Made by a program: the position numbers and the translations under genes
Part shown: positions 1 through 64,000 of the stretch, in pieces
How positions within the stretch are numbered: the stretch's first letter is position 1
Layout: every line of letters begins with the position of its first letter
Notes under the pieces: generated by a model
What the model was told of the DNA's origin: nothing
The model's input: the letters and a program-made list of their open reading frames with translations, nothing else
Database searches by the model: none
Sequence record: MN850574.1
Strand: one strand, 5' to 3'
Source: Escherichia phage kaaroe
Length of the DNA: 64,000 bases

Positions 1-43
1 TACACACATCAAAACGAAACACACTTTCTTAAGGAGAATCAAA

Positions 44-322
44 ATGAGCAACCTGTCTTTCGCTAAAGTAGAAATTTCTAAAACTCGCGGTGGCTTTAAA
101 ATCAAAACTTCCAACATCACTTCCTGTCGTGGTTGCGTCCGGTTTGCGTTCGACTTGGCAGCGAAGCTGGGTATTAAAACCTTTACCGTTGAGAGCGGAT
201 CTACCTGGACCACTCTGATTGTTACTGCCGCTTGGATCAATGGCGAGTATGTAGAAAAAGCATACTTTGACATTTTCTATGACTACGAAGAAAAATGCTT
301 TTATGCACTGCAAGACATGTAA
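44..322 (+). CDS. hypothetical protein (92 aa)
   Basis: ORF with AAGGAG RBS 8 nt upstream of ATG; no recognisable homology. Confidence 0.5.
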   Translation: MSNLSFAKVEISKTRGGFKIKTSNITSCRGCVRFAFDLAAKLGIKTFTVESGSTWTTLIVTAAWINGEYVEKAYFDIFYDYEEKCFYALQDM

Positions 323-332
323 GGAGGACAAT

Positions 333-641
333 TTGACAACACAAGATATTGTTAATGTACTTTATATCTGGATTACTGGTGCAATGATCTCGTATCTAGT
401 ATTCTGCTTGTATGCCAGATTCGACAAGGACACCAAAGAGGTCGATACAGGAGCATTTTGTATTGCTGCAATCGTCTGGCCTATAACGTGGACCGTGGTT
501 GATATTGTTATGTGTTATAAGGGGCTGAAATGTTTTGGTTTGATGATTGCTGGTAAACCGGAAGCGAAGCCGCGCACGCATAAAGGATTCAGTCCAAAAC
601 CAGTCGATGACGGTCGATATAAACCGGAAGAAGATTTTTAA
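333..641 (+). CDS. hypothetical membrane protein, TTG start inferred
   Basis: AAGGAGG RBS at 322-328 then TTG at 333; hydrophobic helices (YIWITGAMISYLVFCLY, AAIVWPITWTVV). Confidence 0.4.
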   Translation: MTTQDIVNVLYIWITGAMISYLVFCLYARFDKDTKEVDTGAFCIAAIVWPITWTVVDIVMCYKGLKCFGLMIAGKPEAKPRTHKGFSPKPVDDGRYKPEEDF

Positions 642-648
642 AAAACTG

Positions 649-677
649 TTGACATGAAAATGCGGTTATCATATAAT
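649..677 (+). promoter_or_regulatory. sigma70-type early promoter inside a hairpin
   Basis: TTGACA 649-654, 17-nt spacer, TATAAT 672-677; stem ATGCGGT 660-666 pairs with ACCGCAT 679-685 so the -10 sits in the loop. Confidence 0.6.
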
Positions 678-711
678 GACCGCATCAAATGAACGATGTG
701 AGGATTATATT

Positions 712-1020
712 ATGTTTATCTCTTCTGCTACTCCAGTTAAAGTTTACGGCGAAACTGTGTATCTTCCGGCTGGCTATCGCTATGTTATCGTTGACCGTCA
801 CGGTGTAGTGTATGCTTTTAAAGGCCGTCCGGTTGAGATTGATTCTGAATACGGTACATGGGGATATAAAGCCGCATACATGGATATTCCTGATTTGGGA
901 GTACGTTTAGGAAGATTTGATAATGATGTTAAACCATGCTTGATTAAGTATGCATCCTATGGTAAAACTGTTAAACCAAATAGCGTCGGCTGGATTGATA
1001 ACGGCGTTAACGTGAAATAA
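712..1020 (+). CDS. hypothetical protein
   Basis: ATG 712 preceded by GAGGATTATATT leader; start refined from ORF 676..1020. Confidence 0.5.
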   Translation: MFISSATPVKVYGETVYLPAGYRYVIVDRHGVVYAFKGRPVEIDSEYGTWGYKAAYMDIPDLGVRLGRFDNDVKPCLIKYASYGKTVKPNSVGWIDNGVNVK

Positions 1021-1034
1021 TGTGAGGTGAATTT

Positions 1035-1328
1035 ATGCTGTCTACTAGTAAAATGGTTGTTGGTGTCGCTGAAAATGCTTTAGAAATCGCTGATGAGGCT
1101 TTGACCGTCGCTTATGTTCGACGTGAAGAATTGCTATTGAAACACGCGGATCTATTGGTTGAACGGAAAGAGACTATGAAAGCTGGTAAAAGCACGCTCG
1201 CTATTGCCATTAAACTATCTGATAGTGAAGATGAGATCGTGGAGATCCACACTAAGATCAAGGAAGTAGAAAAATACTCTGAAATGCTGCGACATAATCT
1301 TGATGAATTAGGGGTAAATCATGGCTAA
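1035..1328 (+). CDS. hypothetical protein
   Basis: ORF with GAGGTG RBS. Confidence 0.5.
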   Translation: MLSTSKMVVGVAENALEIADEALTVAYVRREELLLKHADLLVERKETMKAGKSTLAIAIKLSDSEDEIVEIHTKIKEVEKYSEMLRHNLDELGVNHG

Positions 1329-1542
1329 GTTACGATCTGGACGAGTTTTAACGCTGGCTGAACTGAAAGAAAAAGGTTTAGACCCTGATTCTGTAGGTAT
1401 TAGACCTATTAATTACATTCTGTTTCTAGAGGGTAAACTCTTTACTAATGCTCATCCAGCATTAAATGCACCACATTTTTATAAGTGTAATGACTTTAAC
1501 GGTTATATCGTTCCAGAATATTTCTTAGAATTTGATGATTAG
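1321..1542 (+). CDS. hypothetical protein
   Basis: ORF with start overlapping upstream stop. Confidence 0.45.
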   Translation: MAKLRSGRVLTLAELKEKGLDPDSVGIRPINYILFLEGKLFTNAHPALNAPHFYKCNDFNGYIVPEYFLEFDD

Positions 1543-1828
1543 TATAAAACACTCACCGACCGGAAAGGGGTCGGTGATCTTCAATGATGATAAACCGTTA
1601 ATCTTAATTCGAAATGGTGACTGGACATTACATGATACCCGTGTTACTATCCATTCACCGCCTAAAGAGATTCAACGGGAATTGGTTAGGATCGCCCTAA
1701 CCGATAAGCATAAAGAGGCGGTAGGCTATTCTCTTTTGAAGTTGGGTGTTGACTTTCCTTTCGAGTATACGCTAACATTCAGAGAGCAGTCAGTGAAGCT
1801 AACAGAGATTCTATTCTCTGAGATATGA
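1535..1828 (+). CDS. hypothetical protein, start uncertain
   Basis: ORF; a strong hairpin at 1553-1577 lies inside the 5' end, so the true start may be GTG 1574. Confidence 0.35.
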   Translation: MISIKHSPTGKGSVIFNDDKPLILIRNGDWTLHDTRVTIHSPPKEIQRELVRIALTDKHKEAVGYSLLKLGVDFPFEYTLTFREQSVKLTEILFSEI

Positions 1829-1838
1829 GGATTATATA

Positions 1839-2270
1839 ATGGTTTATCCAACCCCTAGTAAGATTTACATTGACGATACTCATTTTCTTGTTGAAATTAT
1901 GGGTATCAAGTTTAGTGGTAATGTTAAAATTGTAGAATGGGAATTGCACGGTCAATCTGTAACCGATTATGACCATTATATCCCTTTCGGTGGCGATGAT
2001 AACTTTGTTTCATTCGACCATGAAGGTTACATGAACTTTGAGCAAGACGATGTACCTTTGTATCTGGCAATGATGGATATTCCTACTAAAACAGAATATA
2101 CAGAGGGTGATTGCGATTGTTGCGGATACTACAGCGTAACAGATATTAAGCTGCTATCCGGTAAAGAACTTTACAAAGAGGATCATTTCGGAAACTGCAA
2201 TTTTCCGTGTGATTGGCAAGAATTTTTCGAACTGGTAGAGATTGAGCGAACTTATGTGAGGAAGGGATAA
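1839..2270 (+). CDS. hypothetical Cys-rich protein
   Basis: ORF with GAGGATTATATAATG start context; CDCCGYY and CNFPCDW motifs. Confidence 0.5.
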   Translation: MVYPTPSKIYIDDTHFLVEIMGIKFSGNVKIVEWELHGQSVTDYDHYIPFGGDDNFVSFDHEGYMNFEQDDVPLYLAMMDIPTKTEYTEGDCDCCGYYSVTDIKLLSGKELYKEDHFGNCNFPCDWQEFFELVEIERTYVRKG

Positions 2271-3082
2271 TGAAGAAAGCATTAGGTTTAATTCCCTATA
2301 CTGGCAATAAGGAAAAGTTATTGCCGGGTGTTAGTAAGTATTTCCCTAAGCACTATAACCGCTTTGTTGATGCCTTTTGTGGCGGCTTGAGCGTGTCTCT
2401 GTACGTAGAAGGGGATGTGCTGGCTAATGACTATGATCACCGCTTAATTGAAGCGTACAAAGCGATTGACGAGTGTCCTGATCCGGTTTCTACGATCAAG
2501 CGGATTATTGCCGAGAATGATTTGTCTCGTGATGATAAAGATGCTTACATGGCATTCCGTAAGAAGTATAATGAGAATCCAGATCCGCTATCTCTGTTTG
2601 TTCTGATTCAGCACAGTTTTAGCAACATTAACCGTCATAACAGGAAGGGCGAATTTAATGCTAATTTTGGTCGCCGGACTTTTAACGAAAACGCGGTAGA
2701 GCGTGTCCTGAATTTTAAGGAAGAAAACAAAGACGGTCGAATCAGTTTTACGTCTGGTCGTTATGACGAGATCGAGATCTTGCCAGGTGATTTCGTTTAT
2801 TTGGACCCGCCGTACCTTATCACTTCTGCGGAATATAATAAGTTCTGGAGTGACGAGGAAGAGATTAAATTCTATCAGTGGGTAGAATCTATTATGGCGC
2901 GTGGTTTTCAGTTTGGTATAAGTAATGTCACGCATCATAAGGGAAAGGCAAATGATCATCTTCTTGACTTTATCAAGCGGAATGATTTAAACTGCGTCTT
3001 GTTGAATAAGACCTATTGCCTAGATCGTTCAGGTGGCAAGTCTTCTGATACGCAAGAAGTTTATGTAACTAACGTAGATTGA
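2270..3082 (+). CDS. dam: DNA adenine methyltransferase Dam
   Basis: N-terminal YTGNKxKLLP..FVDxFCGGLSVSL and DPPY motif; colinear with recalled T4 Dam. Confidence 0.85.
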   Translation: MKKALGLIPYTGNKEKLLPGVSKYFPKHYNRFVDAFCGGLSVSLYVEGDVLANDYDHRLIEAYKAIDECPDPVSTIKRIIAENDLSRDDKDAYMAFRKKYNENPDPLSLFVLIQHSFSNINRHNRKGEFNANFGRRTFNENAVERVLNFKEENKDGRISFTSGRYDEIEILPGDFVYLDPPYLITSAEYNKFWSDEEEIKFYQWVESIMARGFQFGISNVTHHKGKANDHLLDFIKRNDLNCVLLNKTYCLDRSGGKSSDTQEVYVTNVD

Positions 3083-3090
3083 GGTATAAC

Positions 3091-3372
3091 ATGGTAGAAA
3101 TTTTTGGTTTTGAAGGTTACAACTGTAAGTATTGCCAGAATGCAAAGCGCCTTTGTGAAGCGCGTAAGATCCCTTACATCTACATTCCGGTTAATGATGG
3201 TGTGGACGAAAACGGTCGCCCGGTAAAGATTGATTCTATCATTGCCGATATTCAGGATCGCGCAGGGGTAGAAGTTATTGCCACCATGCCGCAGATTTTC
3301 TATGATGGTGATTATATCGGTGGCTTTGATGAGTTCCGATCCTTTGTAGTCAAAAACAAGATTAATGGTTAA
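3091..3372 (+). CDS. nrdC: thioredoxin/glutaredoxin-like protein NrdC
   Basis: CKYC redox motif, MPQIFYDGDYIGGFDEF tail similar to recalled T4 NrdC; ATG 3091 after GAGG. Confidence 0.7.
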   Translation: MVEIFGFEGYNCKYCQNAKRLCEARKIPYIYIPVNDGVDENGRPVKIDSIIADIQDRAGVEVIATMPQIFYDGDYIGGFDEFRSFVVKNKING

Positions 3373-3396
3373 ATACCTTCTTTGGAGGGTGAATTT

Positions 3397-3870
3397 ATGT
3401 TACTGACTGCTAAGAGTGCTAAAGAGTACAAACAAGAACTATTCGAAAAACAGGGGGGCATTTGCCCCCTTTGTCAATTGCCACTTTTTGAGGATATGAG
3501 CAAAAACCATCTTGACCACGACCACGATCTAGATGGGAAAGGGCAAGGCCGCGTAAGGGGATTGCTTCATTCGTGTTGCAACCGCCTAGAAGGATCGTTG
3601 ACCGGAGACTTTAAACGGTTTGGTGTTGGTGCTTTAGGTGCTGATTTCGTTGTTTGGGCTACAAACTATGTTAATTACATCAAAGGAGACTACACCAACA
3701 ATCATTTACATCCTCAATATGCTGTTGATAAAGTAAAACGATTTTCACGCTTGACACGCGCGGAGATGGTTGATATTATGGACGCAGAAGGTTTCGATTA
3801 CTGCGACGCTGATACAAGAGAAGAGATCACGAAGAAGTATAAGAAACAATTTATACAAAGATTAAGATAG
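3397..3870 (+). CDS. 49: endonuclease VII (Holliday junction resolvase) gp49
   Basis: MLLTAK..CPLCQ..HLDHDH..RGLLHSCCN matches recalled T4 gp49 zinc-binding/H-N-H region. Confidence 0.85.
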   Translation: MLLTAKSAKEYKQELFEKQGGICPLCQLPLFEDMSKNHLDHDHDLDGKGQGRVRGLLHSCCNRLEGSLTGDFKRFGVGALGADFVVWATNYVNYIKGDYTNNHLHPQYAVDKVKRFSRLTRAEMVDIMDAEGFDYCDADTREEITKKYKKQFIQRLR

Positions 3871-3873
3871 TAG

Positions 3874-3908
3874 TTGACAATAAGAAATGGGAGTAGTAAA
3901 ATACTCCC
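3874..3908 (+). promoter_or_regulatory. early promoter with GGGAGTA/TACTCCC hairpin (PeSL-like)
   Basis: TTGACA 3874-3879, 17-nt spacer, TAAAAT 3897-3902; arms GGGAGTAG 3889-3896 and TACTCCC 3902-3908. Confidence 0.6.
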
Positions 3909-3933
3909 ATCTAATCAAGAAGGAGAATCAACA

Positions 3934-4206
3934 ATGCGTAAGATGTTTAAATCCGGTGTTGCCTATGTTTTTAAATCTGAGCAAGCACATAAAGACTTCT
4001 TAGATGATGAATACGAGGGGGTGAAAGATACCTACGAAGTCATCAAGAATGGGTTTACTGTTCTTAAAGTGTCACCTGTTGGTTATGTAAGTGAAATCTC
4101 GGTTGATGGGAAAACATACACCGCTAAAGACTTTGATCCGCGTTGGGAATTTATGCTGCTTCCGTGTGAGCGCATTCTGTTCCGTGCTGTTCAATTAGTG
4201 AAATGA
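3934..4206 (+). CDS. hypothetical protein, paralog family A member 1
   Basis: AAGGAG RBS; GF(T/K)VLKV..G.V..I.VDG..YT..DF module shared with next two genes. Confidence 0.5.
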   Translation: MRKMFKSGVAYVFKSEQAHKDFLDDEYEGVKDTYEVIKNGFTVLKVSPVGYVSEISVDGKTYTAKDFDPRWEFMLLPCERILFRAVQLVK

Positions 4207-4220
4207 TAGAGGATTATATT

Positions 4221-4787
4221 ATGGTACAGAAAACGTATAAATTGTATCCGGCTAAGTCTTCAAATGATGCTGTTTTTGAACGAGGTCGTTATTACACTTT
4301 CCGTAATGCTGAGTCCGCAGAGGAATTTGTTAAACGCTACCCACAACATAACAAGTTCCTGTATGGTGTGCTTCACAGGGGCTTTAAAGTTCTTACGGTT
4401 AATGTTATGGGTAAAGTGTATTTGGTAGAAACTCATGATTATGAGGGTGCATCAATCATGATTGATGCAAGCGAGCGCAAATACTTTAAACGCATCACTA
4501 AAAAGCAGTTTGAAGAAATGAAACCAGTTAAGAAAGAAGAATCTCTGGAAGATCTGATTAACTTGTTTGGTAAAGTTCGCTCTATCTCCTTTGCGATTGA
4601 AGATGACATTACCGACAATAAAATCTTTATCAAGAACGCGGAAGACCTGAAAGAGTTCCTTATTGAAAATAGATCTCGGCTGGAAACCTTTCTTGAAAGT
4701 GAAATTATTCGACATGATACCTACGCTAAATTCAGCGCCGATAAAGTAGCTGAACTGAAAGAGATCCAAAAGTCATTTAACGCTTGA
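4221..4787 (+). CDS. hypothetical protein, paralog family A member 2
   Basis: Shares GFKVLTV and ERKYFKRITKKQFEEM modules with 4844..6022. Confidence 0.55.
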   Translation: MVQKTYKLYPAKSSNDAVFERGRYYTFRNAESAEEFVKRYPQHNKFLYGVLHRGFKVLTVNVMGKVYLVETHDYEGASIMIDASERKYFKRITKKQFEEMKPVKKEESLEDLINLFGKVRSISFAIEDDITDNKIFIKNAEDLKEFLIENRSRLETFLESEIIRHDTYAKFSADKVAELKEIQKSFNA

Positions 4788-4818
4788 CATGATGAAACGG
4801 GAGTAGTAAGATACTCCC
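4784..4818 (+). promoter_or_regulatory. early promoter with GGGAGTA/TACTCCC hairpin (PeSL-like)
   Basis: TTGACA 4784-4789, 17-nt spacer, TAAGAT 4807-4812, arms GGGAGTAG/TACTCCC. Confidence 0.6.
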
Positions 4819-4843
4819 ATCTAAACAACGAGAGGATTATATT

Positions 4844-6022
4844 ATGGCTAAATTCTTTGAAGGTCATTACTATGCATTCCGTGAAGGCGGTAAAGATGAG
4901 TTTCTAGACTTTTCTCGCTATTCAATTATTCTGACCGATGCTTCGCGCCGTGGTCATATTCGGGTTGCTGAAATCGTAGAAAAGGGCTTTAAAGTATTAG
5001 AAAAAGATGACCACGGTCATGTTATTACTATTGAAGCTGGAGATGTAGTTTATTCCGCTGAGGATATCGTTTATTATTGGTCTACTATGATTATGCACAA
5101 TGAGCGCAAATACTTTAAACGTATCTCAAAAGAGGCATACGAAGCGATGAACAAGAAAGAGGATGCAATGCCGACTTACTTTGAAAAAGGTAAATGTTAT
5201 TCGTTTACCCCAGAAGGTTTGCAAGAATTTAAGCGATTCTGGGGAGAGCATGACCCAGAGCACAAAGAAGCCATGAAACTTGTTGATTTTGTCGAATATG
5301 GCTTTTTAGTTGAAGAAGAATTGCACGGATCAGCTACCATGATCACCGCGAAAGGTGAAACCGTCAAGGCGGACCGTTTTTGTGATCAATGGAATTGCTT
5401 GTTTGACGGTAGCGAATTTGAATACTTCGCGGAAATCACGAAACAACAATTTCATTCTATGCAAGCGGATGGTCAGAGATTTAAAGTAGGTGAACGCTAC
5501 AAACCAAATCAGCATAATTTGCCATATTGGTTTACCGCTGAAACTGTATCAAGTCATGTTGTTGAAATTGTTCAAAAGCTGGGACAAGGATTTAAGGTAA
5601 CTAAAGTAGATGATTATGGAAGTGTTGACGCGGTTGAAATTGATGGTGTAGAATATACACCGAAATCTTTCGGTCTTTGCTGGTATCACTTGATCAGCAA
5701 TGATGAACGTTATAACTTTGTTGAACTGCCATCTGAACCGGAAGAAGCACTAGAAGATCATGATCATCTGTCTGAACTGGTTAAGCTGTTTGGTGATCTG
5801 CCGGATGGTGTAGGCGTGGCGGTAATGGGTGAAGGTGCTGTTATCCGAAACCTGAAAGACTTTAAAAAGTTCTTGATTGACATGCTGCCTAAACTTGATG
5901 ATAATCTAGATACAGATATTCAGAATCGCAAAGAAATTGTTAAAGAGACTGAAAAAGAGATCGAAGAGATTCGAGCAATTCGCCAGAAGGTGAAAGCAGT
6001 AAAGAAAAAAGTTAGTGCTTGA
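4844..6022 (+). CDS. hypothetical protein, paralog family A member 3 (internally repeated)
   Basis: Contains GFKVLEK, GFKVTKV, ERKYFKRISKEAYEAM and EFEYFAEITKQQFHSM repeats of the family A module. Confidence 0.6.
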   Translation: MAKFFEGHYYAFREGGKDEFLDFSRYSIILTDASRRGHIRVAEIVEKGFKVLEKDDHGHVITIEAGDVVYSAEDIVYYWSTMIMHNERKYFKRISKEAYEAMNKKEDAMPTYFEKGKCYSFTPEGLQEFKRFWGEHDPEHKEAMKLVDFVEYGFLVEEELHGSATMITAKGETVKADRFCDQWNCLFDGSEFEYFAEITKQQFHSMQADGQRFKVGERYKPNQHNLPYWFTAETVSSHVVEIVQKLGQGFKVTKVDDYGSVDAVEIDGVEYTPKSFGLCWYHLISNDERYNFVELPSEPEEALEDHDHLSELVKLFGDLPDGVGVAVMGEGAVIRNLKDFKKFLIDMLPKLDDNLDTDIQNRKEIVKETEKEIEEIRAIRQKVKAVKKKVSA

Positions 6023-6053
6023 CATGCGAAGGGAGTATGCTATAATACTCCCA
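6019..6053 (+). promoter_or_regulatory. early promoter with GGGAGTA/TACTCCC hairpin (PeSL-like)
   Basis: TTGACA 6019-6024, TATAAT 6041-6046, arms GGGAGTA 6031-6037 and TACTCCC 6047-6053. Confidence 0.6.
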
Positions 6054-6076
6054 CTTAACAACGAGAGGATTATATT

Positions 6077-6571
6077 ATGTGGGTACAAGATGTTTGGTAT
6101 ACTGTAACTAAAGAAAACCTTGACGCATTCAGCGACCAATCTTGCGCTAATAGCTCAATTGCTGGTATACTTACTGATGTGTTTGGTGGTGTAGATAAAA
6201 TTCGTTTTAAAGTTGTTGTTAGTTCGCTGGGTCAGGTGAAAGATCTTTACACCGAAGATAAAGACCTTGATCTTGAACTTCGTCTTCGTATTGATAATGC
6301 AAGTCTAGGTTATTGGTTTGAAGATAACGAATATGAATACTTCACGCCAGCAATTAAAGTTTTTGCGACTAAACTGGAAGCTGTACTGAATCTCCGACCA
6401 ATTAATGTTGACGGATACATTATCAAAAATATTCAGGATTGGGAGTTGTATCTAGATCAGGTTATCCGAAATAGTAAGCAGGAAGCCGCTAATAAGAAGC
6501 GACAAGAGATTAAACAGCTTAAAGCTGAACTAGAAGCTAAAGAAAAAGAATTAGCAGAACTGGTAAAATAA
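6077..6571 (+). CDS. hypothetical protein with C-terminal coiled coil
   Basis: GAGAGGATTATATTATG start context; C-terminal heptad-like KQLKAELEAKEKELAELVK. Confidence 0.5.
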   Translation: MWVQDVWYTVTKENLDAFSDQSCANSSIAGILTDVFGGVDKIRFKVVVSSLGQVKDLYTEDKDLDLELRLRIDNASLGYWFEDNEYEYFTPAIKVFATKLEAVLNLRPINVDGYIIKNIQDWELYLDQVIRNSKQEAANKKRQEIKQLKAELEAKEKELAELVK

Positions 6572-6581
6572 CTATCAACGA

Positions 6582-6603
6582 GCGGGAGAAATCCCGCTTT
6601 TTC
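6582..6603 (+). terminator. intrinsic terminator
   Basis: GCGGGAgaaaTCCCGC followed by TTTTTC. Confidence 0.6.
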
Positions 6604-6615
6604 ATAGGTGATACA

Positions 6616-8478
6616 ATGGAAAAACTAATCAAAGACATTACAGAGATCGCAACGGGTAAAGAAAACGAAGTAAGCAAAGAGAACGCGAACAAAGACGCGC
6701 GAACATTCCCGACACGTCGAGATCTGATTGCTGGTGCTGTGTCTAAACAGATTGCTAAAACCGTGTTACCTGAGCACATCTATAAAGCGCATGTAGACGG
6801 TGACATTCATTATCATGATATGGATTATGCACCCGCTATGCCGTTTACTAACTGCTGTCTTGTTAATCTCAAAGACATGTTAGAGAATGGTTTTAAATTG
6901 GGTAGCGCACAAATCGAAAGTCCGAAATCAATCGGCGTTGCTTGTGCTGTAACCGCTCAAATTATCGCACAGGTGGCAAGTCATCAATATGGCGGGACCA
7001 CAATCGCAAACATCGATCAGGTGTTAGCACCGTATGTTGAGAAAACATATCATAAACACCTTGCTGATGCCGAAACCTACGGAATCAAAGCTGATACTCT
7101 CTATGCACAAGAGAAGACAGAAAAAGAAACTTTAGACGGGTATCAAGCGTTGGAATATGAAATCAACACTTTGTTCTCCACCAACGGTCAAACGCCTTTT
7201 GTGACTTTAACCTTTGGTATGGGTACTAGCTGGGAAGAAAAACTGATTCAGAAAGCGATCCTGAACGTTCGAACTAAAGGTTTAGGTAAAGATGGTATCA
7301 CTCCGGTGTTTCCTAAGCTGGTGATGTTCTTAGAAGAAGGATTAAACCTTAAACCGGAAGATCCGAACTACGACATTAAGCAACTTGCATTGGAATGTTC
7401 TAGTAAGCGTCTTTACCCTGATTATATCTCTGCGAAGAATAACCGTAGTATCACCGGATCTAGTGTTCCGGTTAGCCCGATGGGTTGTCGTAGCTTCCTG
7501 GGTGTGTGGCATAATGAGAAAGGCGAAGAAGTATTAGACGGACGTAATAACTTGGGTGTTGTGACCCTGAATCTTCCGCGTATTGCCCTTATTGCCGCGC
7601 GTCGTGCTGGTAAAGCGTCTGTAATGCGCAGAATTGAGCTATTCGAACAAGAGCTAGCCAATCGTATGCCTATTTGCTTTGATGCGCTCATGAGTCGCGT
7701 AGACGCTTTAAAAGGGGCTAAAGCCAATGTTGCTCCGGTGCTGTATACCGAAGGTGCGTTTTTCCGTATTCATCAAAACGATGAAATTTTGGAAGTGTTG
7801 AAAGATGGTCGCGCTAGTATCTCTCTTGGATATATTGGTTTACATGAGGTATTGAGCGTCCTGTTTGGTGTTCATCCGTTTGATTCGGAAGATGCGCAGC
7901 GATACGGTAAACATATTCTTAAGATCTTGCGTCATTATACTGAAAAATGGAAGGACGAAACCGGACTTGGGTTTAGTCTTTACGGTACTCCAGCCGAGAG
8001 CCTTTGCTATCGATTTAATCGACTGGACCGAGAGCAATTTGGTATTGTTAAGGGTGCTACCGATAAAGACTGGTACACCAACTCATTCCACCTTGACGTA
8101 GACCGGAAAGTCACTCCATTTGAGAAAATTGACTTTGAGAAAGATTATCACTGGCTGGCGTCCGGTGGCATGATCTCTTATGTTGAGTTCCCAGACATGA
8201 AAAACAACCTGAAAGGTCTTGAAACTGTAGTAGACTATGCAATGGATAAATTGCACTACTTCGGTGTTAATACTCCTTCTGATGTATGTCATGTATGCGG
8301 ATCTACTAAGGAAATGAGAGCGACCGAGTCTGGTTTTGTTTGTCCTGATTGCGGTAATGACAATCTGGACAAGATGAATGTTATCCGTCGCGTTAGTGGA
8401 TATCTTGGATCTGTTGATCTGCGTCCATTCAACCACGGGAAACACTCCGAGATGGTAAACCGCGTTAAGCACATGTAA
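6616..8478 (+). CDS. nrdD: anaerobic ribonucleoside-triphosphate reductase NrdD, uninterrupted
   Basis: Near full-length colinearity with recalled T4 NrdD (NANKDARTFPTRRDL..., C-terminal CHVCGST...CPDCG, glycyl-radical region). Confidence 0.95.
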   Translation: MEKLIKDITEIATGKENEVSKENANKDARTFPTRRDLIAGAVSKQIAKTVLPEHIYKAHVDGDIHYHDMDYAPAMPFTNCCLVNLKDMLENGFKLGSAQIESPKSIGVACAVTAQIIAQVASHQYGGTTIANIDQVLAPYVEKTYHKHLADAETYGIKADTLYAQEKTEKETLDGYQALEYEINTLFSTNGQTPFVTLTFGMGTSWEEKLIQKAILNVRTKGLGKDGITPVFPKLVMFLEEGLNLKPEDPNYDIKQLALECSSKRLYPDYISAKNNRSITGSSVPVSPMGCRSFLGVWHNEKGEEVLDGRNNLGVVTLNLPRIALIAARRAGKASVMRRIELFEQELANRMPICFDALMSRVDALKGAKANVAPVLYTEGAFFRIHQNDEILEVLKDGRASISLGYIGLHEVLSVLFGVHPFDSEDAQRYGKHILKILRHYTEKWKDETGLGFSLYGTPAESLCYRFNRLDREQFGIVKGATDKDWYTNSFHLDVDRKVTPFEKIDFEKDYHWLASGGMISYVEFPDMKNNLKGLETVVDYAMDKLHYFGVNTPSDVCHVCGSTKEMRATESGFVCPDCGNDNLDKMNVIRRVSGYLGSVDLRPFNHGKHSEMVNRVKHM

Positions 8479-8483
8479 ATTTC

Positions 8484-8512
8484 AGCCGATCCGAAAGGGT
8501 CGGCTTTTTCGT
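8484..8512 (+). terminator. intrinsic terminator
   Basis: AGCCGATCCgaaaGGGTCGGCT then TTTTTCGTTTT. Confidence 0.65.
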
Positions 8513-8521
8513 TTTGGGGTG

Positions 8522-8549
8522 TTGACAACATGATTAGCTAATGTATAAT
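8522..8549 (+). promoter_or_regulatory. sigma70-type early promoter
   Basis: TTGACA 8522-8527, 16-nt spacer, TATAAT 8544-8549. Confidence 0.55.
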
Positions 8550-8578
8550 GCTCACATCGAAAACAACGAGAGGACAAC

Positions 8579-9118
8579 ATGATGATGTTTTGTGTACTGA
8601 ACAAAGAAGTTAAACTTCGTAAACTGGAAATTGGCGATGGTGTTGTTGTTAAAATGCACGCTAGCACATTGACTAGTTTTAATTTAAAGGAAAGTTTTTT
8701 TATTAGAGGAACGGTGGTTAATATCTGCTGGAGTAAAGGCGAAGGAATCCGTAGCTTTTGCGTAATTGACGATGATAATAACCTGTATGTGATTCGCTAT
8801 CATAATAATTCTGTATTGGTCTATACCGACAATTCACGAGAATTGTATACTCTTGAATTTGTTAAGCGTACTGATTGCGATCGATTTGTTCGTGCTTATG
8901 AAGAAGATGGCTGTTTTGCGACTGAAACAGAAACAAATGAATATGTTCCTATGGAAGTAGGAGCAGAAATTAAACACAAGATCACGGATCGTATTTTTAA
9001 GGTTGTTGCGGTTGCTCATACTCAATTTGTAGCGCAAGCGCCGGATGAAGAATTTATTATCTACAATATTGGTAATGCAAGTTCTCATTTTCATAATGTA
9101 CTATATCGCGACCTTTGA
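8579..9118 (+). CDS. hypothetical protein
   Basis: ORF downstream of promoter with GAGAGG RBS. Confidence 0.5.
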   Translation: MMMFCVLNKEVKLRKLEIGDGVVVKMHASTLTSFNLKESFFIRGTVVNICWSKGEGIRSFCVIDDDNNLYVIRYHNNSVLVYTDNSRELYTLEFVKRTDCDRFVRAYEEDGCFATETETNEYVPMEVGAEIKHKITDRIFKVVAVAHTQFVAQAPDEEFIIYNIGNASSHFHNVLYRDL

Positions 9119-9135
9119 TAATGTGTGAGGTGAAT

Positions 9136-9663
9136 ATGAAATCATTAAACCGTAAGCGTAAAGCACAACGACACAAAGAACGAGCTAAAAAGATTGCTAT
9201 TGAACTGGTTGAGCGTGAGGATAGCTATTTGTCTACGGGTCGTTTGTATACATTCCATGCATTGATTGATGGTAAGCCAGTGTTGCATAATCATGATTGC
9301 TTAGCACTGTTTCACGAGATCGAACCAATCCATCGTGAATGGGATGACAACAAAGCAAAAGGACAATATTTCCTTACTTGTTCGTGTGGTCATGCTGGAT
9401 GTGCTGGATATTGGGAACCTGTTACGATCCGTGAGAAAAATGATACTATTCAATGGGTCGCCCGTACCCGCGATGGTTATGATAAAGGTGCTGATGGTAC
9501 TGGCGATAACGTAGTTTACTTTAATCGTGATTGGTATTATATGGCGCGATGTATGATCCTGTTTTATCTTGACTCGATGCCGTATGAATATTTCAGTTTC
9601 CAGAATGGGACCGAACTGACAGGGAAGGAATGGTCTGAATACATTCGAAAAAATTTAAAATAA
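9136..9663 (+). CDS. hypothetical Cys-containing protein
   Basis: ATG 9136 after GAGGTG; CSCGHAGCAGYW motif. Confidence 0.5.
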   Translation: MKSLNRKRKAQRHKERAKKIAIELVEREDSYLSTGRLYTFHALIDGKPVLHNHDCLALFHEIEPIHREWDDNKAKGQYFLTCSCGHAGCAGYWEPVTIREKNDTIQWVARTRDGYDKGADGTGDNVVYFNRDWYYMARCMILFYLDSMPYEYFSFQNGTELTGKEWSEYIRKNLK

Positions 9664-9667
9664 ATGC

Positions 9668-9696
9668 TTGACGGGGATCGCGAGATCCCCTATACT
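9668..9696 (+). promoter_or_regulatory. early promoter with GGGGATC/GATCCCC hairpin
   Basis: TTGACG 9668-9673, 17-nt spacer, TATACT 9691-9696; palindrome GGGGATCgcgaGATCCCC 9673-9690. Confidence 0.5.
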
Positions 9697-9738
9697 ATAT
9701 TCATCAAGACGAGATACAACTTTACAGGAGAATCAAAT

Positions 9739-9891
9739 ATGTGGACTTTACTGATTTGGGAAACTGAAAACGCACAAGTAGAAATCCGTGAATACGAATA
9801 CCTAAGCCCAGCTTATCTATTAGCATCTCGCGGTGGTTACTATAAAGCGCAGATTGTAAACGAGTTCGGGGTAATTGAATATGAGTTCTGA
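9739..9891 (+). CDS. hypothetical small protein
   Basis: AGGAGAATCAAAT leader then ATG 9739; 50 aa. Confidence 0.35.
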   Translation: MWTLLIWETENAQVEIREYEYLSPAYLLASRGGYYKAQIVNEFGVIEYEF

Positions 9892-10384
9892 TACATACGG
9901 CAAACTACGCTATGCCGATATTAAAGATTGTGATATGGTTAACGGTGAGGGAGTGAGAGTCTCCCTTTACGTTACCGGATGTTCACACGCATGTGATGGT
10001 TGCTTTAATGCTAGCCTACTCAATCCTAAGAACGGGGAACCATTCACCGATGATACAATGGGATTGATTCTGGATCTGCTTAGACCTGATTTTATTCAGG
10101 GGCTAACATTCTTAGGTGGCGATCCACTGTATAAACGCAATTTAAAGGGTGTACAGCGGATCATCGATGAAGTAAAATCATGGATGCCAAATAAAGATAT
10201 TTGGCTATGGTCCGGTTATACCCTTGACCAATTGAATGATGAGCAAAGAAAAATTGTAGAATCAGTTGACATGTTCATCGATGGGCGTTATATTAAAGAT
10301 ATGCCAACGAAGAAGCCGTGGCGGGGATCTGACAATCAAGTACAATACAAGATTGTTAATAGTATTCCAGTGAAAATTATTTGA
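9881..10384 (+). CDS. nrdG: anaerobic ribonucleotide reductase activating protein NrdG
   Basis: Radical-SAM-like GCSHACDGC cluster, GGDPLY and KKPWRGSDNQ matching recalled T4 NrdG. Confidence 0.9.
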   Translation: MSSDTYGKLRYADIKDCDMVNGEGVRVSLYVTGCSHACDGCFNASLLNPKNGEPFTDDTMGLILDLLRPDFIQGLTFLGGDPLYKRNLKGVQRIIDEVKSWMPNKDIWLWSGYTLDQLNDEQRKIVESVDMFIDGRYIKDMPTKKPWRGSDNQVQYKIVNSIPVKII

Positions 10385-10394
10385 GGTGATTATT

Positions 10395-10922
10395 ATGGAA
10401 TGGGAAGTTGGTAAAACTTACAAGATTGAATGCGAAGCGTCGAAAGCCGAACTGACTAAATTTTCGTCGTCTATTAACAGATGTATTGTTGACTTGTTGG
10501 CTGGTCGCCCGTTTAGGGTAGAAGACCTTGACGATGATGGTGATGTTAGAGAAATTACTATTATTGGTAGTGATTTCGACTCTATGACGTTAAAAGAATC
10601 CCCTATTGGTTGTTCTGGTGTGTGGTTTTGGTCGGGTGAGCGTCGTTTCTTTACCGAAGTTACTATTGAACCTAAGATTCCAGATTCAGAAGAAAAAGAA
10701 GAAGACCTAACTTTAGAACGCCTGGGTCTGCTTATGGAAGCCTACGACATTCAGTTGATCGATAAGATGGGGTTACATAATAGCATTGCCAAAATTACTA
10801 CCCTAGAAGGTATTAAGAGCGTACTGGATGGTATGCCTAGCCGGATCGGTGCTATCAGAGAATACAAACAAACGCGCGACCGTATGATCCAATTAGAATC
10901 ACGTATCAAAAATGAGAGATGA
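10395..10922 (+). CDS. hypothetical protein, paralog family B member 1
   Basis: N-terminal MEWEVGKTYK motif shared with the next three genes. Confidence 0.55.
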   Translation: MEWEVGKTYKIECEASKAELTKFSSSINRCIVDLLAGRPFRVEDLDDDGDVREITIIGSDFDSMTLKESPIGCSGVWFWSGERRFFTEVTIEPKIPDSEEKEEDLTLERLGLLMEAYDIQLIDKMGLHNSIAKITTLEGIKSVLDGMPSRIGAIREYKQTRDRMIQLESRIKNER

Positions 10923-10926
10923 TATT

Positions 10927-11391
10927 ATGAAATGGGAAGCTGGTAAGACCTATGCGTGGAAAGATGTAAAAGATGCAAACCAATTTTTTAAATGGTATGA
11001 TGTTGATTATTTGAAATATCTGCGATTACCGTTTAAAGTTGCGTCGGTTGATGCGAAAAAAGGATACGTGCGGTCTGTTTATCTTCATGATGGAACTTAT
11101 ATGAGTTCAACCGATGTAGGTCTATCTTGTTGGTTTCTGGATCATGACCGTAGCAGATTTGAAGAAATTATTATTCCAGAAGAATCTAAATTAATTGACC
11201 TTCTCAAATTGGCGATGGATAATTATAAAATTCGCTTTGAATGCAAATCACATGCGGCTATCGGTGCTAACGCCTTGCGTCATATCTCCAGTTTTGAAGA
11301 GTTGAAAGATTTTCTTGACAAAATGCCGGAAAGAGTGCAAGCTATACAGGAAGCTGAGAAAGCATTAAACGAACTTGATAAAATCGGTTAA
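10927..11391 (+). CDS. hypothetical protein, paralog family B member 2
   Basis: MKWEAGKTYAWKD N-terminus; C-terminal helical tail resembling other family B members. Confidence 0.55.
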   Translation: MKWEAGKTYAWKDVKDANQFFKWYDVDYLKYLRLPFKVASVDAKKGYVRSVYLHDGTYMSSTDVGLSCWFLDHDRSRFEEIIIPEESKLIDLLKLAMDNYKIRFECKSHAAIGANALRHISSFEELKDFLDKMPERVQAIQEAEKALNELDKIG

Positions 11392-11403
11392 GGGGAATAT
11401 ATT

Positions 11404-12228
11404 ATGAAATGGGAAATTGGTAAAACTTACACTTGGAAAGATGAAAACGCGAAAACTGAGTTTATTACTAACGGAGAAGGTGTTCTTTCTCCACTTAACA
11501 GCGATATCAGTGCAGCTATTGGTGACAAGCCATTTACCATCATCGAGATCGAGGGTAACGGTTGGATTGATGCAATAGAGCTAGACGGTGTTTATCATAC
11601 GGCGAAAACTGCTACAGGAAAAGACATTTGGACTGCAACATATTTCTTTAGTCCATTCGATAGAAAATTCTTTCGTGAAGTTGAAGAAGTTCCCCAGAAA
11701 TGGGAAGTTGGTAAAACTTATACTTGGAAAGATGCGAATGCTATGACCGACTTCTGTCATTATGCTGAAAACGTATCTAACCTTAATTATGTTATTGCAC
11801 GAGCAATAAATTATAGACCTTTTACTGTTAAAAATGTTAGTCCATGTGGGCAAGTTAATGTAATTGAAATTGATGGTAAAGACCATACTCTAATGAGTGC
11901 AACCGAAGATAGCGACCATAAAGGAACTAGCTGGTTTATTGATTCTGATAGAAAATTCTTTCGTGAAGTAGAAGAATTGGAAGTTATAACCACTGATTCT
12001 AAGATCGTTGGACAGTTGAAACGTCTGTTTAGTAGTCGTTATGGCCTGACAATGGTTAAATTTAGCGAAGCAAATGAAGGTAAAACCTTTGAACGTTTCG
12101 ATGATTTCATCGCAGCACTTGACAAGATGGACGAAATAATGCAAGATCGCCAGAAGATTAAAGACCTTCAAGAAGACATTAAACGTCGTGAAGTTGAATT
12201 TTTGATTGGTAAAGAGCGAGGTTGGTAA
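11404..12228 (+). CDS. hypothetical protein, paralog family B member 3 (two tandem modules)
   Basis: MKWEIGKTYTWKD and a second internal QKWEVGKTYTWKD; repeated DRKFFREVEE. Confidence 0.6.
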   Translation: MKWEIGKTYTWKDENAKTEFITNGEGVLSPLNSDISAAIGDKPFTIIEIEGNGWIDAIELDGVYHTAKTATGKDIWTATYFFSPFDRKFFREVEEVPQKWEVGKTYTWKDANAMTDFCHYAENVSNLNYVIARAINYRPFTVKNVSPCGQVNVIEIDGKDHTLMSATEDSDHKGTSWFIDSDRKFFREVEELEVITTDSKIVGQLKRLFSSRYGLTMVKFSEANEGKTFERFDDFIAALDKMDEIMQDRQKIKDLQEDIKRREVEFLIGKERGW

Positions 12229-12229
12229 T

Positions 12230-12706
12230 ATGTTTGTTGTTGGCATGACCTATCAGTGGAAAAACGAACAAGCGCGTAAAGCCTTTGCAACCAGTGATGC
12301 GAATCGTGTGATCTCCGAGTTTATCGGGGACCGTCAGTTTAAAGTCTTAGCTATTGATTCATCTACTATACCTGAATATGTTTCTGTGATTGAAATCGAT
12401 GGTAAGGCTTACCAGTGTCCAGACAATGAAAAGGTTTATCTTTATGCTTGTAATTGGTTTTCACCTACCGAAGATCAATATTTTAAAGTAGTATCAGCAG
12501 AACTATCATCCGAAGCAATGATGCAACAATTCTTCAATAACTACGAAGTTTCTGTGCGTCGCTATGGCGAAGAAGAAGTGTTTAAAATCGATGATTACAA
12601 TCAGTTTAAACGAGTATTCGCCACTAAGTTGCAGCGTGACTTTGAACGTGACCAACGGATCAAGGAACTGGAAGAAGAACTAGAAAGATTAAAGGCTGAG
12701 AAATGA
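12230..12706 (+). CDS. hypothetical protein, paralog family B member 4
   Basis: MFVVGMTYQWKNE N-terminus and coiled-coil C-terminus. Confidence 0.55.
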   Translation: MFVVGMTYQWKNEQARKAFATSDANRVISEFIGDRQFKVLAIDSSTIPEYVSVIEIDGKAYQCPDNEKVYLYACNWFSPTEDQYFKVVSAELSSEAMMQQFFNNYEVSVRRYGEEEVFKIDDYNQFKRVFATKLQRDFERDQRIKELEEELERLKAEK

Positions 12707-12972
12707 TCGAGATATACGGTATACCGAAAGAGGCTTATCATTGTTATGGTTGTATTAGTGCAATGAAGCTACTGGATGATCTGGGTATTCCGTATACACT
12801 TAAACCAGTATTCAAGCAGGTCGGGGTTGACATTATTCCCGACCGTGATATGATTGAAGAACTGGCGGGGAGGCTGAACTCAAAGAGCCTCCGGTTTGTA
12901 TACCCCCAGATATTCATTGACAACGAGCACATTGGAGGCTATAAAGAACTGAGGGCGATTTATGATTATTGA
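12703..12972 (+). CDS. nrdH: glutaredoxin-like protein (NrdH-like)
   Basis: CYGC redox motif and YPQIFIDNEHIGGYKEL; sits beside nrdG as in T4. Confidence 0.65.
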   Translation: MIEIYGIPKEAYHCYGCISAMKLLDDLGIPYTLKPVFKQVGVDIIPDRDMIEELAGRLNSKSLRFVYPQIFIDNEHIGGYKELRAIYDY

Positions 12973-13120
12973 GAATTTAGTTTCGGTATTCATTATTGCT
13001 TTATTTGCTATAATGGCTTTACCGTTGAAGAAGTGTAAACACTGTAACGGAACAGGATTGCGTGGTGATGGGTGTTGCGCTCATTGTCATGGATCTGGTA
13101 AAGTAAGTATCATTAAGTAA
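12962..13120 (+). CDS. small membrane-anchored peptide with DnaJ-type CxxCxGxG zinc finger (52 aa)
   Basis: Unlisted ORF; hydrophobic N-terminus NLVSVFIIALFAIMAL followed by CKHCNGTG..CCAHCHGSG. Confidence 0.3.
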   Translation: MIIENLVSVFIIALFAIMALPLKKCKHCNGTGLRGDGCCAHCHGSGKVSIIK

Positions 13121-13141
13121 TTCTTGAGTGAGGAATATATT

Positions 13142-13429
13142 ATGTTAGTACACAATGCAATCGCACACATGGTTTATTCTCGATTTGGGCGCATGGAAGA
13201 AATCAATATTACCGACGCAGATTTAGATCTGATGCAAGTCGAAGGCCAGACATATCTGAAAAATAACGGCGTGAATATCGGTAAAGCGCGTGTGCGTGAA
13301 TTGTTGGTTGAATATATTCTCTCTGAATTTGGCATTAGTGCTTTCGGTGTGAAAGAGATTGCACCTAAGCGCGAAATTTCTGATAAAATGATCAAGAAAT
13401 GCCAGAAAGAACGACGTAAGGGTTTCTAA
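13142..13429 (+). CDS. hypothetical protein
   Basis: GAGTGAGGAATATATTATG start context. Confidence 0.5.
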   Translation: MLVHNAIAHMVYSRFGRMEEINITDADLDLMQVEGQTYLKNNGVNIGKARVRELLVEYILSEFGISAFGVKEIAPKREISDKMIKKCQKERRKGF

Positions 13430-14898
13430 TGAAGATTGAAACATTAATCGCATTGCCAGCGGCGGGGAAAACTGATGCTATACTTTCCCACGTCCTAGAG
13501 ACAAAAGAAAAAGCGGTTATTGCTTCGCCATCTCGTGTTTTAAGTGAACAATCTTACAATAAGTTTAAAAGAATGGGCGGTCGTGCTGTCTTGATTGATA
13601 GCACAAGACTAAGAAGCCTTAAGACAGTGCAAGCGTCGATAATGCAATCAGTTAAAGATGGTGCTGATGTGATATTCATTACACATACAGCGTTATCTAA
13701 TATGGAACGTTCAAAAATGTTTGGTGATTATGCTCTTTACATTGATGAAGTTCCTCAACTGGTTGAATTTAATGAGTATCCGTTTAAGTCTAATCTTGAA
13801 CTTATCACGAAGCATTGCGAACCAATCGCCGACGAATCGGAATGCCTACAGAACTTAGTTCTAAAAGACTCTGAGAAGGCCGCTATCAAAGAAAAGATAG
13901 AAAGTGCGAAGGATGGTACTGATATGATCGATTCTTCTCTTAGAGGGCTTTATGAGGCGTTATTAGAGAAGAAAATCAACGTTATGGTAAAACATAACGA
14001 AGGACACCGGAAGAATGGGTCGAAAATTGTTTTCTTGAACGATAACAAACACGGTACGTGGGGAGACTTTAAAAAGGTTACGATAGCATGTGCAAATCTC
14101 TTTGATACATATAGTGGGAAGTATCTACGATACTATGCAAATTGCGATTTTGTTCCGAGTGCGCTAGAATCCAGACTATATTTCAAAGAGTATAAAAATA
14201 CAGATAGAGTTAATATCATCCTTATGACGGACTCTGAACGATGGTCGCGTCACCAGTCAGAAACAAACAATACCTTTGAACGTCTTGTTGATATGGTTAA
14301 AAATGAATGTGGCGATGACTTCATTTATACCGTGAATCGGGACCGTGAAGCGTGTACAAATGGTATTGGTGAGCGGATACCTTACGGGTCTTATGGTCTT
14401 AACTCTTACATTCATCATAAAAATGTTGCTGTGATGTTCAGCTTTAACCCTCAACGATGGGAGATTGATATTTTAAAAGGTCTTGCTAATAGTTGTGATC
14501 TCCCGACAAACGAGTTTTTGAAAGCGCGTCATGTGTCTGATTATCTGGAACCAGCATTTCAATTATGTTTGCGTTGTAACCTGAGAGACAACGAGAGCAA
14601 GGAGAATGTTAATCTATATGTTCCTGATTGGGCGTTGGTGGATTATCTAAAAACGTTTCTGCCTAATGCCAATGTAATAACAGATCGAATGATTCCGCTA
14701 GAATGTGGTGAACGTAAAGGGCGAAAATCATTTAAAAAGATGTTCGACTTTAACGAGCAAGAGAATGCAAGATTTAACGGATTTAAGTACCGCATGAAGA
14801 AAAAAGGAAAAACTCTTGATCCGTCTGACGGCGAATCTGTAGAGATGGTTAGAGTGTGGATAACTAAGCAAAGAAAGTATAATGGTAATGGGGAATAG
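13429..14898 (+). CDS. putative P-loop NTPase/helicase-like protein
   Basis: Walker A-like LPAAGKTD near N-terminus and Walker B-like LYIDEVP; no T4 counterpart recognised. Confidence 0.45.
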   Translation: MKIETLIALPAAGKTDAILSHVLETKEKAVIASPSRVLSEQSYNKFKRMGGRAVLIDSTRLRSLKTVQASIMQSVKDGADVIFITHTALSNMERSKMFGDYALYIDEVPQLVEFNEYPFKSNLELITKHCEPIADESECLQNLVLKDSEKAAIKEKIESAKDGTDMIDSSLRGLYEALLEKKINVMVKHNEGHRKNGSKIVFLNDNKHGTWGDFKKVTIACANLFDTYSGKYLRYYANCDFVPSALESRLYFKEYKNTDRVNIILMTDSERWSRHQSETNNTFERLVDMVKNECGDDFIYTVNRDREACTNGIGERIPYGSYGLNSYIHHKNVAVMFSFNPQRWEIDILKGLANSCDLPTNEFLKARHVSDYLEPAFQLCLRCNLRDNESKENVNLYVPDWALVDYLKTFLPNANVITDRMIPLECGERKGRKSFKKMFDFNEQENARFNGFKYRMKKKGKTLDPSDGESVEMVRVWITKQRKYNGNGE

Positions 14899-14938
14899 CC
14901 CGAAAGGGTTATTTCCTAAATAATAGCGAGGGTGCGAA

Positions 14939-15472
14939 GTGTCTGATTATGTAAACAATAAAGAGCTTTACGAAGAAATTTGCCGTTGGAAACAACAAAT
15001 TGCAGCAGAAGGTCGGCAAGTTCCAATGAGCGATCAAATCGGCCTAGCAATTATGCAAATCTCTAAAAATCTATCACGTCGTTTTAACTTTTCTGGTTAT
15101 AGTCAAACGTGGCGCGAAGAAATGATCGACGACGGAATCGAAGCGGCGGTCAAGGGTTTGATTAATTTTGACGAGACAAAGTATAAAAATCCTCATGCTT
15201 ACATCACGCAAGCGTGCTTTAATGCTTTTGTACAGCGCATTAAAAAAGAGAGAACAGCGACAGCCGCAAAATACAAATATTTTGTGCATCATGTATATGA
15301 CGAACGCGACGCTGATATGTGCCAGATTGCTGATGAGGCATTCATACAGGACATTTACGATAAAATCAACAACTACGAGGAATCGGTCAATAAACCGAAA
15401 GCGCCAAAGGTTGAAGATGTATTGACCGAGGAATTGCCTAGCTTGGACCAATTTTATGAGATTGAAAATTAA
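14939..15472 (+). CDS. 55: late-transcription sigma factor gp55
   Basis: [49 protein letters not shown] closely matches recalled T4 gp55; GTG start. Confidence 0.9.
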
Positions 15473-15689
15473 CATTTCCCGTTTGCTGGAAGAAGCAGAG
15501 TTTGAAACTGACCTTGTGCCGTATTTCGCCAAATTATTTTTGAGAGATTGCGGCGTTCCGGTGATTATCGATCCGTGCAATATCAAATCACCGGATCTTG
15601 AGGTCTTTACGGGTACAATCTCACATAGCTATAATGTATCAGAAGATGAATTTTCTTTAATAATTGATTATATCCCAGAGGTAAAATAA
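15456..15689 (+). CDS. hypothetical protein
   Basis: ORF with start overlapping end of gene 55. Confidence 0.35.
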
Positions 15690-15690
15690 T

Positions 15691-15978
15691 ATGACTTGCA
15701 ATGAACAGCATGACCAGATTGCAGTGAATGAAGTAGACAAAGTACAAGCAGAACTAGAGGCTAAAGCCGCTAAGAAAGCGGAAAAGATCTTGCGTAAGAA
15801 CTCGCGAGAGATTGCACGCCTTAAGCGGTGGGCTGAACAAGCTATCATCGATGATAACCGTGATGCGTATATCTACGCTATCGGAAAGTTACGTGATATC
15901 TACAAACAGCCACACACGCCAGAACTGCTTTCTGCTATGTGGATTAGTACACGGCAAACGGTATTAAGTATGCTGTAA
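15691..15978 (+). CDS. hypothetical protein
   Basis: ORF with GAGG RBS. Confidence 0.45.
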   Translation: MTCNEQHDQIAVNEVDKVQAELEAKAAKKAEKILRKNSREIARLKRWAEQAIIDDNRDAYIYAIGKLRDIYKQPHTPELLSAMWISTRQTVLSML

Positions 15979-16000
15979 TGGCTTTATAGGGGAGACTCTG

Positions 16001-16026
16001 AAAGGGGTTTCCCTTTTTATTTTTCT
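16001..16026 (+). terminator. putative intrinsic terminator
   Basis: AAAGGGgtttCCCTTT followed by T-rich run. Confidence 0.45.
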
Positions 16027-16068
16027 GTGATATAGTGAGAGCATCGAAAACGAAGAGAGGAAGAGACT

Positions 16069-17094
16069 ATGAAAATTTTGCTTTTAGGTGATCTGCATAC
16101 TGGTATCGGTGGCGATGATCCGTGGGTGCATGAGTATATTCTTGATACCATCAAGAAGGCGGTTGAATACTCCAAAGAGCATAATATTAAGACATGGATT
16201 CAAACAGGGGATTGGTTTGATTGCCGAAAAGCAATTACCCATGAAACCATGAAATTTAACCGTACTAAGGTCATCCCATTACTGGAAGAGGCTGGAATTA
16301 CTTGTTATATCACGGTCGGGAACCATGATATGTTTAAACGAAACAAGATCCAGCCTAACGCACCGCGTGAAGTGTTAAGCCAGTATGATTGCATTAAGGT
16401 TATCGATAAACCGGAAACAGTTACCTTTGATGGTGTATCATTTGATCTGTTCCCGTGGTTTTGTGATGACAATAAATCAGAGATTTTAGAGTTTATTCAA
16501 AACTCATTCAGCGAATATTGTGTAGGCCATTGGGAATTGTCCGGTTACTATTTCTATAAAGGGCTAAAATCCGAAGGTTATAGCGCGGACTTCCTCAAGA
16601 AATACCGTGAAGTGTTTTCCGGTCATTTTCATACTATCAGCGATGGCGGTAATGTAACGTATATCGGTACACCATACACACTAACGGCGGGTGACGAAAA
16701 CGATCCGCGTGGGTTTTGGGTATTCGATACCGATACACACAAAAAAGAGTTTATCCAGAATGACAAAACTTATCATGTGCGTATCACTTACCCGTCAGAT
16801 GATAAAATCGATGTAGAACGCTTTAAGGGGCTTAGTGTGCGTCTTATTGCAACGGTTGCTGATAATGGGTTAACTAAGTTAGAAAGCGCGTTAGAGGCCG
16901 TTGTACACAAGCTAAAAGTGGTCCATAAACTGGAGAGTAGCGCATCACAGGAAACAGGTGTTATTGAAGTTAAAAGCACTATTCAGATGGTATATGAATA
17001 TCTGGAAGAACAAAACCTAGAACCGGAAGAACTTGCGGCGGTCAAGCGTATTTCTGATGAACTTTTAGCCGAGGTAAATAGCGCAAAAAGTTAG
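16069..17094 (+). CDS. 47: recombination endonuclease subunit gp47 (Mre11-like)
   Basis: MKILLLGDLH..GDWFD..VGNHD phosphoesterase motifs; position before gene 46. Confidence 0.9.
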   Translation: MKILLLGDLHTGIGGDDPWVHEYILDTIKKAVEYSKEHNIKTWIQTGDWFDCRKAITHETMKFNRTKVIPLLEEAGITCYITVGNHDMFKRNKIQPNAPREVLSQYDCIKVIDKPETVTFDGVSFDLFPWFCDDNKSEILEFIQNSFSEYCVGHWELSGYYFYKGLKSEGYSADFLKKYREVFSGHFHTISDGGNVTYIGTPYTLTAGDENDPRGFWVFDTDTHKKEFIQNDKTYHVRITYPSDDKIDVERFKGLSVRLIATVADNGLTKLESALEAVVHKLKVVHKLESSASQETGVIEVKSTIQMVYEYLEEQNLEPEELAAVKRISDELLAEVNSAKS

Positions 17095-17123
17095 TTGACG
17101 CGTGGAGAAATCCCCGTTATACT
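17095..17123 (+). promoter_or_regulatory. sigma70-type early promoter
   Basis: TTGACG 17095-17100, 17-nt spacer, TATACT 17118-17123. Confidence 0.5.
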
Positions 17124-17148
17124 CTCTAAAAATTGATTGGAGGTTGTT

Positions 17149-17400
17149 ATGATTACTAATGCATTGAAAGAAATCAACGAAGGTTTATCGAAATTCACTA
17201 AGATCCATGTATTTGAGGTTGTGCGAGATGGTCAGTATATGCTATCATTTCGATCTAACTATGGTTTGTGGACTCATGACGAAATCCCATTTGATCGTGA
17301 AAATATCACCAAAGAGGGGCTAACAAACATCGTATCCCGTAAGGTTGCTGATATTACCCAGAATGTTATTGCGCGTGGATCTATGGGGTCTGTACGATGA
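17149..17400 (+). CDS. hypothetical protein
   Basis: GGAGG RBS then ATG 17149. Confidence 0.45.
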   Translation: MITNALKEINEGLSKFTKIHVFEVVRDGQYMLSFRSNYGLWTHDEIPFDRENITKEGLTNIVSRKVADITQNVIARGSMGSVR

Positions 17401-17714
17401 AAACACTTGCACAAAAGGTAATGGAATTTAATGAGGCATTGCCTATGTTTGCTCGACGTAAGGGGATCTCCGTTGATGTATGGTATTCCAAAGAGCATGA
17501 AGAAGTTCGGATGATGGTCGAAAAGCGACTCACTGATACTACCGTTAAGTGTAAGTTTCGCTCTATTCCTCGCGCGGAAATAGAATTTGATGAAAGCTAT
17601 TACTTTACGCTGCGTCATGTACTGAAACAAGCAGTGGATGAACTTTTAGAAGACCTGAAACAATATGAGATTGAACGAGGAACATATTATGAATACGACT
17701 ATGGTCGCGGCTGA
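17397..17714 (+). CDS. hypothetical protein
   Basis: ORF with overlapping start. Confidence 0.45.
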   Translation: MKTLAQKVMEFNEALPMFARRKGISVDVWYSKEHEEVRMMVEKRLTDTTVKCKFRSIPRAEIEFDESYYFTLRHVLKQAVDELLEDLKQYEIERGTYYEYDYGRG

Positions 17715-18261
17715 TTCTGATTTGTTGGTAATGGAACATTTTATTAAATTGGTGCACACATACACACTAAAACAATCACATTGCAAGAATCCGATCTATG
17801 GCTATCTGAAAGCGAGTATTGCTAAAATGTGGGGTCAGCCAGTGGTTAAGATGTGGTATGATGACGGTTATCGTCGTTACCTTAAAGTGATTCATCCACA
17901 GGATTTGATGGTAACTATGGACATTGGCGACTTTGTAAAAGACAAAGTAGAATCCATTATTAAGAGTGTGGTTGGTGAATATAATCCGATTGTATATGGT
18001 GCTTTCGTACAGTGGAAACAATCCAGCAAGTATTATTTTCCGAATACTCCATTGACGTTAACAGGTTGGATCTCTGTCATGCATAGTGGGGTATTCCTGG
18101 AAGCGTCAGAGACAATGTATAAAGGGTATATTCTCCCGCATCGACTGGTGAAATGTGATTACCGCTTGACTGTAGGTGAATTTCGCGATATTCTGGAACA
18201 GCAAGCGGAAGACCTGCAAGGTGAAATTGAAGAATTTTTAGAGGAACATAAACTAAAATGA
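17689..18261 (+). CDS. hypothetical protein
   Basis: GAGGAACATATTATG start context. Confidence 0.5.
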   Translation: MNTTMVAADSDLLVMEHFIKLVHTYTLKQSHCKNPIYGYLKASIAKMWGQPVVKMWYDDGYRRYLKVIHPQDLMVTMDIGDFVKDKVESIIKSVVGEYNPIVYGAFVQWKQSSKYYFPNTPLTLTGWISVMHSGVFLEASETMYKGYILPHRLVKCDYRLTVGEFRDILEQQAEDLQGEIEEFLEEHKLK

Positions 18262-18521
18262 TTCTATCGATGACCTACCTTAGACACAGGGTTATAGAAG
18301 GTCTTCGCGAATATCTGGCATTGAATAAAGGGATTTATGTTGATCCCTTTATGACATATGATCCGGCGACACTGGATTATGTGATCATGTTGCCAGATCG
18401 CAGAGACACACTAGTTAAAGTGAAGGCGGCAAGTGTTTACAATATTGATGAAGATGTGTTAGCATTTAATATTATGGAATGTGTGATTGCGGAGTGGATT
18501 AATGGCAAAGTTAAATTTTAA
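18258..18521 (+). CDS. hypothetical protein
   Basis: ORF with overlapping start. Confidence 0.45.
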   Translation: MILSMTYLRHRVIEGLREYLALNKGIYVDPFMTYDPATLDYVIMLPDRRDTLVKVKAASVYNIDEDVLAFNIMECVIAEWINGKVKF

Positions 18522-20184
18522 AACCTTGCGCTATCAAAATATAATGAGCGTGGGTGCTGAACCTGTTGAGATTCAGCTAGACGGATTCAAAAAGACACTA
18601 ATCACTGGTGTTAACGGTGCTGGTAAATCAACAATGATCGAGGCGCTTTGCTTTGTGTTGTTCGGTAAACCGTTTCGTAGTATCAAGAAAGGCCAATTGA
18701 TTAACAGCGTCAACAAAAAGAAACTGTTAGTCGAAGTCTGGTTTGAACTGGACGGAAAAGAGTTTTATATCAAACGTGGTCAAAAACCGGAAGTCTTCGA
18801 AGTGCATCGCGACGGTCAAAAGATCGACGAGAGCGCAAGCACCAAAGACTTTCAGGAATATTTTGAAGGTATCATAGGAATGAACCTAGCCAGCTTTAAA
18901 CAGATCGTTGTTTTAGGCACTGCTGGTTATGTTCCGTTTATGAGTCTTCCGGCAGCGGGTCGCCGTAAACTGGTCGAGGATTTGCTTGATATTGCTACGC
19001 TAGGCGAAATGGATAAACTGAATAAAGCGTATGTGCGCGAGATTACCCAGAATATCCAAATGCAGGAAATGAAAGCTAATCACGTTCAGCAACAAATCAA
19101 CACTCATAAAAAGTACATAGAAGACGCTAGCAAGGCGAGTGCCGAGAATCTACAGCGTTTGCAGAATATGTACGAGAAAGAAGTCGAATCAGCTAAAGCG
19201 TTTAAAGCCGAAGAAACACGCTTGACCGATGAGCTATTGGCTGTTGTTATGCCGGAAGATCCTAGCGCGGCATTGGCTAAAATTAATACGGCTATCGCAC
19301 AGATTGGTGCACAGATCCAGAACTTTGACCGTGTTATCCATATGCACGAGAAAGGCGGGATCTGTCCTACGTGCACACAACCGATCATTCAGGGTAATGA
19401 TCAGGCTGTACGCGAACAAAAAGCACAAGCCGAACATAAACTGTCTCTTATTGACGAGAAACGCGTAGAATACGCAGAGAAGGCCAATTCTTTCCAGACA
19501 GCACAAACTAAGGTCTTGGAAATTAAACGCGCTATAGAGTCACAGAGAGCGAATTTAACGGCATCTGTAGGTCGGGCTAAACAGATCCAGAAAGCAATTC
19601 AGGAATTACAAAAAGAAAGGGTTGACAATTCCGAAGAACTTGCTAAACTGGAACACGAACTGGTAGAGATTACTAATGAAAAATCAAAGCTAGTTCTTGA
19701 AAAATATCACCGTGGATTTGTAACAGAAATGTTGAAGGATTCCGGTGTTAAGGCGTCTATCGTCAAGAAATATATTCCATATTTCAATGATCGGATTGCG
19801 TATTATCTTGATATCATGGAAGCGGATTATATCTTTACGCTAGATGAAGAGTTTAACGAAACAATCAAATCACGGGGGCGGGAATCGTTTTCGTATACAT
19901 CATTCAGTCAAGGCGAAAAAGCACGTATTGACCTTGCGATGCTCTTTACATGGCGTGATGTTGCTGGTAAAGTATCTGGTACTAATATTTCTTTGTTGGT
20001 ACTCGACGAAATTTATGATGGGGCTACGGACGTTCAGGGCGTAAAAGCACTTGATTCCATCATTGACAAGTTAGATGATAACGTGTATATTATCAGCCAT
20101 CGTGACCATAACCCTGATGATTTTAGCCGTCATCTCAAGATGGTTAAACGTGGGCGATTCACTGAAATGAATGTTAACATTTGA
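18502..20184 (+). CDS. 46: recombination ATPase subunit gp46 (Rad50/SbcC-like)
   Basis: YQNIMSVG..TGVNGAGKST Walker A, central coiled coil with CPTC zinc hook, C-terminal LLVLDE; matches recalled T4 gp46. Confidence 0.9.
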   Translation: MAKLNFKTLRYQNIMSVGAEPVEIQLDGFKKTLITGVNGAGKSTMIEALCFVLFGKPFRSIKKGQLINSVNKKKLLVEVWFELDGKEFYIKRGQKPEVFEVHRDGQKIDESASTKDFQEYFEGIIGMNLASFKQIVVLGTAGYVPFMSLPAAGRRKLVEDLLDIATLGEMDKLNKAYVREITQNIQMQEMKANHVQQQINTHKKYIEDASKASAENLQRLQNMYEKEVESAKAFKAEETRLTDELLAVVMPEDPSAALAKINTAIAQIGAQIQNFDRVIHMHEKGGICPTCTQPIIQGNDQAVREQKAQAEHKLSLIDEKRVEYAEKANSFQTAQTKVLEIKRAIESQRANLTASVGRAKQIQKAIQELQKERVDNSEELAKLEHELVEITNEKSKLVLEKYHRGFVTEMLKDSGVKASIVKKYIPYFNDRIAYYLDIMEADYIFTLDEEFNETIKSRGRESFSYTSFSQGEKARIDLAMLFTWRDVAGKVSGTNISLLVLDEIYDGATDVQGVKALDSIIDKLDDNVYIISHRDHNPDDFSRHLKMVKRGRFTEMNVNI

Positions 20185-20401
20185 CAGAGTAACGCAGCCG
20201 GAGTTAGAATTGTATACATTAATCAATCTATATTCCGGTGAAGAATATGTAGTTAGTATGGGGGATATGAAAAACAGCATATACAGCGATGAAGACATAA
20301 CAAAAATGTTGTCTTGTCGTCATCATGAGTTTATGCTGGTCCCCAACTTTGATAAACTTGATTACCCTGATGCTGGGGTTGCAACAAACTTTAGAACGTG
20401 A
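20171..20401 (+). CDS. hypothetical protein
   Basis: ORF overlapping end of gene 46. Confidence 0.4.
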   Translation: MLTFDRVTQPELELYTLINLYSGEEYVVSMGDMKNSIYSDEDITKMLSCRHHEFMLVPNFDKLDYPDAGVATNFRT

Positions 20402-20431
20402 TATACTGATTTTATTTTGGAGATTAATATT

Positions 20432-20809
20432 ATGACTACTTCCGCAAACCTGGCTAAAATTACTGTAGCAGACATTCAGAACAAGAAAACCAGTCTCGAA
20501 TTTGACCGAGCAATGAACAAGATACGTAAAGCGTGGGGACTACAAATGCCGGAAAGCGAGAAAGCTAAAATGAAGGTTATCCCGCAGCAAGCACGCTTTG
20601 AACTGTACGCGCATATTGATGATATGGTGCAAAAAGAATGGATCGCGGCAATGCGCAAGTATTACGATGATTCAATTGCTAAAGGTGCTAAAACTATTCG
20701 AGGTAAAGATATTCTCGAAAAGGGTTATCAGATTGACACTGATGAACTGCTGATTGAAGCCGCTAGCGTAGTAGTAACTCGTCTGATCGCAATTGCTGAT
20801 GGGAAGTGA
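20432..20809 (+). CDS. hypothetical protein (occupies the position of rpbA in T4)
   Basis: ORF between 46 and 45; assignment positional only. Confidence 0.4.
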   Translation: MTTSANLAKITVADIQNKKTSLEFDRAMNKIRKAWGLQMPESEKAKMKVIPQQARFELYAHIDDMVQKEWIAAMRKYYDDSIAKGAKTIRGKDILEKGYQIDTDELLIEAASVVVTRLIAIADGK

Positions 20810-20813
20810 TAGA

Positions 20814-21191
20814 ATGAAACGTATGAGCTTAAAAGAACAAATGCTATTCATCCTACAAAATCGTAAATTATGTCATATTCCGTTTGACTATATCAAAGAT
20901 AATGATGTAATGAACTACCGTCACGGGATAGAATGTATTGAGTGGTATTTTGTCCTAGATAAATTTGTTGATGATGTGATTCGTCGTAAACTTGCGTTTG
21001 ATGTTCGTGGTGATCTGGTATATCTCGACGGCAAAAAGACCGCAAAGAATCCTGTTACTGTCTATGCTCTGCAACAATACTTGACAGCTTACATTGGATT
21101 GAAGTATACTCACTCATCCGACAAGGAAGCCGAGAAAAAATTTATCGAAAGAATGCTAAAGATTCAAAATGAGCACGCAGTAAACCCGTAA
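20814..21191 (+). CDS. hypothetical protein
   Basis: ORF with GGGAAG RBS. Confidence 0.45.
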   Translation: MKRMSLKEQMLFILQNRKLCHIPFDYIKDNDVMNYRHGIECIEWYFVLDKFVDDVIRRKLAFDVRGDLVYLDGKKTAKNPVTVYALQQYLTAYIGLKYTHSSDKEAEKKFIERMLKIQNEHAVNP

Positions 21192-21221
21192 TTAATTGAT
21201 TAACATGATAAAGGTGATTTG

Positions 21222-21908
21222 ATGAAACTGACTAAAGAAACCATTGCTACCCTGAAAAACTTTTCCGCTATTAACCCAGGTATCATCCTGAAAAAAGGAA
21301 ACGTCCTGATCACCAAAAACATGACAAACGTTGTATATGGTGAAGCGACTCTGAATCAAGAACTGGAACACGAAATTGGGATCTATGATCTTAACTCTTT
21401 CTTGGGTATTCTGAATCTGGTAGGCGATGAAGCAGATATTACGGTTGACGACCGCACTGGTAACATTCGTGTGTCTAATGATCGTCTGAAAATTAATTAC
21501 CCTGGTGCTAGTGCTGCTGCTATCGTATCACCGAAAGGCCGAGTTACTCCACCTGCAAGCGATGTAGATTACGAACTGAGCAACGACGATCTGAAACAGC
21601 TTATGAAAATGAGCAATCAGCTTAAAGTGGATCGCCTTGAATTTCTTCCGATTGATGGTCGTCTGATGATCAAAGGTTGGGAAGAGATTGACAAAAATAA
21701 TCCTAATGAGATGTTTTGTCTTGATATGGGCGAATATACCGGAACCGCAGACTTCCATTTCTTTATTCGTAAAGATAACATGAAACTGGTTGCTACTGAC
21801 TTCGGCGATTACAAACTGAGCTTCACTCGCCGTAAGGCTGTATGGCTGGCAAGTGAAACCGTATCTTATATGATCGCGTGTGACCTTGACTCCAGCTACA
21901 CCGACTAA
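21222..21908 (+). CDS. 45: sliding clamp gp45
   Basis: MKLTKETIATLKNFSAINPGIILK colinear with recalled T4 gp45 N-terminus; 228 aa. Confidence 0.9.
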   Translation: MKLTKETIATLKNFSAINPGIILKKGNVLITKNMTNVVYGEATLNQELEHEIGIYDLNSFLGILNLVGDEADITVDDRTGNIRVSNDRLKINYPGASAAAIVSPKGRVTPPASDVDYELSNDDLKQLMKMSNQLKVDRLEFLPIDGRLMIKGWEEIDKNNPNEMFCLDMGEYTGTADFHFFIRKDNMKLVATDFGDYKLSFTRRKAVWLASETVSYMIACDLDSSYTD

Positions 21909-21920
21909 TATAATGTTTGT

Positions 21921-21941
21921 GGGGAGTATAAAATACTCCCC
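21921..21941 (+). other. GGGGAGTA/TACTCCCC hairpin with TATAAAAT in loop region
   Basis: 8-bp stem with 5-nt loop between genes 45 and 44; same arm sequence as the PeSL-like promoters. Confidence 0.45.
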
Positions 21942-21974
21942 GTTTTAATGATGTAATTTGTGAGAGGTGATTAT

Positions 21975-22949
21975 ATGCTGAGTGTTAATGAAAATGAGTT
22001 TCAGTGGGAACAGAAATACCGTCCGAAATCAATTTCTGAATGTATTCTGCCGGAAGCAGATAAAAAGATCTTCGCGCAGATTGTTAAGCAAGGCCGAATC
22101 CCTTCTATGATCCTGCATAGCCCATCGCCGGGTACTGGTAAAACAACCGTTGCTAAGGCGCTTTGCGAAGATGTGGGTGTTGATTATCTGTTTGTTAACG
22201 GCGCAGATTGTAAGATTGATTTTATCCGCGATGAGATTACACGCTTTGCGCAGAGTGTATCACTCGATGAAGAAAAAAGAGAAAAAGGCAAAGTTGTTAT
22301 TATCGATGAGTATGACCGAGCGGGGTTGGCTGACGCTCAAAGACACTTGCGTAGTTTCTCTGAGGCATACTCAAACAATGTGACATTCATTATCACAGCA
22401 AACGATCTAGAAGGTATTATCCCAGCGTTACGATCTCGATTTGACCCCATAACGTTTGGATCTCCGACTAAAGATGATCAGCTTCGCATGATGAAAGAAA
22501 TGATCGTCCGGTGTAAAGCAATTCTTGATAAAGAAGGTGTGCCAGTAGAAGAAATGCGCGTATTAGCGGAACTGGTTAAACAGAACTTCCCAGACTTCCG
22601 ACGCGTAATGAAACTTTTGGACCGCTACGCTAAACATGGTAAAATTGATGCTGGCGTATTGAGCATGGTTATCGAAAGTAGCAATACCGAAGTAACCGAT
22701 GTGGTGGAAGCACTTAAAACTAAACAGTTTGCTAATGTGCGTAAACTTGCGCCGCGATATACCAATACATACGCTCAATTTGTCAAGAAACTTTATAATG
22801 AGTTGTATACTCAAGTTAAGCCAGCTTCTATTATTCGTCTCACTGAGATTATCGGTGAAAATAATCAGATGTTTGCACACGCGGCTGATAAAGAGATTCA
22901 CATTGTCTTTTTGTTAATGCAATTAATGGTTGAATTGGAGTTCGTATAA
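21975..22949 (+). CDS. 44: clamp loader large subunit gp44
   Basis: EQKYRP..HSPSPGTGKTTVAKAL Walker A, IDEYDR, SRC-like region; colinear with recalled T4 gp44. Confidence 0.9.
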   Translation: MLSVNENEFQWEQKYRPKSISECILPEADKKIFAQIVKQGRIPSMILHSPSPGTGKTTVAKALCEDVGVDYLFVNGADCKIDFIRDEITRFAQSVSLDEEKREKGKVVIIDEYDRAGLADAQRHLRSFSEAYSNNVTFIITANDLEGIIPALRSRFDPITFGSPTKDDQLRMMKEMIVRCKAILDKEGVPVEEMRVLAELVKQNFPDFRRVMKLLDRYAKHGKIDAGVLSMVIESSNTEVTDVVEALKTKQFANVRKLAPRYTNTYAQFVKKLYNELYTQVKPASIIRLTEIIGENNQMFAHAADKEIHIVFLLMQLMVELEFV

Positions 22950-23527
22950 TGTTAGGTCAATTTTTCGGTGAAGATGATACACAATTAAACGAGCATGAAA
23001 TTGCATGGCGCTCTCGTGATTGGGAAAAGGTGTCTGAATTAGCGGATACATTCACCGAGAAAACCGACAATGCATTATTTGCTCTGATGGATCATATCAC
23101 TTTAGATAAACAGCGCGTTAATGTGGGAAACAATTCTGCATATAACCAGAGATGGATTAACACCGCTCTTTCCCAGCACGCAGATTGCCTATATAGCGCG
23201 TATGTGATGAATTTAATCGGTCATGGCCTCCCAGATCAAATGCATTTTGATTATCTCTTACAGAGTATTTCTAAGGGGAAACGATACGGTAAATGGGCTA
23301 AACTAACAGAAGAATTGGACCAAAAATTGGTTTTAATGGCAGTGGCGAAAGCATATTGTGTAAATATGGATGACGCCCGGTTTTATCTCGATTTGGCTAA
23401 TGAAAAGGGATATATGGACAAGTTATTGAAGCACATTAAACCGTATGCGACCGATGAACTTTTGGCGGGTGTTACTAAGAATCAGACAGAAAGGAAACGA
23501 CTTAAAAAGATTATAGAAAGGTGGTAA
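22949..23527 (+). CDS. 62: clamp loader small subunit gp62
   Basis: QLNEHEIAW..KRYGKWAKL colinear with recalled T4 gp62. Confidence 0.85.
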   Translation: MLGQFFGEDDTQLNEHEIAWRSRDWEKVSELADTFTEKTDNALFALMDHITLDKQRVNVGNNSAYNQRWINTALSQHADCLYSAYVMNLIGHGLPDQMHFDYLLQSISKGKRYGKWAKLTEELDQKLVLMAVAKAYCVNMDDARFYLDLANEKGYMDKLLKHIKPYATDELLAGVTKNQTERKRLKKIIERW

Positions 23528-23528
23528 A

Positions 23529-23891
23529 ATGATTGAAATTAATTTGATTAGTCCTGAAAACTTCCTTAAAATTAAGGAAACTTTAACCCGCTGCGGCATT
23601 GCCAACAATCGAGACAAGACGCTGTATCAGTCTTGTCATATTCTCCAGAAGAAAGGGCGCTATTACATCGTTCATTTCAAGGAGTTGTTGAAATTAGATG
23701 GTCGTAGTGTTAAAATGACGTGGGAAGATGAATTACGCCGTAATAACATTGCAAAACTTCTGGCGCAGTGGAATCTGTGTACCCTGATTGATAGTGATTT
23801 TGAAACTACCGAAGTTAATAATTTCCGTGTATTGTCTTTCAAACAGAAAGAAGAGTGGACGCTGATCGAGAAATATCAGATCGGGCGATAA
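23529..23891 (+). CDS. regA: translational repressor RegA
   Basis: MIEINL..LTRCGIANNRDKTLYQSCHILQKKGRYYIVHFKE nearly identical in pattern to recalled T4 RegA. Confidence 0.9.
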   Translation: MIEINLISPENFLKIKETLTRCGIANNRDKTLYQSCHILQKKGRYYIVHFKELLKLDGRSVKMTWEDELRRNNIAKLLAQWNLCTLIDSDFETTEVNNFRVLSFKQKEEWTLIEKYQIGR

Positions 23892-23913
23892 GATACTGAT
23901 GGGATAGGGGTAT

Positions 23914-23941
23914 TGACAAACTAAGTCGATTCCCCTATAAT
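23914..23941 (+). promoter_or_regulatory. sigma70-type early promoter
   Basis: TTGACA 23914-23919, 16-nt spacer, TATAAT 23936-23941. Confidence 0.55.
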
Positions 23942-23973
23942 GAGTGTCTTTCGTAAGTGAAGGAGTTTATATT

Positions 23974-26652
23974 ATGTATTTTCTGTCATGTGAGCGAGTA
24001 GGTGATAAGATCTACGAGCGTTATATTGATGATGCTGGACAAGAACAAGAGCGTTACGTTGAATATACGCCAACTTTATTTCATCATGCCGCGCCTGGTA
24101 TGGTTACGAATTATAAAGATATCTATGGCAAGCCTTGCATTGCTAAAAAATTCCCCTCTATGAACGAGGCCAACAAATGGCGTAAAAAGATGGGAGAAAT
24201 GGGGCAAGAGGCGCTAGGGATGGATGATTTTATCATCTCCTATCTGTCTGATACGTATAAAGGCGAGATTCGATATGACCGAAATAAAATCCGTGTAGCA
24301 TGGGTTGATATCGAGGTCACTGCCCCAGAATTTCCTAAACCAGAAGAAGCGAAATATCCTATCGATGCAATTACGCATTATGATTCCGTACATGATCGTT
24401 TCTTTGTATTTGATTTGAAAGGAAAAAACGGTGAAATCTGGGAATCTAGCAAGTCTATTCTTCGACCTGATATTGTAGAGCGCGTTGTTTATAACGTCTA
24501 TGACACAGAAGATGAATTGCTGTTAGAATACATCCGATTCTTTGAGGAAAACCGACCCGTTGGTTTCACTGGCTGGAACACAGAAACATTCGATATTCCA
24601 TATATCATTAAACGTATCAGTAATAAGTTCGGAAGTAGAACCGCTAACCGTCTAAGCCCGTGCGGTAAGATTAAATCCCGAATCTCACAGGATGATTTTG
24701 GCAACGAGCGTGAAGCATTTACGATCATGGGGATCGAAAGCCTTGATTATATTGACCTGTACAAGAAATTTAGCTTTACGACTCAACCAACATATGCATT
24801 AGATTATGTTGCTGAATATGAGACAGGAATCGGTAAGGTTGATTATGATGGTCCGTTAAAGAAATTGCGTGATGACAACCATCAACTTTACATCGATTAT
24901 AACATCGGCGACGTTGATCGTGTTCTGGCGATTGATAAAAAGCGTGGATTTATCGATCTGGTGTATAGTCTATGTTTCTATGCAAAGATTAAATTTAACC
25001 ATGTTTATAACCCGATGAAAGTGTGGGATGCTATTATCTTCGGATCTCTGAAAGCTGAGGGTAAAGTAGTACCGGAAAATAAGATACAGCCTAAGCAGAC
25101 GTATCCAGGCGCATTCGTAAAAGAACCTGTGCCGAATGCTTACCGTTGGATGATGAGCTTTGACTTAACAAGTCTGTACCCATCTATTATTCGACAGGTT
25201 AATATTTCGCCTGAAACAATCGCTGGATCTTTTGATGCTGCACCGATGCACGAGTATATCAATAAAACTGCACCACGTCCGAGTGATGAGTATTCTTGCT
25301 CGCCTAACGGATGGATGTATAGAAAAGATATTCACGGTATCGTACCGATTGAGATTAAAAAGGTATTCGATCAGCGTAAGCAGTACAAAAACATGATGTT
25401 GGCATGTGATCGCAATGCTGAACTCTGTAAAGCGATTCTACACGATGAAAATCATGTTTATGGAGGAACCATTAACTATAGCGTTGAAGTGCGTCACGAC
25501 TTTGATGAAGCGTTTAAATCGATGCTTTCTGAATTAAGTAAAGATGCCTTAGAGAAATTGCTGGAAGAATGTAAAGACGAGTCGATCTTGTGCAATACAA
25601 ACCAGCTTTCTCGTAAAGTTTTGATCAACTCCCTTTATGGTGCGTTGGGGAATCCTAAATTCCGTTTTTATGATCTCCGTAACGCTAGTGCGATCACCTT
25701 GTTTGGTCAGCTTGCAATTCAGTGGATTGAGCGTAAGATTAACGAATACTTAAACGAGCTTTGTGGAACAACCGATTTTGCATATGTTCGTTATTGTGAT
25801 ACTGACTCCGTTTATGTGCTGGTTAACAATGTTGTTGATAAGGTTGGCGGGGAAGACCGTTTCGACGATACCGAAAAACTTGTTGACTTCCTTGATAATT
25901 TCGGTAAACATCGAATGGAACCTATTATCGACAAGGGATATCGCGAGTTATGCGAGTACATGAACAACTATGAGCACTTGATGTTTATGGACCGTGAGGC
26001 AATTGCTGGTCCTCCATTGAAATCTGCGGGTATCGGTGGATTCTGGACTGGTAAAAAGCGTTATGCTCTTAATGTTTGGGATATGGAAGGAACGCGCTTT
26101 GCTGAACCTAAGCTAAAAATCATGGGCTTGGAAACGCAACGTAGCTCCACCCCTAAAGCATGTCAGAAATCACTGAAAGAATGTATTCGCCGTATGTTGC
26201 AGGAAGGTGAAGAGTCATTGCAGGAATACTACGGTATTTTTGAGCAAGAATTTAGAAAACTTGACTATCTTGATGTTGCTGCGGTATCATCTGCAAACAA
26301 CCTACAGAAATACAGCGATTCAAACGGGTATCCGATTAAGGGTTGTCCGTATGCGGTTAAGAGTGTATTGTGTTATAATCGTAATGCTCGAAAATTCGGA
26401 CTAGATCCGATTCGTGAAGGCGAGAAGGTTATGATTGTACCGCTGAAAGATCGAAATCCGTTTGGAGAAATCTGTTTTGGTTGGTTGTCCGGTACTCGTA
26501 TTCCTCCAGAAATTGAATCAGAGGTGTTAAAGTGGTTAGACTGGCCTTTGTTGTTTAATAAGACTTTCGTCAAACCACTGGAGAACATTACCACGGCTGC
26601 AAAGCTGCAATATGAAAAAGTGGCATCTCTTACAGACCTGTTTGACATTTAA
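23974..26652 (+). CDS. 43: DNA polymerase gp43 (family B)
   Basis: Exonuclease and polymerase motifs (DIE, YNIGDVD, SLYPSII, KILINSLYGALG, YCDTDS) colinear with recalled T4 gp43. Confidence 0.95.
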   Translation: MYFLSCERVGDKIYERYIDDAGQEQERYVEYTPTLFHHAAPGMVTNYKDIYGKPCIAKKFPSMNEANKWRKKMGEMGQEALGMDDFIISYLSDTYKGEIRYDRNKIRVAWVDIEVTAPEFPKPEEAKYPIDAITHYDSVHDRFFVFDLKGKNGEIWESSKSILRPDIVERVVYNVYDTEDELLLEYIRFFEENRPVGFTGWNTETFDIPYIIKRISNKFGSRTANRLSPCGKIKSRISQDDFGNEREAFTIMGIESLDYIDLYKKFSFTTQPTYALDYVAEYETGIGKVDYDGPLKKLRDDNHQLYIDYNIGDVDRVLAIDKKRGFIDLVYSLCFYAKIKFNHVYNPMKVWDAIIFGSLKAEGKVVPENKIQPKQTYPGAFVKEPVPNAYRWMMSFDLTSLYPSIIRQVNISPETIAGSFDAAPMHEYINKTAPRPSDEYSCSPNGWMYRKDIHGIVPIEIKKVFDQRKQYKNMMLACDRNAELCKAILHDENHVYGGTINYSVEVRHDFDEAFKSMLSELSKDALEKLLEECKDESILCNTNQLSRKVLINSLYGALGNPKFRFYDLRNASAITLFGQLAIQWIERKINEYLNELCGTTDFAYVRYCDTDSVYVLVNNVVDKVGGEDRFDDTEKLVDFLDNFGKHRMEPIIDKGYRELCEYMNNYEHLMFMDREAIAGPPLKSAGIGGFWTGKKRYALNVWDMEGTRFAEPKLKIMGLETQRSSTPKACQKSLKECIRRMLQEGEESLQEYYGIFEQEFRKLDYLDVAAVSSANNLQKYSDSNGYPIKGCPYAVKSVLCYNRNARKFGLDPIREGEKVMIVPLKDRNPFGEICFGWLSGTRIPPEIESEVLKWLDWPLLFNKTFVKPLENITTAAKLQYEKVASLTDLFDI

Positions 26653-26668
26653 GATAAAGTGTGTATAA
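26641..26668 (+). promoter_or_regulatory. sigma70-type early promoter followed by leader hairpin
   Basis: TTGACA 26641-26646, 16-nt spacer, TATAAT 26663-26668; GGCGGGT/ACCCGCC hairpin at 26669-26694. Confidence 0.5.
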
Positions 26669-26713
26669 TGGCGGGTGTTGGGTGACGATACCCGCCAACG
26701 TGAGAAATATACT

Positions 26714-26902
26714 ATGAGAGAAATTGAAAAGATTAAACGTGAACGTGAGGAAGGCATAGAGCATTTCAAGAAAGTTCACGGAAATCACAGCAACGAAGTA
26801 TTTGTGACGATCGATGTTGATGCGATGAAAAAGTTAATTCAAGAGCACTACAAAGATCGAATAACAATGAAGCAATTAAAGTATTACGGATTAACTGAAT
26901 AG
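26714..26902 (+). CDS. hypothetical small protein
   Basis: GAGAAATATACTATG start; only ORF between 43 and uvsX. Confidence 0.4.
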   Translation: MREIEKIKREREEGIEHFKKVHGNHSNEVFVTIDVDAMKKLIQEHYKDRITMKQLKYYGLTE

Positions 26903-26913
26903 AGGTATTAATA

Positions 26914-27984
26914 ATGTCTGTACTGGAAAAACTGAAAAAGAACTCTACCCTGAAAACTACTGCGGTACTGTCTAAATCCAGCTTCTTTAACGAAAAAACA
27001 AATACTCGCACTAAGATCCCGATGCTGAATATTGCGTTTTCAGGTGATCTTAAAAAAGGCTTTCAATCTGGTCTGATTTTCTTTGCTGGTCCGTCTAAGC
27101 ACTTTAAATCAAACATGGGATTAACTTGTGTTAGTGCATACATGAAACAGAATCCTGATGCGGCGTGTTTGTTCTTTGATTCTGAGTTCGGTATTACACC
27201 CGCTTATCTTGAATCTATGGGTGTAGATCCTGATCGCGTGGTGCATGTTCCAATCAAGAACATCGAAGAACTTAAATTTGAAATCATGAACCAGCTTGAG
27301 CAAATTACCCGTGAAGATAAAGTGATCATCTTTATTGACTCAATCGGTAACTTAGCAAGTAAAAAAGAAGTTGAAGACGCGATTAATGAGAAATCTGCAC
27401 AGGATATGACGCGAGCTAAAGCACTTAAAGGCTTGTTCCGTATGGTGACGCCATATCTGACTATGAATGATATCCCGTGCATCGCTATTAACCACACTTA
27501 CGAAACACAAGAAATGTTTAGTAAGACCGTTATGTCCGGCGGTACGGGCGCGATGTATTCAGCCAATGAAGTTTTCATTATTGGTCGTCGTCAGCAGAAA
27601 GAAGGAACCGAAATTACTGGTTATGATTTTATCCTGAATGCGGAAAAATCACGAACCGTTAAAGAAAAATCTAAGTTCCCGATTAGCGTAACATTTAGCG
27701 GTGGCATCGATCCTTATTCCGGTTTGCTGGAGTTGGCTGTAGAGTTAGGTTGGGTAGTGAAACCGTCAAACGGCTGGTATTCTCGTTCAATCCTGAATAC
27801 TGAGACCGGAGAGATGGAAACCGAAGAACGCAAGTTCCGTGCTAAAGAAACCAATAGCATTGAGTTCTGGAAACCGCTTCTGACAAACGATAAGTTTAAC
27901 GAAGCAATCAACGATCATTATAAGCTGGGGCAAGTGATCAGCGACGAAGCAGTTGACAAAGAAATCGAAGATATGTTAGCATAA
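26914..27984 (+). CDS. uvsX: recombinase UvsX (RecA-like)
   Basis: KIPMLNIAFSG..AGPSKHFKSN Walker A-like region and FIDSIGNLASKKE; colinear with recalled T4 UvsX. Confidence 0.95.
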   Translation: MSVLEKLKKNSTLKTTAVLSKSSFFNEKTNTRTKIPMLNIAFSGDLKKGFQSGLIFFAGPSKHFKSNMGLTCVSAYMKQNPDAACLFFDSEFGITPAYLESMGVDPDRVVHVPIKNIEELKFEIMNQLEQITREDKVIIFIDSIGNLASKKEVEDAINEKSAQDMTRAKALKGLFRMVTPYLTMNDIPCIAINHTYETQEMFSKTVMSGGTGAMYSANEVFIIGRRQQKEGTEITGYDFILNAEKSRTVKEKSKFPISVTFSGGIDPYSGLLELAVELGWVVKPSNGWYSRSILNTETGEMETEERKFRAKETNSIEFWKPLLTNDKFNEAINDHYKLGQVISDEAVDKEIEDMLA

Positions 27985-27995
27985 CAATGGTAGTA

Positions 27996-28018
27996 AAGGG
28001 GCTACGTGCCCCTTTTTC
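27996..28018 (+). terminator. intrinsic terminator
   Basis: AAGGGGCtacgtGCCCCTT followed by TTTTC. Confidence 0.6.
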
Positions 28019-28039
28019 ATATCTAGAGAGGATTATATT

Positions 28040-28357
28040 ATGGATAAGAAACCAACAAGTTTAGAAGAAGCACACGGCTTGATTCAAGAAGCAATGAAGA
28101 CAGTTATTCAGGAATTGATAATTGTTGATGAAGAGGGAGAGCATCATATTGTCTATATTCATAATGTTGAATACGATCCAGACACTAAAGGTATTGTGGT
28201 CGACTACTCCACGCCGTCAGATCGTGATGTGGTATATCCACACGTCATTAAGGCGTTAACCGCGCAGATCAAAGAAGCAGAAGAAAAGTTGAAAAAAGAA
28301 ACTTTCTGGTATAAACTCAAGACCTTTGTTATGCGTGTAGTTGGGGGCTATGTATGA
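28040..28357 (+). CDS. hypothetical protein (occupies the position of gene 40 in T4)
   Basis: GAGAGGATTATATTATG start; assignment positional only. Confidence 0.4.
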   Translation: MDKKPTSLEEAHGLIQEAMKTVIQELIIVDEEGEHHIVYIHNVEYDPDTKGIVVDYSTPSDRDVVYPHVIKALTAQIKEAEEKLKKETFWYKLKTFVMRVVGGYV

Positions 28358-29766
28358 TTAAAACTATCTTTTCACAGTTGATTTACAATGGCGCATTCTT
28401 TACGAATGTATGGCCTCACCTTAAAGCGGACTACTTCACCGAAGACGAAGAAAAACTGATTTATAAGCTGATTAAAAAGCACGTAGACGAATATTCCAAC
28501 ATTCCTACGCCAACTGCATTACATATTGCTTTAGACAAGGAGAGAGGCAATCAGACAACATATGAAGGGGCTAAAACTCTTCTTGATTCGCTTGAGAATA
28601 CACCGGAAGACCTTGATTGGTTAATGAAGGAAACCGAAAAATTTATTCGTGACCGTGCCATGTATAATGCAATGTCACGGGCGCTAGAGATTCAGGCGAA
28701 CGCACAACTACCAAAAGAGAAACAGAATAAGAAATTGCCGAGTGAGGGTGCTATTCCTGAGATCATGCAGGAAGCACTATCAATTACGTTTGATTCTGAT
28801 GTAGGTCATGACTGGTTTAATGACTTTGAAAAACGATTCTTGCTATATCAGACTAAGGCGAATAAGATCCCGTTTAAGCTGCCGATGTTGAATAAAATCA
28901 CGAAAGGAGGGGCGGAAAGAAAAACGCTAAATGTGTTGCTTGCTGGTGTAAATGTTGGTAAATCGCTTGGATTATGTTCTCTTGCTGCGGATTATATGGA
29001 ATGTGGTTATGATGTATTGTATATCTCAATGGAGATGGCAGAGCATGTCGTAGCCAAACGTATCGACGCAAACTTGCTTGACATTACATTAGATGAATTG
29101 GATAATGGTAATGTTTCTTTTGCGGAATATTCCGCACGTATGAAGCGTGTTAAGAATAAGAAGATCGGAGATCGTCCGGTTGGAAAATTGATGATCAAGC
29201 AGTATCCGACTGGTGGCGCGAACTCCAATCACTTTGAGGCGTTAATGAATGAATTGCGACTCAAGAAACAGTTTAAACCTGATGTTGTGATTGTTGACTA
29301 TCTGGGGATTTGCGCATCGTCTCGCTTGCGTGTATACTCTGAAAATAGTTACACACTAGTTAAGGCGATTGCGGAAGAACTGCGAGGATTTTTTGTTAAG
29401 TGGGATGTTGTTGGTTGGACTGCGGCACAGACTACCCGCGCGGGTTGGGATGCTTCCGACCTTAACATGAGTGATACCGCTGAATCAGCAGGTCTTCCGG
29501 CTACTGCCGACTTTATGTTGGGTGTTATCGAAACCGAAGACCTGGCTAAAATGGGCGTCCAACTCATGAAGCAGATCAAGTCTCGTTACGGTGATAAGAA
29601 CTATTATTCACGGTTTAACGTTGGTGTGAAGAAAGGCAATCAGCGTTGGTATGAAGTACCAAACCAGATCGCAGATCAGGAGAATGCACAACTTAAACCA
29701 CAAAGCGCACAGCAAGCCGAGAAACGAGAAAAACTCGACGAGCTAGCAAATAACATGACTTTCTAA
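28354..29766 (+). CDS. 41: replicative DNA helicase gp41 (DnaB-like)
   Basis: LLAGVNVGKSLGLCSLAADY Walker A, IVDYLGIC, C-terminal IKSRYGDKN; colinear with recalled T4 gp41. Confidence 0.95.
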   Translation: MIKTIFSQLIYNGAFFTNVWPHLKADYFTEDEEKLIYKLIKKHVDEYSNIPTPTALHIALDKERGNQTTYEGAKTLLDSLENTPEDLDWLMKETEKFIRDRAMYNAMSRALEIQANAQLPKEKQNKKLPSEGAIPEIMQEALSITFDSDVGHDWFNDFEKRFLLYQTKANKIPFKLPMLNKITKGGAERKTLNVLLAGVNVGKSLGLCSLAADYMECGYDVLYISMEMAEHVVAKRIDANLLDITLDELDNGNVSFAEYSARMKRVKNKKIGDRPVGKLMIKQYPTGGANSNHFEALMNELRLKKQFKPDVVIVDYLGICASSRLRVYSENSYTLVKAIAEELRGFFVKWDVVGWTAAQTTRAGWDASDLNMSDTAESAGLPATADFMLGVIETEDLAKMGVQLMKQIKSRYGDKNYYSRFNVGVKKGNQRWYEVPNQIADQENAQLKPQSAQQAEKREKLDELANNMTF

Positions 29767-29772
29767 TAAAAT

Positions 29773-29788
29773 GCGCCCTGCGGGGCGC
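29773..29788 (+). other. GC-rich hairpin without T-run
   Basis: GCGCCCtgcgGGGCGC immediately after gene 41 stop. Confidence 0.35.
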
Positions 29789-29816
29789 TGGTGAATGATT
29801 TGATAGGAGATATAAC

Positions 29817-30452
29817 ATGATCGCTAATGCTTTACCGCCAAAATGGATCGTAAGTCGCTTTTATACTCTCAAGGAAGGTAACGCACCTGATGGTCGTCCG
29901 ATCCGAGATCTGTTTCTGGAGATGACTACAGCCGAAGCACAGTTTTATAATGATCTGACAGACGATAAGCCATTTCTCGTAAATTCGGTGGACCTTGATG
30001 GCAATGTCACATCAATCATCACACATGGTGGGGGAGTGAAAAATATTACTTCTCTGCGTGATCACGGTTGGGAAATTGCTTGTGTATTTCCTGCGGATGT
30101 ACGCGGATTCTTTGATGAGGTATCTGATATTAAAGTAAATGCACTGGAACCATATGACGAGATCCCACCACTGAAAGAAGAAAAAGAGTTGACACCGGAA
30201 GATGTAGATAGTACACTACACCCCGACCTATTTAAGAAGATTAGCGGTTTATGGACTGTTACCCTGTATCCAACCGCATTAGGTCTAGAATTGGGTATGC
30301 CAACTTATTCTGATATTGATAATTGGAATAAGAGCATTGATAAAGATGTTGAAAAACAGCGAAATAATGCTAAAATGCAACTTAAAGAGAAACGCAAAGA
30401 TCTTGAACGACAACTGAAAGAAACAAAACGTTTGCTTTCTACATTCGCTTGA
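29817..30452 (+). CDS. hypothetical protein
   Basis: ORF with GGAGA RBS. Confidence 0.5.
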   Translation: MIANALPPKWIVSRFYTLKEGNAPDGRPIRDLFLEMTTAEAQFYNDLTDDKPFLVNSVDLDGNVTSIITHGGGVKNITSLRDHGWEIACVFPADVRGFFDEVSDIKVNALEPYDEIPPLKEEKELTPEDVDSTLHPDLFKKISGLWTVTLYPTALGLELGMPTYSDIDNWNKSIDKDVEKQRNNAKMQLKEKRKDLERQLKETKRLLSTFA

Positions 30453-30482
30453 TCTATAATGAAACTCTAAGGAGACGATATT

Positions 30483-30860
30483 ATGAAAAATATGATTACG
30501 CCGGAAGATGTAGCATTCAAAACCGCATTCAACGGAGATATTCTTATTTTTATCGACGGTAAACACGCCGGAATGATTGAACCGGAAGGTCGCTGGGGTG
30601 TTGCTGAACTATATAACGTGGCGGGTGTAGAAGGTCATAAAACAGCACTTGTTTTCTTGTCAGATAAAGATCAAATGCGTCGAAAAATTGCTGCGCTCTA
30701 TAATGAAGCAGTATATTTCTACGAACCGTTTCATCGTATTAAAACGATCTCCCGCGTGACTCGAAAAGATGTTAATGCTTGTGTTATCAAGATTGTAGAG
30801 AATCAGGATAAACTGACGAAAGACCAGATTGTTGACTTACTGAAAGAGATTATTCTATGA
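30483..30860 (+). CDS. hypothetical protein
   Basis: AAGGAGACGATATTATG start context. Confidence 0.5.
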   Translation: MKNMITPEDVAFKTAFNGDILIFIDGKHAGMIEPEGRWGVAELYNVAGVEGHKTALVFLSDKDQMRRKIAALYNEAVYFYEPFHRIKTISRVTRKDVNACVIKIVENQDKLTKDQIVDLLKEIIL

Positions 30861-31180
30861 TTGGATTTAAACAGTTTGTTGAAGAAAATAAACTCAAAGA
30901 AGATATGACCGCTGGCGATGCTGGCGGCAATCCTGAGAAGATCGCAGCAGGTGAAACGAGCGGATCTATTACCAATCGTGGACCTAGTGTAGCGGGTAAA
31001 GAAAAACGCAAAAAGGAGAAAGACGGTGCTTAGTATCATCATGTTTATCGTTGGCTTGCTGTCCGCTATTATCGGTGTTGTTGTTTTCGGATTATCTGGA
31101 CACAAAACAAAAACAGAAAAGTTATCCGAGATCACAATGTATGTTGGTGTAGTTCTCATTCTGTTGTCGGTGGCGCTTAA

Positions 31181-31384
31181 ATGATTACGATGAAATGTCT
31201 TAAAAGCACATATGCACTTTTTGAAGCCGGAAAAGAATATGAATTTACAGAACTTGATTCGGTAGGCCGTTTTCGTGTATTCTCTTACACATCGCCAGAT
31301 GGTAGTGTCTACAAATTTGGCTTAGATGAAAACGGAGAGAATGAAAATGAAAGTGTAGGAACTTTCATGAAATTTGAGCTATAA
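31181..31384 (+). CDS. hypothetical protein
   Basis: Small ORF upstream of primase. Confidence 0.4.
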   Translation: MITMKCLKSTYALFEAGKEYEFTELDSVGRFRVFSYTSPDGSVYKFGLDENGENENESVGTFMKFEL

Positions 31385-31393
31385 GAGGTTATT

Positions 31394-32422
31394 ATGATTT
31401 ACTACGCAGATTATGAAATAGCGGAAAAAGCCATATACGGCGAACGAAATTTTAAACGGTTGCATACTAGCTCATTTACGCTGGTCTGTAGTTGTCCGAT
31501 CTGCGGTGACTCAAAGAAAAATCATACTCAAGCGCGATTCCGTATCTATACCTATAAAGATAGTTTGCGTTGTGGTTGTTTCAACTGTAACTACAATCAG
31601 CCGTTAGGTGAATTTCTCAAACAGTATAAGCCGGACCTATTCAGGGAATGGCTTATGGAACGACGGAAGGAACAAGGCGACCACAAGAACACCACGTTCA
31701 AGCCACTGAAAAAGGTAGAAAAGCCGGAGATTAAGAAAGTGCAAACATTGCCTTTCTGCGAGAGATTAGATACTCTTCCGGCTAATCATCCTATAATAAA
31801 GTATGTCAGTGATCGTTGCATCCCTCACGATAAATGGGATCTTCTGTATTTCACGAGAGAATGGCAAAAGGTAGCAAATCACATTAAGGCTGATACTTTC
31901 AAGAATCCACAACCTGAACCGCGTTTAGTGATTCCTATCTTTAACCGAGAGAACAAGATAGAATCCATTCAGGGGCGAGCATTGAGAAAGGATTACGGAA
32001 AGACCAAATATATGACGATTAAAACTCATGAGTTAGCGAGTAAGGTCTATGGTCTTGAACGAGCCGATCCGAGTAAACCAGTGTATTTCTTAGAAGGTCC
32101 GATCGATTCATTGTTTATTGATAACGGGTGTGCAATTACTGGCGGTACTTTGGGATTAGATGAAATTCCTTTCCCTGATCAGCGAGTGTTTGTACTTGAT
32201 GCGGAACCACGGTCTGCCGATACAATGCACCGACTGGAAAAGTTTATCAATGCAGGGGAAAAGATTGTATTGTGGGACCGTTGCCCGTGGCATTCTAAAG
32301 ACGTTAACGCCATGATTCAAGACGAGGGCGCTACACGCGACCAGATCATGGAATATATCAAAGAGAACACCGTACAAGGTCTGATGGCTAAAATGCGGTT
32401 TATGAAATATTGTAAATTTTAA
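31394..32422 (+). CDS. 61: DNA primase gp61
   Basis: N-terminal zinc ribbon CPICGDSKKN..CFNCNY, EPRLVIPI, EGPIDSLFI and GATRDQIMEY colinear with recalled T4 gp61. Confidence 0.9.
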   Translation: MIYYADYEIAEKAIYGERNFKRLHTSSFTLVCSCPICGDSKKNHTQARFRIYTYKDSLRCGCFNCNYNQPLGEFLKQYKPDLFREWLMERRKEQGDHKNTTFKPLKKVEKPEIKKVQTLPFCERLDTLPANHPIIKYVSDRCIPHDKWDLLYFTREWQKVANHIKADTFKNPQPEPRLVIPIFNRENKIESIQGRALRKDYGKTKYMTIKTHELASKVYGLERADPSKPVYFLEGPIDSLFIDNGCAITGGTLGLDEIPFPDQRVFVLDAEPRSADTMHRLEKFINAGEKIVLWDRCPWHSKDVNAMIQDEGATRDQIMEYIKENTVQGLMAKMRFMKYCKF

Positions 32423-32436
32423 TTAATGAGGTGAAT

Positions 32437-32955
32437 ATGTCAGAATTTAATTCTTGTGCTGGTCTGGTTAACGAAAAAGATATTAACGCGGCTATCGCCG
32501 CATATCATCACGCGATTGCAGAAGGTAAAGATCCGTTTCAGGTGATGCTCGAAATGCAAACTGGTTTGCAGGTTGCATTATCCGAAAAATTTGATTGGGT
32601 CCCAAATCCAACTAAGCTAGAGACTTGCGGTGAAATGCTGGATTGGATGCAACGGATGGATGACGCTATCGCAGACGAAACACGAGAGCTTTACACATCG
32701 CTGGGTGGAATGTCCAATGGTAAAGATGCAAGTGCAATCTGGAAAATGTGGAAAAAGAACCACGGAGAAGCGCGAGCGCGTAAATTCTCTGAACTGTCAC
32801 CGGAAGATCAGCTTGAAGTGAAATTTGAATTTGTGGACGCGATCCACTTCATTCTGTCAAAGATGATCCCGCTGGGTATTGACGCTCAAGAACTCTTTAT
32901 TCTGTACTATCTGAAAAATGCTGAAAACTTCGCCCGTCAAGAACGCGGCTACTAA
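32437..32955 (+). CDS. 56: gp56-like dCTP pyrophosphatase (MazG-like all-alpha NTP pyrophosphatase)
   Basis: Position after gene 61 and C-terminal LSPEDQLEVKFEFVD..LYYLKNAENFARQ acidic-helix pattern; sequence match to T4 gp56 is from memory only. Confidence 0.5.
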   Translation: MSEFNSCAGLVNEKDINAAIAAYHHAIAEGKDPFQVMLEMQTGLQVALSEKFDWVPNPTKLETCGEMLDWMQRMDDAIADETRELYTSLGGMSNGKDASAIWKMWKKNHGEARARKFSELSPEDQLEVKFEFVDAIHFILSKMIPLGIDAQELFILYYLKNAENFARQERGY

Positions 32956-32962
32956 AAATTAG

Positions 32963-32991
32963 TTGACACTACTCTATAATGGTTTTATTAT
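32963..32991 (+). promoter_or_regulatory. sigma70-type early promoter
   Basis: TTGACA 32963-32968, 17-nt spacer, TATTAT 32986-32991. Confidence 0.5.
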
Positions 32992-33021
32992 GCCTCCCGT
33001 CGAAAGATTGGAGGCTTTTTT
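32992..33021 (+). other. hairpin plus U-run that includes the Shine-Dalgarno of the downstream gene
   Basis: GCCTCC 32992-32997 pairs with GGAGGC 33010-33015, then TTTTTT; ATG at 33025. Confidence 0.5.
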
Positions 33022-33024
33022 ATT

Positions 33025-33528
33025 ATGCAATTTACACCAGAAGAACTTAACATCATTGATGAAGTGATGAACTCTAAAGAAAATATCGATATGTCGATCC
33101 TTAATGGATTGATCGAAAAGACTGAGCGGTTAGTGCATCATGAAGCCTTGTATCGCGGTGTGAGCAAAAGAGAAGGCCGTAAGCTGGATACCTTAATTGT
33201 TGGTGATTCTTTCGTTGTAGAGCGTCCTATGAGCTTTACGCCACTGCAATCAACAGCAGAGGACTTTGCAACCGATGTTTATGCAACAGGAAAGATTATT
33301 GCAATAAAACCTACCAAGCCTTGCATGAATTATTACGAACATGCTATTGACCGAGTGGTGTCTAAAGAGTATGACAATCCGACTACTCGACTGTCTTTGT
33401 ATGCTATGTTGGCAGATGAGCGCGAGTGCATATACAAGACAGGGACGACCATGATCCTTGATGAGATCGAGGAAGTTTACGCGTGTAACGGCGATCTGAT
33501 AGAGATTTACAAATTTTCTTTAATTTAA
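33025..33528 (+). CDS. putative ADP-ribosyltransferase-like protein (Mod-like)
   Basis: Ordered YRG, SFT/QST and ExE (DEIEE) motifs in R-S-E spacing; sits where T4 has modA/modB. Confidence 0.35.
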   Translation: MQFTPEELNIIDEVMNSKENIDMSILNGLIEKTERLVHHEALYRGVSKREGRKLDTLIVGDSFVVERPMSFTPLQSTAEDFATDVYATGKIIAIKPTKPCMNYYEHAIDRVVSKEYDNPTTRLSLYAMLADERECIYKTGTTMILDEIEEVYACNGDLIEIYKFSLI

Positions 33529-33531
33529 GTG

Positions 33532-33560
33532 TTGACAGGACAAACCAGATAGACAATAAT
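33532..33560 (+). promoter_or_regulatory. sigma70-type early promoter with conserved leader
   Basis: TTGACA 33532-33537, about 17-nt spacer, AATAAT 33555-33560; leader ATAATACACACATACCAA..AAGGAGAATCAA. Confidence 0.5.
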
Positions 33561-33589
33561 ACACACATACCAACTAAGGAGAATCAATT

Positions 33590-34345
33590 ATGAAACTGTT
33601 TGCTTTTAAATCTAACGAAGAATTGGCGCTGGTTGTTTTCCGGCTGAACTCTATCATGGCTGGCGCTTCACGTCGCAACAAAGACTTCTCTATGAGCTTA
33701 GTCACTGTGCGTAACATTTACCGTCAGACTCATTGCGCCTATTCAGGTGAAGCGTTCGGTGAAGGTGATGATGGACTCTCCTTAGAGCGCATTGATTGCA
33801 ATCTGGGATATGTTGATGGCAATGTAATTCCGGTTAAACTGAAATACAATTCTTTCCGTGGAAATCACACTATCGAATCTCTTAAAGAGATCCAGGAACT
33901 GGGAACTAACGGTAAACTTTCTGATGATGAAATTGCCCTACGTGCGAAGTACATCGAGTGGATCGAACTTAACGAGAATCGCATCAAAAATCAGGAAATG
34001 GCAATCGAAGAAAAGAAATTAGCAATCGAGCGCCACAAAAAGCACAACGAACCGGAGAAAGCAGAGGCAGCCGAGCGAGCGATTAAAAATACTCTCTTCC
34101 GTATGGAAGAACGTTATCAGAAAATTGCAGATCTCAAGCAAGCACTTAGCGAAATCAACAAGAAAGAAGAAAAACTTAAGGCTATTGCAAACAATACCGA
34201 AATCGTGCTAAAATATACCAGCGTTTTGATTGAATCTCTTTCTAAGTATGAGAACTTAACGCCAGCACAAAAAGAACGCGTGAAATACGGGCTTCCGATT
34301 GATGCGTCGTGGATTGAATTGATGAAAGCGAAGGTAGGTTTATAA
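33590..34345 (+). CDS. hypothetical protein with long coiled-coil segment
   Basis: ORF with AAGGAG RBS; charged helical region AIEEKKLAIERHKK.. Confidence 0.5.
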   Translation: MKLFAFKSNEELALVVFRLNSIMAGASRRNKDFSMSLVTVRNIYRQTHCAYSGEAFGEGDDGLSLERIDCNLGYVDGNVIPVKLKYNSFRGNHTIESLKEIQELGTNGKLSDDEIALRAKYIEWIELNENRIKNQEMAIEEKKLAIERHKKHNEPEKAEAAERAIKNTLFRMEERYQKIADLKQALSEINKKEEKLKAIANNTEIVLKYTSVLIESLSKYENLTPAQKERVKYGLPIDASWIELMKAKVGL

Positions 34346-34659
34346 TGCATGTATTTGCTGTATGTTATCGTGATAAAGACGGATTCTTTCAATACTCAGT
34401 GGACGCGAAAGGTCGCGTCCTAACTTGCGAAACACATGATGCTGCGTTAGCGTCAATGTGTGATCAGATAGATTATTGTGAGAGTCTATTGGCGGGTGAA
34501 CCGAAATACAAGGTTGTACCTAAACGAAAATTTGGCATAATCCGGTCTTCTGAAATTGTTCGGGATGGTATCGAATATAAAATTCCTGAATATGAAAAAG
34601 AACGGGTACGGCGAGAACTCAATACTATCTGTGTTCGCAAGGTGAGGATTTTAGGATAA
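34345..34659 (+). CDS. hypothetical protein
   Basis: ORF with overlapping start. Confidence 0.45.
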   Translation: MHVFAVCYRDKDGFFQYSVDAKGRVLTCETHDAALASMCDQIDYCESLLAGEPKYKVVPKRKFGIIRSSEIVRDGIEYKIPEYEKERVRRELNTICVRKVRILG

Positions 34660-36050
34660 TGAGCAGAGTATTAACTTTCGATATGTTAACAGACGGGCAA
34701 AAACATGCTTTTGATGTTCTAATGAAACGCATTGAACAAAAGAAGCATACAACTGTCCGTGGTGCGGCGGGTACTGGTAAAACCGCAATGATGAAATTCA
34801 TTGTTCAGGAAATGGTCCGCCGTGGTGTAACTGGTGTGGTTTTGGCAACGCCTACCCACCAGGCTAAAAAAGTTTTGAGTAAAGCGGTAGGTCGTCAAGC
34901 ATTTACTTTACATGCACTACTGCGACTAAACCCGACCAACTATGAAGATACTCAAGTATTTGAGCAAAAAGATACTCCTAAGCTAGATGATGTTCAGATC
35001 ATCATTGTTGATGAAGCGAGTATGGTCGATAAGAAACTATTTGATATTCTCATGAAGAGTATCAACGGTCGAATTGTTATTATTGCCGTGGGTGATCTGT
35101 ACCAGTTACGACCAGTTGATCCGAGCGGTGCAACGTCGATCTCTCCTTTCTTCACCGATGAAAGGTTTCAGAATGTAGAACTTACAGAGATTAAACGATC
35201 TAATGCGCCAATAATTGATGTGGCGACCGCTGTCCGTAATGGTAAATGGGTATTCGAAAAGCAGTGCGGTAACGAGGGTGTATTCCATAGCTCAACTCTG
35301 CCGGAGTTTATGAAGCATTATTTCGAAACCGTTAAAACGCCGGAAGACCTTCTAGAAAACCGTATTCTGGCCTACACTAACAAGAGCGTCGAAAAACTCA
35401 ATGAAATTGTGCGTAAGCGCGTTTATAACACCGATGAACCAGTGATTGTAGATGAAATTCTGGTTACTCAGGAACCATTGATCGAATATCTGCGAGATGA
35501 ACGCGGGAAGAAGATTCCCAATGTTATTTTTAACAATGGTGAGATGATCCGAGTTAAAGAGGTCATCCCGCGTGAATTTACATTACGTTGCACGGGGGTA
35601 GATCCGCAACCAGTTTTAGGATATACTCTGAAAGTGGAAAGCGTCGATGATGACGAAGACAAAGAAATCCTAAATCAGAAAGTCGGTTTAGATGCAGTCG
35701 GAATCACTACAGATAAACCAGATTTAGTAGAAATCAACATTCTGACAGAACAACGTCAGAAGAACATTTTCTCTATCTATCTGAATACGGTCGCCGGACA
35801 ATATCGCGAAATGAAGAAAGAGAATCCAAAATTTAAACCAGATTGGGATTCCTTCTGGACGATGAAGCGTATGTTCTTGAATGTAAAAGCATTACCAGCT
35901 TGCACCATTCATAAGTCACAAGGGATCAGCGTAGACCGCGTGTTCCTGTATACTCCTTGCATGTGTACAGACAATGTTGACTTTGAACTGGCAATGCAGT
36001 TATTATATGTGGGTGTTACCCGTGCGCGGTATCGAGTAGACTATATTTGA
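34659..36050 (+). CDS. dda: DNA helicase Dda (SF1)
   Basis: LTDGQKHAFD..GAAGTGKT Walker A, IIVDEASM, GDLYQLRPV, C-terminal VGVTRAR; colinear with recalled T4 Dda. Confidence 0.9.
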   Translation: MSRVLTFDMLTDGQKHAFDVLMKRIEQKKHTTVRGAAGTGKTAMMKFIVQEMVRRGVTGVVLATPTHQAKKVLSKAVGRQAFTLHALLRLNPTNYEDTQVFEQKDTPKLDDVQIIIVDEASMVDKKLFDILMKSINGRIVIIAVGDLYQLRPVDPSGATSISPFFTDERFQNVELTEIKRSNAPIIDVATAVRNGKWVFEKQCGNEGVFHSSTLPEFMKHYFETVKTPEDLLENRILAYTNKSVEKLNEIVRKRVYNTDEPVIVDEILVTQEPLIEYLRDERGKKIPNVIFNNGEMIRVKEVIPREFTLRCTGVDPQPVLGYTLKVESVDDDEDKEILNQKVGLDAVGITTDKPDLVEINILTEQRQKNIFSIYLNTVAGQYREMKKENPKFKPDWDSFWTMKRMFLNVKALPACTIHKSQGISVDRVFLYTPCMCTDNVDFELAMQLLYVGVTRARYRVDYI

Positions 36051-36229
36051 GGAAATTATTATGATTATGCGAAGTATCCCAGAATTTAATGATGTGACGG
36101 TAAGCCGTCACAATGGAACTGTTACCATGTGCTTTAGATGGGGTCTATACGGCTGGAACGTGTCCGGCGATAGTGAAGCTGCATGTATCAATAAAATGAT
36201 CGAGCATTTCACTAAGCGAGGGTTTTGAT

Positions 36230-36472
36230 ATGGTTGTTATTAATAATGTGGCTAATGTAATACATCTACAATCAATTGTCGCGTGGAACCGTCAAAAGAT
36301 TCATTGTGACTATGCACAACATGTAATGAATTTTAACAACAAAGTACGCGCATACATGGCAACGGAACGACTGTTAACCGATAATTACGGTAACGGGATT
36401 ATTGATTGTAGCGGTTTCATTCTGGATAAAAACGATCTGGAGTTGTTCCGGCATATCGCGGAGGATATTTAA
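36230..36472 (+). CDS. hypothetical protein
   Basis: ORF between dda and dexA. Confidence 0.4.
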   Translation: MVVINNVANVIHLQSIVAWNRQKIHCDYAQHVMNFNNKVRAYMATERLLTDNYGNGIIDCSGFILDKNDLELFRHIAEDI

Positions 36473-36473
36473 A

Positions 36474-37142
36474 ATGCTTCCAGTGGATTTAATGATTGAC
36501 TTTGAAAGTTTAGGTTATCCGCCTGATGGGGCGGTTATCAATATGGCGGCAATCGGATTTAAAGAAGATCCGCACAATCCACCTACATTTAAAGAACTGG
36601 TTGGCAATTCCTTTCTGGTAAAATTTGATATTCCTTCCCAGAAAGGTGTAAGGGTGTTTGATCATGGTGTGGTTGAATGGTGGAAGAATACCACCTCAGA
36701 AGGCATGAGAAAGCAATTAATCACAAATGGTACGGAAGTATCAACTAAAGAAGGTTTAGCGCGTTTTAACGCATTCTGTGAAGCCGTAGGAGTAGATCCG
36801 GTTAAATCCGTATTGTGGTCACGCGGTAATGCGTTTGATATTCCGTTACTAGTTGATATGATCCGCCGTGCACACAATACACGAGAGACGTTCAGCCTTG
36901 AACCTGTGCGATTCTGGAATATCCGAGATGTTCGCACCGCCATTGAGCGTACATTGATGCATCGCGGGATGTGTGAGTGTCCGTTACCAATGGGTACGCT
37001 AGATGGTTTTATCGCACATGATGCAATTCATGATTGCGCTCGCGATATTCTTATGCTAATCTATGCACAACGTTATGCTATGGGTCTGGAAGACCTACCA
37101 GAAAATCCAGATCCAAATTCAGTTAAGAAACAAAGGGGATAA
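36474..37142 (+). CDS. dexA: exonuclease A DexA
   Basis: DLMIDFESLG N-terminal DEDD-type motif and HDAIHDCARD C-terminal motif; position after dda. Confidence 0.8.
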   Translation: MLPVDLMIDFESLGYPPDGAVINMAAIGFKEDPHNPPTFKELVGNSFLVKFDIPSQKGVRVFDHGVVEWWKNTTSEGMRKQLITNGTEVSTKEGLARFNAFCEAVGVDPVKSVLWSRGNAFDIPLLVDMIRRAHNTRETFSLEPVRFWNIRDVRTAIERTLMHRGMCECPLPMGTLDGFIAHDAIHDCARDILMLIYAQRYAMGLEDLPENPDPNSVKKQRG

Positions 37143-37143
37143 T

Positions 37144-37317
37144 ATGCCATTATACGATTATTCTTGTGAAGAACACGGTCAATTTCAGAAAATCCGCAAA
37201 ATTTCCGAGCGTGAAAAGGCAGAATGCCCTGAATGCGGTAAAGAATGCAAACAGGGATTGACTGCCCCGCGCGGGATTAATGGCGGGTACTATGATAAAA
37301 ATGTGCGCGTGTCATGA
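37144..37317 (+). CDS. FmdB-like zinc-ribbon small protein (57 aa)
   Basis: MPLYDYSCEEHG...CPECGKEC arrangement typical of FmdB-family zinc ribbons; GGGG RBS. Confidence 0.45.
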   Translation: MPLYDYSCEEHGQFQKIRKISEREKAECPECGKECKQGLTAPRGINGGYYDKNVRVS

Positions 37318-37416
37318 GTCATATACTTGACAATCACTCAATTTTTAATATGATTGTTGCAGCCGTCTTTGTGGCGGTTGCAGTAAGTTATGGTTATGTT
37401 ATGAAGAGGTTTAATA

Positions 37417-39240
37417 ATGAGTGAGTTTCGCATTTTATCTGATCGTGAACATGTCCTTAAGCGTGCAGGAATGTATATAGGATCAACAACTTACGAAGAA
37501 CATCAACGTTTCCTGTTCGGTAAATGGACAAAAATTTCATACGTTCCTGGACTGGTTAAAATCATTGATGAGATCATCGACAACTCTGTAGACGAGGCGA
37601 TCCGCACTAACTTTGAATTTGCCAATGTGATTAGCGTCGATATCCAAAACAATATTGTTACTGTAACAGACAATGGTCGCGGTATTCCTCAACATATGGT
37701 TACTACCCCAGAGGGTACGCAGATTCCGCAACCTGTCGCCGCATGGACACGAACAAAAGCAGGGTCTAACTTTGATGATACCAATCGATTAACGCAAGGG
37801 ATGAACGGTGTGGGGTCGTCGTTGTCAAATTTCTTTAGCGATTGGTTTACTGGTGTGACCTGTGACGGCGAAACAGAAATGACCGTTCAATGTACAAACG
37901 GTGCTGAAAATATCACATGGTCATCGAAACCATCAAAATTGAAGGGAACAAAGGTTACATTTTGCCCAGACTTCGACCACTTCGAAGGTTATATGATGGG
38001 CAACTCTGTTTTAGATATTGTTCATGATCGTCTGCAATCATTGAGCGTAATATTTCCTAAGATCACGTTTAAGTTTAATGGTAAACGTATTGTTAGTAAG
38101 TTCAAGGATTATGCTAAACTATACAATGATGATCCGTTTGTCATTGAAGATAAAAACTTTTCACTTGCCCTAGTTCCTGCGGTCGAGGGAGAAGGTTTTA
38201 AATCAGTATCCTTTGCTAATGGTCTGTTTACCAAAAACGGGGGAACACACGTTGATTATGTGACAGATGATCTTTGTGAAGAGATTGTAAAACGAATCAA
38301 GAAAGAATATAAGGTTGATGTTACTAAAGCTGCGGTTAAGTCTGGATTGACCTGTATTCTTATTGTTCGTGAATTGCCTAACCTTCGTTTTGATTCACAG
38401 ACAAAAGAACGATTGACTAATCCAACTGGTGATATCAAGCGTCATATTGATCTTGATTTTAAAAAGCTGGCTAAAGTCATTGCTAAGAAAGAAAACATTA
38501 TCATGCCTATTATTGCTGTAGTCCTGGCACGCAAAGAGGCAGCAGATAAAGCGGCAGCGACTAAGGCAGCAAAGGCAGCGAAACGGGCTAAGGTGGCAAA
38601 ACACGTTAAAGCTAACCTTATTGGAACTGACGCAGAAACTACCCTGTTTTTGACGGAAGGTGATTCCGCGATCAACTATCTGATCTCTGTACGTGATCAA
38701 GATTTACATGGAGGTTTCCCGTTGCGAGGCAAAACTCTTACAACGTGGGAACAACCGGAGGCAAAGATCGTTAAGAACGCCGAAATTTTTAACATCATGG
38801 CGATCACTGGCTTGCAATTTGGTGTTGATGCATTGGAAGTTATGCAATACAAAAATATTGCGATTATGACCGACGCTGATACTGACGGGATCGGGTCTAT
38901 TAAACCTAGTCTGATCTCTTTCTTTGCACGTTGGCCTGAATTGTTCGAAGATGGACGAATCCGGTTTATCAAAACACCTATTATCATTGCGGAACCAAAG
39001 AAAGGTGATGATGTTCGATGGTATTATGACCTAGAAGATTTCGAGAACGACCGAGATAATATCAAAGGTTACAACATTCGATATATCAAAGGTTTAGCAT
39101 CGCTCACAGAATCAGACTATCATCGCGTGATCAACGATCCTGTCATGGAGATCATCACGTTACCGGAAAACTATAAAGAGCTATTCGATTTGCTCTATAG
39201 TGAAGATGCAGATCAGCGCAAAATTTGGATGCAATCATAA
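37417..39240 (+). CDS. 39: topoisomerase II large (GyrB-like ATPase) subunit gp39, unsplit
   Basis: RPGMYIGS-like N-terminus, GHKL ATPase motifs (DNGRGIP), TOPRIM region; continuous 607-aa ORF. Confidence 0.9.
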   Translation: MSEFRILSDREHVLKRAGMYIGSTTYEEHQRFLFGKWTKISYVPGLVKIIDEIIDNSVDEAIRTNFEFANVISVDIQNNIVTVTDNGRGIPQHMVTTPEGTQIPQPVAAWTRTKAGSNFDDTNRLTQGMNGVGSSLSNFFSDWFTGVTCDGETEMTVQCTNGAENITWSSKPSKLKGTKVTFCPDFDHFEGYMMGNSVLDIVHDRLQSLSVIFPKITFKFNGKRIVSKFKDYAKLYNDDPFVIEDKNFSLALVPAVEGEGFKSVSFANGLFTKNGGTHVDYVTDDLCEEIVKRIKKEYKVDVTKAAVKSGLTCILIVRELPNLRFDSQTKERLTNPTGDIKRHIDLDFKKLAKVIAKKENIIMPIIAVVLARKEAADKAAATKAAKAAKRAKVAKHVKANLIGTDAETTLFLTEGDSAINYLISVRDQDLHGGFPLRGKTLTTWEQPEAKIVKNAEIFNIMAITGLQFGVDALEVMQYKNIAIMTDADTDGIGSIKPSLISFFARWPELFEDGRIRFIKTPIIIAEPKKGDDVRWYYDLEDFENDRDNIKGYNIRYIKGLASLTESDYHRVINDPVMEIITLPENYKELFDLLYSEDADQRKIWMQS

Positions 39241-39244
39241 CACT

Positions 39245-39280
39245 TGACATACAAGGGAGATTCTCTATAATGGGAGTCTC
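39245..39280 (+). promoter_or_regulatory. early promoter within GGGAGA/TCTCCC hairpin followed by T-run
   Basis: TTGACA 39245-39250, TATAAT 39266-39271; arms GGGAGA 39255-39260 and TCTCCC 39277-39282 then TTTTCTTTT. Confidence 0.5.
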
Positions 39281-39305
39281 CCTTTTCTTTTATGAGGATT
39301 TAACG

Positions 39306-39605
39306 ATGAGCAAAAAGAATAACATGATGATGAGTATGGCAAAGTTCATGGAAGCAGACCTGATCAAAAATACAGTACAGCATGAACGCCAGCGAGAAGC
39401 CGCAGTGATTGCAGAACAAGGTTTTCAGGTTATCCGCAATCCACCTAAAGATACGATTAAATCGAAATACAGAGAAGATCTGAAAGACCATGAAGTACGG
39501 GAACTGGTTAATGATCTGCGTGACATTGCCATCAAATATCATGGTTATCAGTGCTTACGAGAACTGATCGCAGAGCGAGTAATGGATGCATTGAAAAAAG
39601 ATTAA
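39306..39605 (+). CDS. hypothetical protein
   Basis: GAGGATTTAACGATG start. Confidence 0.45.
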   Translation: MSKKNNMMMSMAKFMEADLIKNTVQHERQREAAVIAEQGFQVIRNPPKDTIKSKYREDLKDHEVRELVNDLRDIAIKYHGYQCLRELIAERVMDALKKD

Positions 39606-39612
39606 AAATCTG

Positions 39613-39647
39613 TTGACACTGGATCGGGGATATATCATAATGTCCCC
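39613..39647 (+). promoter_or_regulatory. early promoter with GGGGA/TCCCC hairpin
   Basis: TTGACA 39613-39618, 17-nt spacer, CATAAT 39636-39641; arms GGGGA 39626-39630 and TCCCC 39643-39647. Confidence 0.5.
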
Positions 39648-39671
39648 ATCGAAAACAAAAGGTTGACTTAT

Positions 39672-39866
39672 ATGAAACCGTTTAAGAATGAAGAAACTCA
39701 AAAATTTTGTGAAAAAATTGCAGAAATCTACTTGACAGGGAATAAGGAAAAAGCTAATATTATGTTCAAAGAGTCAGTTTCCATGATGAAAGTAGCACGC
39801 TGGGAACTGATCGCAATGCAAGACCAAATTCGTTATCTAGTAACAAAGGAGAATCAAAATGCGTAA
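39672..39866 (+). CDS. hypothetical protein
   Basis: Small ORF downstream of promoter. Confidence 0.4.
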   Translation: MKPFKNEETQKFCEKIAEIYLTGNKEKANIMFKESVSMMKVARWELIAMQDQIRYLVTKENQNA

Positions 39867-40053
39867 CCATTACATCGAATTGGCAAGCCGTAAAGTTTCA
39901 GACCTGAAAGGCGTAATTGCTTACTATGAAGAAGTCCTGAAAAACGAAATTGCCGAGTGGGAACGTAAAGAATACAGCAAGTGCTTAGAGAAAAGCCGCG
40001 CTGAACTGGTTGACGCAGAAGCCCATCTGCAATGGGTAATTGAAAATGTATAA
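39859..40053 (+). CDS. hypothetical protein
   Basis: AAGGAGAATCAAAATG start context. Confidence 0.4.
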   Translation: MRNHYIELASRKVSDLKGVIAYYEEVLKNEIAEWERKEYSKCLEKSRAELVDAEAHLQWVIENV

Positions 40054-40064
40054 GGAGTAGAAAA

Positions 40065-40322
40065 ATGAGTCGAAGTTTTGATTTTATGATCGCCAAGTGT
40101 CATAGAGAAAAGAAATCGATGGACCTATTTATGAAATGTCTGAGATATGAATATGCGCACCTTCGTAAACACAAAATTGACCCGCAAGTTTCCTACGAAA
40201 ACATCAAGAAATATGCGAAAGAAGTGATTGACAACGATTGCACCGTGACATATAATGCGTTTATTGATTTATGGGCGTGGGATGTAATCTACGCAGAGAT
40301 GGACAAAGAAGATTTTAATTAA
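40065..40322 (+). CDS. hypothetical protein
   Basis: AAGGAG RBS. Confidence 0.45.
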   Translation: MSRSFDFMIAKCHREKKSMDLFMKCLRYEYAHLRKHKIDPQVSYENIKKYAKEVIDNDCTVTYNAFIDLWAWDVIYAEMDKEDFN

Positions 40323-40336
40323 GTGAGGATTATATT

Positions 40337-42445
40337 ATGAAAATGCATATTGATAATGAAGAAGTATTTGGCAGTGACTTGAGCGGTGCGGTTGATTTTT
40401 CACTGAAAGCAAGTAGCAAGGCTTTTATGGTGCTTTCTAAGAACACTTATCAATATTGTGAACGTGCTTGCGTCCGTGAGTATTCGTGCAATGCTACCGA
40501 CACTCACAAAGAAGCCGGAACCTTAGATCGTCCGTTTGATATTCATTTACCGACTGCAATCGAACCGTATTTTTCTGTGCGTGATTATGGTACTGGTATT
40601 CCGTCTAAGAAAGAATTAGAACAACTGTTTACGGTTTACTTTGAATCAACAAAAGACCAGACTAATGATTATATCGGATCTTTTGGTTTAGGTGCGAAAT
40701 CTGCTTATAGCTATACCGACACCTTTACAATCGTAAACTATTACAATGGTCGCGCTTATGGCTTTACGGCATTTGTGCAAAACTCTATGCCGAAAATGGT
40801 GCAGATTTTCGACGAACCGACCTATGAAGACAACGGTCTGAAAATCACTATTCCGGTGAAAGAAAAAGACATTCAGACATGGCATCGAGAAGCGCAATTT
40901 GTACTGCGTCATTTTGGGGAACACAAACCTAATATCAATGCAATCGAAATTAATTATTTCCCTAGCTTTGATAATTATTATGTGTGTAATGGGCGTGATA
41001 ACGATTCCTATGTAGTATATGCAATCATGGGTAAGATCCAGTATCCGATCCCGTATGAATATGTTCGCGGAACATGGTTAGAAGCTGTAAACCGCCAGCA
41101 CCAGACCATTTACATTAATTTTGAGTTGGGTGATCTGGACCTTATGCCATCGCGTGAAGAAGTTCACTTGTCAATTGAGACTAAAGCGAACATCGAAAAA
41201 CGCATTGCAGAAATCAATGAAATGATGTTGGAAAAGGTTAAAGAAAAGATCGCCAACATTAAAACAGAGCGTAAACTTGCGCAATTTATGAGCGAGTATT
41301 CATCGACTCAACGCAATATTATTAGCAAGATGGGTAAGATCGGACAATGGGACGATCCGGTAGCAATCTATAATAAGTTTGTTAATGCGGGTAAAGATTC
41401 GCCTAATGACGTAGAAGGTCAGGTGTATACTCTGTATCGTACTCGTCACACAATAAGTAAATTGCGCCCTGCTTTCGTTAGCAGTCAATACAACATTACG
41501 CATTTTGTATGGATGCATAAAGAAGATATTACGTGTCTTATTGATGATACCGATAAACCGAAACTGCGTGCACTGACTCTTAACGGCATGGTCCAGGAAT
41601 ACGGCATCAATAAAAAGGTACTGGTGTTCCGTCAGAAAAACGAAAAACATATGGAGACTTTCGAGTACATCAAACAGTATTATGATGATTCTGAAATGAC
41701 CGTGATTAAAGTGTCTGAGGCCGATGATCTGCGTGCTAAAGCAGTTAAACCGGAGAAGACCGAGCGTACACAACGTGAAGCGACTCCTAAGCTGCCTAAC
41801 GTGTATATCATGGAAAAGATTGGTGACAGTTGGCATAAAACCAGCCATCACATGAAAGCGGCAGAGATTCGCGAGTTATCAGGCTTGCACATGTTCCGCG
41901 TAGGTGATGCATTCGAAAGCCGTAGTCGTAAATCGATCCATAGTGAAAATACATTACACACGGCGCTTGACTACTTCGGGGTAACAAAGTATATTATTAC
42001 TCGAAACGAGACACAAAAATATCTCGTTGACGAACAATTGGAATGTGCGCTAGAATTTGTTCGCGGTAAGCTGGCTGGTCTGGCTAAGAAGGTTAAGACC
42101 AATCATCTGGGGTATGGCGAATATCTGGGTGTGATCACTATGTTGTTTCATGACGATGAACTAGAACGCTGTGTTCCAGAATTTATTGACAGACTGTACG
42201 GTCGTCATTATAATAAAGAGGTTTCCAAGTTACTCCTTCGTACTCGTTGGATTATGGACGCAGAAACTAAAAAGATTTGTGATGAAAAATTCACGGTAGC
42301 AAACGAACGAATTAAAGCAGTTTGTGCGAAGTTTAAAGAGAATAGCCCGTTACTGTATGATATTGTAGATAACTGGTATCGTATTCTGCATAATGACAAA
42401 CGCGCACAAGACTTTATGAAACTGGTTAAGAATGTTAAATTTTAA
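40337..42445 (+). CDS. rIIA: rIIA protein (membrane-associated, GHKL-type ATPase-like domain)
   Basis: SKAFMVLSKN..YQ, LPTA..SVRDYGTGIP, GSFGLGAKSAYSYTDTF and GLKITIPV colinear with recalled T4 rIIA. Confidence 0.9.
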   Translation: MKMHIDNEEVFGSDLSGAVDFSLKASSKAFMVLSKNTYQYCERACVREYSCNATDTHKEAGTLDRPFDIHLPTAIEPYFSVRDYGTGIPSKKELEQLFTVYFESTKDQTNDYIGSFGLGAKSAYSYTDTFTIVNYYNGRAYGFTAFVQNSMPKMVQIFDEPTYEDNGLKITIPVKEKDIQTWHREAQFVLRHFGEHKPNINAIEINYFPSFDNYYVCNGRDNDSYVVYAIMGKIQYPIPYEYVRGTWLEAVNRQHQTIYINFELGDLDLMPSREEVHLSIETKANIEKRIAEINEMMLEKVKEKIANIKTERKLAQFMSEYSSTQRNIISKMGKIGQWDDPVAIYNKFVNAGKDSPNDVEGQVYTLYRTRHTISKLRPAFVSSQYNITHFVWMHKEDITCLIDDTDKPKLRALTLNGMVQEYGINKKVLVFRQKNEKHMETFEYIKQYYDDSEMTVIKVSEADDLRAKAVKPEKTERTQREATPKLPNVYIMEKIGDSWHKTSHHMKAAEIRELSGLHMFRVGDAFESRSRKSIHSENTLHTALDYFGVTKYIITRNETQKYLVDEQLECALEFVRGKLAGLAKKVKTNHLGYGEYLGVITMLFHDDELERCVPEFIDRLYGRHYNKEVSKLLLRTRWIMDAETKKICDEKFTVANERIKAVCAKFKENSPLLYDIVDNWYRILHNDKRAQDFMKLVKNVKF

Positions 42446-42456
42446 GAGGTGATATT

Positions 42457-42588
42457 ATGACTAAACTGACCGCTATCCAGAAAGAAACCATCCGTAAACA
42501 ATACGCTCGCGGCTTGACTAAAGGCGAACTGGCACGAATCTATAATGTATCAGACCGCACAATCCGCAAGGTTGTCGAAGCAAAATAA
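42457..42588 (+). CDS. small HTH protein resembling the N-terminal domain of T4 rIIB (43 aa)
   Basis: Unlisted ORF with GAGGTG RBS; LTKGELARIYNVSDRTIRKVVEAK parallels recalled T4 rIIB residues about 25-50. Confidence 0.45.
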   Translation: MTKLTAIQKETIRKQYARGLTKGELARIYNVSDRTIRKVVEAK

Positions 42589-42591
42589 TTC

Positions 42592-42628
42592 TGGTATAAT
42601 GATGTGAATCGGGCGGCGATAGTCGCCC
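42592..42628 (+). promoter_or_regulatory. extended -10 promoter-like element followed by hairpin
   Basis: TGgTATAAT at 42592-42600, no clear -35; GGGCG/CGCCC hairpin 42611-42628. Confidence 0.35.
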
Positions 42629-42650
42629 AACTAATAGAGGAATGAATACT

Positions 42651-43643
42651 ATGACTAAAGCAAAAATCACCGTCTCTGACCGTAACGTTCAATGCCTGGA
42701 TTCTGAAAAACAAATCAAACTGGCTAAACAGTGGGGCGAAGGTAAGTTTACTACCCGCGAAGCACTTGCGGCAGCATTTGGGGTATCTCGTCGTACTGCC
42801 TCCCGTGTATTACTGATTCAGAAAGACGCAGTAGCGGAAGGTCGCAAGGCACTAGAAAAACGTAAAGCACGCCGTAAAACCAGTAAAGGAAAAGGCGGTG
42901 AACGCGCAAAAAAGCCCGTGACTACTTCCTCAAAAATCGTAGCAATAGCCTCAACTAAGTTTATTACTATTACATGTGGTGACATTGTTTATACTGCTGA
43001 TCCATCGCATGTTAACTTTAATGAAGCACTGGAAGCGATTAAACATAATGATTTCATCAAAGCTATTACGCTGATTGACATTAAGAAAGCGGTTGAAGTA
43101 TATTATCACGGCGCTTTCCGTATCGAAAATGGTATTGTGTATTATCATAATATTGTTCTTGATAATAATCTGACTCGTCGAGTTGTGGAGTCGATTAAAG
43201 AGAATAAGCCATATACGCACTATCTGAACTTCTTTGAGAAGTGCAAGAAGAATCCTAGCCGTAAGGCGGTAGATCGTCTGTTTGACTTCTTAGAGCACAA
43301 CGACATTGAGATCGGGGAAGATGGTTGTTTCTATGCATGGAAACGTGTTGATGTTGATTATAAAGATTTCTTTACGCATACGTTTGATAATAGCCCAGGG
43401 CGCACGGTTAAAATGAAGCGTAAAGACGTGGACCCAGATGATGATCGCACTTGCTCTAATGGCCTCCACGTTGCAGCGAAACACTATATTCCTCACTATG
43501 GCGGTGGACGAGGCCGAATCATTAAATGCAAAGTTGATCCGCGTCACGTTGTAAGTATCCCGAAAGATTATGCGAATGCCAAAATGCGCTGCCATCGTTA
43601 CTATGTGGTTGAAGATGTAACCGAAGGTTTTAGCCATTACTAA
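42651..43643 (+). CDS. rIIB: rIIB protein
   Basis: C-terminal FYAWKRV..TFDNSPGRTVKM..DDDRTCSNGLHV..DPRHVVSIP..AKMRC..YVVEDVTE colinear with recalled T4 rIIB. Confidence 0.85.
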   Translation: MTKAKITVSDRNVQCLDSEKQIKLAKQWGEGKFTTREALAAAFGVSRRTASRVLLIQKDAVAEGRKALEKRKARRKTSKGKGGERAKKPVTTSSKIVAIASTKFITITCGDIVYTADPSHVNFNEALEAIKHNDFIKAITLIDIKKAVEVYYHGAFRIENGIVYYHNIVLDNNLTRRVVESIKENKPYTHYLNFFEKCKKNPSRKAVDRLFDFLEHNDIEIGEDGCFYAWKRVDVDYKDFFTHTFDNSPGRTVKMKRKDVDPDDDRTCSNGLHVAAKHYIPHYGGGRGRIIKCKVDPRHVVSIPKDYANAKMRCHRYYVVEDVTEGFSHY

Positions 43644-43657
43644 CAGAGGAATTAATT

Positions 43658-43984
43658 ATGGTTGATATGAAAGTTACTTGCGAAAGTGCACATGTTGAAG
43701 TTGAAAGTAGCCAATATTCATTGCGTCCGTCCGGTCGCGTTACTGTGACTATGGATGATGTTGATTTGGTTAATAATGTTAGTGTTGAAGATATCGTTAA
43801 TGAGTATGATCATAGCGAACTACTAGACGCAATTCCTGAACATGTTGTGATCCAGCACGTAGTAAGCAATAATGATCCATCGACTTTCATTAAAGAATAT
43901 GGCGCTGATGAAATGCTCGATGAAATTGGCGAAAAGATTGTTATTGCATGGCTTGAAAACAACGGTTATACTGTAGAACAATAA
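43658..43984 (+). CDS. hypothetical acidic protein
   Basis: ORF with GAGG RBS. Confidence 0.45.
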   Translation: MVDMKVTCESAHVEVESSQYSLRPSGRVTVTMDDVDLVNNVSVEDIVNEYDHSELLDAIPEHVVIQHVVSNNDPSTFIKEYGADEMLDEIGEKIVIAWLENNGYTVEQ

Positions 43985-43993
43985 TCAACATAG

Positions 43994-44016
43994 GCCGCTT
44001 TGCGCGGCCTTTCTTA
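43994..44016 (+). terminator. intrinsic terminator
   Basis: GGCCGCtttgcGCGGCC followed by TTTCTT. Confidence 0.5.
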
Positions 44017-44029
44017 GAGGGAATACATT

Positions 44030-44323
44030 ATGACGGTCACGGTTATTACCAAATACGACGACGAAAATGTGATTTACGGTGACGTGGTTGTTGTTCACGG
44101 TCGTAGCATGAAAGTTACTGGTAATTGTAAAGATGGTGCTATTATTTGCGGTGAATTGGTGAGAACAGTCAATCCTATCACCGACGAACAAAAGCGAGTC
44201 ATTATCAGAAAACTTAAAGACAGTGGATATTGTAACGTCGTGGTGATTCAAGAAAAAATTGAAGTAGGTCACTTATACACAAATCAGAAAACAATTCCTG
44301 TATCAATGGTTAAAGGCGGTTAA
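44030..44323 (+). CDS. hypothetical protein
   Basis: AGAGGG RBS. Confidence 0.45.
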   Translation: MTVTVITKYDDENVIYGDVVVVHGRSMKVTGNCKDGAIICGELVRTVNPITDEQKRVIIRKLKDSGYCNVVVIQEKIEVGHLYTNQKTIPVSMVKGG

Positions 44324-44325
44324 TA

Positions 44326-44688
44326 ATGCTAGGTCATTCTAAAATAGAAGATTGCTCATTCAGAGCAATGAAAGATGATTTTTCGGTCCTGTACGCGTCT
44401 ATCCGAGAGTTGTTTGTAGATTTTAAGCAATTCAGAGAATACAAAGGCGTTAAGATGCGGGAGTGGGTATTCTGGCCTTTCTATATCATTACTCTGTTTT
44501 CTATGGTATTTTGTTTTGTCGGGATCACTATCGCTAGTTTTGTCACTTGCGTTTTCCTGATTATCAGGTGTATCATGTTTGCTTTGATTGCTGCCCCGTT
44601 TATTGTGTCAATCCTTCCGTTAAAATGGCTATTGGATTGGGCTGATAAATCTGATAAAGTAAAGAATGTGATTTGTAAGCGTGTATGA
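44326..44688 (+). CDS. hypothetical membrane protein
   Basis: Two long hydrophobic segments (FYIITLFSMVFCFVGITIASFV, IMFALIAAPFIVSIL). Confidence 0.45.
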   Translation: MLGHSKIEDCSFRAMKDDFSVLYASIRELFVDFKQFREYKGVKMREWVFWPFYIITLFSMVFCFVGITIASFVTCVFLIIRCIMFALIAAPFIVSILPLKWLLDWADKSDKVKNVICKRV

Positions 44689-44695
44689 GGTGAAG

Positions 44696-46042
44696 ATGAA
44701 TAAATCAGTTACTTACCGCAGCCTTGAAAGCATTGTACATAATGAAGCTAAGGAATATGCGATCTATTCTGCCGAGGAACGCGGGATTCCTCAATTAGTG
44801 GATGGGCTTAAACCAGTGCAACGCTTTGTTATGGAGTGCGCACTTCAAAAGAGTAAAGGTGACCGTAAGAAATTCCGTAAGATGGCAGATATTGGATCTG
44901 GTGTTGCTGAGTTGGGGTATCACCACGGCGAAACTAATGCCGTAGAAGCCGGATCACTCATGGCGAATACATGGAGCAATAATACTCCACTGCTTGACGG
45001 TCAAGGTAACTTCGGATCGCGTTTAGTCCAGAAAGCAGGTGCGGCACGTTATATCTTTGCTCGCGTGCATGAAAACTTCTTTAAAATCTATAAAGATATG
45101 AATTGCGCACCTAAGCACGAAGATCTGGAACACATCCCGCCAGCGTTCTACTTGCCAGTTGTGCCAATGGTATTGGCTAACGGTATTAGTGGTATTGCTA
45201 CAGGGTATAAAACTGACATTTTACCGCATTCACTGGAAAGCCTTATTGAATGCACAGAGCTAGCACTTGCCGGAAAACTGGATAAAGAACCTAGTGTTCA
45301 ATTCCCGAAATTCACGGGTAAAGTTATCCCGCGAGATGATCGCGATGGTGTGATTCTTGAGGGTACATATGAACTAAACGGCAAGACTAAACTGACAATA
45401 TCAGAAGTTCCTTATAAGTTCGACCGTGAAGAATATGTAGCGGTACTGGATGCACTGGAAGAAAAAGATCTGATTGTATCGTATAATGACCGTTGCTCTA
45501 AGGACGGATTCAGATTTGAAGTAACACTGAAACGCGATTATTTCAAAAGCGAAGATGAATCCGCTCGACATGAGCAAATCATGAAGGATTTTAAACTAAC
45601 GCAGTTAGTAGCCCAGAATATCGTAGTAGTTAACGAACGTGGTTTAGTAGAAGTATTCGAGAAAGCGAGCGATCTGATCCGTCGATTCGTCGAAATCCGA
45701 TTAGGGTATGTCGATAAACGCATTGAATTGATGCAAGCGGAAACGCTGGAAGCATACAATTATGCAATGGCTAAAGCCGAATTTATCGATCGCGTAATTA
45801 AGGGCGAAATCGAGCTACAGGGCAAGAAAAAGGCCGAGGTAATGCAATCCATCAATGGACATGAAAAACTGCGTCCATACGCCGATAAGCTAGTTTCTAT
45901 GCCATTGTATAGCGTTACTCAAGAAGAGTATGATCGACTGGTCAAAGATGCCGATAAACATCATAGTGAATATGAGTATTGGACAAAGACGACCGCAATG
46001 AAGGAATATAAGAAAGATCTTAAAGAACTTAAGAAGGGTTGA
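44696..46042 (+). CDS. 52: topoisomerase II medium (GyrA-like) subunit gp52
   Basis: DGLKPVQRFV motif and breakage-reunion region; position after the rIIB region. Confidence 0.9.
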   Translation: MNKSVTYRSLESIVHNEAKEYAIYSAEERGIPQLVDGLKPVQRFVMECALQKSKGDRKKFRKMADIGSGVAELGYHHGETNAVEAGSLMANTWSNNTPLLDGQGNFGSRLVQKAGAARYIFARVHENFFKIYKDMNCAPKHEDLEHIPPAFYLPVVPMVLANGISGIATGYKTDILPHSLESLIECTELALAGKLDKEPSVQFPKFTGKVIPRDDRDGVILEGTYELNGKTKLTISEVPYKFDREEYVAVLDALEEKDLIVSYNDRCSKDGFRFEVTLKRDYFKSEDESARHEQIMKDFKLTQLVAQNIVVVNERGLVEVFEKASDLIRRFVEIRLGYVDKRIELMQAETLEAYNYAMAKAEFIDRVIKGEIELQGKKKAEVMQSINGHEKLRPYADKLVSMPLYSVTQEEYDRLVKDADKHHSEYEYWTKTTAMKEYKKDLKELKKG

Positions 46043-46044
46043 TT

Positions 46045-46242
46045 ATGAAAGAATATCCAGAAGGCGGTTATATTGCATTTGTGTACAACAATAAAAAGAT
46101 TGTGCCAATGGTCGTTGAGACTATGGAAGAAGCCAACCGGATCACTATTGAATCTCTGAGCAAATTAGCAGAGATGACAAACACACCAGAACACAGAGCA
46201 AAGATCGACAGCTTGATGAAAGAATTTTCAGAGAGGAAATAA
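46045..46242 (+). CDS. hypothetical protein
   Basis: Small ORF, ATG 46045 just after gene 52 stop. Confidence 0.4.
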   Translation: MKEYPEGGYIAFVYNNKKIVPMVVETMEEANRITIESLSKLAEMTNTPEHRAKIDSLMKEFSERK

Positions 46243-46245
46243 ATT

Positions 46246-46641
46246 ATGACTGAACGACGCATTACTTCAAATGGTTTGGGTACTCATCATGCCTGGATGG
46301 TTGACCCAGACAAAAATCCTTATAAACTTTACGATACAACGATTAAACCGTGGAATAATGGCGTATGGAAAACACCACCCACAACAGCACCTATTATGAC
46401 TGATCAGAAACCGTTTAGCCCGATGGCGGAACCAGTACAGATTAAGCCGTTACCTTACCAGATAACGACGAATAGCATCACCAACAAACAAGAAAATGAT
46501 ATTGATATGATCTACGAGATGATTAAACTTTGGCGTGATGTTTATCTGGGTGTTCTCTGCAACACAGATAAAAGTGCACATGCGGCAGCGGTACTGGCAT
46601 CTCATGCAGTAGACGAAGCCAAAAAGAAATTTAGTAAGTAA
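46246..46641 (+). CDS. hypothetical protein
   Basis: GAGAGG RBS. Confidence 0.5.
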   Translation: MTERRITSNGLGTHHAWMVDPDKNPYKLYDTTIKPWNNGVWKTPPTTAPIMTDQKPFSPMAEPVQIKPLPYQITTNSITNKQENDIDMIYEMIKLWRDVYLGVLCNTDKSAHAAAVLASHAVDEAKKKFSK

Positions 46642-46651
46642 CTGATTATTA

Positions 46652-46680
46652 AGCCGATCCTTGTGGTCGGCTTTTTTATT
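46652..46680 (+). terminator. intrinsic terminator
   Basis: AGCCGATCcttgtGGTCGGCT followed by TTTTTTATTTT. Confidence 0.7.
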
Positions 46681-46690
46681 TTAAAAGTTG

Positions 46691-46719
46691 TTGACTTCCA
46701 TAATCCATCATTGCATAAT
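46691..46719 (+). promoter_or_regulatory. sigma70-type early promoter with conserved leader
   Basis: TTGACT 46691-46696, 17-nt spacer, CATAAT 46714-46719; leader ATAATACACACATACCAAAC..AAGGAGAATCAA. Confidence 0.55.
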
Positions 46720-46750
46720 ACACACATACCAAACAAAAGGAGAATCAAAG

Positions 46751-47023
46751 ATGAACAACGAAAACAGCAAAGTGTTGGCAATTGCAGATAAAGTAGGTTA
46801 CTGGAAATGCTGGGATGATATGGAGAAATTAGGCGGTCGCTATCTCGATAACTTAGAGTTGCATTATTGCCAAGCGCGTAATGCAGAAGTTGCGGGAGTA
46901 GCAATCGAAGATATTCCGTCTAAAGTCTTCGGATTCTCTAAAGATGATACTCTAGAATATGTTTTCAAGGCTGTTATGGATCAAGCATGGGAAGACGCAG
47001 AGACACGCGCTCTTGACTGGTGA
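46751..47023 (+). CDS. hypothetical protein
   Basis: AAGGAGAATCAAAG then ATG 46751. Confidence 0.45.
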   Translation: MNNENSKVLAIADKVGYWKCWDDMEKLGGRYLDNLELHYCQARNAEVAGVAIEDIPSKVFGFSKDDTLEYVFKAVMDQAWEDAETRALDW

Positions 47024-47027
47024 TAAT

Positions 47028-47198
47028 ATGAACTGGTATAAAATTTGGAAAAATCAGGTGGAGGCTTATCTAGGGTATAAGCCAACCGACGAAGAATTAC
47101 TTGAAGCAATGTACGAAGACGGCTTAAATCCGAAAGTAGCCGCGCAAGAATACGCGGAATGGGTGAAGGTCGAAGATAACCTAAAGGGGAAACTATGA
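47028..47198 (+). CDS. hypothetical small protein
   Basis: ATG 47028; 56 aa. Confidence 0.35.
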   Translation: MNWYKIWKNQVEAYLGYKPTDEELLEAMYEDGLNPKVAAQEYAEWVKVEDNLKGKL

Positions 47199-47395
47199 AG
47201 AAAATGATTGCGATTGCTTTGCTGGCTAGTGCATGTACGGTAAATGCTAATACCGCAGCGATGGTCGCGGCTGTAACTGCTGCAAATGCGTCTGTTATGG
47301 CATCGCAAGAGGCAGCACGCCAGCAAGCACAACAAGAAGCCCAGCGAAAAGCACATGAGGCGACGAAAAATTTCACGAAAATAACAAAAAACTAG
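47195..47395 (+). CDS. small secreted or lipoprotein-like protein
   Basis: N-terminal signal-like MKKMIAIALLASAC with possible lipobox Cys; Ala/Gln-rich mature part. Confidence 0.4.
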   Translation: MKKMIAIALLASACTVNANTAAMVAAVTAANASVMASQEAARQQAQQEAQRKAHEATKNFTKITKN

Positions 47396-47430
47396 TTGAC
47401 GCCAAAGGTCATCGGTAGTATTATACTCCC
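47396..47430 (+). promoter_or_regulatory. sigma70-type early promoter with degenerate hairpin
   Basis: TTGACG 47396-47401, 17-nt spacer, TATTAT 47419-47424; GGTAGTA..TACTCCC arms. Confidence 0.5.
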
Positions 47431-47458
47431 ATACCGAAACGAACTGGAGGAAATAAAA

Positions 47459-47701
47459 ATGGTTAAAGTTAATGTTATCGAAGTTGCACTGTACGACGCT
47501 GGGATCTTCCTGAATGAAAAAGAAGCTGCCGTCCTCGACGAACTGAAAACTGTTTTTGTTCCTGTAGTAGAAGACGTAGAAGCAATCAAAATCGCTTCTC
47601 GTAAACTGTCCCGCGAAGCATTCGACATGATTGATCCGGTTTTCAAAGTTATGCACGAATGCGCGGTTATGATGACCGAAGAAGAAGCGAAAAATTTCTA
47701 A
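47459..47701 (+). CDS. hypothetical protein
   Basis: GGAGG RBS, ATG 47459. Confidence 0.45.
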   Translation: MVKVNVIEVALYDAGIFLNEKEAAVLDELKTVFVPVVEDVEAIKIASRKLSREAFDMIDPVFKVMHECAVMMTEEEAKNF

Positions 47702-47708
47702 AAACTAG

Positions 47709-47743
47709 TTGACGTAAAGATAAGGGAGTAGTAACATACTCCC
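47709..47743 (+). promoter_or_regulatory. early promoter with GGGAGTA/TACTCCC hairpin (PeSL-like)
   Basis: TTGACG 47709-47714, 17-nt spacer, TAACAT 47732-47737; arms GGGAGTAG 47724-47731 and TACTCCC 47737-47743. Confidence 0.55.
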
Positions 47744-47766
47744 ATACCAAACGAAAGGAGAATCAC

Positions 47767-47976
47767 ATGAAATCTATCGAGCAAGTAGTAACAGAGTTTA
47801 TGAGCTACGAAGGAAACCGCATCTTTGGACGTTCTCAAGTTCGCGAGATCGTAGAAGAAGTTGCTGGAGAGTTTGCGGAATCTGGTCACATTATCACGCA
47901 AGAACGTAAAGAAGAAGCAGTAAACCAGATCATGGCTATACAGAAAATGCGTATTAATGCACGAGCGGGGGCTTAA
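47767..47976 (+). CDS. hypothetical protein
   Basis: AAGGAGAATCACATG start context. Confidence 0.45.
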   Translation: MKSIEQVVTEFMSYEGNRIFGRSQVREIVEEVAGEFAESGHIITQERKEEAVNQIMAIQKMRINARAGA

Positions 47977-47977
47977 A

Positions 47978-48277
47978 ATGAATTTTACCGATAAAGTTTT
48001 TGAAATTAGTCGCACTACTTCAATTAAAAATCTTAGGGCGGCTGCATTTATGGTTGATAAAGGGTTTAATATGGCATCGTCTGACGGTGTACCGTACTTT
48101 GCACCAACTTTCGTTGGCTGGATGACTGATCGTAAACGTGATTACACTAAAGCATATCCGCATATGGTACTTAGTAAAATTATCACTAAAGTGTATCCAC
48201 ATATGGTACTTAATGACGTTATCACGGACCACGATCACTTTACAAACTTTATTGTTTCCGGTGAATGGCGAAAATAA
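47978..48277 (+). CDS. hypothetical protein with internal 13-aa tandem repeat
   Basis: ATG 47978; YPHMVLSKIITKV / YPHMVLNDVITDH from a 39-bp direct DNA repeat. Confidence 0.45.
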   Translation: MNFTDKVFEISRTTSIKNLRAAAFMVDKGFNMASSDGVPYFAPTFVGWMTDRKRDYTKAYPHMVLSKIITKVYPHMVLNDVITDHDHFTNFIVSGEWRK

Positions 48278-48288
48278 TTTAAAACTAG

Positions 48289-48323
48289 TTGACACCGGAT
48301 TAAGGGAGTAGTAACATACTCCC
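48289..48323 (+). promoter_or_regulatory. early promoter with GGGAGTA/TACTCCC hairpin (PeSL-like)
   Basis: TTGACA 48289-48294, 17-nt spacer, TAACAT 48312-48317; arms identical to the 47709 copy. Confidence 0.55.
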
Positions 48324-48351
48324 ATCAAGACAAAACACTGAGGAATATATT

Positions 48352-49110
48352 ATGAAAAACATTATCGCTGCTATCGTTCTTTCTGCTACTGCTTTCGGTG
48401 CTAACGCTGCGTCCTTTGATTGCGCTAAAGCTACTACCAAATCAGAGAAGTTTATTTGTGCTAATGAGTCTATCTCCGCACTGGACTCTAAACTTCATGA
48501 GGTGTATGTTAAGGCTGTTAAGATTGATCCGTCTCTGAAACAAGAGCAACGAAACTGGAATAAAACTGTTCGTGATACAATGATCAATATAGGGCAGATT
48601 CAGCCACTGGAGGCTGTATATAACGCTCAAATCCAAAACTTGATGAATGTATTACCTAAAGAAGAAACCGCGTCAGAAAGCGATTCAGAGACTTCTGCGA
48701 AGGTTGAAGAAGAACAACCGAAACAGGAAGCAAAAGTGGTAGAAGAACCGAAGGTCGAAACTTTTACCTATCAATGTACCGTTCGTTATGAGTGGAGTAT
48801 GAAAGATGGAATTTCCACAAAAATTAAAGAGGCTCCACTGTATGCAAAATATGGAAACCAGCCAGGGGATCTTAAAGTAACCATTAAAAATGGGAAGATG
48901 GTTGATTTTGTATACACTGATGAATACAACGTACACAAAGCAAACGTACAAGAAACCGTTATGACTAAAGGCGGGTTTTATAAGAATGTTGGCAAGAAAG
49001 ATCTATATGAATACTCCGTTTTCGAACCAAACGACGGAACTATTCGATTTGAAAAACGTCATCCTACATTCGGTGGAGCAATTGATGTAGATCAATACGT
49101 TTGCAAGTAA
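48352..49110 (+). CDS. secreted protein with LprI/DUF1311-like N-terminal domain
   Basis: Signal peptide MKNIIAAIVLSATAFGANA; CAKATT..E.FIC..ISALDSKL..VY pattern typical of DUF1311; acidic linker then C-terminal domain with second Cys pair. Confidence 0.5.
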   Translation: MKNIIAAIVLSATAFGANAASFDCAKATTKSEKFICANESISALDSKLHEVYVKAVKIDPSLKQEQRNWNKTVRDTMINIGQIQPLEAVYNAQIQNLMNVLPKEETASESDSETSAKVEEEQPKQEAKVVEEPKVETFTYQCTVRYEWSMKDGISTKIKEAPLYAKYGNQPGDLKVTIKNGKMVDFVYTDEYNVHKANVQETVMTKGGFYKNVGKKDLYEYSVFEPNDGTIRFEKRHPTFGGAIDVDQYVCK

Positions 49111-49121
49111 GAGGTTAAATT

Positions 49122-49409
49122 ATGCAATTCAATAACATGAAGATTACAAAAGATTGGTGGAAGGCGATGCAAGATACTCCAGAAACCAAATTAAGCGAGA
49201 CAACAACCACAATACAAGTTGATTACGAAGATCCGAAAGACATATACAGAGAGATTTTAATCAGAGAGCTTATAAAAGCTGGAAACTATCAAACACCAGA
49301 TGGCCTTATTGACATGATGGTTAAAGGTCTGTATAGTGGTAAAAATCCAGATATTTTACCGTGGTACGAGGGATATTTTAAAACATATCGTGACCACAAC
49401 CGAAAATAA
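49122..49409 (+). CDS. hypothetical protein
   Basis: ORF with AGAGG RBS. Confidence 0.45.
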   Translation: MQFNNMKITKDWWKAMQDTPETKLSETTTTIQVDYEDPKDIYREILIRELIKAGNYQTPDGLIDMMVKGLYSGKNPDILPWYEGYFKTYRDHNRK

Positions 49410-49432
49410 GTTGTTGACGTGAGGATTATATT

Positions 49433-49624
49433 ATGGTAATTTTTAATCGCGATGGTATCATAGTTCGGCAGCATCCATTCCTTGAATACTATCAGGTTGA
49501 ACAATGGGGATATGGAGATTGCAACCGCTCATACGGTCAAAGCTGGGGATACCGTACAGTTTTTGAATCAACTAATATTGACAAAGTACGACAGAAAGTT
49601 TTAGAACTTCTTAACGATAAGTGA
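49433..49624 (+). CDS. hypothetical protein
   Basis: GAGGATTATATTATG start context. Confidence 0.4.
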   Translation: MVIFNRDGIIVRQHPFLEYYQVEQWGYGDCNRSYGQSWGYRTVFESTNIDKVRQKVLELLNDK

Positions 49625-49634
49625 GGATTACATC

Positions 49635-50003
49635 ATGGAAATTCAAAACAATTACGAAAAATGTGTTATTATCAATGATTTGCAACGTCAATTGCACAAC
49701 TACGAAACCGATTATAAAACAGCAACCAAAACTGGAAAGCTGAAAGTGTGGGAAGTCTGGTATAACCGGAACTATCTGGGAAGCATCCACAAACTTGATC
49801 GCAGTGATGTTTATACAATGCATGTAGGCGCTTGTGGTGAATCGGATGTAGCATTTAATTTCATGGAAGCACTTGCATTCTATGTAGAATATCTGGTAGA
49901 CTATATCGAGTTGGAAGAGGAAGTTGTAGAATTGCTTCCTCCACCGGAAGAAGCGCCGGAAGCAACGATCCTGAAAGCATTAAAGAAAATCTTTGTTAAG
50001 TGA
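49635..50003 (+). CDS. hypothetical protein
   Basis: GTGAGGATTACATCATG start context. Confidence 0.45.
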   Translation: MEIQNNYEKCVIINDLQRQLHNYETDYKTATKTGKLKVWEVWYNRNYLGSIHKLDRSDVYTMHVGACGESDVAFNFMEALAFYVEYLVDYIELEEEVVELLPPPEEAPEATILKALKKIFVK

Positions 50004-50011
50004 GGTGAACT

Positions 50012-50344
50012 ATGAAAAATGTACTGATTGTGTGGGAACTGATTCCAGAAACTACTGAATTATACATGGTACAGGTTGACAATAAAGAATTTGAAATTCT
50101 GAAACGCGTCAACTGCAAATATATTAACATTGATGACATGACCCCAGAAATGGACTATGTAAACTATGCTCTCATGCAGCCTAGTTGGATTATGGATGAA
50201 ACTAAAGCAGACGCCGAATCGCTGGGTGTACCGGAAGAAGTATTAGCGAAATGGCATCAATTCAAAGTTGAAATAAAAGAGGGCGAACCGTTTATTCCTA
50301 GCGGTAAGATCGATGCGGTGATCGTAACAGGTTTTCATCTGTAA
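50012..50344 (+). CDS. hypothetical protein
   Basis: GTGAGGTGAACTATG start context. Confidence 0.45.
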   Translation: MKNVLIVWELIPETTELYMVQVDNKEFEILKRVNCKYINIDDMTPEMDYVNYALMQPSWIMDETKADAESLGVPEEVLAKWHQFKVEIKEGEPFIPSGKIDAVIVTGFHL

Positions 50345-50356
50345 GGAGATTATACA

Positions 50357-50689
50357 ATGTTTAACTATGACAAATATGAATCATGGAAAGCGACCGAATT
50401 GAAAGAGGCAGCGCGGTTAATCACACCGCGTCTTTATCCGGTGTTGTTTAGCGCAGATAAAGTAACAAGGGAAGTAAACGAGGCGCTATCGGTTTTAGGC
50501 TATCTGATCGATAAAGTAGAGAAAACATCGGTATTCACAAATAGCGTAGAATATACCCGGTATCGAGTGTTTTTAGATTCCTTGCTCGTTGTCATTAAGG
50601 CACTAAATGATCATAACTACACCATGAACATGACGAAAATAATCGACGAAGCAAGAATTATGACAGAGAATATTTTCGGTAAATTTTGA
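50357..50689 (+). CDS. hypothetical protein, paralog family C member 1
   Basis: C-terminal ..IIDEARIMTENIFGKF similar to the next gene. Confidence 0.45.
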   Translation: MFNYDKYESWKATELKEAARLITPRLYPVLFSADKVTREVNEALSVLGYLIDKVEKTSVFTNSVEYTRYRVFLDSLLVVIKALNDHNYTMNMTKIIDEARIMTENIFGKF

Positions 50690-50803
50690 TTATGAAAGAT
50701 GATGAATCATTGAAAATTGCACTGGTTATGCTATTACAAGGTATAGAATTAGCAAACCACGAAAAAATGTTGAAACAACAGCGTGAAATTATGAGAGGTG
50801 ATT

Positions 50804-51127
50804 ATGATCGAGTTTGAAATTGACAACTTTCACGAAAAAGCAGAAGACCTAACCAAAATTTTGATTAGTCGAGGTGCATATAATACGAAAGATATTATAA
50901 AAGAAGTTAATGTAGCGATGGACGCGATCCGAAAGGAATTTAAACATATTTCAGCGATTGGAGAAAATGGTCATCTTGAAGATGTTGAGCTGGTAGCACT
51001 GCGACGCTATTACTTCTTTGTTGATTGCATCATTGATCTAGCTAAAAATTATAGTCATTACATGAAAGATATTGTAAAAGATGCACGTAAGCTGGCAGAG
51101 AATGTTTACGGGAAGTTTCCAGAATGA
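50804..51127 (+). CDS. hypothetical protein, paralog family C member 2
   Basis: C-terminal ..IVKDARKLAENVYGKF similar to the previous gene. Confidence 0.45.
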   Translation: MIEFEIDNFHEKAEDLTKILISRGAYNTKDIIKEVNVAMDAIRKEFKHISAIGENGHLEDVELVALRRYYFFVDCIIDLAKNYSHYMKDIVKDARKLAENVYGKFPE

Positions 51128-51372
51128 AATTAGAACAAGCGATTGTATACTTTGAGATGGGCTATGATATTGCTCGTGTAGAGTGGGAAGATGGTGATTT
51201 TGTCCGATTGATTGATCTTCCAGAAACAGCTATTGCACTGGTCAAAGTAGAAAACGGCGTACAACGAAATTACGCGTTTTCTGACGAAGACAAACAAGCC
51301 GATGACTGGTACGCTACCTGTTTTCATCATACAGCGTCAAAATGCGATTCAGGCGCGTCTATGCGCCAATAA
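51124..51372 (+). CDS. hypothetical protein
   Basis: Last + strand ORF before the convergent terminator. Confidence 0.4.
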   Translation: MKLEQAIVYFEMGYDIARVEWEDGDFVRLIDLPETAIALVKVENGVQRNYAFSDEDKQADDWYATCFHHTASKCDSGASMRQ

Positions 51373-51375
51373 AAA

Positions 51376-51405
51376 GAAGGGGAGGCCGAAAGGCTTCCCC
51401 TTTAA
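51376..51405. terminator. bidirectional intrinsic terminator between convergent transcription units
   Basis: GGGGAGGCCgaaaGGCTTCCCC with A/T runs on both sides, between + strand ORF end (51372) and holin stop (51407). Confidence 0.6.
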
Positions 51406-51406
51406 G

Positions 51407-52063
51407 TTATCTAATCCTTCCGAGGATTCTGGCAGATTGATTGCAAAGAGTATCTAAATTCTCAATGTCAATATCCGGTTTATTCTTCCATGAAATGGCG
51501 ATACTACCAGAATAGACATTATCGAGATTGAATATAGGACAAGAATACATGAAACCTATATCGATATTCTCTAATTTCTTTTCTCTTGATGGAATATACT
51601 GGAAATCTTTATCGGTAAAATATGATTTACCTAAAAGATGCCTACGATATTCTTCACTCGTTTTATTGATAGGGAATCCGCCTAAATTTTTTTCATCGAT
51701 TGTGTGAGGTAGCTTTCCTTCATATGCCACCAAATCAACAAAATAGTTTAGGTTTTTCGGACGAAAACTAAAAACAGCAGAAAAATCGGCATCAGCCGAC
51801 ACATGAACTATCTGTAACTGCTCCTGTGCTGCATTATCAAAATTGCGGTCTTTCTCTACCTGGAGAATGTGAGCATAAGTCTCATAACGAGTCTCTTTAT
51901 AAAGCGCAAATAACTCGTTTTTACTATAAACGACAAATGCTAATATGGACAACACGACGGCAGCAAAAACACGAAGTACGAGCAACTCCGTGCTTTTAGT
52001 TGTGAAAATAGCGCGCAGGACATTTGAGATAGCAAAGTCTTTCCCTTTTTCAGAAACTTGCAT
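51407..52063 (-). CDS. t: holin T
   Basis: 218 aa, one N-terminal TM helix; QLQIVHVSADADFSAVFSFRPKNLNYFVDLVAYEGKLP and CNQSARILGR colinear with recalled T4 holin. Confidence 0.85.
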   Translation of the reverse strand: MQVSEKGKDFAISNVLRAIFTTKSTELLVLRVFAAVVLSILAFVVYSKNELFALYKETRYETYAHILQVEKDRNFDNAAQEQLQIVHVSADADFSAVFSFRPKNLNYFVDLVAYEGKLPHTIDEKNLGGFPINKTSEEYRRHLLGKSYFTDKDFQYIPSREKKLENIDIGFMYSCPIFNLDNVYSGSIAISWKNKPDIDIENLDTLCNQSARILGRIR

Positions 52064-52096
52064 ATAATGCCCTAAGATAACTATGACAGTGTACTC

Positions 52097-52336
52097 TTAT
52101 TTAGGTAGTTGACTATCACTAGGTTTATCTTGCTCGTTACTATCTTCTGACTGATCTTTATTAAACTCCTTATAAAGTTCTTCCACAAAACGATCATCAA
52201 TTGGCGTATTGGTATAAGCCGCAAGACGACGAGCGCAATAGAAGAAAATTTTAGTGAGCATCTTTTCACTAATTAACTTTGACAATAATTTCATTCCGAA
52301 ATTAGACAAAGCACCAATGACGATATTATAGACCAT
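52097..52336 (-). CDS. hypothetical protein (79 aa) in the position of gene 38
   Basis: AAGGAGAAAC RBS; hydrophobic N-terminus, acidic C-terminus; no resemblance to T4 gp38 noticed. Confidence 0.45.
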   Translation of the reverse strand: MVYNIVIGALSNFGMKLLSKLISEKMLTKIFFYCARRLAAYTNTPIDDRFVEELYKEFNKDQSEDSNEQDKPSDSQLPK

Positions 52337-52376
52337 AGCCGTTTCTCCTTAGTAGTTCCCTTCCCTGGGAGTTTCC

Positions 52377-55139
52377 TTAATTCTTTTTAAGTTCCGCTAG
52401 TTCAGCTTTAACGGCATTCAATTCTTCGCTCATTTCCTGAAACGCCTTAATTAAAAGAGCGTTGACAGCAGAGTTAGAAATTGTTAAGATCTCTTCTGGC
52501 TTATCGGGATCGCCGATGTTAGAAGTTGTTACTGCTTCCGGTAATTCTTTTTCAAGATCCTGAGCAATAATACCAACTTCATGAGCAATGACAGTACGGT
52601 CGGTTAAAGATTTAACCTTGTCATAGGTGTATACCGTCAAGCGATTAACTTTATCAGTGGCATTCTCCTTATACTCTTCCTTGTTGATTTTAAGGCGAGC
52701 ATCAGAGCGAATGTAAACGTCGTTAAAGTTACCATTGCGTCCAGCTTGGAAATCGCCGTTTTTATAGAAGGTAGTATTAGATTCAACACCAGAACCTTTA
52801 ACATGAACTCGCCATGAACCTTCATTAAGAAGCATACCCAACGAGAATGTTACTGCACCTTGAACATAACGTTGCTTGATCAAAGGAACATATGTAGACG
52901 CATCACCACGGTCTAAACGTTGGAAAATAGGTGCTTTGACGTTATCATCATGTTGAGATGCAAAAGAACCAGCACCCGCAGAACCAGAATCTATAGTAAT
53001 GACGCTAGCGCCGCGTTGAATAGCATTACCAAAATTCAGACTACCGCCTACGTTAGCATCGCTTCCGCTATAGAAAGAACCTGCAACAGAGAACTTAACC
53101 GGACCAGTTCCACCCGCAGTACGTTCGGTATACCAATGATAACTTGTTGCATCCGTACATTCAAAAACTTGTTTTCGTGATTCATTACCCCATGTATGGA
53201 GACTAAATTGCGAAGAAGAACCACGGTTAGCATGGAATGTAATTTCGCCAGATTCTACACGCACAAATCCTTTAAATCGCGCAGTAATTTCACCGGTTGC
53301 CATTTTACGTTCAGTTGTGAAGTGTGCACCGCTATTGTCTTCAAACTGCAAAATGTTATCACGGGCGTTATTGCTATCACCCCAATGGTTGATTTTAAAG
53401 AAATCACGAGATCCTAATCGTCCACTAGAGAAATGAAGGAAACCTTTTTCTACATAAACATCACCCGTAAAACGAGCGGCTTTGCTTGCACGTTCTAACG
53501 TTAATGCAGCTTCGTTACCGTCACCGCCTAATTGAACGTTACCGGAAGTCAAATCGTAAATGAATGGTCGGTTGCCGTTCCACCCACCAAAACGATCATT
53601 TTCGGCAGTAGAAAGAAGATAAACTTTAGTGCCGTCATTACGCCAGAATGCACCATAATTACCAAAGATCATACGGTATGCATCAGAATTGGCAGCTACA
53701 TATTGACCATTAGTGTATACAATTTTGGTTGCACCTGCGCTTAAAGATACTTGACCACTTGCTTCTAGCTTAACAAAGTTTTTACCTTCGTCACTATACC
53801 ATTGAAAATCGTTGGTTTCTGTAGAACCAAAACCAAACCAGCCTTGACGTTTATTAGCCCCGTCTCGCTGATCCATATATTCAAAATAGTTACTACAACC
53901 AGTAGGACGCCACATACGAATCGCGTTATTGCCTTGCAGATGAAGTCTATTGACAAATAAACCATCACTACCAACAATTTTTAATACTTCTTTTTGGTCG
54001 GTGGAACCAGTAGCCAAACGATACACATCACCTTGAACAGTTTCATGCCATATTGTTTCCGCCGCACGACTGCGGAATTTACGCATATATTTTTTATTGT
54101 TGTCTGGTACGTTATTAAGGCTCACAATATCATAGGTTGCTTGTGAGTTATTATCAAACATCAACGTTCCGGCTTTGTTTTCTGTGTTGAACATCGTAAT
54201 AACACGAGCATCAAATTTAGTTCCGGTTGCTGGTGCAGTCGCCGAAAATTCAGGAACATCATAAACAGTCAATGCGACGTCAACAGTTTTTCCAAACTCT
54301 ACAATAACGTTATCGGTGTAACGACCATAGTTAACATAAATGTCATAGTTATCACCGGAAGTATTAATTGCAAATACTTCATGGACGTTCAAAGAATTTC
54401 GACGATATGCAGCAATAGTAACACCTTTAGGATTTCCATTCCCACCACGAATCACGATTTCAAGGAAATCCACCTGGTCGTAGGATTTAACATTAAATCC
54501 GTTTCCACCATAGATACGAATAAATGCCATTTTTCCTTGCTGGGGGATCATTGCGGTTGCAATCTTAAAGTAGCCACGAGTTGCGTCACCGGAAGGAACA
54601 GACATTTTAACGTTCTTAACAAACATACGGTCAATTTCTTGTTTGCTATAAACGTTCAATTCTCCTGGAGTTGGTTTATCACCTTCGTGATACATTTTAT
54701 AACTAAATGCTTTTTGACCTTCTCTATTATAGCCATAAGTTTCTACACGCGATCCAGTGTGCCCATACTGGAAAGTAAATCCTCGACCATGTTGGACACC
54801 GGAAGAGTGAGGAACGTTTAGCGTGAGTTCGAGAAGACCATCAAGACCATTGGTACGGAAAGCGCCAAAGTAGTTAAGATCTCTCGCTGTCTGATCTTCC
54901 AGATAGTTAGCGGTTTTACTTAAGATATAATTATTACCTTTAACCTTACCCGCCATTGTAACATCGCGGTCATAAACCGGAGGACAACTTAAATTGATAA
55001 TAGTACCGGAATCATTTTTAGTAAGAAGATATTGATCCGCAAGGTTGATTGCCAATTCCCCCGGATTCATCGTACTAGCATCAGGTTTACGACCTTTAGT
55101 GCTAGTGCGTTTAAATTGGATTCTGCTTAAATCTGCCAT
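52377..55139 (-). CDS. 37: long tail fiber distal subunit gp37 with C-terminal intramolecular chaperone (peptidase S74-like) domain
   Basis: N-terminal RIQFKR..PGELAINL and internal AGAGSFASQ..DASTYVPLIKQRYVQG match recalled T4 gp37; C-terminal SDARLK..GIIAQDLEKELPEAV matches the S74 chaperone signature. Confidence 0.9.
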   Translation of the reverse strand: MADLSRIQFKRTSTKGRKPDASTMNPGELAINLADQYLLTKNDSGTIINLSCPPVYDRDVTMAGKVKGNNYILSKTANYLEDQTARDLNYFGAFRTNGLDGLLELTLNVPHSSGVQHGRGFTFQYGHTGSRVETYGYNREGQKAFSYKMYHEGDKPTPGELNVYSKQEIDRMFVKNVKMSVPSGDATRGYFKIATAMIPQQGKMAFIRIYGGNGFNVKSYDQVDFLEIVIRGGNGNPKGVTIAAYRRNSLNVHEVFAINTSGDNYDIYVNYGRYTDNVIVEFGKTVDVALTVYDVPEFSATAPATGTKFDARVITMFNTENKAGTLMFDNNSQATYDIVSLNNVPDNNKKYMRKFRSRAAETIWHETVQGDVYRLATGSTDQKEVLKIVGSDGLFVNRLHLQGNNAIRMWRPTGCSNYFEYMDQRDGANKRQGWFGFGSTETNDFQWYSDEGKNFVKLEASGQVSLSAGATKIVYTNGQYVAANSDAYRMIFGNYGAFWRNDGTKVYLLSTAENDRFGGWNGNRPFIYDLTSGNVQLGGDGNEAALTLERASKAARFTGDVYVEKGFLHFSSGRLGSRDFFKINHWGDSNNARDNILQFEDNSGAHFTTERKMATGEITARFKGFVRVESGEITFHANRGSSSQFSLHTWGNESRKQVFECTDATSYHWYTERTAGGTGPVKFSVAGSFYSGSDANVGGSLNFGNAIQRGASVITIDSGSAGAGSFASQHDDNVKAPIFQRLDRGDASTYVPLIKQRYVQGAVTFSLGMLLNEGSWRVHVKGSGVESNTTFYKNGDFQAGRNGNFNDVYIRSDARLKINKEEYKENATDKVNRLTVYTYDKVKSLTDRTVIAHEVGIIAQDLEKELPEAVTTSNIGDPDKPEEILTISNSAVNALLIKAFQEMSEELNAVKAELAELKKN

Positions 55140-55182
55140 TTTATAAAATCCTTAAACGGTTATTAGAATAATATTATTTAGA

Positions 55183-55207
55183 AAAGCGGGGATTGTCTCC
55201 CCGCTAA
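55183..55207 (-). terminator. intrinsic terminator after gene 36
   Basis: AGCGGGGAgacaaTCCCCGCT followed on the - strand by TTTTC. Confidence 0.5.
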
Positions 55208-55209
55208 AA

Positions 55210-56700
55210 TTAGAAAGTACCAAAATCAATCACCGCATTAAGTGGAACTGCGCCAACATCAGCCGGAGTAGGTTTATTACCTTCATGATAAAGCTGATAG
55301 CGGTCCACGGTTTGAGTATTGTTTCTAGAACGGAAAAACACGACCTTTGAGTCGTGGGTGATCCCCAGCTTTTCGGTCCCTTTAATATCACTAATGCGGT
55401 GAATCATAGCAGTACCATCAGCACCGCTTAACGCCGCATAACAGTTATCCCCGTTATAGTTAGTTTTAGCTGTTCTAACACCGTTTGCAGCCGGAACAGT
55501 TAACGGTCCTGTCATGGTATCGCCAGTGACGTTAACATAGCGAATATCAGCCAATTTACGGTGATCTACATAGTTCCATGCAGTCCATGATTCATTAGAA
55601 CACGAACGCCAGCACATCGGATGGTCAATAGATTCAGGATAATACACCTGAACAATTCGACGAGTACCAACAGCATCTTCTGGGCGATATACCATCAAAA
55701 CGCCGTTATAATAGCTATCAGACGGTTTATTAGTACCTGATCCAGCATTTTCCACACGATAGATACCGCGATTAATAAGAGTGTTCCAATCAACGTTTCC
55801 AATGATGGTTGGATTTGCTACCATTGATTTTCTCTCAAAGTAGCTCAAACGAACCAATTCATTAGGACCAGCAGGATCGTTTGTCGCCAACATTCTAGGC
55901 GCTTGCAAGTTACCTTCCATAATATCACCAGCACGTTTAACCTGTGCATCATTGGTGACATTGCCTAGCCCAACATCGGCTTTAGTTGGTTTATTGTTGG
56001 TGTGATAAAAACGACCTTCTCTGCCATTAACAAAAATGGTAGGCTCATCTTTACTTCGGAAGACCAACGTGTCAAGAACGTTACCATAATAGATCTTAGT
56101 CGCATCAAAATTAATTAAATCACGTTCCCTTGCAATTAATTTCGAATCAACCGATAGTTTAACAGTGACAGTGTTTAAATTATATGTTCCTGTGAGGGTA
56201 TCACCGCGACGAGACACCAAATCTAAATCATTATTCGTTGGTTTATTAACAGGGCTATAGACGCGTTGACCTGTGTCTTTAATGGTTGTCCCTTCGATAG
56301 TCCCTTTAGACTTAAATTCGCCCGTTGTGGTGTCAATATACGCCATAATAACGCCATCACGGGCATTAACAAAGCCGATTGACTTCCATGAATGCAAACC
56401 CCAGCTTACGCCGTCAAAATTAGCAGCGTCGCTCTGACCTTTAAAGATACCATTCTTTTTGGTTTCTCCAGCCGATGCGCTACCTACGCTTAAACCTTCC
56501 TCGAAATGAACTTGCTTTTGAAATGTGCCACCTTCGGATGCACTAACAGCATCAAAATCGGTAGCCGAAGGTCTATCAAAAGCGGTATAGATTTTATGAC
56601 CTTTGTAGAAAAGCTGATCCCCCGCTGGCTGGATCGTCAAGTTTCCTTGCGTCCAAATGGGAGATCCACCTACAGTAGATCCATATTTCAAATCTGCCAT
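55210..56700 (-). CDS. 36: long tail fiber distal connector gp36 (enlarged, 496 aa)
   Basis: N-terminal MADLKYGSTVGGSPIWTQGN..PAGD matches recalled T4 gp36; about twice the T4 length. Confidence 0.8.
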   Translation of the reverse strand: MADLKYGSTVGGSPIWTQGNLTIQPAGDQLFYKGHKIYTAFDRPSATDFDAVSASEGGTFQKQVHFEEGLSVGSASAGETKKNGIFKGQSDAANFDGVSWGLHSWKSIGFVNARDGVIMAYIDTTTGEFKSKGTIEGTTIKDTGQRVYSPVNKPTNNDLDLVSRRGDTLTGTYNLNTVTVKLSVDSKLIARERDLINFDATKIYYGNVLDTLVFRSKDEPTIFVNGREGRFYHTNNKPTKADVGLGNVTNDAQVKRAGDIMEGNLQAPRMLATNDPAGPNELVRLSYFERKSMVANPTIIGNVDWNTLINRGIYRVENAGSGTNKPSDSYYNGVLMVYRPEDAVGTRRIVQVYYPESIDHPMCWRSCSNESWTAWNYVDHRKLADIRYVNVTGDTMTGPLTVPAANGVRTAKTNYNGDNCYAALSGADGTAMIHRISDIKGTEKLGITHDSKVVFFRSRNNTQTVDRYQLYHEGNKPTPADVGAVPLNAVIDFGTF

Positions 56701-56734
56701 AAAGTAACCTCAAAAAATTAGTTATAGTTCCGAG

Positions 56735-56742
56735 TATTTATA
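56735..56742 (-). promoter_or_regulatory. T4-type late promoter TATAAATA
   Basis: TATAAATA on - strand about 30 nt upstream of gene 36 ATG. Confidence 0.6.
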
Positions 56743-56870
56743 GAATGTTAACAAAATATCGCTTCGCGACGTGCCGTAGGCACTGGCTATTTTTTAACCG
56801 AAACAAATTTCTATTATTCTAAAGATCTTTCTTCGTTTTGGTTACATTTTAACCAACTGTATAAAAAATA

Positions 56871-56893
56871 AAGCCGACCACATGGGTCGGCTT
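56871..56893 (-). terminator. intrinsic terminator after gene 35
   Basis: AAGCCGACCcatgtGGTCGGCTT followed on - strand by TATTTTTTAT. Confidence 0.6.
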
Positions 56894-56903
56894 GTTAAAA
56901 ATG

Positions 56904-58043
56904 TTAATCAACATCGAACTCTTTAAAGTTGTTGGATGTGATGTGTTTATTATCTCTGGGTAGTTTAAGAAGACTCATTACAGGGTTAGTAAAATCACCG
57001 TTATCCTGAATATGAGTTGTTCTAACACCATTAACACCAAATGAAGTAGGACCAGTAGTTTTGACAACTCCACTGATCGGCGTTATTAGTATGTTTCTAA
57101 TTTTAACAATACCTTCATTGGAGTTGGTTGGATATCTGATACAACCAGTTACTACACTATCAACTCCTTCCGGTACGGTATAGACGGCTTCAAACTTTTC
57201 CCATTGGTCTTTTTTGCTGGCATTGTATCGAACACCAGTTTGATATTGTCCATCGGTGAAGTAGTTGTGATAGAAACGCGCTGTTACGTTGGCTGCGGCT
57301 GCGGCACTATCACGGAACAATTCAAAGGATATTGATAGTTTGTCACCTGCCTTTATGTTAAAATCCTCAAGTGGGGCGCTGGTCTCATCATGAGGCCATT
57401 GTATTAGCTCGAAATGTTCGGCATCTTCGCTAACATACTCAACCGGATAATCTAAAAATCGTTGTGGTGTTCCTGTTATAGCAAGATCATCTATAGTATC
57501 ATAGACTTTCTCAATTTGTATAGATGAATCTTGTCCTTCCCCGTGAGTTGCTTGCATCCCTTCGCACACAATTTTACCCATTTTAGTAGAATAAATTGCT
57601 GCATATGATACACGAGGCATTTGCTGTAGCAAAATGTGATTCGGGAATGATACAGATCCCAGCTTAGAGAATACACCATCACTGATCGGATCTGCAAACA
57701 ATTCTCCATGCGTTGCCATCGCAATGATATAGTCACCTTTCAGCAAAGAAAGATAATCACGCATTGCCAAAACAGCACCGCGACCATAGAATACCTTTTC
57801 TTCGTGTAGTTGTCCAGTTGGAGTAAGAACTTTAAAATTTAGGCCATTTTCATAGCCAGTGCCAACGATCTCCACTCCATTAAATCTAATCCTTGCTGGT
57901 TTGGTAGAATCCGCATTAGATCCGCGCACTTCCAGCTTATACATCACAGAGTTATTTTCTGAAATGCTGGTAAATGTCGCAGAGTCTTCGTCGAAATGCG
58001 CAAACCTAATTCCAGTGTTGCGTAATTCTATATCTTGTGTCAT
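56904..58043 (-). CDS. 35: long tail fiber hinge connector gp35
   Basis: Position between 34 and 36; NNSVMYKLEVRGS, VSYAAIYS and FGVNGVR resemble recalled T4 gp35 segments. Confidence 0.75.
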   Translation of the reverse strand: MTQDIELRNTGIRFAHFDEDSATFTSISENNSVMYKLEVRGSNADSTKPARIRFNGVEIVGTGYENGLNFKVLTPTGQLHEEKVFYGRGAVLAMRDYLSLLKGDYIIAMATHGELFADPISDGVFSKLGSVSFPNHILLQQMPRVSYAAIYSTKMGKIVCEGMQATHGEGQDSSIQIEKVYDTIDDLAITGTPQRFLDYPVEYVSEDAEHFELIQWPHDETSAPLEDFNIKAGDKLSISFELFRDSAAAAANVTARFYHNYFTDGQYQTGVRYNASKKDQWEKFEAVYTVPEGVDSVVTGCIRYPTNSNEGIVKIRNILITPISGVVKTTGPTSFGVNGVRTTHIQDNGDFTNPVMSLLKLPRDNKHITSNNFKEFDVD

Positions 58044-58055
58044 AATAACCCCATA

Positions 58056-58071
58056 GGGGGCTTTCGCCCCC
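58056..58071 (-). other. intercistronic GC hairpin between genes 34 and 35
   Basis: GGGGGCgaaaGCCCCC (minus-strand sense) in the 33-nt gap, no T-run. Confidence 0.4.
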
Positions 58072-58076
58072 TTTAA

Positions 58077-61000
58077 TTAGTCTTCCCAGATAAAGTCTAC
58101 GGTACGAGTCAGATTATTGGCGATGATTTTAACATTACCAACTTTGATCCAATCACGAACCGTCATAGAGTTCATTAAACCACCTTCTGCAACTACTGCC
58201 CCGATTTCCTGAGCGGTAGGCTTATTCTGTTTGGTGTAAATTTCACCCCATGCTGTCCATTGACCACCAGTACCGGAACGGATATAATGTTTATGAGTAC
58301 CATCAGGGGACCAAAGCTGGGTAAGCCCGTCCGCGTCAGTACCCCATTGCATCAGAGTACCGTTTTTCTTCTCTGGATAAGTTTCTTTGATGTTCTGGGT
58401 AGTAACTCGCATATTCCAGAAACCGATGTTACCGATTGCCGGAGCGGTTGCCGCGCTAGCTTCATGCTTAACAGAAACAATAGGCGCATTATCCATAGTC
58501 AGCTTACCGACCATTGTATCGCCAGCATTCTTAACAAACTGACGGTTAAGAACTTCGTCGGCGTTTCCTGCGTGTACGATCTGATATTTCTGTCCGGCGA
58601 TCTCTGTAGTTAACGTTTGATGACCTGCCTTGATGTTAACACTTCCACCGTGACCGATATTCAGCATACCATCTGAGGAACGAGTCATTGCCGGATTAGA
58701 CTGGTCAACTATGTATAAACCGCCTTGTTTCGCATACAGGTTACGACCTGCAATAAAGTCTCTATATGCTGTCGCGTCGCCATTGTGTTTCATAGCAAAG
58801 GCGTAATGCTCAACGACTCCACCATCATTGATTTTACCGAAAGCGATAGCATCACTATCAACAACTTGCGCTGTTCCAGTACCACCAACGATAATAGACC
58901 AAGAGTTTTTCATGCCTTCCGATGCGGTTGTGCCATGCAGAGTAATTCCGGTGTGACCGTCAACTCCACGCTCACCCAACACCAGATGACCATTACTCGG
59001 AACATCGGTCGAGTTCTTAGTCACAGACAGAGTTTCAAAGGAACCTGATTTTAAGCACTCTAAATCGCCCTTCACGTTAACGTTTTTATTAAACGTGTAA
59101 TTGCTCTCTATGGTCTGATCAATGTCTCTACGCGCCCATTTAGCGGCCTCTACGTTACCCAATTTCAAACTATTCTGAGCGGTTGCCATCTTAGGTAAGA
59201 AATTAGCAAGTGCGTAGTTTAATCCTTTAGGGGTAACAGCAATTCCGTCATGCTGGTAGTTTCCTAGTTCTTGAGTAGAACCTTGCAGATTATCACCAAC
59301 AAAACAGTTTTCCTGAGTAGCAACTTTCAAGAAGCCACGACGCGCTTCGGTTGCTTTCCATGTATCCTCTGTCTGAACAACATATTTGAAGTTCTTCGGA
59401 GAAATTGCTACATTGTCCATAATACCAGCCACGGTTTCGGCTTGAGTACCAACTCGGATAATACCTTCTTTACCTTCGGTGGCCTTTTTGCCTTGCAGCT
59501 TTTTAGGCGTGATGATTGTAGTATCATCTTGACCAGCGTCAGTAAGCTGAGTAGTCGCAACTTTAGCGACACCTTTTGTATCTTCGGTTGCATCCAGACC
59601 GCTGATCATGATACCTTGCCACAAATCACCAGTAAGGTTAAGCCCCTGAGTCGGATCTACTTTCAAACGCTGTGCATTCTCAAAGAAGGTTTTAATCTTC
59701 AATGGGGTAGAAATGCGATCATCGTCACGACCTGCGTCAAATTCCGGCTGAGTTGCAATTTCTGCTAAACCGTGTAAAGTTTCCGTTGCGCGGCGAGTAT
59801 GCAACTTTTTAGGCGTGATGATATGGTTATCACTTTGACCTAAGTTTGTTTCTTCCTGAGTTGCAATTTCAGCGATACCAGTGCGCGATTCGGTAGCAGT
59901 ACGTTTCGTTAGCGTGCGAGTCGTGATGAGTAAAGCATCTTGCTGGGTTGATTCTGTAGCCCCTTGCACTTCCGCGTCAGTTGCCAGATAGCCAACACCA
60001 CGGGAAGTTTCGGTCGCCTTGACTTCGTTGATGTTTTTTGGCGTAACAATTTTAGCATGGTCATTGATGTTATAGATCCCTGTACCAGCTTCGCCACGTC
60101 GAGCGGCAGCACTGCCGCCAGCCTGAACAATTTCAGCAATACCAGCGAGATCTTCGGAAGCGCGACGTTCTTCTAATTTCTTAGGAGTAATAGCGCGGGT
60201 ATCGTCTAAACCTTCATTGGTTTCGTGCTGGGTTGCAATTTCCATCACACCACGACGGGCTTCGGTAGCAACACAGTCATTTAACTTTTTAGGCGTAACG
60301 ATAACATCATCCAGGAAGTTGGAACCAGTATCTTGATGCGTTTCCGCTTGAGTCGCAATGCGAGCAATACCGCGTCGAGTTTCGTTGGCGGTTTTATTAG
60401 CCAGCATTTTTGGTGTTACTGCAACTTCGTCGCTAGGATTCTCTTCATGGTTTTTATTCGTTTCAGTTTGGGTAGCCAGTGCAATTACACCAACACGATC
60501 TTTACGAGTCGGATCTACTCGTTCTACAATCGGGTGAGCATGTGCCACCAACCAGTATTTCTTACCATCATCACCTTCTGAATAAGAGAACTCCAGATAA
60601 GGTACATAATCATTTGCAGCGTTGAAAGACAATTCAGATACTCCCGTCCATGTATCGGTCCCATTGAATGGGTACTCGCTACGCTTAGGAAACTGAACCA
60701 TGTTTTTCTGCATAAGGATTTTTGTATCCTCTGTGGCGGTGATAATACGGCAATTCTGGTTTCCGTTCATATACTGCATAGAAACTTGAATACGATCACC
60801 CGGCTCGACATTGGTCGGCAGCGTCAGAGTAACATCACGACCACCAAATACAGCAACATAGCTATTAGGTTGCAAGCGAGTGTCATCGATGATCGGTTTA
60901 AGACGAACAGACTGATCACCATCCCACAAACGCCATAAGTTTTCCGTCTTGTCAAAGATGAATACACCATGACCGCTACGCTTACCGATAATCTCTTTTA

Positions 61001-61817
61001 GACCGGACGTGCCAATTGATTGTTCTTCTGCGTGCTCATGAACTTTAACCGTAACGTGGTTGGTTGCGGTTAATCCGTCAAGGTCTGTAGTCTGGATCAT
61101 GTCGCCATTGTTGGCAAACTTAGGAAGCACTAAGGTAATATTACCCAACGAACTACGACGAAATACCTGATCACCATTCTGCATTTGAATAGCATCAATC
61201 GCTGGCTGTGCGTACACACCGCGTGGCTCTGTTCCTGTCTGATAAACATGCCAACGATTACGAACAAAGATGAAATAGTTCATTGCATACGGGGTAGTGC
61301 AATACCATTTTCGGTTGTACACATTACCGTTATGGTAAAACTCATGTCCTGTACTCAAGAACGATAATTCGTTAACACCACACTTGCCACCGATATCTTT
61401 TACTGTTATAGTGTCTCCCTCTGCTGGTTTAGTTGGCATAGAGAAAGTCAAGTTTGCAAATTGACCATCTGCTGCGATATAATCACCAGACTGTAAAGGA
61501 GTATCACCGGAAGTTGCTGCAATATAATCCCAACGTGGGTCCGTGCGCAGTGCTTGCCATTTAGTCGGGTCAAAATCACCTGCTGGCTTTGTGATATCTT
61601 CTTTTGCATAATACGGACGGTTTTGATAGATTGTAGTTCCGTATTGATCATAACCGCGAGTTGTGTCATACTGAGTAATACCATTATGGTAATTGAAAAA
61701 TTCAACGTTGACCGCATCGGTGTTGACATTCTTATCAGCCAATGCTACATTGACGACCTTTTCATTACCAGCGTCAAAGCCAAATGTGGCCTTGAAATGT
61801 TGAGAAAAATCTGCCAT
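58077..61817 (-). CDS. 34: long tail fiber proximal subunit gp34
   Basis: Repeated TETRRGIARIATQ / TEARRGVMEIATQ / TPKKL units and C-terminal TVRDWIKVGNVKI..FIWED colinear with recalled T4 gp34. Confidence 0.9.
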   Translation of the reverse strand: MADFSQHFKATFGFDAGNEKVVNVALADKNVNTDAVNVEFFNYHNGITQYDTTRGYDQYGTTIYQNRPYYAKEDITKPAGDFDPTKWQALRTDPRWDYIAATSGDTPLQSGDYIAADGQFANLTFSMPTKPAEGDTITVKDIGGKCGVNELSFLSTGHEFYHNGNVYNRKWYCTTPYAMNYFIFVRNRWHVYQTGTEPRGVYAQPAIDAIQMQNGDQVFRRSSLGNITLVLPKFANNGDMIQTTDLDGLTATNHVTVKVHEHAEEQSIGTSGLKEIIGKRSGHGVFIFDKTENLWRLWDGDQSVRLKPIIDDTRLQPNSYVAVFGGRDVTLTLPTNVEPGDRIQVSMQYMNGNQNCRIITATEDTKILMQKNMVQFPKRSEYPFNGTDTWTGVSELSFNAANDYVPYLEFSYSEGDDGKKYWLVAHAHPIVERVDPTRKDRVGVIALATQTETNKNHEENPSDEVAVTPKMLANKTANETRRGIARIATQAETHQDTGSNFLDDVIVTPKKLNDCVATEARRGVMEIATQHETNEGLDDTRAITPKKLEERRASEDLAGIAEIVQAGGSAAARRGEAGTGIYNINDHAKIVTPKNINEVKATETSRGVGYLATDAEVQGATESTQQDALLITTRTLTKRTATESRTGIAEIATQEETNLGQSDNHIITPKKLHTRRATETLHGLAEIATQPEFDAGRDDDRISTPLKIKTFFENAQRLKVDPTQGLNLTGDLWQGIMISGLDATEDTKGVAKVATTQLTDAGQDDTTIITPKKLQGKKATEGKEGIIRVGTQAETVAGIMDNVAISPKNFKYVVQTEDTWKATEARRGFLKVATQENCFVGDNLQGSTQELGNYQHDGIAVTPKGLNYALANFLPKMATAQNSLKLGNVEAAKWARRDIDQTIESNYTFNKNVNVKGDLECLKSGSFETLSVTKNSTDVPSNGHLVLGERGVDGHTGITLHGTTASEGMKNSWSIIVGGTGTAQVVDSDAIAFGKINDGGVVEHYAFAMKHNGDATAYRDFIAGRNLYAKQGGLYIVDQSNPAMTRSSDGMLNIGHGGSVNIKAGHQTLTTEIAGQKYQIVHAGNADEVLNRQFVKNAGDTMVGKLTMDNAPIVSVKHEASAATAPAIGNIGFWNMRVTTQNIKETYPEKKNGTLMQWGTDADGLTQLWSPDGTHKHYIRSGTGGQWTAWGEIYTKQNKPTAQEIGAVVAEGGLMNSMTVRDWIKVGNVKIIANNLTRTVDFIWED

Positions 61818-61845
61818 TATTGGGTCTCCTTTTATAGTATGTTCA

Positions 61846-61853
61846 TATTTATA
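61846..61853 (-). promoter_or_regulatory. T4-type late promoter TATAAATA
   Basis: TATAAATA on - strand 29 nt upstream of gene 34 ATG. Confidence 0.6.
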
Positions 61854-61891
61854 AAATAAGGCTTGATAGAAACAAAAGAGGATGATATATT

Positions 61892-62077
61892 ATGGTTAAA
61901 GTTGATTTGTCAGAAGGTGCAAAATGGGTAGTTGACAGAATCCCTGATAAGGATTACAATTATTTCCGCGCCGAATTAAACAATGCAATTCTGCGAGTTA
62001 TGGAGAAGTACGGGTATGACCGTGAAGTATCTAACTCGTTTGGCGAATATGTTGTTGTGAGAGTGGAGAGAACTTAA
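61892..62077 (+). CDS. hypothetical protein
   Basis: AAGAGGATGATATATTATG start context. Confidence 0.45.
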   Translation: MVKVDLSEGAKWVVDRIPDKDYNYFRAELNNAILRVMEKYGYDREVSNSFGEYVVVRVERT

Positions 62078-62079
62078 TT

Positions 62080-63027
62080 ATGACGTATAACCCATTTACA
62101 AAAACGACCGCTACACTTAATGATTTCTTCGATGATCCAGAAGATAAACTGCCGGAAGGTGTGCATTTGATTGATATGTCGCAGCTTATGATTGCTACTA
62201 TCTCACATACCTTTAAACCGGAAGATCCTATTAATGAAGGTATGATCCGTCATCTTATCCTTGACACCATGCGTTATAATATGACAAAATTCAAAGAGCA
62301 ATACCCAATTACGGTACTTGCCTTTGATTCAAGCAAAGGTTACTGGCGACGTGATATCGCACCTTACTATAAACGCAACCGTAAGGAAAAACGAGACGCA
62401 GATCCGCGTGATTGGGAGATGATCTTTGCTGCGATCAATAAGATCACCGAAGAGTTTAAAGAGAACATGCCTTATCACGTTATTAAGGTTGACAAAGTTG
62501 AAGCGGATGATATAATCGCTGTGTTAACTAAAAAGTTTTCTGTCGAAGGTCGCCAGGTGCTGATCAACTCAGGCGATGGTGACTACACACAGTTACACAA
62601 ATACAAAAACGTGAAACAGTGGTCGCCAGTACAGAAAGCGTGGAAGAAATGCAAATATGGTAGCCCTTACAAAGACCTTATGGTAAAATGTGTTAAGGGT
62701 GACGCAAAAGACGGTGTAGCTTCTATCAAGTGCCGTAGTGATTTCATTATCTCACGACTGGAAGGAGAACGAGCTAAACCAATTGCAACCAAATGGTTAG
62801 AGCAAATTTTCGATGCCGAAGATCCAAAGTCTTTGATGACAGAGGAAGAAGCACGACGCTTTGACGAAAACCGCGAACTTATTGATTTTGAATTTATTCC
62901 TGATAACATCGAATATGAAATTTTGTTAGCATGGGAGAAATCTAAACCAGCACCACGCGGTAAAATTTATAACTATTTTGTAACAAATGCGTTAGTTAAA
63001 ATGTTGCAGAAAATTGGTGAGTTCTAA
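62080..63027 (+). CDS. rnh: RNase H (5'-3' exonuclease/flap endonuclease)
   Basis: RHLILDT, YWRRDIAPYYK, VEADDIIAVL, SGDGDYTQLHKY.NVKQWSP and PRGKIYNYFV colinear with recalled T4 Rnh. Confidence 0.9.
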   Translation: MTYNPFTKTTATLNDFFDDPEDKLPEGVHLIDMSQLMIATISHTFKPEDPINEGMIRHLILDTMRYNMTKFKEQYPITVLAFDSSKGYWRRDIAPYYKRNRKEKRDADPRDWEMIFAAINKITEEFKENMPYHVIKVDKVEADDIIAVLTKKFSVEGRQVLINSGDGDYTQLHKYKNVKQWSPVQKAWKKCKYGSPYKDLMVKCVKGDAKDGVASIKCRSDFIISRLEGERAKPIATKWLEQIFDAEDPKSLMTEEEARRFDENRELIDFEFIPDNIEYEILLAWEKSKPAPRGKIYNYFVTNALVKMLQKIGEF

Positions 63028-63037
63028 GGGTTGATAT

Positions 63038-63634
63038 ATGAAAGAACTTGAATTAAAATACTATGCACACTCACAAATTGGCGTCGAAACAATCTGTGAT
63101 TTGTGGGTAGCAATGTATGACGGGTACAATCTAGTAGATCGTGCTAACACTCTAAAACACGAATTTTATTATGATACCGAAGATCATGCACTGCGTCGAA
63201 AAGGAATTTATGCTCGACTTGACGTTAATAGATCATTGATCATGGTCAAAATAGGTGATAGTGAATCTGGACTCTTCAACCGAGAAGAAATTACTTTTTC
63301 AACAATGGATGATTTCTATCATTATGTTGATAGTCTAGGCGTAAACTCCGACCTTATCGTTCCTTTATTGCAAGTAATGACATACCGCAAGTCATTGACA
63401 CTTGACCTTGAGGGTGCTATAGTGGAAATGTGCAAAGACACTTTCTATTATTGCAAAGTCGGCGAAAGAATGGGAGAGGCTCACTATGAACTTGAGTTCG
63501 AGTTAAAATCAGGTGATGAAAAAGCACTTGACATTATCCGAGAAATGATGCTAGAATATGTTGGTGACGATTTAAGTCCTAGCGAATTTTCAAAAGCTGA
63601 ACGTGGTTTTCAATTAATGACGAAAGAGGGTTAA
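63038..63634 (+). CDS. CYTH-like (triphosphate tunnel metalloenzyme-like) domain protein
   Basis: N-terminal ELELK (ExExK) and C-terminal YELEFELK acidic motif; 198 aa. Confidence 0.45.
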   Translation: MKELELKYYAHSQIGVETICDLWVAMYDGYNLVDRANTLKHEFYYDTEDHALRRKGIYARLDVNRSLIMVKIGDSESGLFNREEITFSTMDDFYHYVDSLGVNSDLIVPLLQVMTYRKSLTLDLEGAIVEMCKDTFYYCKVGERMGEAHYELEFELKSGDEKALDIIREMMLEYVGDDLSPSEFSKAERGFQLMTKEG

Positions 63635-63638
63635 TATT

Positions 63639-63914
63639 ATGACTGAACAGAAAAAAGAAAAAGTAGTATTTGACGAAGCAGTGCACGGAAATACCCTGGC
63701 ACAACTGATTAAAGAAGCCAGCGATCAGAAAACCATTCAAGAAGCATATGGCGATAAGATCAAAGAGATCAAACAGCGTGCTAAAGAAGAATTAGGCGTA
63801 GATGGTAAAATGTGGGGCATTCTGTTTAAACTGTATCACCAGCAACAGCGCGAAACCTTCGAAGCAGAACGCGATGAAGCAGTAGAACTCTATGATCGGG
63901 TGTTCAATGCTTAA
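63639..63914 (+). CDS. dsbA: late-promoter/dsDNA-binding protein DsbA-like
   Basis: FDEAVHG..LAQLIKEASD..RAKEELGVDGKM..FEAERDEAVELYDRVF resembles recalled T4 DsbA; position after rnh. Confidence 0.6.
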   Translation: MTEQKKEKVVFDEAVHGNTLAQLIKEASDQKTIQEAYGDKIKEIKQRAKEELGVDGKMWGILFKLYHQQQRETFEAERDEAVELYDRVFNA

Positions 63915-64000
63915 TGAACATGCGGTAAAAGCCGCGAATAAAACAGCAAACGGTCTTGCAATCGAAAAACTGGTTGTTGAAGAGGGATTGACTTATCTTG

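Follow-up and report, generated by a model that had tools for sequence, protein, structure and literature searches.

A predicted membrane-anchored zinc-knuckle protein encoded behind nrdH in Escherichia phage kaaroe and its relatives

Introduction

The cysteine-rich domain of DnaJ is composed of four CxxCxGxG repeats, which form two interleaved zinc centres. Beyond this domain, DnaJ contains a J domain with the HPD motif, a G/F region, CTD I/II and a dimerisation region. Disulfide-isomerase activity has been reported for DnaJ cysteine-rich domains and for plant DnaJ-like zinc fingers. The same repeat unit is also found outside of DnaJ. Anti-TRAP (RtpA) from Bacillus subtilis and B. licheniformis (PDB 2BX9, 3LCZ) is a stand-alone one-zinc knuckle of 53 aa which acts purely by binding TRAP. 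It is a soluble protein of tryptophan regulation, and a C-terminal helix serves its assembly into trimers and dodecamers. In plants, the thylakoid FtsH5-interacting protein (FIP, At5g02160), one of the DnaJ-like zinc-finger membrane proteins that have no J domain, is membrane-anchored and binds the membrane protease FtsH5 (PMC5915565). Without its transit peptide, FIP consists of a hydrophobic anchor and a C4 finger with two CXXCXGXG motifs on the stromal side, which corresponds to the cytoplasm. Two-repeat modules of this kind are thus known as protein-binding devices from both anti-TRAP and FIP. In HMO-2011-type marine phages, a two-repeat CxxCxGxG module was found inside the DNA polymerase (PMC9038755).

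Here, a small open reading frame (ORF) encoding two such repeats behind a hydrophobic segment is described from Escherichia phage kaaroe, an RB49-like, T4-type phage of the genus Krischvirus (Straboviridae). The analysed DNA, referred to as the window, is a stretch of 64,000 nucleotides from record MN850574.1. The gene itself was already catalogued as hypothetical and as a member of a PHROG family; its product is read here as a membrane-anchored, single-centre variant of the DnaJ/anti-TRAP zinc knuckle.

The ORF and its expression signals

An earlier note, made from the sequence of the window, had placed a 52-aa ORF at 12962–13120, overlapping the nrdH stop codon. This was borne out, and the overlap was found to be 11 nt. 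The features of the locus, all on the plus strand, are as follows.

12703–12972, plus strand: nrdH-like glutaredoxin gene, upstream, 89 aa, active site CYGC
12827–12854, plus strand: sigma-70-like promoter, candidate early promoter within nrdH, TTGACA-16 nt-TGnTATGAT, 11 of 12 matches, extended -10
12951–12955, plus strand: Shine-Dalgarno sequence GAGGG, 6 nt 5' of the ORF ATG
12962–12972, plus strand: nrdH/ORF overlap, 11 nt, the ORF ATG lying 8 nt ahead of the nrdH TGA (12970–12972)
12962–13120, plus strand: small ORF, 52 aa, ATG start, TAA stop at 13118–13120; predicted membrane-anchored zinc-knuckle protein, orthologue of RB49p046, PHROG 3931
12977–13027, plus strand: predicted transmembrane helix, codons 6–22, LVSVFIIALFAIMALPL, from hydropathy, charge count and the AlphaFold helix
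13034–13057, plus strand: first CxxCxGxG motif (C25 K H C28 N G30 T G32), from sequence, family alignment and profile matches
13076–13099, plus strand: second CxxCxGxG motif (C39 A H C42 H G44 S G46), from the same three sources
13142–13429, plus strand: gp55.2 (DUF7570), the next gene 3' of the ORF; the genes beyond it encode a DEAD-like helicase of 489 aa and gp55, the late sigma factor

Translation of 12962–13120 gives the 52-residue protein MIIENLVSVFIIALFAIMALPLKKCKHCNGTGLRGDGCCAHCHGSGKVSIIK. The 24 residues ahead of the motifs comprise a 5-residue tail, the predicted transmembrane helix and a Lys-Lys linker. The motifs, arranged as CKHCNGTG-x6-CAHCHGSG, are C-terminal to the helix and are followed by a tail of only 6 residues. 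A six-frame translation of the whole 64 kb contains only one CxxCxGxG besides the two in this ORF, and it lies in a stretch interrupted by stop codons. The pair in the ORF is more than would be expected by chance.

The overlap with nrdH is a layout typical of translational coupling. The candidate sigma-70 promoter lies 108 nt 5' of the ORF start. Each of the six T4-type loci compared has a promoter-like site with 10–12 of 12 matches at the corresponding position, including those in which nrdH is 56–66% identical to that of the window. The most divergent of these loci carries a perfect TTGACA-17-TATAAT at this place. A search of the region around the ORF for the T4-type late promoter TATAAATA found no match. 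Since a sigma-70-like promoter is conserved within nrdH and no late motif lies nearby, the ORF is likely transcribed early, with its translation coupled to that of nrdH.

Distribution and gene neighbourhoods

Homologues were sought by an exhaustive HMMER search over 1.84 billion representative proteins and by three word-indexed searches. The family found in this way is small, with members of 52–60 aa which share the same architecture and belong to two phage groups. As far as these searches reach, it is confined to two lineages of virulent Enterobacterales myoviruses. In addition, a single-sequence scan of IMG/VR gave, beyond two Krischvirus contigs, only unrelated proteins containing CKHCNGTG, and these were set aside as they are not homologues over the whole protein. 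Among these carriers of CKHCNGTG are genuine DnaJ proteins from large phages as well as further proteins rich in Cys, which confirms the type of motif.

The first lineage is that of kaaroe. The DNA from 12400 to 13700 matches 58 phage records at 95–99.5% identity, and all 58, which are Krischvirus records, encode the ORF protein at no less than 95% identity. The gene order in Krischvirus-like phages is constant, running nrdH, ORF, gp55.2 (DUF7570), the 489-aa DEAD-like helicase and gp55. This order is kept even in metagenomic relatives with a NrdH that is 56–66% identical to kaaroe's. In the six T4-type loci, identity of nrdH to the window falls from 98% to 56%, while the ORF, its Shine-Dalgarno sequence and its start are conserved. 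The overlap with nrdH is 11 nt in four of them (L053, L056, L057 and L062) and 8 nt in L061. L058 has a shorter nrdH (82 aa), which ends 9 nt ahead of the ORF.

The second lineage is Ounavirinae, in which homologues were found in Felixounavirus, Suspvirus and Kolesnikvirus. Here the order is p111 (111 aa, of unknown family), the ORF homologue, rIIA and rIIB. The homologue lies directly 5' of rIIA-rIIB in all three genera and overlaps the 3' end of p111 in Felixounavirus and Suspvirus. The Krischvirus-like and Ounavirinae lineages have no gene neighbour in common. The neighbourhood points to no partner, because the two lineages share no adjoining gene.

Conservation and selection

The earlier note had named conservation in related phages as a check on the reading frame, and the frame was found to be kept. 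At about 45% protein identity and across two phage lineages, the frame, the start codon, the Shine-Dalgarno sequence and the four zinc-ligand Cys are all preserved. The Shine-Dalgarno sequence is either GAGGG or AAGGAG in each of the six T4-type loci. The residues M1, C25, C28, G30, C39, C42, G44 and G46 do not vary across the family, and E4, G32, G37 and K47 vary hardly at all. At Cys38, just ahead of the second motif, some members have Pro or Val, and this residue is therefore not predicted to be a ligand.

When the DNA of four near-isogenic phages was aligned, the flanks were almost invariant, including the Shine-Dalgarno sequence, the ATG and the Shine-Dalgarno sequence of the next gene. 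Divergence was restricted to the body of the ORF, and every indel comprised whole codons. The pairwise dN/dS of the ORF is 0.14–0.43, and the frame and the zinc ligands survive saturating synonymous divergence. Based on the conserved frame, start, Shine-Dalgarno sequence and ligands, the in-frame indels and a dN/dS below 1, the ORF is a genuine, conserved gene under purifying selection.

The gene nevertheless diverges much faster than its surroundings. Compared with L056, the flanking DNA is 92–99% identical, whereas identity in the ORF drops to 65% at the DNA level and 50% at the protein level; in the same comparison NrdH is 94% and the helicase protein 100% identical. The L056 allele is closer in character to alleles of more distant relatives, so that allele exchange is likely. 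Similarly, in Ounavirinae the homologue is 70–72% identical between flanks that are 95–98% identical. Overall, dN of the ORF is roughly 4–14 times that of neighbouring genes. In Ounavirinae the factor is about 7–20; there, dN is 0.058–0.18 for the ORF and 0.008–0.025 for p111, rIIA and rIIB, and the corresponding dN/dS values are 0.23–0.43 and 0.03–0.08.

Constraint also differs along the protein. The part encoding the helix gave dN/dS values of 0.49 (L053) and 0.68 (L056), against 0.10 and 0.25 for the knuckle, and was the more relaxed part in two of the three window comparisons. In Ounavirinae, an N-terminal MQxYW(L/I)E is strongly conserved. Frameshifted copies of the homologue were found in two Felixounavirus records. 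Taken together, the scaffold is under purifying selection, and the remainder of the protein under weak or diversifying selection. Positive selection on the gene as a whole finds no support, as dN/dS lies at 0.14–0.43 and never exceeds 1, and the claim is limited to rapid evolution or a relaxation of constraint, combined with an exchange of alleles.

The predicted zinc knuckle compared with DnaJ, anti-TRAP and FIP

The earlier note had described a hydrophobic N-terminus followed by two CxxCxGxG motifs at DnaJ-type spacing. Each part of this description held up: a transmembrane helix is predicted, the match to the DnaJ Cys-rich profile is significant, anti-TRAP aligns without gaps, and the spacing equals that of DnaJ repeats 3–4. 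In a search of all PDB sequences, the single sequence matched the E. coli DnaJ Cys-rich domain (1EXK) with E = 9e-6. With the family profile this match improved to E = 3.5e-10, and DnaJ repeats 3–4 were aligned without gaps. The profile also matched anti-TRAP (3LCZ, E = 7e-5; 2BX9, E = 0.014). Residues 10–34 of 3LCZ align to it ungapped, and the spacer between the motifs is 6 residues in the phage family, in DnaJ repeats 3–4 and in anti-TRAP. A weak match was found to Arabidopsis EMB2737 (8XKU, E = 0.058).

An AlphaFold model based on ten family members was of low confidence (pLDDT 65) and contained a helix at residues 2–19. A Foldseek search of the PDB with this low-confidence model returned anti-TRAP chains only, with an rmsd of 1.2 Å over 28 columns and E-values that were not significant. 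Both the model and the Foldseek matches were used as consistency checks only.

The likeness to DnaJ consists of the CxxCxGxG repeat unit and its G-x-V continuation. While DnaJ has four repeats and two interleaved centres, the phage protein has two repeats and at most one centre, and the J domain with HPD, the G/F region, CTD I/II and the dimerisation region are all absent from it. Against Pfam PF00684, the ORF protein scored 14.6 bits and its homologues 14.8–19.6 bits, where the gathering cutoff is 32.7. The NCBIfam DnaJ equivalogs gave 11–19 bits against cutoffs of 338–619 (one model, 18.8 against 377), and no J-domain match to the ORF protein was found in Pfam or NCBIfam. Because the curated cutoffs are missed and there is no J domain, the phage protein is not a DnaJ, although it shares the DnaJ repeat unit.

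Anti-TRAP is close in length (53 aa, compared with 52 aa for the phage protein), and its two CxxCxGxG motifs are likewise 6 residues apart. None of the four predicted ligand Cys varies in the phage family. Judged from the sequence, the two repeats with their four conserved Cys would suffice for a single Zn(Cys)4 site like that of anti-TRAP. In contrast to the soluble anti-TRAP with its C-terminal assembly helix and its role in tryptophan regulation, the phage protein has an N-terminal anchor and a short C-terminal tail. Its score against the NCBIfam RtpA model NF058604 is 12.8 bits, with a cutoff of 65. The phage protein is an analogue or a distant motif relative of anti-TRAP and not a member of RtpA.

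FIP resembles the phage protein in combining a hydrophobic anchor with a C4 finger, and its stromal orientation corresponds to the one predicted for the phage protein. The resemblance is confined to architecture, and FIP, unlike the phage protein, is a eukaryotic plastid protein found only in land plants.

Predicted membrane helix and topology

Residues 6–22 are strongly hydrophobic, with a mean Kyte-Doolittle value of 2.8. The helix is preceded by an acidic 5-residue tail containing the near-invariant Glu4 and followed by Lys-Lys. Among eight family representatives, all had an N-tail with a net charge of 0 or -1, and seven had a net positive Cys-rich part; basic residues come after the helix. 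When the positive-inside rule is applied to this charge distribution, the predicted topology is N-out/C-in. The zinc knuckle would then lie directly at the cytoplasmic side of the membrane, a setting in which zinc-thiolate sites are stable. As it has neither a basic n-region nor a lipobox, the protein is unlikely to be a lipoprotein or to carry a cleaved signal peptide.

A type IV pilin-like N-terminus (PF07963, N_methyl) was also considered. The match had E = 0.87 and 9.7 bits, against a cutoff of 21.2. The prepilin reading was rejected, as the protein is without a leader, is without Gly at -1, and has a charge distribution opposite to that of a prepilin. Translocation of the N-tail of an N-out anchor is known from the Pf3 coat protein, and it explains the conserved acidic residue more simply than a pilin-like Glu.

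Public annotation and family membership

The earlier note had called the ORF unannotated. This applies to the ORF track that was available to it, and it does not apply to public records. The GenBank counterpart in RB49 (RB49p046, NP_891617.1) is labelled 'hypothetical protein', and the counterpart in the record of Ec_Makalu_001 is labelled 'putative membrane protein'. Some GenBank homologues carry the labels 'chaperone protein DnaJ', 'heat shock protein' or 'membrane protein'. The ORF protein belongs to PHROG 3931 (E = 4.3e-10, 40.5 bits, residues 7–48 against profile positions 15–56 of 59), which carries no functional annotation and so names the protein but explains nothing. The homologue in phage SUSP1, AVU07_agp080, was likewise placed in phrog_3931 by Adler et al. 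(PMC11879866, supplement 8).

For the ORF protein, nothing in Pfam, NCBIfam or PADLOC scored above any curated cutoff, and three family representatives had no match to the PADLOC-DB defence models at E up to 10. The sub-threshold matches to GRXCR1-2_C, zf-AtTam37, DUF5351, Gad1, lambdoid Q, NrdD and N_methyl were not used, as they reflect a generic CxxC(xGxG) or a hydrophobic helix. For the Gabija anti-defence protein Gad1 (PF25705), the ORF protein scored 12.0 bits and P0006 16.5 bits, with a cutoff of 27 and only the last 19–29 profile positions matched. The C-terminal domain of GRXCR1/2 (PF23733) gave 17.6 bits for the ORF protein and 14.8 bits for the Felixounavirus homologue, with a cutoff of 26; the best stretch was 12 residues long and corresponds to the generic motif. 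A literature search found no relevant characterised phage homologue, RB49/Krischvirus expression data or zinc motif in Gad1.

Dispensability of the SUSP1 homologue

AVU07_agp080 of phage SUSP1 (57142–57321) encodes a homologue of 59 aa. In a genome-wide CRISPRi-ART knock-down of this phage it was scored 'Not Fit', and phage fitness on the laboratory host was not reduced (PMC11879866, supplements 8 and 16). As a result from one phage and one host, this shows dispensability under those circumstances and is silent on the role of the protein.

Proposed function and alternatives

A protein-binding mode of action is most likely, because the protein is too small for catalysis and only scaffold residues are conserved. 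We give about an even chance to the following reading, in which the ORF encodes an early accessory, bitopic inner-membrane protein whose one-zinc knuckle binds and modulates a membrane-proximal partner, and which matters only in some hosts or conditions. The acidic N-tail of 4–5 residues would be translocated to the periplasm, and Lys-Lys after the single transmembrane helix would keep the C-terminus cytoplasmic. The last 28 residues of the protein would then sit directly on the cytoplasmic face of the inner membrane, where Cys25, Cys28, Cys39 and Cys42 would hold a single Zn(Cys)4, as in anti-TRAP and the DnaJ repeat unit. The knuckle may bind a partner at the inner membrane and inhibit, tether or retarget it. 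Candidate partners include a host membrane protein, a membrane-bound defence or exclusion factor, or membrane-associated early proteins of the phage. The earlier note had offered two roles, a regulator or a chaperone mimic. The protein may act as a regulator, and a small inhibitor or adaptor that works by binding another protein, as anti-TRAP does, would be the better analogy.

A bolder version of this reading, which we regard as rather doubtful, is that the family represents a new class of host-takeover or counter-defence effectors. Here, a membrane-tethered anti-TRAP-like knuckle would dock on a host inner-membrane machine from the cytoplasmic side and block or retarget it, and the hypervariable surface would record an arms race with that target. 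Candidate targets would be the FtsH protease (compare FIP and FtsH5) or a membrane-bound abortive-infection effector, for example RexB-type channels. The fast evolution of a short protein, one third of which is anchor, could however mean weak constraint rather than an arms race.

Several other explanations were weighed against the preferred reading of a membrane-tethered, partner-binding knuckle. The most plausible of these, though still unlikely, is a superinfection-exclusion or membrane-integrity factor in which the helix is the active part and would alter the inner membrane or keep the DNA of competing phages from entering, perhaps together with rIIA/rIIB, and the knuckle only stabilises or oligomerises the protein. 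Small, early, non-essential and fast-evolving membrane proteins are the profile of exclusion proteins such as T4 Imm and Sp, and the present gene, which is probably early, fits this profile. The strongly conserved N-terminal motif of the Ounavirinae homologues also speaks for this explanation, as does their position directly upstream of rIIA-rIIB, genes whose products counter the membrane-acting RexAB system (PMC11879866). The Krischvirus copy, however, adjoins nrdH and gp55.2 and not rII, the strictest conservation lies in the zinc knuckle and not in the helix, and dN/dS of the helix is more relaxed than that of the knuckle in both L053 and L056. We consider it very unlikely that the protein is instead a redox partner of NrdH, made in stoichiometric amounts through translational coupling, with its Cys forming a membrane-bound thiol-disulfide or zinc-redox relay that might, for instance, supply electrons to ribonucleotide reduction or withdraw them from it. 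Such a role would account for the 8–11 nt overlap with the glutaredoxin gene in five of the six T4-type loci, and it could draw on the disulfide-isomerase activity reported for DnaJ-type zinc fingers and on the sub-threshold match to GRXCR1/2, proteins that combine a glutaredoxin domain and a Cys-rich motif of this type in one chain. That match, however, covers the generic CxxCxGxG only, and a pair of these motifs at anti-TRAP spacing points to a structural zinc site. Moreover, the Ounavirinae homologue sits between p111 and rIIA and adjoins no glutaredoxin, and the two proteins do not co-vary, the L056 ORF protein being 50% identical where NrdH is 94% identical.

Even less probable is the chaperone mimic, a membrane-tethered DnaJ fragment that would bind unfolded clients or DnaK and divert or recruit Hsp70 to the membrane. 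The similarity to the DnaJ Cys-rich domain is significant and has led some annotators to the DnaJ and heat shock labels; but a protein with two of the four repeats cannot adopt the two-centre fold, it is without the J domain, the G/F region and the client-binding domain, and its scores against the DnaJ models are far under cutoff (14.6 against 32.7 bits and 18.8 against 377 bits). In addition, hypervariable surface residues fit poorly with binding to the highly conserved DnaK. This suggestion of the earlier note is thus not supported. Finally, the space separating nrdH from gp55.2 might contain an untranslated frame that is open by chance. The shortness of the ORF would suit such a spurious frame, as would the lack of a fitness effect when a homologue was knocked down. 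Yet its frame, start, Shine-Dalgarno sequence and zinc ligands are preserved even in a second phage subfamily, its indels are always multiples of three, its dN/dS is below 1, and its motifs show significant similarity to DnaJ and anti-TRAP, which together make a chance frame extremely improbable.

Implications

Small phage membrane proteins form a large and mostly uncharacterised pool of host-manipulating factors. The present family is an unusually tractable member of this pool, as it comprises 52 residues in kaaroe, a one-zinc scaffold with a solved analogue, predictions of topology and ligands, and many natural alleles. Homologues are found in RB49, Felix O1 and SUSP1, which are well-studied phages of E. 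coli and Salmonella, and for one of them a knock-down tool is available. Should no partner emerge, the protein would stay among the many hypothetical proteins that are dispensable. If the partner is a host membrane protease or a defence effector, the knuckle would provide a new inhibitor scaffold. If it is NrdH or the rII proteins, the ORF would instead supply a missing component of old phage modules.

Transcription across the window

The small open reading frame (ORF) is preceded by a candidate promoter located inside nrdH. Promoter motifs identified in the window are as follows:

12827-12854: extended -10 promoter close to the sigma-70 consensus, within the glutaredoxin coding sequence (nrdH)
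56735-56742 and 61846-61853, minus strand: T4-type late promoter motif TATAAATA

The nrdH-internal site is conserved in position across six T4-type loci, in two of which NrdH identity is only 56-66%, and the version in the T4-type locus L061 is a perfect TTGACA-17-TATAAT. Transcription from this predicted promoter would yield an internal early transcript that has the small ORF as its first gene. The window as a whole would be mostly early-gene territory transcribed from the plus strand, since the entire 64 kb contains only two TATAAATA motifs, against a chance expectation of 5.7, and these two lie on the minus strand close to the far end.

Variable genes on either side of the small ORF

Two variable features flank the nrdH region:

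10912-12706: tandem array of paralogous genes encoding proteins of 159, 274 and 166 aa
13429-14898: gene for the 489-aa DEAD-like helicase (PHROG 2467)

Each array protein begins with a KWE(I/V/A)GKTYTWKD-type module, of which the 274-aa protein contains two copies. The array proteins match PHROGs 5347, 3710 and 622, with weaker matches to 'goF mRNA metabolism modulator' families. Between phages that are nearly identical elsewhere, few stretches vary as much as this array. Against the contig L056, which is otherwise 92-99% identical to the window, identity drops to less than 85% in blocks 10423-10700 and 11740-12500. Two further islands of divergence from L056 (<85% identity in 60-nt blocks) were observed at 8572-9100 and 17150-17600.

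At the protein level the helicase is 100% identical to that of L056, but only 68-70% identical to those of the T4-type relatives L053 and L057. The adjoining gp55 and gp55.2 nevertheless remain at 95-99% identity in all three. The helicase is thus strongly mosaic, which suggests that the whole gene was swapped by recombination.

Counterparts in Ounavirinae

Homologues of the small ORF include frameshifted copies in two Felixounavirus records, Salmonella phage NJ12 (P0034) and Escherichia phage phiWec177 (P0035); one is left without the membrane helix and the other without the second zinc motif. These frameshifts represent either natural loss or sequencing errors, and the copies fit with the small gene being dispensable. 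Two loci were located in the Suspvirus phage SUSP1 (L065):

17143-17322: homologue of the small ORF
7423-7858: glutaredoxin gene, adjoining nrdAB, and after it a 66-aa ORF overlapping it by 8 nt

In the SUSP1 homologue the spacer is one residue longer and the first motif is degenerate (CDECEGSD, with Asp for the last Gly), so the Gly positions are less strict than the Cys positions. Its close relatives P0038 and P0040 retain CxxCxGxG. The 66-aa ORF encodes two hydrophobic segments and has no homology to the small ORF of the window. The coupling of a glutaredoxin gene to one for a small, predicted membrane protein just downstream thus recurs in unrelated form.

Follow-up and report, generated by a model that had tools for sequence, protein, structure and literature searches.

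Phage T4 is the reference for phage DNA replication, and its gp41, Dda and UvsW are textbook helicases. T4-like phages already own gp41/gp61/gp59, Dda and UvsW, and in this phage group UvsW (SF2) and Dda (SF1B) serve as accessory DNA helicases. Known primase-helicase pairs use, to our knowledge, SF3, SF4 or MCM-type helicases. The XPD/Rad3/DinG family consists of 5'-to-3' SF2 enzymes with an Fe-S domain, which XPD and Rad3 need for coupling ATP hydrolysis to unwinding, and the Fe-S-less DinG of S. aureus shows no DNA unwinding (PMC10450177). CasDinG of type IV-A CRISPR systems (PDB 8s35_M, 8e2w_A) partners with the CRISPR effector complex and carries an N-terminal domain and a vestigial four-helix Fe-S domain. 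It unwinds despite having only this vestige, also unwinds RNA/DNA hybrids, and requires for ssDNA binding and unwinding an arch (residues 352-467) situated after its Walker B residues D337/E338 (PMC10450177).

SF2-type motors have also been described in association with primases. Kazlauskas et al. 2018 reported primase-fused domains with remote SF2 similarity, whose nearest homologues lay in 'some T4-like phages' (pVOG1685/9714). The domains were predicted to form a new family of viral and plasmid helicases, for which neither fold nor function was given (PMC5862659). This 'VOG(1685/9714)-like helicase' is fused to All3500-family AEP primases and has homologues in T4-like and SPbeta phages (PMC5862659). 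IEE, the IS-excision enhancer of E. coli O157, joins an AEP primase-polymerase to an SF2 motor on a mobile element and is a DNA-dependent ATPase for which unwinding was not detected (PMC9943667). IEE is the sole biochemically studied primase-SF2 fusion that we found in the literature.

Here, we describe a 489-aa protein encoded in a 64,000-nt stretch of DNA (the window) from Escherichia phage kaaroe (MN850574.1). We propose, at a probability of roughly 65%, that it is an active, ATP-driven SF2 DNA motor (helicase or translocase) of XPD/DinG-like architecture, belonging to the PHROG 2467 family.

A conserved gene upstream of gene 55

The preliminary description, made from the sequence alone, had singled out the 489-aa ORF, which we confirmed as a coding sequence with an ATG start at 13429..14898 on the + strand, stop codon included. 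Judged by its conservation it is certainly a real gene, since there are 42 full-length homologues (31-99% identity), whose alignment has 54 invariant columns distributed along its entire length, and a full-length match to PHROG 2467 (phrog_2467; E 2.9e-175, residues 1-489 against profile positions 8-502 of 502). The protein is 100% identical to EpJSE_00045 of phage JSE and 99.8% identical to RB49ORF044c, the GC content of the gene is like that of its neighbours, and every matching record among the matches listed annotates it as 'hypothetical'. An NCBIfam search with the protein gave nothing usable, and PDB searches by sequence (phmmer) and by profile returned no matches.

By tblastn the gene was found in 243 of 50,697 phage records; for scale, T4 Dda matches 2185. 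The absence of any match between 60% and 95% identity in that search implies that there was no Tequatrovirus match. Seven of the eight Straboviridae carriers examined have the gene directly upstream of gene 55, which is its right-hand neighbour also in Cronus, S13, CC2, 44RR and AS-gz; in RB16, gene 34 follows instead. Carriers with the fixed locus span at least six Straboviridae genera, and divergence of the protein broadly parallels that of the neighbouring core gp55. Replacement of Dda by this gene was considered and rejected, as Dda homologues occur in the carriers Phi1, CC2 and Aes012 and in one Klebsiella carrier.

The gene had been placed between nrdH and gene 55, which is accurate on one side only. 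Gene 55, encoding the late sigma factor (14939..15472, +), is the conserved downstream neighbour after a gap of 41 nt, but nrdH is not adjacent, being separated from the gene by ORFs for a 52-aa zinc-ribbon protein (12962..13120) and a gp55.2 homologue (13124..13429, +; DUF7570, E 9e-29). Nor is the corresponding T4 interval small, as had been stated: it measures 1647 bp and holds six small ORFs (55.1 to 55.6), compared with 1966 bp here. The suspicion that T4 has no counterpart was well founded, as the T4 slot is taken by the unrelated 87-aa gp55.1; the hhalign probability of 0.4% also led us to reject gp55.1 as a remnant of the 489-aa gene. Small accessory ORFs are abundant around the locus.

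The helicase ATG overlaps the gp55.2 stop codon (TAATG, 13427-13431), and this overlap suggests co-transcription and translational coupling of the two genes. gp55.2 also adjoins the helicase gene in RB16, Cronobacter S13 and Aeromonas CC2. It is not upstream of it in Cronus, 44RR and AS-gz, and T4 has 55.2 without the helicase, so gp55.2 was rejected as an obligatory partner. The T4 protein gp55.2, whose gene is transcribed early, inhibits topoisomerase I of E. coli and increases the copy number of R-loop-dependent plasmids (PMC4396842). The helicase gene may likewise be expressed early; no T4 late promoter motif was found on the + strand across the whole window.

Two RecA-like lobes and an arch-like insert

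In the AlphaFold2 model of the protein (pLDDT 87.7, pTM 0.75) and in the alignment we found two tandem RecA-like lobes together with the motif VI glutamine and arginine residues that mark SF2. Of the functions previously offered, that of a helicase is supported: the whole model has the two-RecA-lobe SF2 fold, closest to XPD/DinG, and the ATPase signature residues are conserved. The Walker A-like LPAAGKTD (residues 9-16) and Walker B-like LYIDEVP (residues 103-109) are present as described, whereas the remainder, about 350 aa in which no motifs had been recognised, contains the rest of the helicase core, namely A222-N223, G323-x-N325, N340-P341 and Q378-x3-R382-x3-R386.

The first part of lobe 1 (residues 1-109; 13429..13755, +), with an approximate boundary based on Pfam, secondary structure and conservation, holds Walker A, a motif Ia-like S33..L38..Q41, T85-H86 and Walker B. 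It overlaps the Pfam DEAD match (PF00270; residues 11-130, 27.3 bits against a cut-off of 26), which, with AAA_34 and two chance matches, was all that a Pfam scan at E<=1 returned. In Walker A, or motif I (residues 10-16, PAAGKTD; 13456..13476, +), P10, G13, K14 and T15 do not vary among the 42 aligned homologues, and among the sequences covering these columns in an alignment of 243 proteins the glycine is kept in 184/186, the lysine in 186/186 and a threonine or serine in 186/186. Walker B, or motif II (13735..13755, +), has D106 and E107 in all 230 of 230 aligned family members, and both are invariant in the 42 homologues.

Directly after Walker B, an arch-like alpha/beta insert occupies approximately residues 110-215 (13756..14073, +), with modelled strands at 112-119, 186-189 and 198-205 and helices at 147-162, 166-170 and 172-179. 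The chain then returns to lobe 1 (approximately residues 216-255; 14074..14193, +) through a strand (216-221) and the motif III-like V-T-I-A-C-A222-N223, in which A222 occurs in 215/233 and N223 in 171/233 aligned sequences. Lobe 2 (approximately residues 256-420; 14194..14688, +), delimited by conservation, the model and hhalign, holds W272-S273, N303, a motif V-like G323-L-N325, N340-P341, motif VI and V398-P-D400. G323 and N325 are found in every sequence covering these columns of the 243-protein alignment, and in the motif VI-like segment (residues 378-386, QLCLRCNLR; 14560..14586, +) Q378, R382 and R386 are each present in 240/240 aligned family members, making the two arginines candidate arginine fingers.

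The protein ends in a basic three-helix tail (residues 421-489; 14689..14895, +) specific to the T4-like subfamily, with helices at 435-438, 443-458 and 468-486 following a low-confidence linker (426-431) in the AlphaFold2 model. E445 and W477 of this tail are invariant in the 42 homologues, and the one likeness found for it, to an IclR HTH, is non-significant (E 0.72).

Comparison with XPD, DinG and other helicases

The closest structures are those of DinG, CasDinG and XPD, which align over 312-368 residues compared with at most 266 for other SF2 families; the overall fold, including the accessory region of lobe 1, is nearest to that of XPD/Rad3/DinG enzymes (PDB 3crv, 2vl7, 5fmf_Y, 6fwr, 9kqh). 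DEAD-box structures align over one lobe only (130-170 residues). With UvsW the protein shares the generic SF2 lobes, and there is no full-length alignment to it, the match being restricted to one lobe, for which reason a divergent UvsW was rejected. UvsW and D10, rather than the 489-aa gene, are also the subject of a paper on retron-trigger helicases.

Within this likeness, several differences set the phage protein apart. It has no Fe-S domain and no vestigial helical bundle before motif II, since there is too little room ahead of Walker B and no conserved set of four cysteines: K14 and D106 are about 92 residues apart, across the family the stretch between Walker A and Walker B has a median length of 97 residues (range 85-113) and a median cysteine count of one, and C130 and C380 are the only invariant cysteines in the 42-homologue alignment. 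The Walker B-to-motif III distance, by contrast to this short spacing, has a family median of 114 residues, and the insert of about 105 aa resembles the CasDinG arch in position and length, by which the two were compared, both lying after Walker B. Neither of the extra domains of CasDinG is present, nor is there a CRISPR context. The Pfam scan at E<=1 gave no match to the XPD/DinG profiles DEAD_2 and Helicase_C_2 or to Helicase_C, the motif VI spacing is Q-x3-R-x3-R, and the protein, with its 489 aa, falls well short of XPD/DinG in size. By analogy with XPD and DinG, which have it, a 5'-to-3' polarity may be expected; as the Fe-S domain is needed for unwinding in XPD/Rad3, a motor without one may translocate or remodel instead.

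Relatives fused to primase-like domains

An exhaustive profile search yielded 1329 cluster representatives at E<=1e-3. Among the best 150 of these, 71 share a single homologous domain at their C-terminus and 72 stand alone, so that in about half of the relatives the position of the tail is taken by a linker and a primase-like domain. The phage family aligns with the fused family of about 800 aa at an hhalign probability of 100% (E 4e-48) over residues 2-419, and the tail falls outside this common region. The C-terminal domain of the fused relatives matches DNA-primase PHROGs, with phrog_9765 hit by 9/14 members (best E 2e-12), followed by phrog_2135, phrog_17236 and the 'replicative helicase-primase' phrog_3228, and it carries hhhDh[D/E] in 83/106 sequences together with an invariant downstream D. 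Profile searches of Pfam and the PDB gave no match for this domain, the PHROG scan being the informative one, and no separate primase-like gene was found in the 64,000-nt window. At two integrative-element loci (L012 and L015) the order is integrase, AlpA or HTH_17 gene, helicase(-primase). In integrative mobile elements, this family seems to provide primase-like domains with an SF2-type partner.

On circumstantial grounds, namely agreement with a verbal description, the 489-aa family may be equated with the pVOG1685-like family of Kazlauskas et al. 2018. Most fusions found here are reversed relative to the pVOG1685/9714 fusions, the helicase coming first and a primase-like domain following at the C-terminus. 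IEE has the AEP domain before the helicase, and its helicase has been aligned to RadD (PMC9943667). The distance from Walker A to the arginine finger is shorter in IEE (K451 to R735, 284 residues) than here (about 370), and IEE therefore probably lacks an arch-like insert; its helicase domain seems to belong to another SF2 lineage.

Proposed role and alternatives

The protein, built from two RecA-like lobes and an arch-like insert of about 105 residues after Walker B, without an Fe-S domain, belongs to a large family of predicted helicases that phages share with integrative mobile elements (PHROG 2467 and its relatives). Some primase-fused members lie in integrative elements at the replication slot near the integrase/excisionase genes, and the T4-like phages carry the stand-alone form with a short basic helical tail. 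We infer a DNA substrate and a role in replication: the protein would probably be made before replication, together with gp55.2, and would most likely assist the replication of phage DNA as an accessory helicase, whether in initiation, in support of priming, in restart, or in the removal of R-loops or D-loops. Taken by itself, a specific replication role is a tentative proposal, to which we give somewhat less than an even chance. Since T4-like phages already possess helicases and T4 fares well without the gene, any such role would be accessory.

If the protein is such a motor, 243 phage records from several Straboviridae genera hold a further conserved predicted helicase that is missing in T4 and annotated 'hypothetical' among the matches listed, and a candidate replication or repair player is added to T4 relatives, several of which are used for therapy. 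Being very compact and free of an Fe-S domain, this XPD/DinG-shaped motor would serve as a useful natural case for judging how far unwinding depends on the Fe-S domain. The present practical gain is modest and consists of better annotation.

Several other readings draw on the same observations. A DNA-dependent ATPase that does not unwind, and works as a translocase, protein-displacing motor or DNA-synapsis factor in the manner of IEE or S. aureus DinG, would fit the absence of the Fe-S domain that XPD/Rad3 need for coupling (PMC10450177) and has a precedent in IEE, an AEP-SF2 fusion with ATPase activity and no unwinding (PMC9943667). We consider it rather unlikely, because an arch-like insert of the kind that CasDinG needs for ssDNA binding and unwinding is kept, CasDinG unwinds with a merely vestigial Fe-S domain, and the helicase domain of IEE, aligned to RadD and with 284 residues between Walker A lysine and arginine finger against about 370 here, seems to be of another SF2 lineage. 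The structural ranking, headed by DinG, CasDinG and XPD, could point to a DinG-like accessory helicase for R-loops, D-loops or transcription conflicts that clears RNA:DNA hybrids or RNA polymerase ahead of phage forks and balances the promotion of R-loops by gp55.2. CasDinG unwinds RNA/DNA hybrids (PMC10450177), E. coli DinG is reported to promote replication across transcription units (PMC2770101), and the coupled gp55.2 gene encodes a relative of a known topoisomerase I inhibitor. This reading is nevertheless pure analogy and seems unlikely to us, as linkage with gp55.2 is not universal and the primase fusions of relatives indicate work at forks or in initiation over hybrid removal. In T4, moreover, R-loops are already unwound by UvsW.

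Initiation itself could be the task of the protein if its core and basic tail bound and melted an origin like herpesvirus UL9, or loaded at R-loops stabilised by gp55.2, which would make it a dedicated initiator of non-T-even T4-like phages, missing in T4. Relatives are found where integrative elements keep their replication initiator, and relatives carry fusions to primase-like domains. The basic C-terminal tail is made of helices and has E445 and W477 invariant, UL9 is reported as the origin-binding protein to which the sister group pVOG9714 comes closest (Kazlauskas et al. 2018, PMC5862659), and the T4 homologue of the coupled gp55.2 inhibits topoisomerase I and boosts R-loop-dependent plasmids (PMC4396842). 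Yet the Pfam scan gave no Herpes_ori_bp match (PF02399) at E<=1 and UL9 was not among the top 50 BFVD matches, on which grounds a UL9 relationship was rejected; the HTH likeness of the tail is non-significant (E 0.72), and gp55.2 is not adjacent in Cronus, 44RR and AS-gz and is kept by T4 without the helicase, all of which makes an origin-opening initiator improbable. We are more doubtful about a version in which the protein descends from an ancestral helicase-primase module, of which only the helicase half has survived, and serves with gp55.2 as a dedicated origin- or R-loop-loading initiator that T4 lost. It would then be an XPD-shaped monomer without Fe-S that moves 5'-to-3' and binds DNA with a small tail at its C-terminus, and T4, having lost the gene, would have been left with RNA-polymerase R-loops and recombination alone.

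Two further suggestions of the preliminary description, a nuclease-associated ATPase and an anti-defence factor, fared poorly. For the former, no nuclease domain or nuclease neighbour was found, and the partner that recurs among relatives is primase-like. An anti-defence (or defence-related) factor, for example a motor stripping or decoying host immune nucleases, would suit a gene that the T4 lineage manages without, in a region rich in small accessory ORFs, but we found no positive evidence for it and regard it as very unlikely: PADLOC gave no real match (its one hit, at chance level with 13.6 bits and E 0.009, falls on 60 residues of a DRT model that is unrelated), 7/8 carriers examined have the gene at a fixed locus with divergence broadly following that of gene 55, unlike typical fast-turnover anti-defence genes, and the partner domain in relatives is neither nuclease nor sensor. 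Hardly credible is a DEAD-box-type RNA helicase acting on phage or host mRNA. DEAD (PF00270) is the only Pfam family above its cut-off (27.3 against 26 bits), but that match covers the generic N lobe alone with no Helicase_C (PF00271) match, DEAD-box structures align over one lobe while XPD/DinG align over 312-368 residues, motif II reads DEVP and motif VI Q-x3-R-x3-R, not HRIGRxGR, and relatives are fused to primase-like domains.

Further arrangements within the family

Some relatives of this putative XPD/DinG-like motor are organised differently. At L012 and L013, helicase and primase are apparently split into separate genes. L013 is broken into three frames, so both splits are possibly frameshifts or assembly errors, and we discounted them as evidence for stand-alone partners. 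P0130 is a family member (PHROG 2467, E 6e-53) with an extra N-terminal region of 370 aa; all phage matches in a search with it, among the matches listed, were the T4-like-phage copies of the 489-aa gene. The N-terminal extension matched no PHROG or Pfam family and looks primase-like by eye, with a DFDED motif and a CHC2-like zinc motif. The 'bll5242-like' AEP family of Bradyrhizobium may correspond to the helicase-primase fusions found here.

Locus and gene neighbourhood

The 489-residue product of the ORF at 13429-14898 (+, ATG start) lies where the preliminary description placed it, and its Walker-like motifs were also read correctly (LPAAGKTD, residues 9-16; LYIDEVP, residues 103-109). The protein is shared, at 100% identity, with Escherichia phage JSE (EpJSE_00045) and, at 99.8%, with RB49 (RB49ORF044c; genus Krischvirus, Straboviridae), and all records listed for it annotate it as hypothetical. 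Full-length homologues retrieved by a word-indexed search numbered 42 (31-99% identity), and their alignment contains 54 invariant columns from residue 10 to residue 477. PHROG 2467 ("unknown function") is matched end to end (E 3e-175); on sequence evidence, the ORF is a real gene. Its GC content agrees with that of the neighbouring genes.

The gene falls within the nrdH-to-55 interval but does not adjoin nrdH, from which it is separated by a zinc-ribbon ORF of 52 aa and by the gene for a T4 gp55.2 homologue (DUF7570, E 9e-29). The stop codon of the latter overlaps the helicase start as TAATG, suggesting that the two are translated together, and 41 nt separate the helicase gene from gene 55, encoding the late sigma factor, downstream. 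A T4 counterpart is indeed absent, the slot between 55 and 55.2 being occupied there by the unrelated gp55.1 (87 aa; hhalign probability 0.4%). The interval had also been described as small in T4, yet it spans 1647 bp with six small ORFs, compared to 1966 bp in the window; it differs in content, not in size. The 52-aa ORF (12962-13120, +) encodes a hydrophobic helix at the N terminus and then two CxxCxGxG-type motifs (KCKHCNGTG...CAHCHGSG), a DnaJ-like zinc ribbon with weak, sub-threshold Pfam matches.

The nrdD-to-47 block runs on a single strand throughout. The T4 late promoter motif TATAAATA does not occur on the helicase strand anywhere in the 64-kb window, and only twice in the whole 64 kb, both times on the minus strand (56735, 61846; 5.7 expected by chance), a scarcity that makes the block around the helicase gene look purely early or middle. 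In T4, 55.2 is an early transcript (PMC4396842).

Predicted fold and conserved motifs

The sole Pfam match was to a generic DEAD N-lobe model (residues 11-130; 27.3 bits against a cut-off of 26), and searches of NCBIfam, PADLOC and PDB sequences with the window protein returned nothing meaningful. AlphaFold2 gave a confident model from the 42-sequence alignment (mean pLDDT 87.7, pTM 0.75). In an alignment of 243 relatives to the family profile, every sequence covering the respective columns (186 to 240) retained the lysine of Walker A, D106-E107 of Walker B, G323-x-N325 and Q378-x3-R382-x3-R386; T15 (T or S), A222-N223 at the motif III position, N303, N340-P341 and V398-P-D400 were nearly invariant. 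Such conservation of signature residues argues for strong selection on the ATPase machinery and makes an active motor very probable. The suggestion of a helicase is thus supported and sharpened by the two-lobe fold class and invariant ATPase motifs, whereas the alternatives offered with it, a nuclease-associated ATPase or an anti-defence factor, found no support, an anti-defence role being improbable.

In the model, an insert of ~105 residues (110-215), comprising beta strands and three helices, separates Walker B from the motif III strand (family median distance 114 residues). It sits in the same place as the arch domain of XPD, DinG and CasDinG, the DinG helicase of type IV-A CRISPR, whose arch (residues 352-467) directly follows Walker B D337/E338 (PMC10450177). 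XPD/DinG structural matches align ~100 residues more than other SF2 families do, in keeping with an arch at this position, and the insert is likely, but unproven, to be its equivalent. In contrast, the Fe-S domain (or vestigial bundle) that normally precedes Walker B in XPD/DinG is missing: K14 and D106 are only about 91 residues apart (family median 97, maximum 113, with a median of one cysteine), and C130 and C380 are the only invariant cysteines among the 42 homologues. As the protein lacks this defining feature and has no match to the family at the level of sequence profiles, we do not file the protein under XPD/DinG, although the predicted architecture resembles that family.

Distribution and descent in T4-like phages

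The gene was found by tblastn in 243 phage records (Aeromonas 77, Escherichia 53, Cronobacter 19, Enterobacter 18, Citrobacter 12, and others), with no matches between 60% and 95% identity. For comparison, T4 Dda matched 2185 records, 712 from Escherichia, which argues that the T-even group proper lacks the helicase gene. Gene 55 is its immediate downstream neighbour in JSE, RB49, Erwinia phage Cronus, Cronobacter phage S13 and Aeromonas phages CC2, 44RR and AS-gz, with RB16, where gene 34 follows, as an exception. Identities to the window for helicase and gp55, respectively, are 42% and 63% in Cronus, 39% and 46% in S13, 38% and 52% in 44RR, 37% and 50% in AS-gz, and 35% and 34% in CC2; as both proteins share their closest and most distant carrier, the pattern fits vertical inheritance of the helicase together with gene 55. 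The window gp55 is 61% identical to that of T4, about as close as to that of Cronus, which is classified in Tevenvirinae, and, most simply read, these sequences would point to an ancient gene of Straboviridae that has disappeared from the T4 lineage.

A gp55.2/DUF7570 homologue precedes the helicase gene in the window (13124-13429, +), RB16, S13 and CC2. The upstream gene of AS-gz and 44RR encodes a different protein of 168-191 aa (L003:2929-3504, L011:998-1504), named "DprA-like DNA recombination-mediator" in one record and without a Pfam match.

Wider family and primase-like fusions

When 1.84 billion cluster representatives were searched exhaustively with the profile, 1329 proteins scored E<=1e-3, of which 765 reached E<=1e-10. 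Among the best 150 of the 1329, 72 are stand-alone (430-600 aa) and 71 are extended by 250-400 aa at the C terminus, the remainder being one protein with an N-terminal extension and six fragments. The C-terminal extensions all belong to one family, which Pfam and PDB profile searches did not recognize, and fourteen diverse examples matched PHROGs annotated as DNA primase: phrog_9765 (9 of 14, best E 2e-12), phrog_2135 and phrog_17236, together with phrog_3228 ("replicative helicase-primase") and the N-terminal part of phrog_256. Of 106 sequences of the domain, 83 show hhhDh[D/E], and an aspartate further downstream is invariant; according to the summary in PMC5862659, these motifs are the signature of archaeo-eukaryotic primases. 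Profile-profile comparison showed residues 2-419 to be common to the phage and fused families (probability 100%, E 4e-48); the phage protein ends in 70 residues peculiar to its own subfamily.

Rare relatives have extra N-terminal regions. That of P0130 (residues 1-365) combines DFDED and CHC2-like zinc motifs, resembling the "Prim+zf-CHC2+helicase" architecture of Kazlauskas et al. 2018, and matched no Pfam or PHROG model; P0150 (1266 aa) is extended on both sides, its C-terminal extension matching a DNA primase PHROG. In two metagenomic contigs (L012:7914-10350, L013:7932-10425) helicase and primase-like domain lie in different frames, the L013 primase part being split over three; these could be frameshifts, decay or assembly errors and not truly separate genes.

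Kazlauskas et al. [quoted passage not shown] Given that P0130, with its extra 370-aa N-terminal region, matches PHROG 2467 and, among the phage records listed, only the window-type helicase gene of T4-like phages, the family was very probably flagged there already, without fold assignment or function. We found no experimental work on it in the literature, and regard it as a well-defined, uncharacterized helicase family, not a categorically new one.

Fused relatives also occur in bacterial chromosomes, e.g., Bradyrhizobium. Two loci (L012, L015) show the order integrase, small AlpA or HTH_17 gene, fused relative; in many integrative elements, replication genes follow an integrase and a small AlpA/HTH gene. 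A third locus has a resolvase, a RepA-like AAA_25 ATPase and a transposase. Foldseek against viral models found full-length relatives in large phages of no relation, Agrobacterium Atu_ph07, Ralstonia phiRSL1, Fusobacterium Fnu1 and Pseudoalteromonas H101. The helicase-primase integrative elements L015:12759-22445 and L006:12669-22319 also hold defence-like or DNA-repair cargo, namely PLDc_2 and Mrr_cat nucleases, ADP-ribosylglycohydrolase proteins, an ATP-dependent DNA ligase, an ORC/CDC6-like ATPase and DUF6641.

Proposed function

We propose that the window protein is an ATP-driven DNA helicase or translocase, which, by analogy with other XPD/DinG-type motors, would be monomeric and move 5' to 3' along single-stranded DNA. 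This is the lagging-strand polarity required of a primase-coupled helicase in agreement with the fusion of relatives to primase-like domains. The protein may serve T4-like phages as an accessory replication helicase, with origin or R-loop opening, restart, and clearing of hybrids and proteins ahead of forks as candidate roles among which we do not choose. T4 gp55.2 is an inhibitor of topoisomerase I that promotes plasmid replication dependent on R-loops (PMC4396842); a functional link to the helicase is suggestive, though their adjacency is not universal. With no Fe-S domain, the protein may act purely as a translocase, by analogy with the Fe-S-less S. aureus DinG, which does not unwind (PMC10450177), and likewise the SF2 domain of the IS-excision enhancer IEE (PMC9943667).

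Other features of the window

The interval from nrdG to nrdH contains four paralogous genes in tandem (10386-12706, +; RB49ORF048c to 051c), none of which matches a Pfam family. Their ORFs (10386-10922, 10912-11391, 11404-12228 and 12206-12706, all +) share an N-terminal domain (WExGKTYxWK...RPFxV...IEIDG...WF..DRxFFxEV; 22-29% identity), present twice in the third gene. RB49 carries an HNH/AP2 homing-endonuclease-like ORF (RB49ORF040c, L002:6641-7195) between an a-gt.4 homologue and gene 47, which is absent from JSE (L001) and the window (~15980-16068); the corresponding spot in the window holds a strong terminator-like hairpin (15988-16015) with a 12 bp stem followed by a T-run.

Follow-up and report, generated by a model that had tools for sequence, protein, structure and literature searches.

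Between the DNA polymerase gene 43 and the recombinase gene uvsX, phage T4 carries imm.1, imm, 42, b-gt and segA, much as the original prediction for this locus, made from the letters alone, had assumed in naming imm, 42 and beta-gt as the usual occupants of the interval. In the DNA analysed here (the window, 64 kb out of a genome of about 164 kb), the same interval measures only 261 bp (26653-26913), and a candidate gene 56 product is encoded further along, at 32437. The locus raises the question of whether the genes for hydroxymethylcytosine (hmC) lie elsewhere in the genome, or whether the phage uses unmodified cytosine while keeping gp56, a pairing that had been called an unusual combination.

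Nucleotide identity and gene-for-gene synteny with RB49 place the source of the window among the Krischvirus (RB49-like, 'pseudo-T-even') coliphages. A 5.9-kb query running from gene 43 to gene 41 finds 65 phage records; 59 of these reach at least 95% identity, almost all of them Krischvirus, and 58 Krischvirus-type records span the 43-41 region. The best matches to this query are FL38 (99.4%) and FL15 (99.3%), with RB49 at 98.5%. Over the whole window the alignment with RB49 stays at 96-99%, a few short stretches excepted. Following the RB49 annotation, the order on the plus strand is 55, a-gt.5, a-gt.4, 47, ..., 46, 45.2, rpbA, 45, 44, 62, regA and 43, continuing with ORF025c, uvsX, 40, 41, dc2, dc1, 61.1, ..., 61, 56, modB, srd and dda. 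The G+C content varies between 38 and 45% along the window and is about 40% for the genome; Krischvirus phages encode no tRNAs (PMC7552041). A dam methylase gene is placed by RB49 synteny at about 2270-3082. Sequence with no RB49 counterpart occurs at 47186-47687 and 47970-48275, in an ORFan-rich region with about 0.8 kb of differing sequence across 47186-48275, and at 52746-53284 and 53731-54005, within the divergent tips encoded by the distal tail-fibre gene 37.

The interval itself is tightly bounded. Gene 43 occupies 23944-26652 on the plus strand as the longest ORF (the start annotated in RB49 corresponds to about 23974) and ends with a TAA stop at 26650-26652, and uvsX, assigned by its ORF and by RB49 synteny, occupies 26914-27984 on the same strand. 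The expectation of a gap of about 260 bp without 42, imm or beta-gt was borne out: 258 of the 261 bases are shared with RB49, and tblastn with the T4 proteins returns nothing credible. The single 62-aa ORF foreseen in the gap is also present, as its sole gene, at 26714-26902 (plus strand). This ORFan is a homologue of RB49ORF025c, with 60 of 62 residues identical, and belongs to phrog_12120 (function not assigned; E = 2e-41); a Pfam search with it gives no match.

Upstream of the ORFan, a sigma-70 early promoter matching the consensus at 12 of 12 positions (TTGACA-16 nt-TATAAT, 26642-26669, plus strand) overlaps the end of gene 43; the same promoter is annotated in RB49 as a hypothetical early promoter. 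It is one of nine perfect TTGACA-N15-18-TATAAT sites in the window, where 0.14 would be expected. Immediately 3' of its -10 box lies a 12-bp GC-rich stem-loop (GGCGGG...CCCGCC, 26669-26697, plus strand) with a minimum free energy of -22.2 kcal/mol (z = -5.2), a stability equalled by none of 200 shuffled sequences. By arrangement, the promoter, stem-loop and ORFan look like a PeSL-type cassette. The study that describes PeSL cassettes in RB49 and phi1 (Arbiol et al. 2010, PMC2839356) gives them the layout seen in the window, a GGG/CCC stem-loop next to a consensus sigma-70 promoter with an ORFan after it. Its authors propose that the cassettes stop transcription arriving from upstream, initiate that of the genes downstream and promote the shuffling of ORFans; in the parts of the text searched, no mention of the 43-uvsX site by name (uvsX, ORF025) was found. 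RNA initiated at this promoter would have its 5' end within the 5' arm of the stem, so only transcripts reading through from gene 43 should be able to fold into the complete hairpin. A significant stem-loop follows only this one of the nine perfect promoters; the other eight have none downstream and are not claimed as PeSLs.

Gene 43 is intact in the window. Several other Krischviruses (kvi, MN850615; JSE, NC_012740; G2494; PTE-Eco09) match the region 23900-29800 in two pieces; their split gene 43 regions contain 0.5-1.1 kb of additional DNA and carry two annotated 'DNA polymerase' features, which suggests a mobile insertion splitting gene 43 in these phages.

The second junction at which T4 carries a glucosyltransferase gene is also compact. 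Gene 55, the late sigma factor (14939-15472, plus strand), and gene 47, a recombination nuclease subunit (16069-17094, plus strand), are both assigned by RB49 synteny, the former with near-identity, and alpha-gt is not found between them. It had been argued that the space from 15473 to 16068 leaves no room for alpha-gt, and indeed it is filled by two small genes on the plus strand that follow the RB49 annotation and have no assigned function: a 77-aa a-gt.5 homologue (15456-15689; phrog_1169, E = 3e-29; weak match to Pfam DUF5491) and a 95-aa a-gt.4 homologue (15691-15978; Pfam DUF2654, E = 1e-22; phrog_951). The T4 interval, by comparison, holds 47.1, a-gt, mobB and a-gt.2 to a-gt.5, of which only the a-gt.5 and a-gt.4 homologues have counterparts here. 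RB49 differs in having an HNH/AP2 homing-endonuclease-like ORF040c between a-gt.4 and 47 (locus L001, 3612-4166), which the window lacks at 15979-16068. On the other side of gene 55, between 55.2 and 55, a 489-aa ORF (13429-14898; RB49ORF044c, hypothetical) has a weak Pfam match to DEAD/DEAH helicases (27.3 bits against a cut-off of 26).

Compact junctions at the T4 positions would also be seen if 42, alpha-gt or beta-gt were present and had moved elsewhere in the genome. The window covers just 64 of about 164 kb, and hyperplastic regions of T4-like phages are described as shuffling genes in PMC2839356, two points that speak for relocation. With only the 64 kb at hand, the close relatives RB49 and FL38 were taken as proxies, and the search for homologs of gene 42 and of the glucosyltransferases beyond the window was run on them. 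T4 gp42, beta-gt, alpha-gt and imm give nothing credible by tblastn against the window (best E = 0.029), and tblastn against RB49 and FL38 for modification genes recovers only td. For greater reach, HMMs were built from 18 gp42-family proteins (including the distant thymidylate synthase (TS)-like enzymes of JS98- and RB69-type phages), 6 beta-glucosyltransferases and 12 imm proteins, the seeds of the latter two coming from related loci, and T4 alpha-gt was used as a single query. The search set was 3225 stop-to-stop ORFs, each 40 aa or longer, from the window, the whole of RB49, and FL38 positions 1-100000 and 155000-163833. The sole match to the gp42-family profile among the 3225 ORFs is again td (E = 3e-10), and neither beta-gt nor alpha-gt has any match in the window, RB49 or FL38 outside the window. 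The single imm match, at 29611-29742 (E = 0.019), is antisense inside gene 41 and was rejected as spurious. Among the unassigned ORFs of the window, the 10 largest show no glycosyltransferase or TS-like domain in Pfam searches, which give only a weak match to DEAD helicases and one to LprI.

The td product is a true thymidylate synthase (Pfam Thymidylat_synt, E = 1e-84). At the position of Asp179 in the 'FRNDY' motif of T4 gp42 it has the dUMP-type Asn, in 'PFNVASY'. This Asp/Asn choice is said, from work by Graves, Butler and Hardy in 1992, to set dCMP versus dUMP specificity. The Krischvirus td is 410 aa long (RB49 locus L005, 11870-13102; FL38 locus L007, 39598-40830, outside the window), and an insertion of about 130 aa divides its Pfam Thymidylat_synt match in two, with the catalytic Cys and the dUMP-type Asn kept.

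The RB49 annotation tells the same story, listing 56, cd, td, frd, denA, 1 and dam, and lacking 42, a-gt, b-gt, imm, alc and denB; cd, td, frd and gene 1 are retained in both RB49 and FL38. The genus as a whole is reported to lack 42 and the glucosyltransferase genes (PMC8056088, PMC12115623, PMC13390438), and the gene distribution given in PMC2993671 agrees. An hmC pathway encoded in another part of the genome thus finds no support in either proxy, where the profile and tblastn searches give td only, and relocation is largely refuted and extremely improbable.

The second half of the question concerns gp56. The gp56-like candidate at 32437 turns out to be a full-length gp56 orthologue of 172 aa (32437-32955, plus strand), with the gene 61 primase (31394-32422, plus strand) directly upstream; it is a predicted dCTPase by the RB49 annotation, 'gp56 dCTPase'. 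T4 gp56 aligns with it over its full length at 49% identity (BLASTP, E = 2e-60; tblastn span 32437-32952). The protein appears to be an all-alpha dimeric-dUTPase-type nucleotide pyrophosphatase: it matches Pfam PF08761 dUTPase_2 marginally (24.8 bits against a cut-off of 22.9) and phrog_173, NTP pyrophosphohydrolase (E = 5e-37). An AF2 model built with 58 homologues is all-helical with a pLDDT of 93.7, and its top Foldseek matches are DCTPP1, RS21-C6 and DR2231, pyrophosphatases of the MazG/DCTPP1 type. A profile search of PDB sequences aligns two blocks of gp56, EIVDIWHFILS and a C-terminal Y..KN..N..RQ..GY, with the dimeric dUTPase of C. jejuni (1W2Y), in which E74/D77 and HFILS align with the acidic motif block of the window protein. 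E74 and D77 of the C. jejuni enzyme were reportedly identified as metal ligands by Moroz et al. in 2004.

Since the rest of the specific T4 pathway is absent here, gene 56 might be a functionless, decaying relic of an hmC-using ancestor. The state of the gene makes this very unlikely. The ORF is intact and its product is 100% identical to the RB49 protein and to those of other Krischviruses; 58 homologues show no variation at D80, E81, E84, E127, E131, D134, H137 or F138; the catalytic residues are all those of T4 gp56. Homologues occur in 1424 phage records, those from metagenomes are 62-95% identical, and the gene is near-universal in T4-like phages, with gene 42 or without it (PMC2993671). 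The gp56 of the window looks catalytically intact and under constraint, as judged from these alignments.

Comparison of gp56 sequences from cytosine-DNA and gp42-bearing phages yielded about 20 separating columns, most of which proved phylogenetic after Aeromonas phage 31 and others were added and were rejected as markers. Position 141 alone still discriminates across about 80 loci. All homologues from loci with a detected gp42-family gene have Asn there, as do those of Gaprivervirus loci, whereas the residue is S, I, C or A in the Krischvirus, RB43-like and KP15-like proteins and in a single relative from a metagenome; no gp42-family gene is found beside uvsX in the Krischvirus/RB43/KP15 clade wherever the interval can be checked. 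The residue lies one helical turn past the invariant HF, on the helix that bears the ExxD motif, and Ser is likewise found there in the dUTP-specific enzyme of C. jejuni. The non-Asn141 sequences form a single clade, so they represent effectively one evolutionary event and offer a weak lead. An actinophage (Katzastrophic) homologue annotated as 'dUTPase' has Asn at 141; a check for a gp42-like gene in this phage found an ordinary td/DHFR pair and was uninformative. Position 141 may thus serve as a mutagenesis target and is not evidence on substrate.

Independent information on the state of the DNA comes from restriction-site content. When hexamer counts are compared with a maximal-order Markov expectation, the window proves to lack 11 of the 46 palindromic hexamers that can be tested, but only 5 of 1882 non-palindromic ones. 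The missing palindromes are AAGCTT, GAATTC, GGATCC, TCCGGA (28 expected), AGCGCT, AGTACT, CAGCTG, CCGCGG, CCATGG, GGTACC and AGGCCT; among the absent non-palindromic hexamers is CTGAAG (36 expected), the Eco57I/AcuI site. The RB49 genome lacks 16 of 57 palindromes, and 35 kb of T4 lacks none of 21. Within the same 20-kb region of single phages, Krischvirus genomes lack 3 of 23-24, RB43 lacks 3 of 25 and a CfP1-like phage 6 of 27; none is absent in any of eight phages with a gp42-type or distant TS-like gene, nor in a Gaprivervirus or KP15. Since unmodified bases need site purging, this pattern supports unmodified cytosine and adds sequence evidence for DNA that would lack base-modification protection; it likewise points to a long-term unmodified state, a further argument against relocated modification genes. 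A literature search for restriction-site avoidance in RB49 or Krischvirus found no published description.

GATC is frequent in the window, with 376 sites in 64 kb, and is not a depleted tetramer there; the observed/expected ratio of GATC across 35 kb of T4 is 0.34. Three VR7/VR20-type loci (L023, L030 and L056, probably Gaprivervirus) have imm as the only gene between 43 and uvsX, lack a gp42-family gene there, and keep Asn141 in gp56 without restriction-site purging. These features fit a published suspicion of an unidentified modification in such phages (PMC8056088).

Published work on the lineage points largely in the same direction. RB49 DNA is digested by HpaII and by NheI, both sensitive to cytosine modification, contains no hmC or ghmC and served as an unmodified T4-like control (Yaung et al. 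2014, PMC4041780), and TB34 has canonical cytosine by HPLC/MS, in a study that finds Krischvirus genomes to be without hmdCMP synthases, hodCMP synthases and glucosyltransferases (PMC13390438). The same study, from 2026, is also the source of an anomaly: DNA of phage SAP (OZ034687), which is 98.8% identical to the window, is described as containing 5-hmdC and alpha-gentiobiosyl-hmdC and as sensitive to BrxU, and the genes responsible were not found (PMC13390438). From this one could propose a cryptic, gp42-independent route to hmC in some Krischviruses, possibly including this one, with gp56 (dCTP removal) and gp1 (dNMP kinase) as shared steps. TB34 (OX001802), however, shares 99.96% identity with SAP but carries plain cytosine, no SNP between them being informative, and the modification profile of SAP equals that of seven Tequatrovirus phages of the same collection (PMC13390438). 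To this are added the unmodified DNA of RB49 (PMC4041780), the absence of glycosyltransferase and TS-like domains from the ten window ORFs scanned with Pfam, and heavy site avoidance that would be pointless if the DNA carried glucosylated hmC. A cryptic route is highly unlikely on these grounds. The Tequatrovirus profile of SAP, taken with the purging of sites in Krischvirus, raises the suspicion of a mixed or swapped stock, which would be the most likely source of the SAP modification. Extreme purging in the Krischvirus lineage may be a clean genomic marker of unprotected DNA, and as such bears on the 2026 claim.

Nor is the retention of gp56 by unmodified phages exceptional. Gene 42 occurs in just a subset of T4 relatives, and gene 56 in all those sequenced except Aeh1, 65, KVP40 and nt-1 (Petrov et al. 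2010, PMC2993671, Table 4). The RB43 and RB49 groups have homologues of DenA and of the dCTPase-dUTPase without modification genes, and their phages transduce (PMC8056088); a second source agrees that gp56 and DenA are kept in both groups without modification genes, and scores Krischvirus as dCTPase+, hmC-, denB-, denA+, ndd- and alc- (PMC12115623, Table 4). The absence of hmC genes together with unmodified cytosine and gp56 is in fact already known for RB49-type phages since the early 2000s. Of the original interpretation, the part that saw unmodified cytosine with gp56 kept stands, the placement of the genes elsewhere does not, and the 'unusual combination' is the documented norm in at least two genera (PMC2993671, PMC8056088, PMC12115623, and the layout of RB43). 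To this extent the result re-derives a documented RB49-type state from raw sequence, and as such matters little.

The explanation that very probably accounts for the locus as a whole is that of a Krischvirus without an hmC system, with ordinary cytosine and with a gp56 that most likely works mainly as a dUTPase/dUDPase. The lineage lacks gp42, the glucosyltransferases and imm, as the searches above show, and also alc and denB (PMC12115623); the missing hmC system leaves the 43-uvsX and 55-47 junctions compact. The phage would replicate with ordinary cytosine, a state shown by published experiments for RB49 and TB34 and supported here by the strong site purging, the counter-defence to be expected when DNA has no chemical protection. 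Its gp56 would act mainly as a dUTPase/dUDPase that keeps uracil out of DNA, and the dUMP it forms would feed the phage thymidylate synthase, beside dCMP deaminase and dihydrofolate reductase; it would have little or no activity as a dCTPase.

This division of activities draws on T4. T4 gp56 also hydrolyses dUTP and dUDP (Petrov 2010, PMC2993671). In T4, dCTPase activity without gp42 abolishes DNA synthesis (PMC6071114), from which it follows that the dCTPase of Krischvirus should be low or absent, and the T4 strains that make C-DNA carry am56 (PMC12115623), an amber mutation in gene 56 which indicates that a phage replicating with dCTP cannot have a dCTPase of T4 strength. Read most simply, Krischvirus gp56 would have dUTP and dUDP as its main substrates. 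Because a strong dCTPase is lethal to T4 when gp42 is missing, the gp56 of cytosine-DNA phages should differ functionally from T4 gp56.

That gp56 might instead be a dual dCTPase/dUTPase working at a tolerated level is a reasonable, though less likely, alternative. The enzyme would then drain dCTP and dCDP to dCMP, which Cd would convert to dUMP and Td to dTMP, biasing the pools towards dTTP, in keeping with the 40% G+C of the genome. Every catalytic residue is that of T4 gp56, and the retention of cd, td, frd and gene 1 in RB49 and FL38, like the base composition itself, is consistent with such a drain; the activity would nevertheless have to be much weaker than in T4, or regulated, given the block to T4 DNA synthesis that dCTPase causes without gp42 (PMC6071114).

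The window can also be set beside other known systems. T4 gp56 has the same length and the same replication-gene neighbourhood, and its ExxE and ExxD acidic motifs and HF are identical to those of the window protein; it works beside gp42 in T4, whereas the present phage has no gp42 and carries Ser141. RB43, a Pseudotevenvirus, also lacks gene 42; like the window it has 43 directly next to uvsX (with a gap of 79 bp) and the order 55-a-gt.5-a-gt.4-47, keeps gp56 and avoids restriction sites, but it belongs to another genus, and its gp56, at 51% identity, has Cys as residue 141. RB49 (AY343333 / NC_005066) and FL38 (PP400784) are the closest match: they share the gene order and the 261-bp 43-uvsX interval with ORF025c, their gp56 is identical to that of the window, and they are likewise without 42, a-gt, b-gt and imm, RB49 differing by small indels, by ORF040c and by the ORFan and tail-fibre stretches.
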